Shown here: piece after piece, positions 1-64,000 of the stretch
Layout: each line of letters opens with the position of its first letter
Position numbering within the stretch: position 1 is the first letter of the stretch
Assembly (NCBI GenBank): GCA_951406725.2
Contig: OX597816.1
Span: forward strand, 62,434,001 to 62,498,000
Direction: 5' to 3'
From: Octopus vulgaris
Lineage: Eukaryota
Length of the DNA stretch: 64,000 nucleotides
Program-made: the position numbers and the translations under genes
The notes under the pieces: model-generated
Databases searched by the model: none
Told to the model about the DNA's origin: nothing
Seen by the model: the letters and a program-made list of their open reading frames with translations, nothing else

Positions 1-120
1 CCTATATACACACACACGCACACACACACACACATATGTAGAGAGAGAGAGAGTGAGGTGTGTGCGTATACACACACATACATATATTTATGCATGTATG
101 TATGTATGTATGTATGTATA

Positions 121-515
121 GGGGTAGGTGTGGCTGTGCGCTACAAAGGTTGCTTTCCAGCTACATGTTTCCGGCTTCAGTCCCTCTGCATGATATCTGG
201 GGCGCATCTGTCTTCTACTAGACGGAGGTGAAAGGATTTGGTAGACGGAAACCGAAAGAAGCCGCTCGTATATATTAATATGTGTGTGTGTGCGCGTGTG
301 TGTGTCTTTGTATTCGTGTGTGGCCCCTACCTACATTTGCTTCACAACAGAATTTGGTTTCTTTACAGTCCGGTGATGCAGATTTTTGGTAAAAGAGATC
401 TGGGGATGTATTAGGGTTAAACATAAGTGATAGAGTCTATTTTTATTTTTCGTGTAAACCCTTCAAAGCAGTGCCCTAGCATGACCGCAGCCCAATGAGT
501 AGAAAAGAATATAAA
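121..515 (+). mobile_element. SINE family A, diverged copy (tRNA-related head, internal (TA)/(TG) tract)
   Basis: Diverged match to the head GGAGTGGCTGTGTGGTAAG..GGTTCAGTCCCACTGC and the body GGATTTGGTAGACGGAAAC of the copies at 4435, 13189, 14164 and 31498. Confidence 0.75.
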
Positions 516-1116
516 AGATGAAACATAGTTCTCAAGATTAATCCACAAAATTATTGCCTCAAAAAACCAAGCTGTCAATACAAACGCTACATATCTTAGA
601 AACACACGTACATAGATATAGACTATTTGTGGATAAGGAGTCCGTAATTTAATTTGTTAGGAAATTTTCATTAATGAAAGGTCACTGCATATGCTAGGAA
701 AAAATCTTAAGGTAATATCATATCCTCACAGTTGAGCAATGCTGTGTCAAAATGACCTTAGATTTAGAGTGCAACTGGATGTGAAGTAATTAATTTAATA
801 AGTGTTATCAAAGCTTTTATTAACGAAAGGTCACGGAATATACTTTGCAAAAAAGAATTTGGATTACTTATGCATAAGAATATAGGAAGATGTTTCGTGT
901 AATAGATTGAATATCGATGTGTAGCTTGAGTTGTAGTTTATAAAAATGCGTAAAACTGAAGCAATTACATTAAAGGTGAGATCGTTGCCAATTTTTGAAA
1001 AATGTGCTTGGTAAAAAAGAATGCAATATACTCAAAAACACACGCACACACACGTAATATATATATATGTAATATATGTATGTGTGTGTGTATGCATGTA
1101 TATATACATGCATTCA

Positions 1117-1257
<141 letters not shown>

Positions 1258-1379
1258 TCATACAACATTGAGTGGGAGAACTATATATATATATACATGT
1301 AATATAATATAATATATATATGCATATATAATATATCTATATATAATATATATAATATATATATGTATATATATATACT

Positions 1380-1421
<42 letters not shown>

Positions 1422-1448
1422 ATATATATAATATATATATATATAATA

Positions 1449-1501
<53 letters not shown>

Positions 1502-1536
1502 TACATATATATATATATATGTTATATATATATATG

Positions 1537-1577
<41 letters not shown>

Positions 1578-1612
1578 GGTCACCAAAGTGACAGAGAGTG
1601 CTGTCTAACACC

Positions 1613-2022
1613 GATTGTGCTAAAATAAGAGTTAAATTAACATTTAAGACAACTAAAACAATGCACGCAATGACTGAGAATGGGAGGTAAGTCCCTAGGG
1701 TACATGGCTGTATCGGGATTCCGAATTTTCGTGTAGGCCACCTTGATACTCAACAGCGGTTCTTAAACCCTAGGTTTAAACTCAACTTCCTTTGTCAATC
1801 CTATAAAAATAGCAGTTGAAATCATGTGCTGATTTTCAAAACGGTAAAAGTGTAAACTACAAATGAAAAAATTGACGCTAAAGAGAATTGAGATGGCCTA
1901 CACCAAAATTCGAAATCGCGGTAAGGCTATGTACGCTAGGGACTTAACTCTGTTTGACAGTCATTAAGTATAGTGCCGTAGTGGCTTTAGAGTTAATTTA
2001 ACTTTCATTTTAGCATAACATC
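1613..2022. mobile_element. MITE-like element with long imperfect terminal inverted repeats
   Basis: TAAGTCCCTAGGGTACATGGC..GAATTTTCGTGTAGGCCA (~1688-1740) is the reverse complement of TGGCCTACACCAAAATTC..GCTATGTACGCTAGGGACTTA (~1894-1947). Outer arms are TGCTAAAATAAGAGTTAAATTAAC / GTTAATTTAACTTTCATTTTAGCA. No coding capacity. Confidence 0.65.
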
Positions 2023-2036
2023 ACATTTTAACAGCT

Positions 2037-2365
2037 ATTCTTTTATTCCTTTACTTGTTTCAGTGATTTGACTGCGGCCATGCTGGAGCATCGTCTGTAG
2101 TCGAACGAATGGACCCAAGGACTTATTCTTTGTAAGCCTAGTACTTATTCTATCTGTTACGGGGACGTGAACACACCAGCATCGGTTGTCACACGATGGT
2201 GGTTGTAAGGGGAGAAACAGAGACACAAAAAAAAATATATATACGGCGGGCTTCTTTCAGTTTCCGTCTACCAAATCCACACACAAGGATTTACTTGGCC
2301 CGATGGCTATAGTAGAAGATACTTGCCCAAGGTGCCACACAGTGGGACTGAACCCGGAACCATGT
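2037..2365 (-). mobile_element. SINE family A, 5'-truncated
   Basis: Reverse complement of the family A body and tail (CTTGTTTCAGT..GCGGCCATGCTGGAGCA; TTTCAGTTTCCGTCTACCAAATCCAC; GTGGGACTGAACCCGGAACCATGT). Confidence 0.9.
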
Positions 2366-2825
2366 ACACCTAGCTGGGCGTCATTTCTCTCGCCTCCCGA
2401 CTTTTTTTCTCTTCTACTATTTTCTTCTCTTCTATTTCTTCAATATCCTTTCAAAATTTCTTCCGGGCGTTACCCATTACAATTCGTATTGCCCAAACGG
2501 CCCTTAATGCTTGTCTTCGGCGATTGCTTACTCTGTACGGCCACTCTATTGTTGTTTGTTCATTCGAAGCCCTAACTCTCCATAATTTTTACATTTTAAA
2601 AATCTCTGGATGCTGTTGTCTCATGAAGTTTTTCTATCTTGTCGTTAAAAGCACGAAATGGGGAGTAATAAACAGTCAACAACTGAGAAAGTGTTGAACC
2701 ACTTTCGGTATTTTGTCCCATACTTGTTTCTCATTATGTGTTTACGTATTTTTCACTCGTTGGTGATGTCCGGTACTTAATTTGTATTTTTGATTTATTT
2801 CATATATTTATCTATTGAATTGGGT

Positions 2826-3452
2826 TAGGAATACAAGCGGGAGAAAGAGAGGAAGGGAGTAAGTAGAAAGGCTAGAATAGAAGTGACGTGGTAAGAGAAA
2901 GAAAAGGAGAAAAAAATGTAAGAGACAATTTGCAGCTGGTCAGCTCGGGGACCAGTCTAAGAAAGGAAGAAAAGGAGGCACTGGACGATGGTTACGTGAT
3001 AGCAGCAGACAGAGGGGAAAGAGCAACGAAGAAAAGAATGGGGAAGCGGATGAGAGGGAAGGAGAAAATCTAGGAATACAAGAGAGAGAGGAGTAAGTAG
3101 AAAGGCTAGAAAAGAAGTGACACGGTGAGAGAAAGAAAAGGGGAAAGGATGAAGGCAAGAGAGCGAGAGAGAATCATACAGGCAACTTCTGTCTCCTTCA
3201 TTCTTCCTCCTTTTCTTTCTCTTAACCTATCACTTCTCTTCTAGCCTTTCTACTTACTCCCTTTCTCTCTCTCTTTCTTGTATTTTTAGCCTTTCCCCTT
3301 CCCCTTCATCCACTTCCCCTTCTTTTCTCTGTCACTCTCTCTCCCTGCTGTCTTTCTCCTGTCCCTGCTGTTGTCACGTGACACGTGGTCAGTTCCTCTT
3401 TTTCTTCCTTTTTTACATCGGTCCCTTAGCTGACCAGATGCAAATTTTGTCC
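2826..3452. repeat. Purine-rich ~245-bp unit present as a partial tandem plus an inverted copy (foldback)
   Basis: TAGGAATACAAG..GGAGTAAGTAGAAAGGCTAGAA occurs at 2826 and 3071, with its reverse complement TTCTAGCCTTTCTACTTACTCC at ~3239. AATTTGCAGCTGGTCAGCT (~2927) is matched by AGCTGACCAGATGCAAATT (~3428). Confidence 0.8.
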
Positions 3453-3747
3453 CTCCGTTCTCTATTCTCCAAAACCTTTTCCAAGCGTTACCCACTATTC
3501 TCATCTTTTTGGCCCCGAGGCCGTATTTTGTTCGACTGTTTGTCCTCGCCCACCGTCCTAAATCACACTCGGCGTGTCGTTTTGCTTCTTTTCTTTACTC
3601 TTGTTCCTAATTCTATGCAAGAAAGCTATTTTTGCGGGCACCGAAATTGGGAACCACTCAGCCTTATCTTGAAAGGTGCAAAACTGAACAGTACCATTGG
3701 TCGATACCTGATGAAGAATTTTGGACTTTCTGCTTGTCTCTCGTTTA

Positions 3748-3866
<119 letters not shown>

Positions 3867-4363
3867 ATCAAAATTAGCGACAAGGATATCCAGAGGTAAT
3901 GCAGTACGATCGTTTCATGCAACTCCATTTAATTGAACAATGCAATCATTGCATCAATTTAAAATGCAGAGCAATATTTAGCTGAACAAAGACATAGAAT
4001 TTATTTAAATTACAACAGATGGACACATTAGTAAGGATCCGGCAAGCGCGCAGCTTCTGGTGCAAGGTGGCCCCGACCAAGATAATATACCGGCGTCTTG
4101 GGGGTAGATGACCCTTCCGCTGCGGCTACTCTCTCCAGTCGTATATATATATATATATAAGAGCTTGCTTCAGTTACATAAACTATAAAGTTTCCTAGGC
4201 TATATGGTAGACCCATCTCGTCAGATAGGTGGAGAAGCAATCTGATTAGATAGACCTGTCCAACGAGTCCACAAAACGTTCAATCGTGCGGTGCTGAGTC
4301 ACACTGTTATCAAAAATTATGTTTCATATACACACACACAAACCATACAAAAATATAGATATA

Positions 4364-4420
4364 TGGTTAGGATTCCTGGCTTTCACCCAGGCGGCCCGGG
4401 TTCGATTCCCGGCATCGGAA
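4364..4420 (+). pseudogene. 5'-truncated tRNA-Glu(TTC)
   Basis: TGGTTAGGATT CCTGG CT TTC AC CCAGG CGG CCCGG GTTCGATTC CCGG CATCGGAA. The anticodon arm (TTC 4382-4384), T arm/B box and 3' acceptor strand are intact. The 5' acceptor strand and first half of the D arm are missing. Confidence 0.85.
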
Positions 4421-4434
4421 CGCTATACTTTATA

Positions 4435-4866
4435 GGCGTAGGAGTGGCTGTTTGGTAAGTAGCTTGCTAACCAACCACATGGTTCCGGGTTCAGTCCCAC
4501 TGCGTGGCATCTTGGGCACGTGTCTTCTGCTGTAGACCCGGGCCGACCAATGCCTTGTGAGTGGATTTGGTAGACGGAAACTGAAAGAAGCCTGTCATAT
4601 ATATGTATATATATATATAAGTGTGTGTGAATATGTTTGTGTGTCTGTGTTTGTTCCCCTAGCATTGCTTGACAACCGATGCTGGTGTGTTTACGTCGCC
4701 GTAACTTAGCGGTTCGGCAAAAGAGACCGATAGAATAAGTTCTGGGCTTACAAAGAATAAGTCCCGGGGTCGATTTGCTCGACTAAAGGCGGTGCTCCAG
4801 CATGGCCGCAGTCAAATCACTGAAACAAGTAAAAAGAGTAAAAAAAAAAGAAAAAAAAGAGTAAAA
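4435..4866 (+). mobile_element. SINE family A, full length
   Basis: Head GGCGTAGGAGTGGCTGTTTGGTAAGTAGCTTGC..GGTTCAGTCCC, internal (TA)(TG) tract, tail CTAAAGGCGGTGCTCCAGCATGGCCGCAGTCAAAT..GAAACAAGTAAAA(AGAGTA)n. Confidence 0.92.
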
Positions 4867-5232
4867 ATATGTGTGTGCGCGTGTGTGCATCTCTGTGTTT
4901 ATTTAGAAATACTTACACATCTTCTCACGTAAGCACATACATATAGACGTGTATATAGATATATATATGCACACAAGTATATATGTTAACTTTTTCTTCC
5001 ATCATTGATATAATTGAAATGTATTTTCTTAAGTCTCTCTCCACCTTATTTCTCTCCTTCCATTTATTTTTTTACCCTATTTACATATTTCGTCCTGTCT
5101 TTCCATATAATTCTTTTTTTTTTCCTCCTGTTCCATTAATTTCCCCCCCTCGTTCTCTATGTCCGTCTCCTTCGCACTCCTTCAAAGCCTCTGTGATTCA
5201 TTTGTTTTTGTAAAATTCCTTGTCTCTTCTCT

Positions 5233-5286
<54 letters not shown>

Positions 5287-5290
5287 TATT

Positions 5291-5330
<40 letters not shown>

Positions 5331-5363
5331 CGTATATATATATATATATGTATATATATATAC

Positions 5364-5411
<48 letters not shown>

Positions 5412-5737
5412 GTATTGCCTCCTCTGTATTACACCACCAAACAGAGTGCTGTCATGCTGTCTTTTGCTTGCGTTTAATATCTCATTGAACTGTCACATAC
5501 ATTTGTTTCCTTTATTAAAATTTTACAATATTAATTTTTTTATCGGCATCTCTTTCATCAAATGTTTATGTCGGTATAAGCTTTGAGATGAAGATAAAAA
5601 ATTGTTTTGAATACGCAGTAACGCGAAACTTTGAATAAACAACTGTAAACATCATAGCTCTTTCACTGTTGCTATTATTATAATTAACACTTCTTTCTCT
5701 ACTGACATTTTTTCCCCTTTCGAATGCCTTAACAAGG

Positions 5738-5739
5738 AT

Positions 5740-5810
<71 letters not shown>

Positions 5811-5849
5811 TTATAAGATGCCTACGTACAGATTTTCACCCATCTATAG

Positions 5850-5938
<89 letters not shown>
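5738..5938 (+). repeat. Two (GATA)n microsatellite blocks
   Basis: Direct reading. Confidence 0.95.
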
Positions 5939-6339
5939 TATGGATAACTTGCTAGATAGAGTGATAGAAGGATAGATGCATACACACTTTAATCTGTATA
6001 TTAGCAGACTTTAACTTTCAAGCTAAGACTTTTAGTGGGTGCCATGATGATGTCTATGCAGTCATAAGCGTCGCTAACTTTTGCGGGAAATAAGTGTAAA
6101 TTGTACATGACGATATAAAGGAGAAAACTATGAAATTTGTGGCTCGTATAACGATATCGTTTATGTCAAATTCGACAATCAACAGTAAAATGAAATCTAA
6201 AAACCAGGAGACAATGCTCATTTATGATAAAATAATCCCTTTTGTTGTAGAGAAGTATTTAGTGGAAATCAAACATGCTGTTCAATTTTGTGAGGATTTA
6301 TCAAGCGTGATGTGCGAGATTCTCGTTTGTTATTTGCAG

Positions 6340-6720
6340 GACAGATTCATGAATATTTAAATACGTGGAAGCTCCTAGTGTTAACTTCCTTCCATGCAGA
6401 CCTGTCTGGGGCAAGATCTTCCTGTGATTATGGGTTCATCATGCAGCCTTTTAAGTTTGCTTTCACTGCATCTGTGAATCTTTTACGATGTACACTACAT
6501 AAAATACACACGCAAGTTCAGAATAGAAATTTACTTTTGGCAGAGAAGACTCACAGATTATGCTATGTCCATCTCAATGCAATTGAATTTCCTTGAGCTT
6601 AGCAAAGTACATTGTAGCTTGATATGTTGCCATATCTGAGAATGTGGGCGCCGGAGATTTTCTCCTGTCACTGTAAAAAAAATGCTGAAGCTTTCAGCAT
6701 AATGTTGTTACACTGCTTAG
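6340..6720 (-). mobile_element. Decayed RTE-clade LINE 3' ORF fragment
   Basis: Minus-strand reading gives QLH*DGH..SSLPKVNFYSELA..RKRFTDAVKANLKGC..EDLAPDRSAWKE, matching the RTE C-terminal pattern QLRW.GH..LPK..FYGEL..KRFKD..DRSAWR. Confidence 0.7.
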
Positions 6721-6979
6721 GTTTGAGACACATGCAGGTGTAATAAAATTTTAGGTATCAATACATACACCTGAATTGGTATTTAGCAGTGGTGAATTTG
6801 TTTAGTTAGTTAGTGTGTGGAATATTATAAAATATCTCTCAGTAAATACGTCAAGCCTTGAGGAGTTCTCCATTATTGTGTTGTTTTCTATGAATGCTTT
6901 CTCAACTTTTAATATAGTATTGTTTTTCACACCTGTAACTAATACGTTGTATTGTGTAGCTTTAAACTAATTGTATATT

Positions 6980-7180
6980 GGTTTCAAACTTTTGGTATTA
7001 TGTTCGGGAAAGAGGTAAGTTGATTACAATGGTCCCATTGCTCAACTGGTACATATATTATCGACTCCGAAAGGATGAAAGGCAAAGTCGGCCTCGGCGG
7101 ACTTTGTACTCAGAATATAAAGATGGACAAAATCTCCCTGAGCATTTTGTACAGCACATGAGCGATTCTGCCAGAATTTT
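6980..7180 (-). mobile_element. SINE family B (Deu/Nin-like core), diverged
   Basis: TATCGACTCCGAAAGGATGAAAGGCAAAGTCG, the reverse complement of the family B core. Confidence 0.75.
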
Positions 7181-8487
7181 TATTTCGCTAGCGAGTGTTA
7201 CAGAGCTATAACTTTCTGGATGTCTGGTATGTTTCGCCTTTCTTGGGTTGGGCTATTGTAATTATCCTATCCATCATTAATATATGTATCATTCTGATCT
7301 GCTACTCACTTCAATGAAGGTCATTGCTATATGGCTAAAAATCAGGAATTTCATTATTCCTTAATATTAATATTTAGGTATGTTTCTTGGCGATGATGGC
7401 CAACGAAAAGCGTGTGTTACTCTTCTCCATCTCATCTGTTGTTCATTCTTAATATGCTGATCCTAATATATCTAAACTTCTGTTGGTGGTGGTATTAGTG
7501 TATCTTCTAGTGTTATGGCTGTTAATTTCCTGGCAGAAGTTTGACATTTGATTCAAGTACTTAAATTTACAGGCAAAACACGTTTTCTTTTTATTTACCG
7601 CTATATTTTGTTTTAATTATTCTTTAGCTTTCAAAATTTTTCGTTTTACAGATTTTGTTTATCATTTGTCCTTTTTTTATGTTGGAACCCTCCTTATCTA
7701 GTTCGCTAAACCAATAAAACTTTTGGTTTCTTAGCAATGTTTTACTTTATGTTTTATTCCAGTGGAGGTTTTGAGTTTGTCTGTGTTTATATCACTTTGG
7801 ACCATATGCCTGATTTCTTTCGATACTACCACTGATGTTGTATGGATCAAGTTTTCCTGTCTGTCTATAGTCGAGGAATTTGTTGAGCCATGTTATTAAC
7901 ACGACCCACTTCTACATATTTTTCATAAACCTGTTTATTCATTCATGGCGTGGGAAAGTCCTTACGCTGACCCCTACCCTATTGATTTGGGGATGGTTTC
8001 TTTTTCTTATATATTGATTCATTTAGATTCCCTTCGGTATCAAATTTCTTTGCTTTTTCGCAATGAGCGATTTTATTCTCCTTTATTTTATTCTCAATGC
8101 ATGCGATCAAACTCTACACATTAGTTAAGGTTGTGTGTAATTATGGGATTGTCAATAGTCTTCATCTCTGGTTAGATTGAATTCCTTTCATTCTTTGTAC
8201 ATTGGTTCATCCGTGCATAGTCAGTTTTGCGCACTTATTTTATGAATGTACATTTATTTTGTGTTGTTTTATTTATTTTGTGAAGGCTTATATATTTTTG
8301 TGTGTGAGCGGGTTTCGTTATGTTTGAATTTACTTGTAGCTGGTCACTTTTTTGCTATGTCCCGTCAGATACTATTGTATTTCCAATATATATTCTGTTT
8401 ATAAATGTGTCTGCTCCAATTAAGGGGAGCTTGACATTTTCTCTGCGTACGTTCACTAATGTATTTTCAATAATACTCTTTTACTTG

Positions 8488-8692
8488 GAGATGGCGAGCT
8501 GACAGAATCGTTAATACGCAGGGAAAAACAATTAGAGGCATTTCATCCCACTTTACGTTTTGAGTTCAGTCTGCCGAGGTCCGTTTTGCCTTTCACTCTT
8601 TCAGTGCTGATAAAGTAGTACCAGATCAACACTGGAATCGAAGTAATCTACTTAACCCCTCCCATGAAATTAGTGGTCTTGTGCCAACATTT
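8488..8692 (+). mobile_element. SINE family B, diverged
   Basis: Head GGCGAGCTGACAGAATCGTTAA; core GCCGAGGTCCGTTTTGCCTTTCACTCTTTC. Confidence 0.75.
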
Positions 8693-8698
8693 AATATA

Positions 8699-9267
8699 TT
8701 GGGTCGTCCGGAAAGTTCGTGCCGATTTTTAAAAGAAAGAAAAAAGTCAATAAATACTTACCATTTACATTTTTAATCAACCAAATATAAACCATTTTGT
8801 TGCACAATGCGTCTCCATCTTTCCTTTAACTTGAAAATACCCTCTTCCCAGAATTGAGGGGGTTTCATGGCAAAGAATTCATCAAGCTATCTTTTTACGT
8901 CATCCAAGGAATTGAAATTTTTACCATTAAGACTATTCTGCTGAGACCTGAATAAGTGGAAATTCGAAGGAGCAATATCTGGTGAATATGGAGGGTTGGG
9001 TTAACACTTCCCAGCCGAGCTGCAGCAATTTTTGTCTGGTTCCCAAAGCATCAAGTGCCGAAAATGAACTTTCTTATCTTCCATTTTAAAGGGTTACAGA
9101 ATTAACACAGGTTATAGGAACATAAACCTTCTCCCACGAAAAGATAGCTTAAACTGTGCTCTAAACGGAGGTGTAGTCAAATCCTATTCTATGGACTCAA
9201 CCATGTTCTAAAATAAGTCGAAATGGTAAGCTACTATAATTCGGCACGAACTTTCCGGACAATCCAA
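8699..9267 (-). mobile_element. Internally deleted mariner element
   Basis: TA-flanked TIRs TTGGGTCGTCCGGAAAGTTCGTGCCGA / TCGGCACGAACTTTCCGGACAATCCAA. The minus strand encodes PPYSPDIAPSNFHLFRS..FWEEGIFKLKERWRRIVQQNGLY (mariner transposase C-terminus, with a stop). Confidence 0.92.
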
Positions 9268-9601
9268 TACTATCTTTTACTCCATATATCATATATCGCT
9301 TTTATAATAATTCTGACTTTTCCATATAGTGTTACTCTGTAATAAAACGCATATAACGCTTCTATAGGATTTTATTGGACTAATAATATTTTCAAATGGT
9401 TTTATCATGGATTTTTATGTTACGAGGCGGCGTTTTTTAATTAATGTTATCTATTCCATAAGATATCTTTTCGTAATATCTACTTACAAACATGCATTTA
9501 TAAGTGATTATAAAGTCTCACTGTGCAAAACTAATTTCTTTGCTTCTTCCTAATGAGCGATTTTATTCTCCTTTATTTTATTCTTGATGCATGCGATCAG
9601 C

Positions 9602-9870
9602 TATAACGAACAACGTTTTAAGCATTACTGCGCTAAATGTTGGAGTGTACTTCTTTTCGGATTTACTATGAACTAATTACCGACTTACCGATATATATCT
9701 GTGTGTGTGTGTGTGTGTGTATGTGTGGGCGGAGAATATAAACATCCGGGAAATCCTGTGCAATCTCATTCTTTCCGGTTGTTAGAAAATCACTGGACCA
9801 ATGTTTGGTCAAGTGGAAACCCATAATCTCGACACTGTTGCCAATAAATTCCAATATAAACAAATAGCTA
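9602..9870 (+). repeat. ~260-bp direct repeat, copy 1 (copy 2 at 11501-11758)
   Basis: TTTTAAGCATTACTGC..TAGAAAATCACTGGACCAATGTTTGGTCAAGTGGAAA..AAACAAATAGCTA is present at both positions. Confidence 0.9.
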
Positions 9871-11238
9871 TTTGAACGCAGTGTATATAATGGACAGAGT
9901 CAAGACCATTGAAAAGGTTGCAAGACGCAACGAAAATATAAAATAAGTGGAAATTTTACCGGTGAGTGTGTTATATTATAAGGCACAAAAAGAAAATGAC
10001 TCTCCCCAGACACAACAGACTTGCTTTTAAAAAAGGAACCTACAAGTCCGTCTACGAGTGCTTGTGAATCGGTGATCGCGTCTAGAAGGGATGGTATGTG
10101 CGAGTCTAGTACGAGTGAGAGTGATTCGGAAAACGATTATAAAAACATTTTTTTATTATAAATGATCTTGACAGTCTTTTTACTTTACATTCTACTGTTG
10201 TTTTATTGCCATTTATTTACGATTATAATAACATTTATAGGGTAAAATAAATTTTATGCGAAATTATTGCTCTGCTTTACGAGTTTTCACTTTATGAGCA
10301 GTCTCCAGGAAGAAATTAACTCGTATATCGAGGCATTACTGTATTTACTAGCATCAATTTTATTTTAAGATTGTTTTGCTTTCTTGTTTTTTTTATTTAA
10401 AATTTATCACGACGCGAACACATGACCTTGTGCTTAGAACGTTAGCCTTACATTCATTAGATCGTCGCTCTTATTTCAGGATTAGTCGATGCATTTTGTT
10501 CTTGAGCGATGTGTTTCATTTATAATTTCTCCAGTATAGTCAGCTGAAAAGGAGTACCAGCCGACCGTCGGGGCAACCTTCTTAATTTCCTCATACCACA
10601 TGTTGGATGGTCAACATGTAGTATTTATATACATATATATCTACATAATCCAATATGTATTTTCCTTTCTTAATACAACTGGGCTTCAGAGGAATGGAAC
10701 ACTGCAGTATGTGATTTTTTTTTATTTACTTATCTCACATGAAGCTCTGTCTTTTCTCTTCTGTATAATATATGCAGGAAATCTAGAGGTTTATTATTGA
10801 AATTCCAATGCCAAGTCGAAATAGGTCGACTTCAATTAAGTTTCAAAATACTCTAATGCAACTAATTCATTAGAAGCATACCATTTACTTGCCTTAGTAG
10901 CAACAGTAAGAAAAGTCTTTTCATAATCCACGAAGACTATAACTTTGTTGATAAACAAAGTTTCCCTCTAGCAATGTTCAACAATCGAAAAACTTAATAC
11001 AAAAGAAGTAAAATTAACGTAAATTATTAAAGAAGAAAATAAAGCTATATACCAGATATCGGAAAAAAATATTTTTTATCGTAGTAATAGAAAAATGGCT
11101 GTCTGGCTAAGACGTTTGCTTCGCAACCACGTAATTGCGAAGTTTATCCAGTTGAACGGCCGCGCAGCAACTTGGGTAGCATTTTCTACTATAATTTCAA
11201 GTTCGTTAACATGAGGATAGACTGAAATTTTACTCTTA

Positions 11239-11380
<142 letters not shown>

Positions 11381-11500
11381 TTAAAAGGTTATCTAACCAA
11401 GTATGTAGACTTGGTTAGTCAGAGTGTGACCATTGGTTTTGCACAGTTACTGCTGAGAGAATCTTATAGAAGCGCAAACAATGGTCCCTCTCTGACCAGG

Positions 11501-11758
11501 TATAAGGAACAAAGTTTTAAGCATTACTGCCCTAAATGTTGGAGTGTACACTTCTTTTCGGATTTATTATAAACAACTTACCGACTTACCGATATAAATC
11601 TGTGTGTGTGAGTCGGCGAAGAATATAAATATCCGGGAAATCCTGTACAATCCCATTTTTTCCGGTTATTAGAAAATCACTGGACCAATGTTTGGTCAAG
11701 TGGAAATCCCTAATCCCGACACTGTTGCCAAATAAATTCCAACACAAACAAATAGCTA
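11501..11758 (+). repeat. ~260-bp direct repeat, copy 2
   Basis: Matches 9602-9870. Confidence 0.9.
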
Positions 11759-12454
11759 GATAAATGAATGTGGACAGATACCTCTATTATACAAACGATC
11801 CTGAATTAGGTGTATCGGTCTTAAACACATATCGGGATTAACACCTTCATGACTCTACAACCATCATATCACTGCAATTTCAATTTAATGCTTATTTCTC
11901 ATAAGAATCGTAGATTAAAATGATATTGTCTTAATACATCCGCCAAGATAAAGATAGAGAGATTGAAGGAACATCGCTGTCATTCTCTCTTCTGATTTTG
12001 CACAATCACGTAAGCAAGGAACAGTAGGATTAAAGTATTAGCATATTGAAGCTTTGAATTATTGCTGAAAAATATTTCGAGTCAACTGAATCTTCTCTTG
12101 ATTATGGTAAACAATTCTATTTACGCACATTCTATAGATTAGACAAGCTATTGTTGTTCACTGGATGGATAGTTACGTTTGAAGTATATTGGGAATATTA
12201 CTAACATGCTTCAATTACAAATTTGTGAAGATGAATGATTATAAATTAGTCCAGATTAATCCGTTGACAAAATGTAGCTATATAATTCTACATTATCAAC
12301 TCAGGATATATGTATTTCTTTACCACAAACCCAAATGCTATTTTCTTGTACGCCAAGATTTCTTCACTGCCAATAGATACATGAGTCTATATGTATCATA
12401 AATTTCCTTGGGATCTAATTCGTCGATATTTTTCACTTGTTTACAAATACTATT

Positions 12455-12766
12455 GGTGGTGGCACATGGCCTAGTAGTTAGAGCAGCGGACTCGCAGTCG
12501 AGGGATCACGGGTTCGAATCTCAGACCGGGCGGTGTGTGTGTGTTTGTGAGCGAAAACACCTAAGCTCCACGCGGCTCCGGCAGAAGGTAATGGCGAACT
12601 TCTGCTGACTTTTTCGCCACTACTTTCTCTCACTATTTCCTCCTGTATCTTGCAGTTCACCTGCGACGGACCGGCGTTCCGTCCAGGTGGGAAACCTATA
12701 CACCAAGGAAACCAGGAAACTGGCCCTTATGAGCCAGGCGTGGCACGAGAAGGGACAAACAACAAC
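12455..12766 (+). mobile_element. SINE family C (tRNA-derived head)
   Basis: A box TGGCCTAGTAGTTAG, B box GGTTCGAATCTC, core GAGCGAAAACACCTAAGCTCCAC, (AAC)n tail. Confidence 0.88.
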
Positions 12767-13188
12767 TAAGACTATTCAACATTATGACAGTTTATTTCCC
12801 ATAAATTTCAATATGTCTGTAATATAACATTCTCTTATTTCTTCTTATTTAACAAACATTGTCTTTCTTAATATTCTCAAGTTCACGAACATAGATTTTC
12901 CTATCCTTAAACTTCACGTTACTTTAAAGATTTGTAATATCATAGCTATTTTTCTTAAACGTCATCCGTCCTTTATGCATATCACGTACCTTTAATCTTG
13001 GAAGTGGTGTCTCGTGCCTGTAACAAAAATCTATATTCAAACCACTCACAATCATCTGTATGACGTGTTTCATTACAAGATGTGAAACGATATTGACTTT
13101 TTATCCTGATCCACAGTTTCTTCGCATTTGACTACGCAACTAACATATCTGAGACAAATAGACTGATTTTCCACTTCTTTCTTTTCAT

Positions 13189-13590
13189 GCGCAGGAGTGG
13201 CTGTGTGGTAAGTACCAACCACATGGTTCCGGGTTCTGTCCCACTGCGTGGCACCCTGGGCGAGTATCTTCTACTATAGCCTCGGGCCGACCAACGCCTT
13301 GTGAGTGGATTTGGTAGACGGAAACTGAAAGAAGACCGTCGTATATTTCTACATATATATGTATGTGTGTATATATGTTTGTGTGTCTGTGTTTGTCACC
13401 CCAACATCATTTGAAAACCGATGCTGGTGTGTTTACGTCCCCGTAAATTAGCGGTTCGGCAAAAGAGACCGATAAAATAAGTACTAGGCTTACAGGTAAT
13501 AAGTCATGGGGTCGATCTGCTCGATTAAAGGTGGTGCTCCAGCATGGCCACAATCAAATGACTGAAACAAGTAAAAGAGTAAAAGAGAGA
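13189..13590 (+). mobile_element. SINE family A
   Basis: Same head, body and tail as the 4435 copy. Confidence 0.92.
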
Positions 13591-14163
13591 TTAAGAGTTC
13601 AACTACACACTGTTCATTATAACAAAACCCCTTCTATGTATCTGTAGCCCACAGAGCCTGCTTTGCGCGTATGATCCCTTTTGATGTGTTTCCAGGTTTC
13701 CTCATTCGATCCCCCCCCCCCTTTTAGTTTTATACTGTTACTCTATGAAAGGGTTTTGAACCCTTTCACCGTGACACTAGTATACTATATTCCGTCGATC
13801 CTGCGGTTTGTACTCCATTTTCATACATGCTCAAATGTACTTCAATTCTTCTCATCAAGACTGGACACAAGCACACACACAAAAATACACATGCACACGT
13901 CCACACACACGAACACACACCCTATGTTCCTCAGTTTCTGAGTGGTTTTGCCATCACGTATAAAATTCTATCAAATCAAACTGAATTTCCGTTCCTCAAA
14001 ATGATAGATTAACTAGCTATCGTCTATGGCTACCACCTCACCTCATGCGATTAAACGAATAAATAAAATAACATTAGGGAATTTTGATTCCATTTTTGCT
14101 CTATTAATTGACAATTATAACAAAGAGTCACAGATGAATTTGCTTTGAAAATATCTGCAAATA

Positions 14164-14287
14164 GGTGTAGGAGTGGCTGTGTGTTAAGTAGCTTGCTTAC
14201 CAGCCACATGGTTCCGGGTTCAGTTCCACTGCGTGGCACCTTGTGAGTGGATTTGGTAGACGGTGTCTGACAGAAGACCTTCGTATA

Positions 14288-14318
<31 letters not shown>

Positions 14319-14548
14319 GTACGTGTGTGTATATGCTTGTGTGTCTGTGTTTGTTGCCCCAACATTGCTTGACAGCCGATGCTGGTGTTTTATGTCCACG
14401 TAACTTAGCGGTTCGGCAAAAGAGACCGATAGAATAAGTCCTAGGCTTCCAAAGAATAAGTCATGTGGTCGATTTACTCGACTAAAGGCGGTGCTCCAGC
14501 ATGGCCAGAGTCAACTAACTGAAACAAGTAAAAGAGTAAAAGAGTAAA
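14164..14548 (+). mobile_element. SINE family A with an internal deletion
   Basis: GGCACCTTG is joined directly to TGAGTGGATTTGG; tail (AAAAGAGT)n. Confidence 0.9.
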
Positions 14549-14751
14549 TAAAATGTGCAATGCAAACCAAAGTACCTGCTCTTCATATGATGCTTGGGGT
14601 ACGCCTTTGCACAATCTTTGTCACACTATGCCAATAAAATTGTATGTACCTAATCTGATGAAATGCTAGAAATATCAGTTAAATTTTCTTCGTTGTCTAA
14701 TATAAGCAAAATTTCCCATTGGATGATGTTATTGATTATGTAACTATAAAA

Positions 14752-15069
14752 GTGGAGGCGCAATGCCCCAGTGGTTAGGGTAGCGGACTCGCGGTCAGAG
14801 GATCGCGGTATCGATTCCCAGACCGGGTGTTGTGTGTGTTTATTGAGTGAAAATACCTAAAGCTCCACAAGACCCCGGCAGGGGGTGGTGGCGACCCCTG
14901 TTGTACTCTTTCGCCCCACCTTTCTCTCACTCTTTCTTCCTGTTTCTTGAGTAATGCTGCGATGGACCGGCGTTCCGTCCAGCTGGGGAGGAACACATAC
15001 GGCATAGAAATCGGGAAACCGGGCTCATGAGCCTGGCTAGGCTTGAAAAAGGCGCATAAATAAATAAAA
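14752..15069 (+). mobile_element. SINE family C with a 13-bp target-site duplication
   Basis: Head GTGGAGGCGCAATG..; TSD ATGTAACTATAAA at 14738-14750 and 15070-15082. Confidence 0.92.
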
Positions 15070-16082
15070 ATGTAACTATAAATACGAGATGGTTACAGCT
15101 GGTAAACTTTTCGTCAAATTTTGGCTCAGCCAGACCGAGCTAGGGCTAAAGGATACCAATAACTTTTATCACATATTTTAATCATAATAACTAACCTGGT
15201 GTATCAGAAAATCCACTGTATAAAATTCGTTGTTTGCTCGTCAGATTCACTTGAATCCACTCGTTGTTCAGGCAGTACTTGTCTTAAATATTGTTAACTA
15301 ATTTCCACATTTATTGATTGTGGTCATCTTTAAGCCATGTATTGAAATCAATTCATGACATTAGTTCAGTTAGAAGTTACTACAACAAGAATAATAATGA
15401 TAATGAATGAAATCTCTTGATTTAGATGTCAGTACATAGAAATAAATATGAAGAAACGCATAAAGAATATAATAGGAGAGGAGGCCAGAACGGATATAAA
15501 ACAGTTGCTGTAAGATTTGTTAACGAAAATCAATGAAGTCTATTCATAGTTGAGTGATTCAGAAAATTGAATAATTCACAACTTCAGGAGACTGAAGAAA
15601 ATTCGGGAACTTTGTACAAATAAAAGAAAAATAAATATTGCTTTTAAATTGTTTACAAACCAATATCGATTTTTTTTATTCGTTCGTCTTCAAATAAAAA
15701 TATTTAAATGATAATTTGTTTTATTTCACTTGAAGTCACAAAAGAAGTATTAAGTTTGACTAACATTGCTACAAACGTGCATCAGATAGTGATGGTGTAA
15801 TAGCAAGTTAACCTTTCCTTCCGAACTAAGAGAATCTTCTCCAGATGAATATTCTCAATGTATTCCTGAATATTATTCCATTGTGTAATATTTACCAACA
15901 TTTTACGTATTTTAAAATTTCTCAACTAGCAGAGGATTGGCTGTACTCATTATTCATTTCGGGGCCGCCGGTATTGATAAGAGGAAATTATTTTAAGGCC
16001 CAAATGCATGCAACGGTATGCATTCTGCTATATGCACATATTGAGCAGGTAGTGGTCATAAACCGAGGGAGGCATTCATCAA

Positions 16083-17196
16083 CAGGATGCAAGCGGTATT
16101 TGAGGACACTTAATTATTACTATACTCCTCTCTTCAAACTAATTAAATGGTTTTTACTTCTTACACATTGGTTGCCAAATTAAGAAATGAAAAGATCTGC
16201 AGTCGTTTTGGCCACATGTACAGAAGAGCGATTTACTAATTCTCAACTGTAGAAATGCTGCAAGATTTTTTGATCACGTATTTCATTGGCTATGTTTGAC
16301 AGTACCTTTTCCATTGTATCGAGAAAAATATTCTAAACGTTCGGACAAGGACACCACCGTTCATATAACAGGTGTAAAATACTGGTAATGATCCCAGAAA
16401 CTCAATCAGGATCATCTCCACAAACTTCAGGTTTCGACGTGGATTATCAGAACTATACTGTGAGAAGATTCGATACAAGCCATATAATCTGATGAGAGGC
16501 CAATTCATGTCTGCAATGATACAAGAAACCAGTTCGATGTGTGACGAGGTCTTACTCAGCAAGGCTAAACGAATAATGCTTCCGTTCTTCTCTGATGAGA
16601 AAAACTTCGGTTAAGACCAAATGTGTAGCAGTAGAAATGACAGATAGTTATGCGCAAATTCCTTTGATGTCGCCAGCGAGATGCAACTAAGTTGAGATGG
16701 TTTTATTTGTGGTAACAAAGGTTATGTCGCCTCACATCTTTCCACGATGTCTTAGAATTTATGCTACTGAAGATAGTTGTTTAGCCTTAGATTAATGATG
16801 GTCATATTTGTTTCAGCACGACCCAGCGCTTTCTCCCAAAGCCAAAGTAATCCAAGACTAGATGACAGCACATCTTCACAGTTTTTACGTTATTGGACTA
16901 TCTTTATGTAACAGCCGAACTGTGGCCTCCAAACTCGCCAGTTTATATCCCATGAGCCACGACCTCTGGAACGTTGTTGACAGTCGACTTCCTCACAATT
17001 CCATAGATTTACTAAAGGCTACCATTGTGCAGGCGATGTCCGAAATGAATAAGGACCATTTAATCCAGATATACCAACGATTTCGGTCCTGCATTGAAGC
17101 AGTCATCGAAGACGGAAGTGGATTTATCAACATACATTTGGTTTTTGTTATGTTATCAAATTACCAAATATGTCCTCAAATACACCTCGCATCCTG
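16083..17196 (+). mobile_element. Decayed Tc1/mariner-superfamily element, probably maT/DD37D type
   Basis: TIRs CAGGATGCAAGCGGTATTTGAGGACA / TGTCCTCAAATACACCTCGCATCCTG(TA). Remnant motifs FFSDEKNF, NDR*L, WPPNSP, LWNVV..HNSIDLLKATIV..RFRSCIEAVIE. Confidence 0.85.
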
Positions 17197-18400
17197 TATA
17201 ACCGTAAAAGTACGTTTTTACATATTTTCAATATTAAGAAAGAGAAAACGGTTAATTTTTATGTTTTTCGTCACCTAACTAATATAAATGATGAAAAGAG
17301 AAATTATAGTGTTTCGTTAGAACATCTTTTACGAAGGTCGTGTTTGATTAGAATCACTTCCCATAACCAATACATTAATGTCTCTCTCACATATTCTTCA
17401 TTCCTTACTACTTAATATCCACAGTGTAAAATACTTTGAGAATAACACCAATACCTATATAGCATTAAAATTGGCCGTTACATCATCGTTCGGCCTAATA
17501 GAAATATCAACAAATCTATTCTAAATTACTTCATAACTTCTCAAAAATGTGGACACATTAGACAATGAAGTTCTTGATGTCCTTAGTAATAAGATAGGAT
17601 GCTTTTGTTGGGAATGTCTTCGATCGCAGTTATACTCTATTTGAACGGAATTAACACTAAGAAATTAAAACGATCAGTGGACCTACTATCGTATAGCAGT
17701 GAGTATCTATACTTGTATTATTGTCGAAAGCATGAAATTCTGTTGGAGATATGTAGACAATCTTTACATAATGAAAATAATTGTTTTTACCAAGAAGTTA
17801 TATATATTCCAAAACAACGAATAACCAGTGAATCTTTGATAGATTACCGGGTAATCCCATCCCCTTTCAGGACAGTAAACTAAATCTAATGCCTGGTTTA
17901 ACATCAACACGTTTGCGGGTGATTTTAGCGGAATCGAGTCAATTGCATTCACTTGACTAAGTTTCTCGCATTGGCCTCGAAGGTCACGAATGACGCAATG
18001 GGTGTCGTCATAACTAAATCATGAAAATATATTTTAATCCTTTAAAAGTTTTCAGCTCTTAAAATGAAATAGTGGATAATCTTTCTATATTTTTTTCAGA
18101 CGATTTGAACCATGGAATATTATTGTTATAGTTTTTGCTTTATAGGTCGAAAAATATATCAAGTTTCATTTGTTTTGTCTTTTTATTTAAAACAAAGAAT
18201 AAGTTACATTTTATATAATATCCCTATTTACCCGTGATTTTTACGAATTATAATAAAACATTTACGAACACTCATATTGATGTTTTCATCAGATTTCTTA
18301 TGTATTCTTATTGGCAATATTTCAAATATTTCCAGAACCACTCTACCGTCACCTTAGCTGTTTACTATATCGACTACCTGATAAAACTCTCACAGTAGTC

Positions 18401-18441
<41 letters not shown>

Positions 18442-18979
18442 CTCGTTCCTTCTACTTCACAATACTTACCGTACTCTTATTCTCTATGGTTTCCATCTTA
18501 ATCATTTCCTGTCTCTACATCTAGCCAATTCCCTCCCAGTTTTTACTTCCGCCGGCCATTACGCTATCACTCTCCGTCCTATTACCTTTGTTCAATGTAT
18601 AAGTGTTTTTCTTTACCTCAGGGCAACGAAACTTATTGACAAATACAAACTCTCTTGGAGTTTATTTCCAGCGGAAAGTCTGTAACCCTCTACTTACAAT
18701 TAGAATTAGCCGAAGCGACACAGATTCATATCAATTATAAGTATCGTAGTTCAAAGGTTACTATAATATCACAGCTTTAAATCTAGCTTCTTGATATTAT
18801 AGCCACATATTATTGATTTGTTAGCAACCAGAAATACTAATGTCTTCCTGCCGAAGGATAAAACTTCGTATAGCTTCGAAAGAGTTGCATAGTGTGCTTG
18901 AGTGTGATATTTAGGCTCAGTCCTTGCGAAATATACACTACTTTAAACATTGTCAGGTGATTATTACATAAGGAAATAA

Positions 18980-19640
18980 AGGCGGCAAGCTGGAAGAATC
19001 GGTACGCCAGACAAAAATGCATAGCAATCTTTCCTCTGTCATTACGTTCCGAGTTCAAACTTCAACAAGGTCGACTTTGCCAACCATCCATTCTGATTCG
19101 ATAAATTAAGTACCAGCTGAACACTAGGAACAATGTAATCGACTAGCCCCCTTCCCACAAAAGTTCAGGTTTTGTGCCAAACGTAGAAATGATTATTAGC
19201 TAAGGAAAAAAAAGGCGGCGAGCTGGTAGAATCATTACCTTGCTGGGCAAAGTGCTAACCGGTTCAGGGTACAAATGCTGCTGAAATCGACTTTGGCTTT
19301 CATTCTTTCATGTTCGATAAAACAAGTATCAGTTATACACTGGGTTCGATGTAACCGACTTAGCCTCTTCTCAAGTATACTTTCATTATATCGAAAATCG
19401 GAAACAATTATTGACTAAAGAAAAGATTGCGAATTGCTGCAATCGTAAATGGTGTTGGAAACAATGATTTACGGTATTTGTTCCGGTTCTTTACGTTCTG
19501 AGTTCAAATCTCGCCCAGGTCAGCGTTGGCTTCCATTCCCCCCAGATTCGATAAAATGCGGTACTAGTCGCGGGCAATAGTATCAACTACTCCTTATCCC
19601 ATAAATTTTTAACCCTATGTCTAAATGAGAAACCAATTTT
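18980..19640 (+). mobile_element. Three head-to-tail SINE family B copies
   Basis: Heads at ~18980, ~19213 and ~19425, each followed by a GTCGACTTT/GTCAGCGTT..TTCATT..TCGATAAA..GTAC core variant. Confidence 0.8.
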
Positions 19641-20551
19641 AATTAAGGAGCATTTTGCTATCTTACACTGATGAAGACGTTATTAACTCGAGATGCATCA
19701 GTATAAAGTTATAACAGATAATAAATGCAGTCATATTACGCTCTGTTGTTACTGAATTTTTATTCACTTTTATTTAGAAATAAAAGTATAAGAGAAGAAA
19801 CGTTGCATCTATAATCCTATCAAGAAAGTTATCAATGTTATATATCATCCAATATCTTTCTTTTAATCCTTATTTTACTTGAACTTAGTTCATCAACCAA
19901 TAGGCGATTTCCTAGTGTTAAAGTTTGATCGCGAGCCGGCGAAATTTAGGTTCAGAGCTGAAATTACGACGAAATGATATTTACCTTTTATCCTTTCAGG
20001 ATCAATAAAATAAGTACCCGTTGAACATTGGTGTTGGCATAACCCACATACCTCCGGCACGAACTTGCTGGCTTTGTACCAAAACCAATATTCAATGCAC
20101 CCTTTCTACGTTTTGCTTTTAATTTTCGTAGAATTCGTCTTTCAGTTTCATCGTTCTGAAGTTGATAAACGAAAGTTCAAATCAAGCATTGCTGCTGATT
20201 TAATCGACATAACTTGTGTGGTATTGTAACAGTGTTAAGAATAAAATCTCATAAAAATAAAATTCCATAACTCCAACGAGATGCGCGAGTGAAATAGCTA
20301 AAATCTAACTTTTCGGGCAAAACAGTTCTTCGGAAAGAATTAGATTACTAGTTGTGGAGAATAAATTGAAACCAGTGAGAATAAGAAATAAAGTAACAGT
20401 GCAATAAAAGGAAGAGGAAGATATTAACACGAGGAAAGAAATAATAATCGTAGGAGAACGGCCGAGTAAAGTGATTGTGAACAATATAGTACTATCAATT
20501 TTGAGAAACATAGCAGGGACGAGTTTATATCGCGAATTTGAAAGAACTCAA

Positions 20552-20601
<50 letters not shown>

Positions 20602-20739
20602 AGGATTAATTAGACAGAACACAACAAGGAGAAAAAGTTAGACGAAAGTAGAGCAAACGGGAAACTAGACGAATATTTAAAGGACGGAGAATATAGACAA
20701 AGACACGATAGACGGAATGTTCGCAGCTTAGTTTTCCTC

Positions 20740-21240
20740 GTCAGTCAATTACACAAAATATCATCGTGGTTTTGCACCATTATCATTGAGACCACTCAAT
20801 CTTGGAGGTACCAGTGATGTCATTAAGCTACTGGGGAAAAAGGAGTGTTTGTTTCTATATGCTAGCGATGGAGTGAGTAGAGTAAAAGCGAGGTGTTTGT
20901 AGATTAGTTTTGCGTTTTCAACAAGAGAGACAGCTCAAACAGTGATTTGTTTGCTAAAATGAGAATTCAGACTATCGATTCGGATGGCAGGTGGGCATTA
21001 TTCTGGATGAAGGAGATGCACAAGAAAGCAATTACCATTGTGAACACTCGGTCGGATTCAATAATTTATCAATGTCTGGAGGCATGGGTCAGATATAGAT
21101 CAGCTTTTACAGTGTTAGACTACATGCCTTGCCGAGGTTGTCCAGTTTCTCAAGTCCTGATATCAGGTCTCCATGAAGCCAAATTTTTACTTTCATGCTT
21201 TCGAAGTACACATTTCGAAGTACCTCTCATTTACTAGCTC
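20740..21240 (-). mobile_element. Decayed Penelope-like element 3' part (GIY-YIG remnant plus pLTR-like tail)
   Basis: The minus strand reads HESKNL..ETGQPRQGM (cf. GIY-YIG YIGETGQ.L..RM) near 21125-21195, followed by degenerate CTGACGAG/AAAAC hammerhead-like motifs near 20740-20830. Confidence 0.45.
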
Positions 21241-21479
21241 GATTATAAACGATTGTTCTCTCTCAATAAAGATTAGTTCTTGTGTATATACAAGACATCA
21301 ATGTTTTATGAATTTCTTTGAAGGCAGTAGCTCTTAGTATTGATCCATCATCCGTTTATCTTATTTAGATATGTCGCCACTTAAAAGACCGAATTATCTA
21401 ATACCGAATCAACTTTATCTTTCATCCAACTAAGGTCGAACGAATAGAATTTGTTTCGAATTTCGTCAGAAAGACATCT

Positions 21480-21872
21480 GTTTGAGGGGAGGAGTGAGTC
21501 GATTACACCGACGTAAGTGTCCAACTGGTACTTATTTTATCGACACCGAGACGATGAAAGCCAAAGTCGAATTCGGCGGAACTTGAACCCAGGAGCTAAA
21601 GGCGGGCGACCTGTCGCTAAGCATCTAGCCTGGCATCCTAATCGTTCCGCTAGATCTCTGCCTCAAGCTAAATATTGGTTTCAAATTTTGGCGTAAGGCT
21701 AACATTTTGGGGAAAGATCTAAGTCGATTACATTGACGGCCGTGCTCTACTGCAACTTATTTTTATTGACCTTGAAGTCGACCTCGGCCAAATTTGAACT
21801 CAGAATTTCAAGCCGAACGAAATACCGGTAAGCATTTTCCCGTAGTGCTAACAGTCCTGCCAGCTCGCAGCT
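21480..21872 (-). mobile_element. Two tandem SINE family B copies
   Basis: ACTGGTACTTATTTTATCGAC..ATGAAAGCCAAAGTCGA, and AAGTCGACCTCGGC..TTTGAACTCAGAA..CTGCCAGCTCGC. Confidence 0.8.
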
Positions 21873-22254
21873 GTAAGTACAAACTAAGTATTCAGATAGA
21901 TTTTATAGATTGTGCACTCCCCTACAATATATCACTACATTAGAATCTAATCTTTTTATCGTTTTCCATGTCGATAGTATATCATTTCTAATTACTTATA
22001 ATTATTCCTTAACAATAATCTTCCAATGATTTTATAAGCATGTCACTTTCGTTCATAATATTCTAAAATTCATATCTGTAAATACTCGAAATCATTGTTA
22101 ATATTCTTCAGGTTGCGTTGAACCTCATGCAGTTTAATTTCCTTCTGCTGTAAAATTTGATTTTGGGTGCCAATGAACTAAATGTGTGTGTATGCGCGCG
22201 CGCGCGCGTGTGTGTATGTTGCATCTTCAATATCATATATTTTGCATTATCTAT

Positions 22255-22472
22255 AGGTTTCCGATGCAAGGCAAGCAATCTTGAGGAAAGGGAACCAGTG
22301 AGTTCTATCGACCCAGCTACTTCACTGCTCATTCCTTTTCATAACCCAGAAAAGATGAAACGCAAAGTGATCTATGGCGGAATTTACGAATTTGATGCAG
22401 AACATAAAAAGTCGGAAGTAATACTGCAGAGAATTTTCCAAGATTCTAACTAATCTGATAGTTCGCTACCTT
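22255..22472 (-). mobile_element. SINE family B, highly diverged
   Basis: AAAGATGAAACGCAAAGTGATCTATGGCGGAATTT core variant. Confidence 0.6.
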
Positions 22473-22714
22473 ATTCTTTCTGTTTTTATCATAATAGCTG
22501 TCTTTTTGTTTTTATATTTCAGCGGTTAAGATGCATTTTTATAGCCTCGAGTCAGCCCATAAATCTTGAGTGAAATTACCTAGATGAAAATCATATAGAA
22601 ATCCTGAGTCTGCACTAGAATTCTATTAATGGTGTATATGTTGGGGAATGCTTAGACAAAAATAGGATCAAAGCTCCTTCCTGAGTATATAGGCTCAGAA
22701 ATCTTAAGTGTTCT

Positions 22715-22756
<42 letters not shown>

Positions 22757-22974
22757 TTCAGCAAAATTTAGATTCAAATGAATATGGTAGGCACCAGAAT
22801 TTTGTATGATATTATCCATATAAGTCAAATGGGGTGATTATAATAAAAGTAAGCAACAAGTATATCCAAGGTAGAATAGCATGAAACAATTGTACTACTA
22901 CTCTACCTTGGATATACTTGTTGCTTATTTTGATTATATATATATATATATTTCTCACCCCACCTGACGTCGCA

Positions 22975-23123
22975 CGATTACGCATTCTCCCCCAACGGAG
23001 TGAACTGGAGCGACGTCAAATGGTGTGTTCTACTCAAGAATACAATGCATCGCTGGTGCAAGAATTGAAACCACACTCTTACGATCACGAACGCAACACA
23101 CTAAGCACTAACCCATGCGCCTC
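22975..23123 (-). mobile_element. tRNA-headed SINE fragment related to the family C head
   Basis: The minus strand begins GAGGCGCATGGGTTAGTGCTTAG..GGTTTCAATTC. Confidence 0.55.
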
Positions 23124-23360
23124 AATGAATGTCTAGGTATTTAGTCGTTAATTCGGAAACAGGTGATTCAGTTGATCGAACAACCGAAACCTGATTATTG
23201 AACAATTATGTTATTACTTACTAGATGTATTCAAACTAATAATCTCATCTGGATTGTTAAATTCACAACCTTGTGAGCATAATAACAAATTTGAGGACAG
23301 GATTCTATTTCAGTTTCTATAATAATGCTTTCGTTATTTTATATTCTATATAGATAATAA

Positions 23361-23363
<3 letters not shown>

Positions 23364-23422
<59 letters not shown>
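23364..23422 (+). repeat. (TAA)n microsatellite, target of the R4/Dong-like insertions
   Basis: Direct reading. Confidence 0.95.
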
Positions 23423-23425
<3 letters not shown>

Positions 23426-23711
23426 GAGGTAACCAGAATGTGGAATCTAAAAACAGAAACAATTCCTATCATAGTAGGTGCATTAGGCATGATAAAAAAT
23501 ATTCAGACAAATACATAACAAAAACACCAGGACTTACAAACACATATAACATACAGAAAATTGCACTACTAGGCACTGCACACATCCTACGCAGAACACT
23601 TTCCATACAATAACCATCAGAGCATCACAACAAATCACAGCACATACCCAAGGCACACAGAGCTGCGCTCGGTAGTGAAGTGAAAGCACGCTATAAAAAA
23701 TAAAACTACTG
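23423..23711 (+). mobile_element. R4/Dong-like non-LTR retrotransposon 3' end, fragment 1
   Basis: IEVTRMWNLKTETIPIIVGALGMIKK..IQKIALLGTAHILRRTLS* plus 3'UTR, flanked by (TAA)n. Confidence 0.85.
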
Positions 23712-23731
23712 AATAATAATAATAATAATAA

Positions 23732-24486
23732 GTGGAATATAAATTAAGTGTGGAGTATTAATTAAGATGTGGAGTATAAATTAAGAGTGGAGTATAAATT
23801 GAGAGTGGAGTATAAATTAAGAGTGGAGTATAAATTAAGACATGACAGAGTTGGCCAATATCTACACTGGCTAATAAGTCGGCATTACAATATCAAAACT
23901 GCCGACAAGTGGTATAATCACCACCCTGAAGCTGTAACTGAAGGAGAAAATGTAACGATTCTGTGGGACTTTCCAGTACATACAGACCGAACCATCAAAG
24001 CCAATAAACCGGATATTGTTGTGAAAGATCAAAACAATAAAGTTTGCTTATTGATCGACATGAGCATCCCCTGTGATCATAATATCTCGGCGAAAGAGTT
24101 TGACAAGCTCAGAAAATATAAAGACCTGCTCATTGAAATTGAGAAAATGTGGCATCTCAAGGCGGTTACAATACCAGTGATCGTAGGAGCACTAGGAATG
24201 TTCAAGAAGGGAACCGAAAATTATATGAGAATGATCCCTGGCTTACCATCCCTGCAAGAAGTGCAAAAGATTGTCTTAACTGGCACATCACACGTATTGA
24301 GAAGAGCATTGTCGATGTGAGAACTGTTACTACCCATGTATTTTAATTTAACTTTAAAAAAAAATGAACGAACTAGTGAGTTTAGTTTAATGACCTACCA
24401 ATGTATACTATAAGTTTATTTGCCCTAGGAGTCGGGAAGACACTCGGCAAGAAATGGAAGCAAATTTGAAAGAAGAAAAAAAAGGA
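23732..24486 (+). mobile_element. R4/Dong-like non-LTR retrotransposon 3' end with restriction-like endonuclease domain, fragment 2
   Basis: ORF 23769-24320: RHDRV..ILWDF..KPDIVV..LIDMSIP..KYKDL..IPVIVGALG..KIVLTGTSHVLRR (RHD, PD..D and K motifs of the RLE domain). Followed by 3'UTR and (TAA)n. Confidence 0.92.
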
Positions 24487-24502
24487 TAATAATAATAATA
24501 AT

Positions 24503-24595
24503 ATAGCATATGGAAGTAGTCTAGGGACAGTAGAAATCAGAAGAGGCATCTTCCAAGGAGACTGCCTGTCCCCACTGATCTTTGTACTGTGCATG
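24503..24595 (+). mobile_element. R4/Dong-like RT fragment, fragment 3
   Basis: AYGSSLGTVEIRRGIFQGDCLSPLIFVLCM (RT motif GIFQGD.LSP) directly after (TAA)n. Confidence 0.8.
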
Positions 24596-24599
24596 AAAA

Positions 24600-24920
24600 A
24601 TACATGTTTCTGCCCAACATTTTTAAACGTGTATGTTTTTGAATATCTCTTTCTGCTTAACATTTCTGAAAGTGTTTCTCACCATAGAATCAGATTCTGG
24701 CTCACAGTATTGAAATTGTACAATCCCTAGGTCCATTTTCTAGCCATTATTTTTGGAAACGTATGTTTCATAATATCTGTTTGTGTCGAACCCTTTTAAA
24801 AGTGTATCTTTTCTTAGAACCAGATTCAGCCTAACATTTTTGAAACTGTCTCTTACCTAATACCCGTTTCTGCCTAATATTTTTGGATGTTTATCTTTCC
24901 TAATACCATTTTCCTCCCAT
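24600..24920 (+). repeat. Degenerate ~43-bp tandem array (~8 units)
   Basis: A TTTCTGCCTAACATTTTTGAAA-like motif recurs near 24607, 24651, 24694, 24737, 24780, 24824 and 24867. Confidence 0.65.
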
Positions 24921-26599
24921 TCATCATTTATTTATAATAAGCAAGTCAATATTCTGTATTTTAAGGATGATAATATTTCATGTTTCCTTTCTTGATGAAT
25001 CATTTTCTTCTTATTTTTGTCACTTATGTAATCTTATTTATCTTCTCTACTCAAGTAGTTAGTGTCATCTCAGCTGTTTGTTTTGCAACCATAGGCGCCA
25101 TTTATCTATCTTAGTTTTTGTGTTTCATATATCGCAATATATTGTTCATTTAATCTCGGAATTTCTATTGCTGAAATTATAAGAACTCATAAGAAAAAAT
25201 GTTTTACGTACATTTATTATTTGGTTTTGGTATGCTGCAGTGCCGAAGGACTTTTTATTCGTTTCATATAATCCATGTTTATTTAACTTATAATCTAAAA
25301 ATCCTATTACATATTATTCTGGCGCTACTTCAGAGTGACTTTGACATCGACAATTGGTTGAATCAAATTGCTAAAGATGAGTTTCGATTGATCCAGTAAA
25401 GTAGATTATTATTTTTCATTTTCATCGTACTTTTTGTTGTTGTTGTCTTCGAGATCTATAATGAAGAATAGACACAAGTACGATAAAGAACATTCCGATT
25501 TAACCCTCTTATCATTCTTCATGCATACAGTATGCGCAAATCTATTATCCAATATATCATTCCGCCTTTTACGTCGGTAGCAAGTGATTTAATGATGGTG
25601 TAATTGCTATTTCTAGCAGAATGAATTACCGGTAATGCCCGTTTTCTATTTGTGCAGCCTCAAAGGCAGTTGTAATCGGGCTGTCCAATGGTACGGCGGT
25701 ACTTGTTGTGTAACCCTCGGGTCAGCTCTTTCTCATGGCAAGTTGGTAGTTGGTTGAACGACCAGTCGCGAAATACAGATTTGCTTCCTTTTTCCCGCTA
25801 TATTATTATTTCACCGAGTCAAGAACTATACTGCACATTCCGATATACAATTTCAGATTACACATGGGCTTGTGGTTGGACTCTTTGGAAAAACTCCTTT
25901 TTCTCTCTCCTCCTCCTCCCTCTACTGTGCAACATGATTCAAGTTGATTGTAGTTTCAACTGGTATCAACATCATAAGCTATTCTTATGCACATTATTGT
26001 GCTTGAAACCTCCAGAGTATTATTTGGTGCTAATAATGCAGATTAAGCATAAACGCATTACAACCTTACATATATTAAACAGAAATATTAAACAGTTTTG
26101 ATCAGCTGATGTTATTGTAGTTCGGAGCTATTCAAGTTGTTATATTCTGTGTGTATGTGGTTTATTTTTATGCATTTCACAGCTAAATGATAGATGCTGT
26201 TTTTAGGATGCTGTTTTCTTAGTTTTCTGAAGGTGTTTTATATGAGTGAGCTTGAAAATGACAATTAATGATGTGAGGGGGACTGTCATGATTTAAGTTT
26301 GTAGCAACACATTGTATCCCTTGCATACACAGGCAATATAGGATTTTTTAGTTATTTTTTTTTCGCTGTGTATTGGTGTCCAGTGGCAGTAGTGTGTCAT
26401 GGATTCAGATGCTCAGTAGTGCCTTATTTTGTATTCTATATAGACCGTTGTAAATTGATGTGAAAAAACTGAGGGATTCAGAAGAAATGGCATAATCTAT
26501 GTTATGTCTAGTGTACTTTTATTTTTTTCTGTTGGCATCTATATTTTACCATAATTATGTCCCGCTTCGTTTTGCATTCTACATTGTAACAAATATGTA

Positions 26600-27831
26600 C
26601 GAAGTGGTATCAAAAGCTTCCAGGAATAGTTCTGTAGTGTGCCGTCAAATGGCAGTACACGGTTGAGTGCGCAGTGAGAGCTAGCAGTAACCTTCATGAG
26701 GCGGTGTGCCGAGTGGCATGGCTGCGTTTACTTCGTGAGCTGTGAAATTTGTGTTTCTGTGATAACGTGTATGCTGTACTCTGCGATTTTGTTATGGACC
26801 GGAAGCTGGAACAAAGAACCAGCGTCGTTAACTTTGGGACCACTGGTACAGAGGCGTTGAGCATGCTTCACCAAGCTTGCGGGTACGAGGCAATGAGTTG
26901 TACACAATGTTTCGAGTGCTAGGGGCGCTTCATAAGCGGAAGAACATCTCTGGAAGATGACGAACGACCTGAAAAGCCTGCCATGAGCATCAACCCCGGA
27001 TATGTGGAGAAAAAATCATCAGGTTGTGTATCAGGATCATTGGAGGACAATCAACGACATTGCTAACGTCTGAATTGAGCATGTGGCGTGTCTCTGCCAA
27101 GTTTGTCCCCTGTCTGCTGACCACTGAGTAGAAAGGACACTGCGTTGAAATCTGTCAAGATCTCTGTCAACATGTCGAGGATCATCACCGGTGACGAGAC
27201 TTGGGTCGACGGGTGCGACCTTGAGAAAAAACAGCGATCGTCACAATGGAAGTGGCCTTCCTCTCCACGACCGAAGAAGCCACGACAGAGCCGCAGATCA
27301 ATCAAGAGCATGCTCATCGTTCCTTTCAATATCTGCGGAATTGTGCATCGAGAATTCAGACCATCAATTGAGAGTTTTGCTGCAAAGTTTTGAAGCGTTT
27401 GAGGAAGAACATTTGGCGAAGAATTTTGTTCTTTGGCGAAGAATTGGATTCTTCACGTCGACAATACACTCTCTCACCAAGCTCTCCTCCCTCGTGTTTT
27501 TCTCACCAAAAGCAACATGGTATCCCCTCTGCACCTACCCTATTCGTTAGATTCAGCGCTTGCAGACTTCTATCTTTGTCCCAAAATCAAAAATGCAACT
27601 CAAACGTCGTCGCCTTAACATCGGTGTCGCGATTCAGAGCGATTCGCAGAAGGTCCTCGACTTGCTTACGGAATACAACTTCCAGGCCGGATTCCAAAAG
27701 GATCAGGAACTCTGGGACCGGTGTATTGCTGCTCAAAGTAACTGTTTCGAAGGACGTGATATTAAGACTTAGGTAAATGAGGTATTTTTTTTAAGCATAA
27801 CTAGTCCGAGAACATAGCAATATCACATCGG
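26600..27831 (+). mobile_element. Decayed near-full-length mariner (DD34D) element
   Basis: Degenerate TIRs (TA)CGAAGTGGTATCAAAAGCTTCCAGGAATAGTT / AACTAGTCCGAGAACATAGCAATATCACATCG. Motifs IITGDETWV, WILHVDN, LPYSLDSALADFYL, WDRCIAAQ with frameshifts. Confidence 0.9.
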
Positions 27832-28743
27832 ATATTGTCAATGCTCTGGTGTCGTTGCATGTAACTCTAGCAATTTATGGTTGCATAGTAGCATATTAAT
27901 GTTGCTGTGTTGGATTGTTGGTTGCATTTAATGTTCTCTGGTGTTTCTTGTAAGAAGTGAGTCCAGTGAGTCAATCGATTTGGAGGATCGATCTTAGTCG
28001 TCTTAACATTGTGTGCGTAGAACTGTATAATTCAATGTATTGTTCCATTATTACGGTGGCAAGATCCGGGCTGATAGATAATTCCTTTAAATTGAAGTAG
28101 TTGTAGAGTTGTGAATTTGTCGGTGACATAAATTGAGAGAATATGTGTGATATCATCAGTGTGTGAGTTTCTTTATTTGTACTGATGTTTTGAGAATGTA
28201 CAGGAAGTTTTAGTTGGTACACCTAGAGAAATGTTGGTGAGAAGATAGAACCTTGAGGTAATTTGTTCGGGGAATTGTAAATCCTGGAATTATTGTTTTT
28301 GTATAATACATATAATTAATGATCTGGATGGTTTTATTCCATTCTGTATTTTATATGATTCATATTGAGGTTTTGGGTATTTTGTGTAGAAGACGATAGT
28401 CGGTGTAAGTATCAACACGGGACACGTTTTTGCTATTTTGTTTATGAAGCCCCTGTGTAACCCCTCAGTTAAGTTGGTGAAAATCATGATGGCTCAGCGT
28501 TTTATTTAGAGAGGGACTGCATAAGTTGATTAAGTCAAGGATTAGATTTTCATGATAGATCATATTAAGCAACTTGGGGTTTTGTTGGGTTTTAGAATTC
28601 TGACGATATTGTGAATTAGACGGTTTTGCTATAAATAGCGGTGATTGAAGTGTTTTCCCCAAGTCTTGGTTATTTATCTATGTGTAACTTCGCTTGAGTA
28701 TGAGGCTGTTGTGTTTTTAGATTTCAGTAGCCTTGGTCTATAC

Positions 28744-28978
28744 CAGTGTTTCTCAGCCAGTTTTTAATTATAACCCTTTTGATTCCTATTTTACTCGGAG
28801 ACACCCTAATAACCATTCGATATTCCAAACATCCTTCTATATTATTAAAATTAAATATTAGCAATGGTATCTGAAAATTAAAATATTCTGTTATCTTATA
28901 GGAAACCAGTTTTTTGTACATAAATCTTAAGAGCAAAATCTTCCGTAGACCCCAAGGGTCCCCGATTGATAACCACTG
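28744..28978. mobile_element. hAT (Charlie-type) MITE
   Basis: TIRs CAGTGTTTCTCAGCC / GATTGATAACCACTG. The 8-bp flanks GTCTATAC / ATCTAGAT fit the NTCTAGAN target preference. Confidence 0.75.
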
Positions 28979-29701
28979 ATCTAGATAGGCAAGTAATTCT
29001 AGAGCGTACATAGTATATTGGTGACTGATTTTCGAAAATATCAAAGAGATTTTGGTTAGTGTTTGAAAACAGTTATGATATTTGAATTCTTTATTTAGTG
29101 ACAAGTAATGGAATGACTCCTACTGTTATTGGTGTTGCTAATTACTTCATATATTGGTTTCTTGTTTGTTTTGTGATGTATATTAAATATAAATATTTGC
29201 CAATTTTCTGTGTGTTTATTGTTTACTTTGTTATTATTTTCTTGTTATGTTGTTTGATGGTGAGTTTTATTCCTGCCGGAATGTTCGTGTACTGGGTTTG
29301 AGATTATCGCTGATTTTTACCAGGATGCCTCTTTCTGATGTGTAATTGAGACCGTATTTATTTTATATTGCCTCGTGGGATACAGTTTATAGATGCATCT
29401 ATAATAATTTTGTTGCATGTGTGTCCTACAGTGTCATAACCGCTGAGGGTTGAATTTCCTGAAGTACAAAATATTTGATTCTCTCTTTAGTGGAACTGCT
29501 TCTGCTGGGATGTTTTGTAGTTTTCAAAAGCGATTTTACTTTGTTCATTCATGTGCGAGTGTTTTGTAATGATAAAAGTTAGGTTAGAGAGGAGAAATGG
29601 CGGAGAAGAGGGATGTTTGTAAAATTATTGTGGTATTTAGATGTATGTGGCAGAAGGTACTTGGGGGAGATGTATTGTTGTATTGTTGTTGACATTATGA
29701 A

Positions 29702-29817
<116 letters not shown>

Positions 29818-30336
29818 GTATTTATATATATATATATATATTATACATATATATATATTGTATATATGTATATAATATATATATATATATATAATTATAC
29901 ATATATATATATATGTATGTATATATATATATATATATAATTATAATTATATATAATTAAATTATATATATATATATATAATTATATATATATATGTGTG
30001 TGCGTGTGTGTGCGTGCATGGGTGTGCAATGGTGTGAGTGTGTGCGTATGCTGATCATGATTTAGGAGACAAAAGAACTTTCGTTGTGACCACGTTACAT
30101 TACCGGTTGCGGTTATGTAGTGAATGAATATCACGATCTGTTTTAATTGAAGTCTCATGAAATTATGGCATTTGAAAGCGTTTTACTTTGTTGTTGCTGG
30201 TATATCGATTGCAGATACTCATGGTTATGTATACACATGCATTCATACATACATACATACATACATGCATATATACATACATACATGCATACGTACGTAC
30301 ATACATACATACACACACTAACGCGCAACCCCACAC

Positions 30337-30393
<57 letters not shown>

Positions 30394-30394
<1 letters not shown>

Positions 30395-31171
30395 TAGCAG
30401 CATAGCCCGGCGTTGCCCGGGTATGTAAGAGCCCCTAGTAGGCAACGACTAATCCCAATCTAGTCCTTTCCCTCTAGGGAAAGAAGGCGCATGTGTAGGT
30501 TGCAATGTCTTCTCTTCACTCCCAAATAACTATCAAACAGCTATCGATAATGCAACCCAACCAATTCCTACCAGGAAGAAATTACATTCGAGACTTTACC
30601 TCCAACACCGCCACTTCTGCTAATAGCTGCTGCAGCCGCAAGTTATTCGAATACTTTTTTTGTTTACACTTTCTTTATAACTACCACCTCAAACGTTTTA
30701 CCTTAAATTTTTGACCCTAAGGGTCCTCGGACGCTACTTGTAAACTCTTGGTTTATTATAAACAGCTTTTGTCGTGTGCACCAAAAAAACCTTTTCCATT
30801 CGTTTGTTCAGTTTGGCCACTTTTGACTTTTTCGTTGTTGTCACTCACATTGCTGCCCGCTTTTTTGCCGTTTTTGTACACTTTTATACATTTCGGGATA
30901 CTTACCCCACATGTTCCGAGAGTTAAAAAGGTCGAGTTGCGTTCCCTAGACAGTCTGTAGAAAATGTGTTGCATGTAAAAAGCTTAGATTCTCGACCTAT
31001 GTCGAATTTATTGAATTTTTTTCAGAACTGGGGGAACTTTTCAAAATTTTCGCTGCGTTAGTTTTGAATTATGACATTGGGCTATGTGTGTGTCAAGTTT
31101 CATCAGAATCGGTTGAAAGCCGTGGTCAGGGTGAGGGTACAACCTGACAGACACACAGACAGACAAACTGC

Positions 31172-31180
<9 letters not shown>
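30394..31180 (-). mobile_element. Non-autonomous Helitron
   Basis: The minus-strand 3' end is the hairpin CCCGG-GCAACG-CCGGG followed by CTAG|T. The other end is (ACAG)n-AAACTGCCTTTTATATA, merging into (TA)n. Confidence 0.75.
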
Positions 31181-31231
<51 letters not shown>

Positions 31232-31250
31232 GACATATATATATCTCGAA

Positions 31251-31480
31251 GGCGGCGAGCTGGCAGAAACGTTTGCACGCCGGGCGAAATGCGTAGCCGT
31301 ATTTCGTCTGCCGTTACGTTCTGAGTTCAAATTCCGTCGAGGTCGACTTTGCCTTTCATCCTTTCGGGGTCGATAAATTAAGTACCAGTTACGCACTGGG
31401 GTCGATGTAATGGACTTAATTCGTTTGTCTGTCCTTGTTTGTCCCCTCTGTGCTTAGCCCCTTGTGGGTAGTAAAGAAAA
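31251..31480 (+). mobile_element. SINE family B (Deu/Nin-like core), well preserved
   Basis: GGCGGCGAGCTGGCAGAAACG..GAGTTCAAATTCC..GGTCGACTTTGCCTTTCATCCTTTCGGGGTCGATAAATTAAGTACCAG. Confidence 0.92.
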
Positions 31481-31497
31481 AATATATATATATATAT

Positions 31498-31897
31498 GTG
31501 GCTGTGTGGTAAGTAGCTTGCTAACCAACCACATGGTTCCGGGTTCAGTCCCACTGTGTGGCACCTTGGGCAAGTGTCTTCTGCTATAGCCCCAGGCCGA
31601 CCAATACCTTGTGAGTGGATTTGGTAGATGGAAACTGAAAGAAGCTTGTCGTATATATATATATATGTGTGTGTATGTTTGTGTGTCTGTGTTTGTCCCC
31701 CTAGCATTGCTTGACAACCGACGCTGGTGTGTTTACGTCCCCGTCACTTAGCGGTTCGGCAAAAAGAGAACGATAGAATAAGTACTAGGCTTACAAAGAA
31801 TAAGTCCCGGGGTCGATTTGTTCGACTAAAGGCGGTGCTCCAGCATGGCCGCAGTCAAATGACTGAAACTAGTAAAAGTAAAGTAAGTAAAGTAAGT
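31498..31897 (+). mobile_element. SINE family A
   Basis: Same body and tail as the 4435 copy. Confidence 0.92.
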
Positions 31898-34092
31898 ATA
31901 TGCACATGTATCGATATACACTCATAAACACGCATGTATGTGCGCATAGTTAATATATGCATTGTATTAATACATTCCCGATTGCCGCCTCTCATTTTGA
32001 TTAACCAGATCATTTTTTAGAATTTAATTAACGGTACCTGATTACGTGTATGCTGTGTGGTTCTCTGCCTTTTGATAAACACAATGTAACCGTCTTAAAA
32101 TGAAATTTGGTATTTAAGTATATTTATATTTTAAAACAATTTGTTTCGTGCTAATTAGGTTGACTTTTATGCGAGACTTATTCAGGTTGTTTTGCTGTAT
32201 TCTATCCAGACAACTGCATATTATAACGTAATTTCCTGCTTTGATGTTTTCCTCATTATCGCCATAATATCGTGTACTGGTCATTTTGTAAATAAAGTTT
32301 CAAATAATGTTTTTGTGCCAATACATTGTTTCAGTCGTCTCTTGTTTACGTTCACACTTAGGACAAATATTTCTCTGCGACTAATTCAGTTTATTCAACC
32401 GTCAATTAAAATCGTAACTTCTTTTTCCGTAACGTAATCTTTTGGGTTGAGTTACAAGTATAGCCATCTGTTATTAAGACGTTAGGGTATAATCTAGAGG
32501 AGAATTGGCTGCAATTGTGATTGGCCGAGCAACCGTTTGAACTTCATGTTTCTCATATTCTGACAATGTCGGAGATGAAGGCGAGTACTGTCCCTATCCT
32601 TCTCAATGTTTCTAAAGAAAAAGTAACAAGTTCAATGAATAAGTTTCCATTTCTCTATTAAATTAAATTCCCATTTGCTTCTTGTATATTTTCCTCGACT
32701 CTTATTAACATCTCTAACCATTAATTCCTTTCTCTCTGTGTTCGCTACTTCCCGCTGCTACTTCATAAGTGACTCAAAAGTTCATATCCCCAGAGGCGCT
32801 GCTGAATTAATTTCGTTGCAACGATGGCAGTATGGTGTTTGAACATCCAATAAATAAATTTTCAAATGTGTTCAAACGAGACAAGGCAATAAGATTCAAT
32901 TTTACTTATTTGCTTGGATTCTACATTGCTGAATCCTCACAATTTGCTAGAATGTAAAGAATGAAAACACCGTGGACTTGCTTCTGAATCTATCGAGACA
33001 AGGATATCCACTAAACATAATTGTTTCAACGCCTTAAATCTTGCTTTATTTATTTTCTTCTGTACCATCTCCTGATTTTCAATCATATTAATTTCTTCAA
33101 CTCCTAATATCCCAGTAGGAAGTGACATGACTATAACGAAGATCAATTATCACACCTCAGCATCTTTGATTTATAAAGTGTTACGATGGTTTCCCAAGAA
33201 TAATGCATACGTAGCAAAAATTAATGAATGACGTCCACCAACCAAATATCAGTTACGGTTATAGGAGAGAATCTTCGCAAATTTATTTTGCTGCGTTCAG
33301 CATTACACATGGCAAATGTGTCTGCTAATATAAAAACAGAAATTTCCCATTTTGCTTTTCACTTAGACAAAGAATTGCAAACCTTACGAATGTGTTGAAG
33401 GAGGTGGTGGAGCGAGAATTCTATCCTCAGAGTAGAGTCCTTGCATGAATGCTACCATAGTAGACTCCACAAAAGACACCCATAAATGAGATGATACTAT
33501 TAAATTTACCGCCAAAGAGAGGTAATGGTTGCTCCAAATAGTTTCCACGTTTCCTGTCTGCTAAGTGCCATTCACAAGGCTCTCAGCTGAGACAATAGCT
33601 CGGACAGGGGCAATACATCGTGTTCTTGATGGAAACACTTAATTTTCTTTTCCTCCGTTACTTTCAGATGTTAACGAGTTCTAGTACTAGCTGGGAGGCT
33701 AAACCTACGACACACCGGCGCCTCGTCCAGGAAAGTGTGTTGCGACCTCACTCACTTATACGGCATGAAAACTGAGTTTAGCTCCGTCGTAATGAATCCT
33801 TGGTTACATGACAGGCATACACATAGTTGAACTGGGGTTGTATGGAGTAACATTTTCTGTACAGAAACAGCTCTTCACGAATAAAATGCATAGCCACCAC
33901 AAAAATCTTTCCAGAAACTCTTTCTAGAAAGAGTTTATGTATTTACACACACACACACACACACACACACGGACGCACACATACAAACACGTTCTGTGTA
34001 CATGTACATATAACTGATTTTCCCAGTAACCCTTGCTTGTACGCCCCCCCTTTCTATCTATCTATCTATCTATCTATTTATCTATATGTGTC

Positions 34093-34143
<51 letters not shown>

Positions 34144-34714
34144 CATATACAGATGCATTTATATATATATACATATATATGTATATATATATAGATTATA
34201 TATATGTATATATATGTATTAGGTTGTTTCACATGCAATTTCGCATTTTAACTACTTATAATTTAATAATTAAAACGCAGTTATGTGTGAAGATTACGTG
34301 AAGAATACGGCTGTTTCGCAAATTCCATGGTGTAATAATTTCAGTGTTGAAGAAATTATGTCTGCATGTTTACATTAATTTGCATGCTCAGCATTATACA
34401 ATTGTATTATAACATACCGAACATGTATATTAATGTAAACATGTAAACACAGGTTCTTCTACACTGAAATTGTTAACATATGTTGAATTTCCATCTTTTC
34501 TGATCTCCTGGATTTCAGCTGCGTTCGATTACTTTGTGCTATGGTAACCGAGTCCGTTAGAGGAGCTTTCTTTTAGCCAAGTAATTCTCTGAATTCAAAT
34601 TATATGACAAATTTACATGGATACACACAGGCGCGCACGCGCACACATATATCTACATATACATGTAAGTGAGTGTATGTGTGTGCGCAAATATATTCTT
34701 TTATTACATGCAGT

Positions 34715-35085
34715 CCGAGTGTTGAGAACATGGCGGAGCATTTCCTATGGAAATTGTACGGTTTCAGCGGTATATATCCTTTTGTGAACGAGAATGTCCC
34801 AACCTGTGAAACTGATCCGTCTTGGATTGATCCCAGCATAATACGCTGGCTACTTGAATGCATTTATACAAACTCCATCTATGTATCGGTATCTCTTTCA
34901 ACTTCTTTCTCAAGATATTCAAAAGCTATGAAGCTTTGAAGGCTTTTACAGCAGCATGCCATGATTTTCAATAGAATCTGTAGGATCTTTGGAACTGTGC
35001 TGCTGTAATAAGTTCGGGCATAAGCAGAACCATCATTACTGATCCTCGGGGGGAGTCCTGCAAGTATCTCCTCTAAGATACCTGT
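34715..35085 (-). pseudogene. Probable highly decayed non-LTR RT fragment (RTE-like)
   Basis: ILEEILAGL..SST..SFIAFEYLEKEVERD then WSLYK..SVL..TDQF resembles ILERIL..RST..YIAFVDLEKAFDR..SLY..F. Confidence 0.4.
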
Positions 35086-35208
35086 AATATATAATATCAC
35101 ACACACACACACATATATATATGTATGTACGCATATCCATATCGACAAAATTCTATATATGTATCTGTATATCTGTTTGTCTTTCTGTCTGTCTGTCTAT
35201 CTATCTAC

Positions 35209-35284
<76 letters not shown>

Positions 35285-35444
35285 TTATATATATAAACAT
35301 AAATACATTATATATATATATATGTGCATTTATATATATATATAAACATATATACATATATTTATTTATACATATATATGTATAAACATATATATATATA
35401 TACATTTATATATATAAACAAATATACATATATTTATTTATAGT

Positions 35445-35476
<32 letters not shown>

Positions 35477-35490
35477 CATTTATATATATA

Positions 35491-35548
<58 letters not shown>

Positions 35549-35642
35549 GATATATATATACATTTATATTTATAAACATATATACATATATTTATTTATA
35601 CATATATATATATATATATATACACACATACACACACACACG

Positions 35643-35691
<49 letters not shown>

Positions 35692-36674
35692 TGATACATA
35701 CCTGCATACATACAATAATTACATTACATGTATACGTATTAAATTCAATCTGGGTGCAAATTACTCAATACATTAAGTACACATACACAACGTGAAAGCT
35801 GGAGCACACACAGGCATAACCGCTCATATATACACACACAAACAAATACACACACATATACATACGTACACACACGTGTACACTCACCGATACATATACA
35901 CATCTATTGACATCGCCCTTTTCATTGTTATTGAAGCTTTGGAGCGGTTACCGACACAAAACTTCAAAGAGTTGCTTCAAAAAAAAAAAAAAAGCAGCGG
36001 CCTGTGAAGTGGTTAACATCTACAACACAAGCAAGAGAAACAAATAGAAACATCTAGAACAAGCACAAGTGCAAAATACACAAAATACAAAACTACTAAA
36101 CAACAACAACAACAACAACAACGACACGAACAACCACAACAATAACAGCAACATGAACGACGGTAGCAAGTGCAACAACAAACATAAGTAGTGTTAAAAA
36201 TAACAGAAACATCAAATTGTAAGTTAATTTCGTGTGCTGTTTGATAAGTCCTGATCAGCAAAGACTACGAAATATACTAATGGAATCAGAGAACGATTTA
36301 TTTGAAGTTACCTCTCTTGGGACGCACTAAAATCGTAATGTTAAAGGAATAAAGATAAGACGGTGTTTTAATGAAATCAGTAAATTAATAATATAACGAT
36401 AATCATAAAACTAATAGTAATAATATTAATAATAACGACGAGGATAATTTACTTTATTGCTACAAGGGAGGGCAATATTACACGAAATTACAAAAGCGGC
36501 GACCGGTTTCACTTCTGGCATCATGGAATAGGTGAAGAGAGTACACGCGCTTGCTTGCATTCATCCACAAGCACTAACGCTCACTCATGCATGCATGTAT
36601 ATGGGTAGAATACATACGTCTCTAATCATACATACGTACTAATCCACTCACGGAACACACAAAACACACTCATA

Positions 36675-36706
<32 letters not shown>

Positions 36707-36724
36707 GACATACAAATAGCTGTA

Positions 36725-36763
<39 letters not shown>

Positions 36764-37048
36764 AAACATAAAACATATATATATATATATATATATATAT
36801 GAATATATAGATGTATATACATATTGATATGAATATATATGTATATATATACGTATATACATATATATATACATATATGCATATATAAATATATGCATAT
36901 ATATAAATTTATATCTTAACAATTTATTATTATATCTCATTGTATCTTCATATATATACACAAACATATATATATATATATATACATACACACATATATA
37001 TGTTTATATATATATGCATATAAATTCATATGCATATATAAATTTCAG

Positions 37049-37080
<32 letters not shown>

Positions 37081-37083
<3 letters not shown>

Positions 37084-37314
37084 GAGGCGCAATGGCCTAG
37101 TGGTTAGGGCAGCGGACTTGCGGTCGGAGGATCGCGGTTTCGATTCCCAGACCGGGCGTTGTGTGTGTTTATTGAGCGAAAAAACACCTAAAAGCTCCAC
37201 GAGGCTCCGGCAGGAGGTGGTGATCCCTGCTGTACTCTTTCACCACTCTAAAAGGCGGTGCTCCAGCATGGCGCAGTCAAATGACTGAAACAAGTACAAA
37301 AAAAAAAAAAAAAA
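37081..37314 (+). mobile_element. Chimeric SINE: family C head and core fused to a family A 3' tail
   Basis: GTGGAGGCGCAATGGCCTAGTGG..CTGTACTCTTTCACCACT, then CTAAAAGGCGGTGCTCCAGCATGG..CAAATGACTGAAACAAGTAC(A)n. Confidence 0.85.
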
Positions 37315-37363
<49 letters not shown>

Positions 37364-37607
37364 AACATATACACACTTATATTTATGTATTTTTGTGCAT
37401 ATGTGTAAATGTATAGCTATATACATACATACATAAATATATTCATATATATGTACATACATAACTATAAATTTATGTATATAAGTGCGTCTATATACTA
37501 ACACACACCGTCTCACAAATACATCGATGCGGGTACTTATGTAGAGATTTTTTAATAAAATTTTATCCGTATATAAACAAAAATATACAGAATTATTCTA
37601 CAATAAC

Positions 37608-37608
37608 A

Positions 37609-37646
<38 letters not shown>

Positions 37647-37648
37647 TA

Positions 37649-37709
<61 letters not shown>

Positions 37710-37740
37710 CACCACCACCACCACCACCACCACCACCACC

Positions 37741-37803
<63 letters not shown>
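37608..37803 (+). repeat. Compound (CTA)n/(CCA)n trinucleotide microsatellite
   Basis: Direct reading; explains the poly-S/G and poly-V ORFs. Confidence 0.95.
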
Positions 37804-37804
<1 letters not shown>

Positions 37805-38105
37805 GAGGTGCTGCTGATGTTGACAAAGATGAAATTGAAGTTGATGCTGCTGCTACGGTTGCTACTACCGCCATTGCAGCTCTTGCTGCCGATGTTCATG
37901 ATGTAAAAAGAAACAAAACTTCAACGAGAGGCGGTTAATTCTATAGCTGAAAATGACTACGTGGTTAGTGATCCGTGAAGATAACTTCATTACTTATCAA
38001 GGACGGAGGTCAGTTATCAATAAGTTGAGACAAAATATGATTGTAGTGAAGAGTTAATACGGCTTCCCACACTATACATACATATACACATACATGGAAA
38101 CATAC

Positions 38106-38167
<62 letters not shown>

Positions 38168-38217
38168 ATATATATATATATATATAAACACATATACACA
38201 TATAAATGTGTGTGTTG

Positions 38218-38272
<55 letters not shown>

Positions 38273-38663
38273 CATATATATACATATGTATACACACACG
38301 TCCTTACATTTATAAGACCTCGTAGACATTGATAAAAATATAGCTAACATTATCATCAGGTAAATAATTATCTGAGGGCATTTAAGTAGTTTTCATTGTA
38401 TGCAATTATATCGACAGTCTTTATATAAATATTGGTGTTTATATAAATATATGCACTTATGCATATATGCATACCAAACTTTGCATGACTTTATGTTGGT
38501 GTAGGTCTATACTTGTGCTGTAATGTTTGGTAGCGGTGTTGGGTCTGTGGAGGTGATCGTTCTTATCTCCATGTTTGTTCAACTGTGACTATGTAATTTC
38601 CTTAATCGTAACTTATAACTGTTTTGATTTTCGTGCGTGCATACATGTACATATATGTATGTA

Positions 38664-38762
<99 letters not shown>

Positions 38763-39061
38763 GTATATGTGTTTGTTTGAGTGTGTAAAAATGTGTACAT
38801 AGATGCATATATGTATCTATGTATGCATTTATACACTATATATATGTATGTATGCATGTTTGTATGTCAGTATCTATAAATGTGTTTGTATAAATACACA
38901 GATGGATTGAAAGAAATAAGACGACAGAGAAGGACAGATTTATAGACAGATAATTTAGTCGACAGACAAATACATATGTATGTGCTTGTGCGTTTGTGCG
39001 TGAGTGTAGGTTGATGAATAGATATATCGATAGATATATAGATAGCGAGATAGCTAGTTAG

Positions 39062-39406
<345 letters not shown>

Positions 39407-40504
39407 GTGTACTTAATGCAGTTCCGTGTTAGAAGTCAGTTGAAACTGATAAATGTTTATTCATACGTCAGGTAAACAAGATTACACACCATCCGGAGTA
39501 CGGTTTTGTTAAATCAGCGATCTGGTCGACTGTGCATATCAGCGGATTGAGAAGAAATGACTAATGATGGTTCACAATGCGTTCGTTGTGCTTTCAAGTA
39601 ATCACAGGGTCTTTGATATCAATTCCTATTCATCATGCATCAGAAGAGTATGTTTTGAAGTTAAGAAGAAAGAATTTAAGCATTTGTCCGCAGCTCATAA
39701 TAAGTAATTTTCTTTTGTTTACGATTCATGTAGCGTAGCGAATGTTATGAAGTTTCTCTTTAAGACACAATGTTACGATTTATTCCTAACTGCTGATGCA
39801 CTCTGTGTTACTGGCTATAGAAATGCGATGTTTTCTCCTTTATCTCTTAATTTTCAAATACATTTCGATTGTTCTGTGATGTTCCAGTCACTGGTGACAG
39901 AATGGGCAGTGTTTGATTGAGTATTCGATGGCTTCTCTATAGGTTCGTCATGTGTTATTAGCAGAGATATGAATATTGTAAAAGCGCCTAGAAGAAGAAG
40001 TCACGGTTTGAAGTATTCATATCTCTCGTTAAGATGTCAAATCGTTATTTTACAACATATGCAAGCTGGTTATTTTCTCTCTTTGATTGTTTACAATAAT
40101 CAAGCTTTATGATTCTTAATGATATTGGGCATGTGTTGCATACAACTGCAGCTTACTGTACGTTGTGTTTGTTGAAAAGCTGATAATGATCGTGTCCATT
40201 CTGTAAATATTCTCTGCATGGAGAGCAGAAATATTTTATAAAATTTGTTTTTATCATGAATATCCTATGGTAAATATTTGCAAAATAAGCAGTTGGTAGA
40301 TGTTATCGGTGAATATCATGATCCTGGTTATAAATTTCTTAAGGATATTTTCATAACTATACATACTAAAACACTACTAACAAACGAACCTATAAATATT
40401 CGTTACATCTTATAGAAACAGCGGACAAATATTTGTATATATTTATTCATACACGCAAACACACTACATATACAAACACTCACACAACTATACATAACAC
40501 ATTG

Positions 40505-41305
40505 ATTTCAAATTTTGGCACGAGGACAGCAATTTCGGGGGCAGGGGAGGGATTAACCGATTATATCGACCGAATGTTCAACTTGTACCTATTTTATCAA
40601 CCCCGAAAGGATGAAAGGTAAAGTAGACTAAGCTAAATTTGAAATCAGAAAGTATATGGCTGACGTAATGCCGCTAAGCATTTTGCCCGGCTTACTAACG
40701 TTTCTGCCAGCTCACTGCCATGCGTATGCATAAAATATTCTTTTCTACTTTGGATATAAAGCCCGAAACTTTTGGGGGAGGGTGCCGGTCCATTAGATCG
40801 ACCCCAGTACTTAATCTATTGAACCCAAAAGGAATTTGGACTCATACACTAAAGTCAGACAAAATACCGCTAAGCTTTTTGCCTTACGTGCTAATGTTTT
40901 TTATTTCTTTACTACCCACAAGGGGTTAAACACAAAAGGGGCAAACAAGGACAGACAAACGGATTAAGTCGATTATTGTAACTGGTGCTTTTGTAATCTA
41001 CCCCGAAAGGATAAAAGGCAAAGTCGACCTCGGCAGAATTTGAACTCAGAAGGTAAAGACAGACAAAATACCTATTTCTTTACTACACACAAGGGGCTAA
41101 ACACAGAACGGACAAACAAGGACAGACAAACGGATTAAGTCGATTGTATCGACCCCAGTGCGTAACTGGTACTTATTTAATCGACCCCGAAAGGATGAAA
41201 GGCAAAGTCGACCTCGGTGGAATTTGAACTAAGAACGTAGCGGCAGACGAAATACGCCTACGCATTTCGCCCGGCGTGCTAACGTTTCTGCCAGCTCTCC
41301 GCCTT
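40505..41305 (-). mobile_element. Cluster of four stacked SINE family B copies/partials
   Basis: Repeated CCCCGAAAGGAT(G/A)AAAGG(C/T)AAAGT cores. The tail TATTTCTTTACTAC(C/A)CACAAGGGG occurs at ~40902 and ~41073. Confidence 0.88.
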
Positions 41306-42469
41306 ATATGCATAAGATATTAACGACATTCGAATTAAATTGAAAGTGTCTTTGTTTTTCCTATTGTTTACGTATGATTAAAATCATCCACATAACATAC
41401 CTTTATTAATAACTAATTGCCGGGAAGCATAATTTTGACAGCTGCAATGAGCTGTCGCTCATTAAACATAGTACAGACCGTGGTACACGGCATCTCAGCT
41501 TATTAATATTTATATTGTGCACAATACACTCTAGACGTGTGGAATTTACGCGTTAAATATTTATCTGTTAGTTAATACTTGCGTTGAAACCATGAAGACT
41601 TTTATTCTTCTCCACCAATGACAATATTTTGTCGTGACTTCATTCGTTAATCCTAGTGTAGCAGTGTCGAATCTATAATTTTCAATACTTGATTTTTTTC
41701 TGCTGTAATTTGTATTGCGTTGTTTTCTCCTGACACAATTTTCTTGTCTATTTTTGCAATGGGAGACCTATATTTATCACTTACAATTAAATACCTTGTG
41801 CTTTCTTTGCATTTTCAGTTTTGTCATTGTGTTGTTCGACTTCTTTATTTTTCGAGAGTTTCCTCGGCTTCTTCGTTTCTTTCTTTTTGTTTCCTTTCAT
41901 TTTCATATTCCTTCTCTCCTGAGTTTGGCTTCTATTTTTGCTGTTGTTTCCTCTTGCCGTCGTTTTACTGCACTTCTCACCAATTGACATCAACAATTGA
42001 TTTTTTTTCTTGTATTAATATTCATTCTCTCTCTACAGTTAGATGTCAAACAGCCCCTGTATTCTAGGATAAAAGTGTCCTTCCATCTGACGAAATGTTT
42101 AATATTGAACGTTTAAAACGCTGAGTTGCTGTACTCCTAAATTTAGCTAGATTTACCCCGTGCACTACTTTCCGCCTTCTTTCATCGATGTGTTTTATGT
42201 AATTTAAATATGTAACTTTCGAAATAGGAATAAGTGATATTTCCAAACCATTCAAATAACGAAAAGGCATAATCAGTCGTATACTATGGTAACAATAGAC
42301 CAAAGAGTAAATGACAGAAACAGAAAGTAAATTATTAGCAGCGTATTCCAATAATAAAAATAGTTAATGACAAGAATAAATGTACAATTGTTCACCCCAA
42401 CTCAGAGTATGTTTTTTTTTTATTTACCAATGACTAAATTACCCATAAGAGGGGGTAGACGCAACAAGA

Positions 42470-43712
42470 CACACACACACCGGGCATTTCGTTCATTTCC
42501 AGCTCAAAGATTCGAGCCTCGCCCTATGCTCGGGTCAAGGCATAGAAAGCAACTCCGCGACCAGCAGCGATCCCCGAAAGCATATGCTGGTTTACTCCCA
42601 CCGCATCATGCTGGTTCCGTATCCCTTTGAGCAACATCAAATTCACTCATCCGTAGGCAAACACTCTCCAAACTTTTCTATTATTTATAAGCCTTCTTGC
42701 CTCTCTCAATCCAGCACGTAACAACCAAAGCTTTCCTCACTCCGTCCATCCACACAAACCTAGGTCTGCCTCTGGTTCTGTTGCCTACTACCTCTAACTT
42801 CACCACACTCCATACCATCCTCTCCTCATCCATTCTCTCCATATGGCCAAACGACCTCAACATTCGTCCATCCATTCTGGTACATAGATTTTCTCTCACT
42901 CCTGCTCGCTTCCGCACCTCCTCATTCCTCATCCTGTCCATCCGTGCCACATCAACCATAGTCCTCAAACATCTCATCTCAAACACATCTAGTCGCCTCC
43001 TTTCCGCCCCTTAAGACCCCACGTCTCTGCACCATATAACATTATCGGCACAATCACGCCCTCATACACACTACTTTTCGCATTCACGCTCTACCTTTTA
43101 TCTCTTAGCATGCCTTTCACAACTCCAAACATCTCACGTTCCTCCCTCACTCTGTATCCCACATCGTCAGCCAACTCCCCATCCGCCGTTACATGTGATC
43201 CCAGATACTTTCTAACACTCACCTCCTCTAACTTCTCACCATTTATACTCACATTCATCCTACCAACCATTCCATCTCTCGAACATCTTATCATCTTAAT
43301 CTTAGCTACTTTCACTTTCAGTTTCCTCCTCACAAACTTTTCCAAACTTTACCACCAGTCTCCTCAGTTGTTCTCACCGAATCCGCCACTAGTGCTGTAT
43401 CATCAGCAAACAACAACTGATTCCCCTGCCATATATCTCCATTTTCCCCCCACCATTTGGGCTTCCCTACCAAAGGTTCTAGCATTCACCTCTCCACACA
43501 CCATCCATATACAGATTAAAACAGTAGCGGAGATATCACCCAACCCTGTCTTAACCCCGACTTCACATCAAACCACTCACTTACTTCACCACCCACCCAA
43601 ACGCATGGCCTACTTTCTCAACAGAAACTCTGTACAGCTCTCAACAATCTACCATCTACTCCATACAACCGCAACACCTGCCACATTGCATCTCTATCCA
43701 CAAGGCAAATAT
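42470..43712 (-). mobile_element. RTE-clade LINE, 5'-truncated and frameshifted
   Basis: The minus strand gives QLLFADDTALVADS, KYLGS, FEMRCLR..RMRNEEVR..FGHMERMDEER..RTRGRPR..WMDGV. Confidence 0.9.
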
Positions 43713-43922
43713 TAAGAAAGAAAAATAAAATTTGCAAAAGTTATACATACGACCATATAGATACACGCACACTGCACACACACTCACGCACAAAAAAATG
43801 AATAAACAGAAAACATGTAAACGTACACACACGCATACATATATATGCATACATACACACACGCATACATGCATACATACAAACATACATATACTCATAC
43901 ATACATACATGTATGCATGGAT

Positions 43923-43969
<47 letters not shown>

Positions 43970-44031
43970 CTAAAACCGGTATGATAAAATAAGAAAGAAA
44001 GAGACCTCAATATTATGTAAATAGAGGAAAT

Positions 44032-44168
44032 TTATCTGTAAAATAATATGTGACAATTATTCAATAGCTAAGATAAAAACTCTGAGTTTCGGATGCCGGG
44101 GCGGAAATCTACAGCACCATCTCGGCATCTTGGCTATTGAATAATTGTCACATTATTTTACAGATAAT
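44032..44168. repeat. Short foldback between (TA)n tracts (PLE pLTR-like)
   Basis: TTATCTGTAAAATAATATGTGACAATTATTCAATAGCTAAGAT / ATCTTGGCTATTGAATAATTGTCACATTATTTTACAGATAA; the loop contains a minus-strand CCGAAAC. Confidence 0.7.
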
Positions 44169-44181
44169 ATATATATATATA

Positions 44182-44248
<67 letters not shown>

Positions 44249-44611
44249 AGGTCCCGGGTTGAGTCGGGGTTAACCACAGTAAATAAGGTACTCAATACAT
44301 AGCAGAGTAAATTAATTTATTTTATAGAAGGAGCTTCTACAGGACTAGAACTGTTTCATTAAAAAAAATCATCTGGAAGCTAGGTGACAAGAATAGTTTT
44401 GGCATTTATACAATTAGGCAGGTTTAAAGGGGTGGTGGGGGGGACTTTTGGGGTAGGCATGGCGCAAACTATCATTTTTAGGGGAGTGGTCAAAGGAATC
44501 AGTGATAAAGTAGATAAAAGAATAAATAGAATAATAGAGTTTTAGGTAAATAAGGAGACTCTCACTTATACAAATATATATACACATATATATACACATA
44601 CACATACACAC

Positions 44612-44644
<33 letters not shown>

Positions 44645-44645
44645 T

Positions 44646-44696
<51 letters not shown>

Positions 44697-44956
44697 CACA
44701 CATACATCCATATACACATGTACATATGCACCCATTTACACACATCTACGTACACACCCATACCCATACTCATACATACACTCATATCTCTACACACATA
44801 TATATAAAATAAATATAAATATAAATATAAATACAAAGGAGGATATATACCCCCATACACACACGCTCATATATCTATATATATATATATATATATATAC
44901 ATCTACATATACACACATACATACCCACACTTATATATATATATATATACATACAT

Positions 44957-45013
<57 letters not shown>

Positions 45014-45246
45014 CATATATATATACACACATACATACACATACATATGCATATACATGCACACACATACACACACGTTTCTTCCCTAATTTTAATTTTA
45101 TCTTTATCTTTATCTTTATTTTTATTTTGACCTCGACCCACCAGGCCAGCTCTCCCAAGGGAGCTAGCTTAGCCGGCCTAAAGACACCATTTATTGCCCC
45201 TGTCCCTTCCTTTCTATCTTTCTTCACACTGATACGAACACAAACA

Positions 45247-45293
<47 letters not shown>

Positions 45294-45690
45294 TCATACA
45301 CATACACAAACGCACGTGTTATATTCATACATACATAATTGTACCGACTTTCACATAAACGTACACATAACTATGTACACACAAAACCACATACGCACGC
45401 ACATACCTACATATACATACGCATATATACTTACCCCAGTCATATACATACCTACATACACATACATCCATATATTTATACATATACATACACATATATA
45501 TACACATGCACATACCAATACACATACGCATATCTACGCACATACACGCACACACATCTATCTACATATATAAAAAAAGAAACCCAACAAGTCCATACAT
45601 ATACACACATACACATACATACATACATATACACGTATATATACTCACACATATATACACATATATATACACATACACCTATATACACAC

Positions 45691-45737
<47 letters not shown>

Positions 45738-46344
45738 AATAAAATAGAACATATGCATATATATAAACATATATGTACGTACCTACCTCTACATGTACAT
45801 ATACACGCATATATGTGTACAGGACACCAAAAAGACGTCGAACACATAGAGAGACGAAAAACATAGACACAAACCAAGGAACAGGACAAGCAAAAAAGAA
45901 AAAAAGAGATACAGGACAATAAGCACAACGAAAAATCCCCTTCTTCAGTCGCTAAGGTTTCAACTACTCTACGTTTCGAAGGATAAAAGCGAGACGTATA
46001 CTTCGAAGAAACTTCCTTCCTGCGAAAAGCAAATCAATTAAAATTCTGAGATCTTTTCGCAGAGGGGTAAAAAATGGTAAAAAAAGCAAGACGGTAACGA
46101 CAGTACAAACATATAAACAGTAAAAAAAAAAAAAAATTATATATAAACAGTTGAAAAATAAATATATAACAGTGAGAGACAGGACAAGGAGAACAAGATA
46201 AGAAGGGCTGTTTACGCCAGACGAATACATATACACATACATATACATACACACACATCTACATACACATACATATACATCCGTATGCACATCCTATTAC
46301 ATACATCCACACAGAGGTATACAGGCATCTACACCCATACATAT

Positions 46345-46391
<47 letters not shown>

Positions 46392-46552
46392 CACGAACGC
46401 ACACAAATACACATATATAGACATATATACACCAACACACATACGCATACATAAATGTATACATATGTATATACATATGCATACACATATATACTTAAAT
46501 ATATATGTATATAATTATATATATATATACAAATATGAATACACACACACAC

Positions 46553-46586
<34 letters not shown>

Positions 46587-46635
46587 GTGTGTATGTGTGT
46601 GTATGTGTGTCTGTGTGTGTGTATGTATATGTATA

Positions 46636-47523
46636 TGGCGGTTTGATCAGTAGGCATCCAGAATGTTGCTATAGTAACGAAGCTAAAACAAGCATAGTAA
46701 AGCTTCTTGGTACAGATTGGTTTCGATCTCTGTTGTGCATGCCTACTAAATTTTAACATTGTAGCTCACTTCCACTGTCTATAGGTGTGCTTGGAAGGAA
46801 GAGGTGTAGCGTGTGATCGTTGCATTGAACATTACAGAGAAATTTGAGCACAGAATCTGTAGCAAGTTTTGCTAAAATCTTGGCGATGCCTGCTCAGAAG
46901 CCAACGCAAAGTTTTCAGTGTTTTCATCGTTCTCGATACAATCCAGGAGATCTTGCGCAACTGAAACCCGAGAGTTATTTTGGTCAGCTGAAGGCAGTTT
47001 TGGCACAAACTTGGCAGACACGCGTTTCATATCCAAATCTTCAGTGATTATAGAATGAACTGAACCGTAACTAATCTGCACATCATCTGACAACTCACGG
47101 ATGGTGATTCGGTGATTTCTCCTTACATCTATACGCACATCTGCGATGTTTTTCTCAGTTCCGTTGGTTGCGGTTCTCCTAGAATATACGTTAATATCGA
47201 CATTTTTTCAGCCATCTTAGATATATCTGAACCACTCATACACTTGTGTGTGGATTATACAATCCGTACAGTTGCTGCAACTTTGTGCCGGCATCTGATC
47301 AGGTATGGCCATGGCAAATTTCTCTTACATGGACAATGTGACGATCACACGCTACACACATTCCTTCCAAGCACTGCAGGAAATAGCGGAAGTGAGCTAG
47401 GACGTTAAAAATTAATGTACATGCACAGCAGAGATCAAGCTCAGTCTTTGCCAAGTGGCAGTACTCTGCGTGCTTTAACTTCGTTACTATGGCAACATTA
47501 AGGATACTTGTTGATCAGGCCCC

Positions 47524-47524
<1 letters not shown>
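46636..47524. mobile_element. Rearranged mariner derivative made of two inward-facing 5' ends
   Basis: The left arm (TGATCAGTAGGCATCCAGAATGTTGCTATAGTAACGAAG..TGCTTGGAAGGAA..GTGTAGCGTGTGATCGT) is the reverse complement of the right arm. The minus strand encodes the mariner HTH region RITIRELSDDVQISYGSVHSIITEDLDMKRVSAKFVPKL. Confidence 0.85.
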
Positions 47525-47590
<66 letters not shown>

Positions 47591-47603
47591 CACATATAAA
47601 TAA

Positions 47604-48184
<581 letters not shown>

Positions 48185-48199
48185 TATATATAGTAGTAA

Positions 48200-48920
48200 T
48201 AGTTATTCGTCGGTCTCGAAGGGCCGTGGATCTGCACCCAAAGAAATCATTTCATCTGCTGATGGTGGTACAGCATTAGTTGTGCTTGCACAGGTCCACA
48301 AGGGGAGTAGCATTCACACATACAGCGATTGCATCTGGAGGAGTTTTCTGCCAGTGCTACTGATTTTTCCTTATGTTGAGTGCGCTTTTCATTGGTGCCA
48401 AGTTCCTGTTTTTCTTCCGCCTTCTTCATTCGTTTTCGCAGTATTTGCCTCTAGTGTGGACGATCATTTGCAACCTCCCCCCTCTCAGGTCGTCCAGATC
48501 AAGCGACGTCATATTCCCCTTACGGACGTCTTTGAAACGAAGATGATTTGGTCCTTAAGCCGGTAGCCAATTCTCCATACAGGATATCTTTTCGGATCCT
48601 TCTGTCTGGCATGCGATGAATATGACCGAGCCATTGCAAACGATGCGGCTACCAGACGTGTATACTGGCTATCTTGACTTTGTTGAGGACTTCCTGTTAG
48701 TGATGTAGTCGTTCTACATGATGATCAAGATACGTTTCAAATGACGAAGGTGAAAGACGTAGAGACGCGGCTCCGGTCTAGAGTAGAGACCCCACGTCTC
48801 TCTCTGTCGTAATGTACCGTATAAAGGACAGGCATTATTGACAACAATTTTGATGTTTGCAGCCAGTTTTCTTTCTTTTGTTTTGTTTTCTTAAACTCAC
48901 TTTGTGAGCCTGGTACATAT
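48200..48920 (-). mobile_element. RTE (BovB-like) LINE 3' fragment
   Basis: The minus strand gives RLQWLGHIHRMPDRRIRKDILYGELATG..LRFKDV, and FHLRHLKRIL. Confidence 0.85.
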
Positions 48921-49331
48921 CATTTATATTATATATATAAATACAGACTTTATTTATGTTATATATATATACATACACACACACACACGCATATATCTAT
49001 GTATATTTACACACAAACACATATATATTTAAGTATGTAGTATTATATACACAGTGACCTAGTTATGTTTACTGATTGATCTACCAAGATAAAAAAAAAT
49101 AGAAGAATCAAATAACGAAAAAGTTTCCTATTTCCAAAAATGTTATTCCTGGGAGAGAAGAATTAGAACGAAAAGGAACAAAACAAAATAATATTTTCCA
49201 TAGAGAAAAATCTCCTGCTGATTTACAAGATTTTAAGATTTTGTTTCATATACGACGAAATATTCATGGTTAGACAAGCAGCTCACGGTTCAATAAGACA
49301 ACAAATATCACAAAATGATGACGATCACAAC

Positions 49332-49376
<45 letters not shown>

Positions 49377-49692
49377 TGTTGTTGTAGTGGTGGTGGTGGT
49401 GGCAGTAGTAAGTTGTCGCAAGAATGATGGTTTTGATGACTCTTCTGGAAAGAATTTTTATTTACTTCAGGTAAAAAAAAAAAAAATTCTTACATATTTG
49501 CAAAGAATTTAATCTAACAATAGAACTTCATTAAGAATGTTTCAATAGCTTCAGCAAAGGAATTTAAGTATGCTTCTAAGCATATGTGTACATATATAGA
49601 TTTAGATACATACACACACAATCATACATATATACGTACATATAAGTTACTCTTACAAAGTGAATATATATATATACACATAAATATATGTG

Positions 49693-49732
<40 letters not shown>

Positions 49733-49739
49733 TATATGC

Positions 49740-49770
<31 letters not shown>

Positions 49771-49897
49771 ATGAGTGTATATGTAGGCTTATATTAATTT
49801 AGGTGTGTATTCATGTCTGTATATATATATATATCTGTATATATATATGTATATATACAATCATACATACACACACATATATGGATGCATATATGGA

Positions 49898-49945
<48 letters not shown>

Positions 49946-50034
49946 ATTTTGCATGCAGGTATATATACAAATTCATATAAACGTTTGCTTTATATATATA
50001 TGTATATATGTATATATGTGTATGTATATATATG

Positions 50035-50086
<52 letters not shown>

Positions 50087-50839
50087 TACACATGTGTGTG
50101 TGTGTGTGTGTGTGTGTGTATAACTTGTGCGCCACCCTTTTCACATCTGCCTGCTTACATTAGCTAAAATGTTCATGACAAAGTCAGCAATTAACAATAG
50201 CTCTCGAAGTGTAAGATCTTTTGCAAATATTTCACTTTACTCAAATACAATACACTATATTTAAAAAGAAACAATCAGAAAATCGCGCGTAGAAAACTAT
50301 GGCGAAAACATAAAAATCTATATCGGGTTTTGTTCCTAAACACGAAATAATACTTGTTGTAACACAATACAGACTCAGAACTCGTGATTTTGTCGTGTTT
50401 CTGTTTAGCAGTCGGGAGTATAAAATCTTTAAGCGAAATATACTGAAGTGTTATAAAGGATTTACTATTTTAAAATAATGATGCTTCGACATTTTAGCTT
50501 AACATTTCATTTTAAACCATTGTTTTATACATTGATCGTGTGAATAAGGGGCCTTCTTCGAGGTCGTTTGATCTACTGGAACTAACCAACAAAATCACTT
50601 TCAAATGACAGTATGTCACGTGTTTCTTTATATTTTGTTTTCTTTAAAAGAGTGTATTGATTAAGTCTGAGAAAAACTGTCTCAAAAGACAGGATGGAGA
50701 CATTAAGACAACTTTAAACGCAGCTCTGTTTGACTGGGGCTGGCCTCAGGATACACATTACACAAACCACTACAAACGGTGGAGAATACAATTCTTTCCA
50801 GAGACACATGCACGTACGCCTGTGTACTCGTGGATGCAG

Positions 50840-50870
<31 letters not shown>

Positions 50871-50874
<4 letters not shown>

Positions 50875-51855
50875 CATGCTGGAAGTCAATAGATACCTTT
50901 AGTTTTCAAAAGATCTGATCTAAGCATCTTAATACATTTTCAGCAATGTAGAATTTACAATGCAATTATTCTTTTTTCATTCCAGTTACCATTATATTAA
51001 ACATGTGCGAAGATTAACAATGCCACGCACAAAATATTCAGCAGAACTGGCAGATTTTCAAGGAGGTCGTATTGTTGGGCAATCTGAGGCTGGTCTTAGT
51101 CAGCGAAAATTTGCTGAAAATCTTCAAATTCCTCTTGCTGCTATGAATAGAAGAATGATAGTGCATTTCGGAAGCCAAGGAAAAGGATCGATCCACAGAT
51201 TCCCGTCCCTGCCGTCACAGGCCCTCAAAAAGGAAGCTTCACTGTTTGAAGAGAATTGTGGAAACGAATCCCGTTCGAAGGCTTCTGGCATTGCAAAATA
51301 GCTAGAAGTTAATCCAAGAACCTCTGTTACAAAACTGCATAAGCTTGGGTATTATGGACGAGCAGCTGGAAGGAAACCTTTCCTTCAACTAATTAATAGC
51401 ATGAAAAGAAAGAACTGGGTAAAGGAGATGTCAGAAAAATTCAGTTAATTTTGGGATAGATTTATTTTCTCAGATGAAACGAGATTTGCATTATTTTTCA
51501 GACAGTTGACGTGTTTGGGTCTGGAAGCTTCCCAATCAAGAATTTGATTTGAAATGACTACAACCAACTATGAAATATGGCTGTATCTCTGTAATGGTAT
51601 GGGGAGCTGTCACCAACAATGGTCGTTCTGAGCTGATCGAATGTCTTGGAACCATAAACTTAAGCAAAAACTACTTGTGATATATTCACACGATAACATA
51701 ACCAAAATGAGTTTTTATTCATGGAAGATGGGGCTCCATGACACACAGCGAAAAGGAATCAATAATGGCTGAGTGTAAATGGGGTCAAAAAGCTTCCTTG
51801 GCCGAGCCAATCTCCTGACATGAACCCAATTGAAACTCTTTGGAGCATACTAGTA
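50871..51855 (+). mobile_element. Decayed Tc1 (DD34E) element, 3'-truncated
   Basis: [23 protein letters not shown]; FSDETRF; VMVWGAV; FMEDGAP*HTAK; [18 protein letters not shown]. Confidence 0.9.
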
Positions 51856-51868
51856 ACACATAGTGACG

Positions 51869-52389
51869 CAAATACTGAGAGGACACAGATAGTGTGTCTA
51901 TAGCCAGCTGGGGGAGATATCTTCCTGGGGCTACAAACTACAGTAGCATCCACCCTTATGGGTTAGCCATATTCAAATGGCAAATATGCGCCACGATGTG
52001 TTACCGCTACTGTTTATAACTCGCTCTGAGATTTATCATTGTTTGATTTCACTTTTTCAATATCAGTGTCAATGGACACTGGAAAAAGTATATGTATTTG
52101 TGAAGGGATCTGACTTCTCGTCGACAACCATGATTGTTACACGCTGATGAAAGGTAAACACCTTGAAACTCGGGTACGTGTGTATCATGTGTTGAAGACG
52201 GGGAGGATGACTCCCCTTCACAAATACTGAGAGGACACAGATAGTGTGTCTATAGCCAGCTGGAGGAGATATCTTCCTGGGGCTACAAACTACAGTAGCA
52301 TCCACCCTTATGGGTTAGCCATATTCAAATGGCAAATATACGTCACGATGTGTTACCGCTACTGTTTATAACTCGCTCTGAGATTTATC

Positions 52390-52392
<3 letters not shown>
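51869..52392 (+). mobile_element. Candidate non-LTR retrozyme: 352-nt unit present as ~1.5 tandem copies, with a hammerhead ribozyme
   Basis: 51869-52040 is repeated at 52221-52392 (3 substitutions seen). The unique part contains an intact type I hammerhead, the unit has many internal hairpins, and there is no ORF. Confidence 0.7.
52129..52189 (+). ncRNA. Type I hammerhead ribozyme
   Basis: Helix I ACACG/CGTGT (extended by CATGAT/ATCATG), core CTGATGA 52144-52150, helix II AAGGT-AAAC-ACCTT, GAAA 52165-52168, minimal helix III AC-TCGG-GT, cleavage triplet GTA 52174-52176. Confidence 0.85.
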
Positions 52393-52435
<43 letters not shown>

Positions 52436-52629
52436 ACGAATCGACGAACCGTTTCTGGATTAGAGCCGAAGGCTCATTTCCTTGTCAATATAATATTTCC
52501 TATAAATAGCGATCAATTTGGCTGCTATTTCTAATATTTTTGGTATGTGGTTTTGAGCAACTTGTTGCAATTAACCCTTTATTATAATTAATATATAGAA
52601 GAATATATAGAAGAATATATAGAATATAT

Positions 52630-52763
52630 AGAAGAAGAAGAAGAAGATGACGATGTTGATGATGATGATGATGATGATGAAGAAGAAGAAGAGAAGATGA
52701 CGATGATGGTGATGGTGGTGATGATTATGACGACGATGATGATGATAATGATGATGATGATGA
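52630..52763 (+). repeat. (GAA)n/(GAT)n microsatellite
   Basis: Direct reading. Confidence 0.9.
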
Positions 52764-52972
52764 TCAGGGCACTCCCAGATTCTCCCACCCCCTTTCATCA
52801 CCAGCCTTCTTCCTCTACTACCCTACCAAGAACTCACAACGACCTCCAACACACAAGTGCAAACAAGGGAGTCAGAGAAAGGCAGAATGTCACTTAAATC
52901 TGAACACTACTATAGAAATATTCTTTTAAAAAAACTTTTCTTCTAATTTTTCTAAATTTAATTATTTAATCG

Positions 52973-53016
52973 TTACAGTTGAAAAGGTCTCAAAATGACC
53001 GAAACCGGTACTGAAA
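52973..53016 (+). ncRNA. Minimal type I hammerhead-like motif with a U3:A8 core variant (PLE pLTR type)
   Basis: CAG-TTGAAAA-GGTC-TCAAAAT-GACC-GAAA-CCG-GTA-CTG: helix I CAG/CTG, helix II GGTC/GACC, palindromic ACCGGT helix III. Confidence 0.65.
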
Positions 53017-53071
53017 TGTTCACTATAAAATTATTTTAGCATTTTCTATTTTTGACTTGTTTTTTCATATA

Positions 53072-53123
<52 letters not shown>

Positions 53124-54298
53124 TTTCATAGATATTTATCCATTTTATTCTAGTTAGTTTACATGCGTTTCCCAAAAATTCGGAGAAAGAGTTCCTAACA
53201 CAAACTTTGTTGAAAACATGTTTCAACTAACTAAACAGACAAGGAATTGTAGGTTGTTTTGGAGAAAACGTAAAACGTGTCTACAAGGCGAATTCTAGAA
53301 GAAAGAAATATGAAATGTAACACAAGATGTTACTAAACTTCTATGATGAAAACTAAGACGTGTAAGAGATTTCCCCTCTTTCTATCACTATATCTCTCTT
53401 CCTCTCCTTCTTCTCTCCACTTTCAAGGATAATGAAAATAGAAAAATCGATCGCATTTAAGCCTCATTTTTAGTTTTAATTTTAATTTTAAAATTTAATA
53501 CTAATTTTAACTTTAGATGACTCTGAGAGTTTCCTCTCCTTGCCCCCTTGCCTCTATCTCCTTTTCCTTAAAAGAGAGGGCAATAACAAAACGAAACGCA
53601 ACTGAAGAGGAAAATCGATCGTATTTAATTCTTAAACCTTCCAAACGTAGACTAAAGAATTTCATATTTACAAGTTATATTATACTGACAAGTCCAGAAT
53701 AATGGGCGAAATAGCACAATCAACAAGTACTAAAACTATAGGGATATTCCAATAAATGAAGTTTATGAAAATATGGAAACACCATATATTTTTTCACTCA
53801 TAGGAAAAAGACCGCTCAAGAAAAGGAAAGAAAAACAACAAAAGATACAAACGTTAAAGTCGTTCCCACGCCTTAAGGAGAATATTCTCCCTCTCTGTCA
53901 TCTCATTGTGTCATTCGCTCTCAGGCTCAGTAAGCAACTATGTGCAGGAACAGCTCTAGTCCCAGTTAAGAAATCACGTATATAGGCGCAAGATTGACTG
54001 TGTGGTAATACACGCGTATTGATATCTGTGAATGTGTGTAGATGTATGCAAGTGTGAGTCTGTGTCTGCTTGTGTATGTGTATGTTTGTGTGCGCTTACG
54101 TGTCTGTGTGCACGCATGTGCAAAATGTAACCGTCTTGAAACTCTCAAACTCTAATAAAACTGAACAAACGACCTTCGTATCTCCTAAATTATTTATGCT
54201 AACTTAATTCGTTCACATTTATTGGGTGCCAAGTTGATATTACTAAAATATTCCAGTGCCTTCATCCATGCATACATAAGCAGTACTTACTCTACATG

Positions 54299-54383
<85 letters not shown>

Positions 54384-54386
54384 CTG

Positions 54387-54420
<34 letters not shown>

Positions 54421-54474
54421 TATATATATATGTATATATATATAAATATATATATATATAAATATATATATACT

Positions 54475-55100
54475 TTCTTTGATACTTTGATAGGTTTCGG
54501 CCATTATTGGCCCAGGCCATGTCTAACTTAATAGCACCACCTGGTGAAGTCTTTCAAGTCAGAATTTGTGCACGATGGCCCACTCAAGTAGAGAGTTATT
54601 GTTTACAGAGACATATCCGGGTGTAGGGGGTTTATCCGGGATTTCTTGAAGGAATCTGTCCAAAGACTTCTTGAACCCTATAGGGTCAGTTTCTGTTTTA
54701 ATGTGTTTTTGTGTAATGTTAAAGAGAGCGGGGCCAATTGAGGTGAAATAATTGTGCCGTATTGTTGTTATGAGATGAGAGTGCGATTTTTGTTTTGGGC
54801 GGATGGCACGGGGCCTAAGCCTTGGATGTACCTTAAAGGTGATGCCAACATCATTTGGGCAATGCTGATGGAATATTTTCCACATCATGCAGATGATGTA
54901 GCGCTCACGACGACGTTGGAGAGAATAGAGTTTTAGCTTGTCTAGTCGACCCCAATAGTCGAGGCCTGTCATGCCATCTATCTTTTTTGTGATTGCCCTT
55001 TGAAGTGCTTCAAATTTTATGATACCTTGTATTGTGTGGGGAGACCACAGTGGACAACAGTATTCAAGGTGGGGTCGGGCAAAAGTGGAGAAGAGAAGGA
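54475..55100 (-). mobile_element. CR1/L2-group LINE 3' end, 5'-truncated at (TA)n
   Basis: [61 protein letters not shown], plus 3'UTR. Confidence 0.9.
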
Positions 55101-55128
55101 TATATATGTATATATATATATATAAATA

Positions 55129-55226
<98 letters not shown>

Positions 55227-55300
55227 TATAAATATATATGTATATATATATATGTATATATATATATATAAATATATATGTATATATATATATATAAATG

Positions 55301-55338
<38 letters not shown>

Positions 55339-55349
55339 TATATATATGT

Positions 55350-55379
<30 letters not shown>

Positions 55380-55380
<1 letters not shown>

Positions 55381-55700
55381 ATTTTTGGGGAAAATTTTCG
55401 GTGAAAATTTTCGAAAAATTTTTGGTGACAATTTTCGAAAAATTTTTGGGTAAAATTATCGGTGAAAATTTTCAGAATATTTTTGGGGAAAATTTCCGTG
55501 AAAATTTTCGAAAAATTTTTGGGGGACAATTTTCGAAAAGTTTTGAGATAAAATTTTCAGTGAAAATTTTCGAAAAATTTTTGGGGAAAATTTTCGGCAA
55601 AAATTTCGAAAAATTTTTGGATAAAATTTTCGGTGAAAATTTTCGCAGTTTTTGGGGAAAATTTTCGGTGAAAATTTTGGAAAACTTTTTGGGAAAAAAC
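55380..55700. repeat. Degenerate ~37-bp satellite built from ~12-bp AAAATTTT-centred subunits
   Basis: Consensus approximately ATTTTTGGGGAAAATTTTCGGTGAAAATTTTCGAAAA, repeated about 8-9 times with variants. Confidence 0.9.
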
Positions 55701-56827
55701 TCCACAGAAACCTAAATCTAACGAAGAATTGTTTCGATTGTCGCGTGAAAATGGGCAGAAATTCCACAAGGGACAATCACAAAGCTCATCAGTTCAATGC
55801 CAAAAAGAGATTCTGAATTTAAAAAAGGGAATATCAACTAAATACTAAAGAATGTTGTCTTACCTATCTATTACATTTCAATTGTTCATTTTGCATGTTA
55901 AATAAAACTTTTTGAAAATTAAAGGTGTCTATTTACATCTGGCATGTCTGTATATATATATATGCAACTATGCAAATAATATTGAGTTTTCTTTGTAATC
56001 ACTATTATAAAAAGTAATAAAGTAGTTTTTGTGAGGTTAATACACCTGCCTAAAATAGCAGTCTAATGTACTTCTAATCACACTCCACCGTTTTAAAAAT
56101 AGAAGTGCCCGTGGATCGTCCTTCTTTATGCACCTTTTTTTCAATAAGTAACTTTTGTATCTTGTTCCAGTCCCAGACCGCTGAGAGGTTTACAGAAAGT
56201 AATCCTCAAACCATAGACACAGCCCAAATGCTTGCAATCAAAAGACGACAAAGAATCAGAAGATAGGCATCAAAAATTCTCCGAACTCAATGAATTGGAA
56301 CGTTTACCTGTCAACACACTACACTGGAATACTTGAGTTTATCATGTCAGAAAAAATAAAAAGCCAAACTTCTTGAACGAGATTTGCATTGAATATGAAG
56401 TAGGCTGGAACAAATGCCGCAAAGTGATTTTATTCTTTCTTCGGCCTAGGACTACCATAGCTGCCATGTCTTTCATCACAGGCCTACCTGGTCAGTGTTG
56501 ACCATCAGTTGAATGACAAATACACAGCTACCTAGTTCTTAGGTGTCCTTATCGAATATCATATTGGTCGTTCTTTTTCTGAGGAGGTTAATCCTCAGAT
56601 ATGCCTATCGATTTTCAAATGTCTCAACAACAATTTTATGGAATTACTCACAAGAAAGACAGATCGGTCATGGAAAGAATAACGTTACTGGTAGAGTGAC
56701 TCTGTAGAATAACTTTACTGGTAGATTGACTGTAGATTGACTCAGGGTACATTGACTCTGTTTAAAGTTGAACAAAACAACGATGACGTCAACAGCAATA
56801 AGAACAACAAACGTAGCAGCAGTAGCA

Positions 56828-57192
56828 GTGGAGGTGCAATGGCCCAATGGTTAGGGCAGCGGACTCGCGGTCGGTTTCGATTCCCAGACCGGGCGTTGTG
56901 TTTTTTTATTGAGCGAAAACACCTAAAACTCCACGAGGTTCCGGCAGGGGGTTGTGGTGACCCCTGTTGTACTCTTTCGCTCCAACTTTCTCTCACTCTT
57001 TCTTCCTGTTTCTTGTCCCCGTCTTCCTACGCAATCGCTGAACCTGGATGCGCATTCATCCTTCCGTCGATGCTCTCGGTGCCGGGCGTTGACCTGCGTT
57101 AACCTCTGCGGGTCTTACGAATAGTATAGGACCATGTTTCGGACTTCTCCCATAGGGACGAAGACCGCTTCGCTCAACAAACAAACAAACAA
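56828..57192 (+). mobile_element. SINE family C with an alternative 3' tail and a 13-bp TSD
   Basis: Family C head and core, then a different 3' region ending (AAAC)n; TSD AGCAGCAGTAGCA at 56815-56827 and 57193-57205. Confidence 0.9.
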
Positions 57193-58699
57193 AGCAGCAG
57201 TAGCAACATTAACAAACCGGAAATGCCATAGGTTACCGACCAATTCATATAAAAATTCAATTTATACCAAGCACGTTTTACCAGAGGCAAAATTTAAACA
57301 CTGGAACTCGATAATATGTTTAATGAATGACAATTAGTGTATCCCTGTTTGCATTGATGTATATTTAAATGTATATTTAGTCTCTCATATTTACTAATTA
57401 CCAAGGTTCTCACTAATACCCAACTTTTACGAATTTGTGGAGACAACAACAAATCGTGAAACTTGACAAGATTCGAACCGTCGACGGGTGTACAAATAAC
57501 ACGGCTCACTACGACACCCAGCTTTATTAGATGCACTGAAACATATAAAATTTACTGTTTCCAAAAAAAAAATCTATAATAACAGAGAAATTTTAATATC
57601 AAAGCAATTGGGCTTTAGTGCTTCTGAAATCTGAACGTTACGAGAAATATTGAAAAAATGCAACATAAATGTTTTATTCTAATTCCTTCAGAAATTTAAG
57701 TTCTTTCTCATTATGCAATTCGTCAAAGCAGTCTTTATCAATAAACGTTGCTATTACGTTCCTCAATAAAAGGAATCGTATTTAATTTCGTAATAAATGC
57801 GGTAAATATATGCTTCATGTTTTATCTTCCTGATTTATTAACGAGATTCACATATTGCTGATTTAAGATGAATTTTTTAGCAATATCATTAAGACATCAA
57901 GAATTCAACGACCGGAACCAGATGCAAAAAGAAAATTTACCATAGGTGTTTTTTTTTTCTACAAATGATATTAAGAAACGTAGCTGCTCATGTATGTTTG
58001 GCAATGAGCAGAGTTGCACATGTATTACATAACAATGAAAAGAGATTAGGAAATTATTGTAATAAGAATGAGGAAAGGGGCTTTATGTGGTCCACCGATC
58101 TACTAGAAATAACCAAAAGTTTCCGACGGTAAAAAGTAGAGCAGATGAACACATTGATAATATAGTTGTAGAGATAAAAATGACTAGGCCATAACCGGAA
58201 TGTTTTGATCAGAGTTATACTCAGTTTAATATGATTTGGGACAAAACAACAACCAAATGGAATATTGCGAGATCCTGAAAAAAAATTGATTTCTATTGGA
58301 ATCATGTTAGAAGTTTCAAAGGGATAAACCAGAATAAAGGCACTGGTGTTTTGCCCCTCTTTTAAAACGGAAGAATCATAATAGCTATTGGAGACAGACA
58401 CTTGCGATGAGAATGTAAGTCGCAAACTTAGAAATTTCCGTCAGATCACAAAATAGCAAAATCTGAGAGATACCGTAAGAACTAGTCAATATCAGACTTC
58501 CAGTTGATTCAAAGTGTTCCATGTGGTTGATGTACGATGAAATTCTTTGATACATTATAGTAAATACACTGCTGTCGAAAACAGATAAATAAGCAACATA
58601 TTCGTGTGACAAATAGTCGTCCGAGTGTTTTAATAATTTAGACAGATTAAATGATCTCCGCTCATGATCTTGTAAGTCCTTTCGATATTACTGAGAGCA

Positions 58700-59860
58700 A
58701 TGTCGATGTTCGTCATGAACAAATGGATGAGGTTAATTGCACTGAAGATAGGATAGCGTTGAGGGTTAGAAGGATTCAGAAAAAATGGGGTACGTCTTGG
58801 AAGAGATATTTAACCATAATGTTGATTTTTTTTATCAGAATGTCCGAGAAATAAGGGTTGTTGTAAAACCAAGAGAAAAGACAGAGCGAAGAGACAACCT
58901 GTATGTAGAATATAATTAGATATGTGTTGTTAACTTGCACTGCGAATTAATCAGATGATTTCTTATAAAATTATATAATCTTGTATGTTTGGGTATCCCA
59001 AGAGGATCATCGTACTCTACGTAGGAACAGCATTCCAAAATCCATCTTGCAGCAAGCGTTAGGAGTTAAAAGATTTTCTTGTGAAGAGGAAGGAAAGTAT
59101 TAGTTGCGCATTATTAGCGATGTTGTGAATGTGACGGTGCCAGGAAAAACCGTCAAGGACTTTTTAGGCTTTACATTCGTAGCAACGTTTTGGGCTTCGT
59201 AGCAATTGTCTAAATTTATAGAGGAGGCATATAGTTGTATGGTGATTACTGTGCTTGTGCTGTAGAACGAGACAATATTGACCAAATATGCCCGTTCATG
59301 ACTGTTTGCAAAATCTCTGTCATAGAAATTCTACGCATCTAAAATGAAGAGTTCAGGTTGCATACAGATGAAACCAATGTGTAGAAAATAAGGAGGTTAG
59401 AGGTGTGTTATAATTTTCATAGGCGTGATCGTGGTTGGAAATAATTGGCTGGAAAAGGGGAAGCGTAGGGATTATAAACAAGTTTTGGGGCACACGAGAA
59501 TTGATATAATACGGGATAGAAAAAGTTCCATCACTGCATGCCATAATTGTACGATTTTAGAGGAAACTCTTCATTCAAGTGTCTAGAGACGGTTGGAGAG
59601 AAAATGCATCCAGTCGGGCCTGATAAATACTTAGCTGAAGTTTTTTTCAAAATCTTACAGTTACCCGGAACCGCGATTGGGTGAAAGAGGAGAGCAAGTA
59701 TCCACTAAATTTGACTTTGCAGAATCTAGATTTATGATTAAGGAAAAAGAAAGATAGAAAGACTCAAATAATTGTGAAGGTGGATTTGAACGGCATTTTC
59801 CATCACCATTGAGATGTTGGAAATGAGAGCCAAGCCATAGATCAATAGTTGGCAGGTTTA
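58700..59860 (-). mobile_element. Very decayed CR1/Jockey-group LINE RT remnant
   Basis: The minus strand gives WMHFLSNR, then DGTFSIPYYINSRVPQ..PTL (cf. INSGVPQGS.L.PTLF). Confidence 0.55.
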
Positions 59861-61028
59861 ACAATGTGATTTTTGTTTTTCAGTTTCTACTCGCGATCTC
59901 AGTTGAAGTAACTCATCAAATAAACTACAACTCCGAAATTTTATTCATTTTTACTTATCTTTATTCATTTTTCTTTTTTTTTTAACTGATCACATAACGT
60001 TAGGAAAATTGATGGTTTGGCAAATATGTTCAAGACCAACACTGCGTATAATTTATATACAAAAACATCGAAAACATTTTCAGATATGTAATGATTATGA
60101 TCTCGGAACGAATAAGTTTCAGAGAGAAAGAGAGATAAATAGAGAGAGAGAAAGAGAGAGAGAGGAAGGAGTCAGAGAAGGAGAGAGAGAGAGATAGAAA
60201 GAGAGCAATTCTATTAGCTGATCTAACATGTGAAAGGAACAATAGGGTTTATATCGATTCGACCTCATATCATTCACTCGCTGCCTGGTTATCAGAAGCT
60301 ATTTATGTGATTTCCACCGCTTCTAGTTTCATAATCGATTCTCAGGATATATTGTCGATATTTGTACAAAAGGTGAATTAGTTTTGGGTAATTATATTTT
60401 ATTATCTAGAAATCGAATCTAATGTGACAGGAAAATACGTTTCAACATTTTGCATTTCAATTGACGAATTCGATGGTGTAACGATAAAAGTGTACAGTTG
60501 ATTACTATAACTTCAACCCAAACAAATTATCATATACATACGCACACATATCCACGCACCACACATAACACACATACACACACACACGCACACACATACG
60601 CACTCATACACATACATACGCACACTCACGCTTGCACATTTACATGAATGTTTTGCTCTAACAGGGAGGCCGATTAACCGAAAAATATCTCACTGCTGTA
60701 TGGTAGAGTGGAATGAAATTTATTCCTCGAATAATTTCAGTTAGACACAACCTACATTTTCCGTTTCCGCGTCAGCAGGCGACCAGTGCTAATCTGCGTT
60801 TCAGTTATATCTCTAATTGGGAAACTTGAGAACCATTCTAAATGGGCAACAATAATGTCGCGCTTAACTCGTAAAACAGCAATATCGATTTCGAATAAAA
60901 GTAAAAAATACAAACATACCAATATACATGTATACATATAAACGTACGTACATAGAAATACACAAGCTGTAAGCTGAACATAAAGAATATAGAAGACTTC
61001 TCTCAAGTTCAAAATGTAATATTGTTAA

Positions 61029-61396
61029 CTAGCACTATGACCCGGCATTGACGGATCATGGTGCTAGTGCATGTATATACAGCTGCGTGCGTGCGCACAT
61101 ACACGCGCGTACTGTCCAGATCTCCGACCAATCACATGCAGCTAGTTGGGATTCAACTGGCGTATCAAGTTTCGGGCATTTTGATTGGGTTTTGGATACA
61201 AAATTCACAAAAATGTCACTTCTATTGATATTTTAATGGCTTTGCGGGGTGACTGGGGAAATGTAAAGATGTGCACGACCACCCTTGGACAGTTTTAAAC
61301 GACCATAGAAAGTACGAGCCCTCTAACTGAAAAATTGTGGATTTGTATAAAGCATACACACACACACAGACATGTTGCTGTTTATATATAGAGAGA
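61029..61396 (-). mobile_element. Non-autonomous Helitron
   Basis: On the minus strand it starts TC(TCTC)TATATATAAA and ends CTAG after a degenerate GC hairpin; inserted at an A|T site. Confidence 0.65.
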
Positions 61397-61550
61397 TGTG
61401 ATCTACTTCTAACGACGGAGCTTTGCATCTTTATTAGAAAGCAGCTTCCTGATATATAACAAATAACTAAAAACGGAAGGAAACATAGGCGTGCACACAT
61501 ACATATTCATACATCCAAGCGAACATACATACAGACACATACATACATAT

Positions 61551-61765
61551 GCAGGGGTGCTGAAAAGTTCCTTGCTCGAAGGGTATCGTTAAAGGCCTGG
61601 TTGGAGACCCAACCTACCAAGTTCTATTACAGGCTTCGAAAACCTGAACGAACTCCTGCAATAACTGTGTGAATCTGAGAGGGAATGGGCTGAATAAAAC
61701 CTTAATTAACGGATCCTCCTACATTTTCTTTTACTCAAACCCAAGAACTTTCCAGCAACCCCTCG
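61551..61765. mobile_element. mariner-type MITE
   Basis: TIRs CAGGGGTGCTGAAAAGTTCCT / AGAACTTTCCAGCAACCCCTCG. Confidence 0.75.
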
Positions 61766-61849
61766 TGTATGTGTGTGTGTGTGTGTATATATATGTATGT
61801 ATGTTCGTATGTATGTGTGCGTATGTATGTATGTGCCAAATTGTTAGTT

Positions 61850-62205
61850 ATTTTATCGGCTTCGAAACGATAAAAGGCAATGTCGACATCAGCGTAATTT
61901 GAACTCAGAGCATAAAGACCGACAAAATGTTGTTAAGCATTTTTGCCAGCGCGCTAACCATTTCGCTAGGTGGCTGCCTTACAATTTTGTAGAAATATTC
62001 CTTTCTACAATGCCGGAAAATTTTGAGGATAGGGGATATGCGATAACATCGAATCCAGTACTCAAATAGTACTCATTTTATCGAGCCCGAAACTATGACG
62101 TGCAAAGTCGACTTCCGCGGAATTTGAACTCGGAACGTAAACACGGACGAAATGCCGCTAAGCCTTTTGTCCGGTGCGATAACGATTCTGACAGCTCTCG
62201 CACTA
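61850..62205 (-). mobile_element. Two tandem SINE family B copies
   Basis: TTTTATCG..GAAAC..AAAGTCGAC..GGAATTTGAACTC cores at ~61850 and ~62075. Confidence 0.8.
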
Positions 62206-62562
62206 CAGTTATGAAAATATGAGAAACTAAACGATAACGGTTAAATAGAAATGAATATATTAAAACAAATTTGTGAAGGTGTCTCTATTACGACTGAGAA
62301 CATCTGAAATCAAAAGATATCATATTCAGAGGTAATTGGGATATTTGGTAGTTATGATTAAGGCTGAGATTGGTCAAGAGGTATGATGATTTATTATTGT
62401 AAACAAGTATGTCTGGTTTGCTTTGAGATCGACGTACAAAACGAGCAATTAAATATATGTCAGGATGTTAATTACTCATTTATAATGGAAGAGAAAGTAA
62501 ATTTTGATTTTCACGAATACTTGAGGATAGGAATATATGTGCGTATATGAGTGTTCATATGA

Positions 62563-62615
<53 letters not shown>

Positions 62616-62999
62616 ATACAAAGTATGATAACAAAGGTTGAAATTAATTAATTAAAAGTAATCAGTAATTTCACCACGTAGAATTCGGCATGGAAAGGAC
62701 CATTTCGTGGTAAGCTTAAGTAATACTTTATAAACCCTATTTATGAAACCTATTTATAAAGTATATATATATATACGTTGATAAAAGCATACATAAACGT
62801 AGCTATTTAGGACACATGCATACATAAAAGGTAAATGCATTTTTGGTTATGTAAACATAATATGTACAGTTATATAAATGAATGTTTCGAATCTATGCAT
62901 GCTTTGTATAAATACACGCACACACACACAAAGATACATCACACATACACACGTATATAAATGCTTACAAATATACAGATTTGACTATATATACATATA

Positions 63000-63036
<37 letters not shown>

Positions 63037-63040
<4 letters not shown>

Positions 63041-63377
63041 GTGAATGGAATAAATGGAGTTGAACGAAGATTGTACAGAATACCTTTTATTACATTCTAC
63101 ACATGTTTCGAAGGCCACAAATTTCCAAATTCTGTTTAAATAAGGGTACCATATTGCGGCTTTCTCTTCAGGAGCATCTTCGTTTGAATTGCTGTGCCTC
63201 TGTTATGTTTTGTCCTGTCAACGGAATTCCTGTTTTTTTTTTCTGAAGAGAAAGCCGCAATATGGTACCCTTATTTAAACAGAATTTGGAAATTTGTGGC
63301 CTTCGAAACATGTGTAGAATGTAATAAAAGGTATTCTGTACAATCTTCGTTCAACTCCATTTATTCCATTTACTAAT
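63037..63377. mobile_element. Near-perfect foldback (135-bp arms), each arm carrying a hammerhead-like motif; PLE inverted pLTR-like
   Basis: 63037-63171 is the reverse complement of 63243-63377 (one mismatch seen). Each arm reads CTGAAGA-GAAAGCCGCAA..TTGTGGCCTTC-GAAA-C-ATGT-GTA, then AATAAA. Confidence 0.8.
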
Positions 63378-63528
63378 AATATTAAACTTCAATTATCCGC
63401 TCCAACGCACGGTTGCAACACCAAATGGTCTTATCTCCAACCGTGCTGTTTTCCGCTGTGATTTTTGCTACCCAGGTATCGGTTAAACCTTTGAATAATC
63501 TGTTACAAGAAAATTCATCTTTCTATTT

Positions 63529-63563
<35 letters not shown>

Positions 63564-63565
<2 letters not shown>

Positions 63566-63847
63566 TTAAGAAATAGAGTTAAATGCAGGTGTTATTCAAA
63601 TCTTTATACTTCCGACATATGTTTCGAAGAAAACATTGGTATTATTCCTAAGGGAAAAAGATGATATAAAACAATTCGTTTAAAATGGCTTATTCATGTG
63701 TTTTGTTTCTCTTTTTTCTCTGACGTAATGATTACATTGTTTTACATCATTTTATTCCCTGAGGCATAATACCAATGTTTTCTTCGAAACATATAACGGA
63801 AGTATAAAGATTTGAATAACACCTGCGTTTTAATCCATTTCTTAATT
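63564..63847. mobile_element. Second, more diverged foldback (~112-bp arms) with degenerate hammerhead remnants
   Basis: GCAGGTGTTATTCAAATCTTTATACTTCCG..ATATGTTTCGAAGAAAACATTGGTATTAT has its reverse complement at 63736-63847. Confidence 0.75.
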
Positions 63848-63938
63848 TATCTATGTTAATCAAAAACATTTCACTCAACCCTGGAATATCTACCTTTACA
63901 AGTAACATCCTTGGCATTTATAGGAATTTCTGCTATAC

Positions 63939-64000
<62 letters not shown>
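63939..64000 (+). repeat. (GATA)n microsatellite
   Basis: Direct reading. Confidence 0.95.

Follow-up and report, generated by a model that had tools for sequence, protein, structure and literature searches.

The Octopus vulgaris genome harbors a dispersed family of 352-nt units with a type I hammerhead motif that files as a non-LTR retrozyme by every DNA-level feature, with cleavage and a circular RNA predicted. The insertions show two fixed 3' ends, often with an inverted second arm, and lie mostly in (TA)n; the family is therefore likely to be copied in trans by the reverse transcriptase (RT)-endonuclease of a Penelope-like element (PLE). Mobilization of the family by a PLE-type mechanism as such appears highly probable. 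The fuller reading that we favor, with reasonable rather than great confidence, is that of a non-LTR retrozyme copied in trans by the PLE enzyme, probably from a cut and ligated 352-nt RNA circle.

The window copy and its surroundings

Within the window, the 64,000-nt stretch of DNA that was analyzed, the main arm of the element occupies 51869..52392 on the plus strand and comprises 1.49 retrozyme units (unit 1-352, then 1-172, with 51869 as unit position 1); its 3' terminus is the "long" fixed end of the family. The direct repeats at 51869-52040 and 52221-52392 are 172 nt each, lie 352 nt apart and are 98% identical, the three substitutions falling at unit positions 44, 120 and 123. Repeat comparison thus reproduced the period, repeat length and number of substitutions given in the preliminary description. 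An inverted stub of 17 nt (51853..51869, minus strand; the reverse complement of unit 120-136, with a 16/17 match to the common family sequence) was overlooked there, and is likely what remains of the second arm in an inverted insertion of the PLE type. Its outer end lies 7 nt beyond the usual short end, and the left junction has neither TA nor a duplication. At the right, a PLE-type "tail" of 43 nt (52350..52392, plus strand) leads from the short fixed end (unit 129, window 52349) to the long one (unit 172; 175 in other copies), and is followed by a (TA)n array without strand assignment (52393..52433), the preferred target of the family.

The element was thought to truncate a Tc1-type DNA transposon, but it interrupts one. 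The left part of this older, decayed transposon (50869..51853, plus strand) is broken at 51853 and has profile matches to DDE_3 (E 5.5e-4) and HTH_Tnp_Tc3_2 (E 5.3e-4), neither of which reaches the curated cut-off. The last ~260 bp of the same element, with the terminal inverted repeat, are found again at about 55695..55952 on the plus strand. Stacked insertions of about 3.84 kb separate the two halves, and the retrozyme copy is the left-most piece of the stack. The 3' end of a different PLE family (52768..53070, plus strand; its match to the terminal part of the L088 PLE is 91.5%) lies in the same stack, separate from the retrozyme. Also present are a further repeat with an opposite-strand joint between the TA array and a GAA/GAT microsatellite (52434-52595), which has good coverage in contigs of four small assemblies that may represent RNA or DNA; a minus-strand fragment recognized by eye as resembling a LINE 3' end (54500-55090, inside the split Tc1); and a degenerate minisatellite of A/T runs (55380-55695, likewise inside the split Tc1).

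As previously stated, the copy has one ribozyme only: a single motif with a paired stem II was found in the 64-kb window. The copy is thus likely to be a dead end and, seen in isolation, is inert and belongs to a class already known.

Copies, subfamilies and multimers

The ribozyme 26-mer of the window copy has 196 exact matches in the genome, a looser ribozyme pattern has 1,236, and the 26-mer at unit 63-88 has 1,501 exact matches, against 0 for the reversed-pattern controls; the proposed multicopy element is therefore borne out as a dispersed family. Identity is ~92-98% in subfamily A (that of the window copy), ~85-90% in subfamily B and ~70-84% in others. Samples of loci were taken from among the matches listed and lean to contigs C1-C10. 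No description of the 352-nt family was found in searches of the open-access literature, in agreement with what had been supposed.

The claim that a non-coding unit with a type I hammerhead forms multimers was upheld by arrays with up to nine ribozymes. Subfamily A has nine adjacent ribozyme pairs genome-wide, without any run of three, and its arrays reach at most about 2.3 units in the assembly. B-type copies provide 158 adjacent pairs, arrays of 6-9 ribozymes and a longest run of nine. Tandems of at least two ribozymes with a unit of 150-450 bp are thus found in the family; the window copy has one ribozyme. Three short hammerhead variants (L102, L104 and L105) were set aside: they do not match the unit, and a PLE ORF is absent from the 4 kb around them.

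Hammerhead motif and RNA fold

The type I hammerhead motif (52138..52182, plus strand) is made up of stem I (52138-52143/52177-52182), stem II (52151-55/52160-64), the boxes CUGAUGA (52144-52150) and GAAA (52165-68), and a stem III of 2 bp with a 4-nt loop, the palindrome of which lies at 52168-52175. Cleavage is predicted after GUA, 3' of 52176 (unit 308/309). An Rfam search gave 0 matches at gathering and no hammerhead family among 11 at E<=10; because Rfam misses the motif, its identification is based on the core consensus and on covariation, which is present in stems I and II. The motif reported as an intact hammerhead is real, but "intact" must be qualified in view of the minimal stem III and palindromic loop. 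Loops of this kind are reported to require dimers; in PLE hammerheads, according to excerpts of PMC4209133, ribozymes with a palindromic stem III loop function as dimers. The predicted stem III self-duplex amounts to -10.9 kcal/mol in subfamily A and -12.1 kcal/mol in B, and self-complementarity of the loop is kept in the variants seen across subfamilies. The catalytic boxes are kept in the 26 copies compared, the exceptions being one decayed copy and 6 rows with CCGAUGA.

The unit is non-coding, with a GC content of 43%, and its circular fold has a predicted energy of -125.6 kcal/mol (z -6.6; 0/100 shuffles as good), compared with -108.0 kcal/mol for the same fold of the opposite strand. Almost the whole unit had been described as paired, which overstates the 63% of bases that are paired in the circular fold. 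A long rod encloses the ribozyme (52094..52227, plus strand), with an outer 14-bp helix of 52094-52107 with 52214-52227; it is predicted by the circular fold and by covariation, 12 pairs being changed on both sides within helices 3 and 5. Overall, both-sided changes were seen in 23/90 pairs versus 10.8 +/- 1.9 in shuffles, using 26 copies picked to span the subfamilies, the structure of the window copy, and shuffles that ignore the relatedness of the copies. By this measure, the predicted structure of the unit is conserved across the family.

Each of four small assemblies, from 4 of 24 listed runs not on record as RNA, has a contig across 52176/52177 at a depth of 5-17; these contigs may derive from DNA and cannot show ends or circles, so that they speak neither for nor against a circular RNA. 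In 3/4 of these assemblies, a contig of 167-169 nt that joins at window 52191 represents a further diverged variant, the upstream 58-60 nt of which have no match to the window.

Insertion footprint

In a set of 58 loci, chosen irrespective of ribozyme from the unit 63-88 26-mer matches listed, 86 of the 95 arms end at one of two sites, unit ~129 (48 arms) or ~172-175 (38 arms). These two fixed 3' ends are 43-46 nt apart, and the 5' ends of the arms are scattered. The copies had been called circularly permuted; their 5' ends do vary, but with 3' ends fixed at two sites the starts are not freely permuted. TA is found on both sides at 31 of the 58 loci, on one side at 8 and on neither at 19, and 10 of the 19 non-TA loci have duplications of 10-15 bp. 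The (TA)n array noted at the end of the window copy is therefore present, but as the usual target of the family and not as a tail.

Inverted arm pairs were counted over all loci collected up to that point, a larger sample than these 58, after removal of known duplicates but with the near-identical L137/L138 and L109/L115 still included. Of the 100 pairs, 27 have a non-standard end. The 73 pairs with two standard ends divide into 72 short+long and a single long+long, and no short+short pair was seen. This pairing implies a strand asymmetry, and its near-strictness limits models of PLE action on the two strands of DNA. The two arms of one insertion often cover the same unit positions, which would rule out L1-style twin priming on one monomer as an explanation.

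Insertions of PLEs are characterized by partial tandems, an inverted truncated copy, a one-ended tail and a (TA)n bias (10.1101/2021.04.23.441226, in part). In vitro, the PLE tail corresponds to the spacing of two internal RT start sites, and the PLE protein with two-site internal initiation is a predicted dimer (both from excerpts of PMC11167929). The octopus family combines two fixed 3' ends, variable 5' ends, an inverted arm and an AT-rich target, and the suggested use of PLE machinery is thus backed by ends, inverted arms and targets alike.

Circular or linear template

We suggest a course of events in which copies with at least two ribozymes would be transcribed, two ribozymes would pair through their palindromic stem III loops, cutting at unit 308/309, and the monomer would be closed by a host ligase. 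A PLE protein dimer would then nick both strands of AT-rich DNA, and would start reverse transcription internally, near unit ~129 for one strand and near ~172-175 for the opposite one. Each cDNA might go round the template for 0.1 to 6 or more turns, now and then switching to another RNA, before the truncated ends of the two cDNAs are linked. A circle-derived, more-than-unit-length model has already been proposed, as excerpts of PMC4209133 and PMC7229834 indicate.

The units inside one insertion are largely clonal, fitting one template per insertion. In subfamily A, unit divergence is 0.021 within a locus versus 0.043 between loci, and in B it is 0.004-0.007 versus 0.028; discordance at diagnostic sites within loci was observed in 48/1,046 pairs in A (384 expected) and 0/153 pairs in B (65 expected). 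Variants private to the locus occur in all five units of L106, and private variants fill all units of several loci. Furthermore, of 150 arms extending to the cleavage site, 142 run through it, in a sample partly selected for ribozyme-bearing loci. Arms that pass the cleavage site and clonal units together favor a circular template, and we infer that circles are rather likely to be the main one. The subfamily A pairs, without a triple, mean that no long linear source array has been assembled for this subfamily, and the 6-unit arrays of B have kept PLE-type ends and inverted arms.

The more-than-unit-length shape of the window copy had been read as the product of copying round a circle or of PLE-style partial tandem formation. 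The part assigned to a PLE is backed, but a 1.5-mer does not by itself demonstrate a circle, since in vitro the RT of a PLE initiates within unprocessed RNA (PMC11167929, in part). It is possible, though we think it distinctly less likely, that PLE-mobilized copies arise from uncut linear multimers, or from linear monomers with RT jumping, and that circles, if any, are by-products. Mosaic arrays agree with such linear templates: two linked variants are found in 2/4 units of L329; one variant of L330 is present in units 1, 3 and 4 and absent from 2, in a register that is equal in both arms; and the 5'-most units of L331 and L332 come from another haplotype. A single monomer circle cannot produce these arrays. 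Unit-specific variants shared between loci also have the same index in mild excess (5/10 in B, chance 0.26; 12/17 in A, chance 0.46), several of them being C>T or G>A transitions. The arrays of 6-9 units in subfamily B could be used as linear templates, the minimal stem III suggests slow cleavage, and excerpts of PMC11167929 report unprocessed RNA as the dominant substrate of a PLE in vitro, with the hammerhead dispensable. Finally, 11 arms have their 5' start in the 305-320 bin, against some 6.5 per bin; this pile-up at the cleavage site is at most weak, and the self-complementarity of the rod blurs junctions near the site. Against linear templates, 5' truncation can only shorten an array, yet several haplotypes form homogeneous multimers; subfamily A arrays do not extend beyond the size given above; and locus-private variants occupy all units of a locus.

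A candidate PLE helper

A young autonomous PLE with many copies in the same genome is a candidate helper of the retrozyme; other PLE families are also present. Its 775-aa frame has RT (slightly below the Pfam cut-off) and GIY-YIG domains, preceded by a CX4CXXC motif, which is of the Neptune/Nematis type according to part of 10.1101/2021.04.23.441226. Tandems of this PLE have an exact period of 4,271 nt (2,230/2,230 identical). Copies terminate within (TA)n at either of two sites with a nominal spacing of 46 nt, which TA microhomology blurs to about 41-53 nt, and long+short inverted arms were found at 5 loci. Sequence homology between this PLE and the retrozyme unit was not detected (best E 0.18), and the 4,271-nt PLE was accordingly rejected as the sequence parent of the unit. 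Very young copies of an autonomous PLE at L246 (G000:C1:27837500-27847400) and L247-L265, with an upstream ORF, the 775-aa RT-GIY-YIG frame and exact 4,271-nt tandems, contain a minimal hammerhead with a GUAC palindrome; the youngest copies have the core CCGAAGA, older ones CUGAAGA.

There is very little likelihood that the retrozyme copies derive from an autonomous PLE as ordinary pLTR fragments with truncated 5' ends. Ends, tail and targets of the PLE type would suit that origin, and other retrozymes are related to pLTRs (10.64898/2026.07.22.740005, in part), but the longer octopus copies run on into the preceding 352-nt unit, up to nine times. A PLE RT was found in 21 of the 285 locus records with the unit (duplicates included), and the junctions read have (TA)n or unrelated DNA between the two, with no in-strand fusion of the unit to a PLE ORF among them. 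At these junctions no ORF with RT and GIY-YIG was seen flanked by the repeat as a pLTR, and no PLE match was found in the window. Unit-into-unit continuation, unfused junctions and the lack of homology to the candidate PLE largely refute the pLTR reading. Fixed ends attached to a PLE ORF, or a single-copy locus, had been named as observations that would contradict a retrozyme; as far as DNA is concerned the proposal stands, because none of the copies examined is joined to a PLE ORF. At L066 (6000-7850), a retrozyme arm has an inverted PLE of another family about 100 nt away from its 5' end without intervening TA, possibly as a chimeric second arm.

A Tx1-type LINE within the retrozyme

Some units contain a LINE of ~5.3 kb, the ORF1 of which has a CCHC knuckle and the ORF2 of which has the Pfam domain order AP endonuclease-RT-zf-RVT. 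ORF2 matches that of X. laevis Tx1 (E 1.6e-66, 35% identity), and the match of the endonuclease to that of human L1 is about 1e-9. Domain order and the X. laevis match point to a Tx1-type LINE. Located by pattern, 18/18 LINE 3' ends among the matches listed are followed by unit 250; by DNA search, 24/30 are at this site, comprising 20/21 at >=95.6% identity and 4/9 in a sister group. Thirty of the 37 LINE 5' ends found were read, with 27 after the unit ~266-271 region, 2 after a LINE plus the duplication, and 1 atypical.

The insertion point lies 26 nt upstream of the ribozyme core. In the window copy this target (unit 250-269; 52118..52137, plus strand) is empty; in LINE-filled copies it is duplicated over 17-20 bp. 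The duplication carries the host's own subfamily letters in 8/9 paired loci, which shows independent LINE insertions across subfamilies that are 70-98% alike, and a LINE situated inside the unit between host-matching duplications is a guest. The least probable reading of all takes the retrozyme for a satellite that expands through local duplications, or for a SINE-like element carried by the Tx1 LINE: variants of L326, the oldest long array, are spread over non-adjacent units as from local exchange, and Tx1 is physically linked to the unit, but copies are short and dispersed in the hundreds, 6-unit arrays have PLE-type ends and inverted arms, and the LINE lies between duplications that match each host's own variant. 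At L215, the last ~75 nt ahead of the LINE are B-type in an A-type host, suggesting that the LINE RNA may carry upstream host sequence.

The shared upstream flank of L031/L058 was considered as a PLE parent and rejected, as it is the Tx1-type LINE. L214 (G000:C7:109530000-109539999) is a two-arm long+short insertion with the LINE in both arms and odd 5' junctions, a composite that may have been copied by PLE machinery. Head-to-tail LINE pairs with only the target duplication between them occur at L213 (7172-9558) and L294. Sister-group LINEs at L318, L321, L323 and L324 (contigs C27 and C2) are off the retrozyme target and precede partly shared flanks; these are probably a duplicated locus.

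More tentatively, we envisage a three-tier system of RNA parasites, comprising a ribozyme circle, a PLE helper and a Tx1 lineage that tracks retrozymes, although we would give this less than even chances. The 352-nt circle, without sequence kinship to its helper, would be recognized by structure. The PLE dimer would prime one DNA strand at each of the two sites and roll round the circle. The Tx1 lineage would have tracked the 352-nt family across subfamilies, plus a second, 362-nt family, and from its position upstream of the ribozyme it might obtain its transcript and 3' end from host transcription and the hammerhead, as R2 does with rRNA. Which enzyme spreads animal retrozymes, and whether RNA circles give rise to PLE tandems, has hitherto been judged by co-occurrence and by similarity to pLTRs. 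In this genome, an intact PLE with many near-identical copies, a template of 352 nt and hundreds of young insertions bearing the PLE footprint make both questions testable in vitro, with a single protein and a single small RNA. A LINE aimed at a ribozyme element would be a new target class for Tx1; no description of a Tx1 aimed at a retrozyme was found in searches of the open-access literature.

Comparison with known elements

The closest metazoan non-LTR retrozymes are the ~350-390-bp repeats of Mytilus galloprovincialis and axolotl Rtz331/353, as described in excerpts of PMC7229834. Shared with these are the type I hammerhead, a low-GC unit of 150-450 bp, tandems and the lack of an ORF, as well as a highly paired circular fold, duplications of >4 bp and the presence of PLEs in the same genome. 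The octopus family differs in being mostly dispersed 0.3-2.3-mers with a PLE tail and inverted arms, features that those excerpts do not describe. Its ribozyme has a palindromic stem III of 2 bp, whereas efficient cleavage is reported there for most invertebrate retrozymes; circles were demonstrated in those retrozymes, whereas the octopus family is known from DNA alone. Retrozymes were concluded to be non-autonomous PLE derivatives in 10.64898/2026.07.22.740005, and PLE dependence is likewise our conclusion. That work, in the part available, draws on 35 genomes (31 vertebrates, 3 insects and 1 anthozoan, with no mollusc), its evidence being co-occurrence and similarity to pLTRs, and the terms "tail", "target site" and "Tx1" do not appear in this text; the octopus evidence consists of the integration footprint, and a homologous pLTR was not found.

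With EN+ PLEs, the octopus family shares partial tandems, an inverted 5'-truncated arm, a one-ended tail and AT-rich targets (excerpts of 10.1101/2021.04.23.441226), and with PLE pLTR hammerheads the palindromic helix III (part of PMC4209133, which also contains the circle proposal). The octopus unit differs from the PLEs of these sources in having no ORF, a 352-nt period, and a tail of 43-46 nt versus 30-40. The short+long asymmetry (72/73) was not seen in vitro for the anole Poseidon PAc, to judge from part of PMC11167929.

Target-specific Tx1 LINEs in excerpts of PMC4494074 include Xenopus Tx1 in Tx1D, Tx1-Mar in Mariner-N4_AMi and Keno in U2 snRNA genes. The octopus LINE resembles these in the zinc knuckle of ORF1, the AP endonuclease-RT-zf-RVT order of ORF2, a fixed site in a multicopy non-autonomous element, and tandem insertion into its own duplication. 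It differs in its target, a hammerhead-bearing retrozyme entered 26 nt upstream of the core, so that the ribozyme is left intact downstream.

A second retrozyme-like family

A weak profile match at L233 was rejected as a pLTR; it belongs to another retrozyme family, of 362 nt, without pairwise similarity to the 352-nt unit. This second family (L346-L375, e.g. G000:C27:19410235-19410872) has a 362-nt period and about 1,255 first-look candidates. Its hammerhead has an atypical UUGAAAA box and an ACGCGU palindrome, its ends lie at ~220-223 and 285 with a tail of ~62 nt, and its copies are 97-100% identical. At one locus of this family (L354/L355), a sister Tx1-type LINE is located 33 nt upstream of the core.
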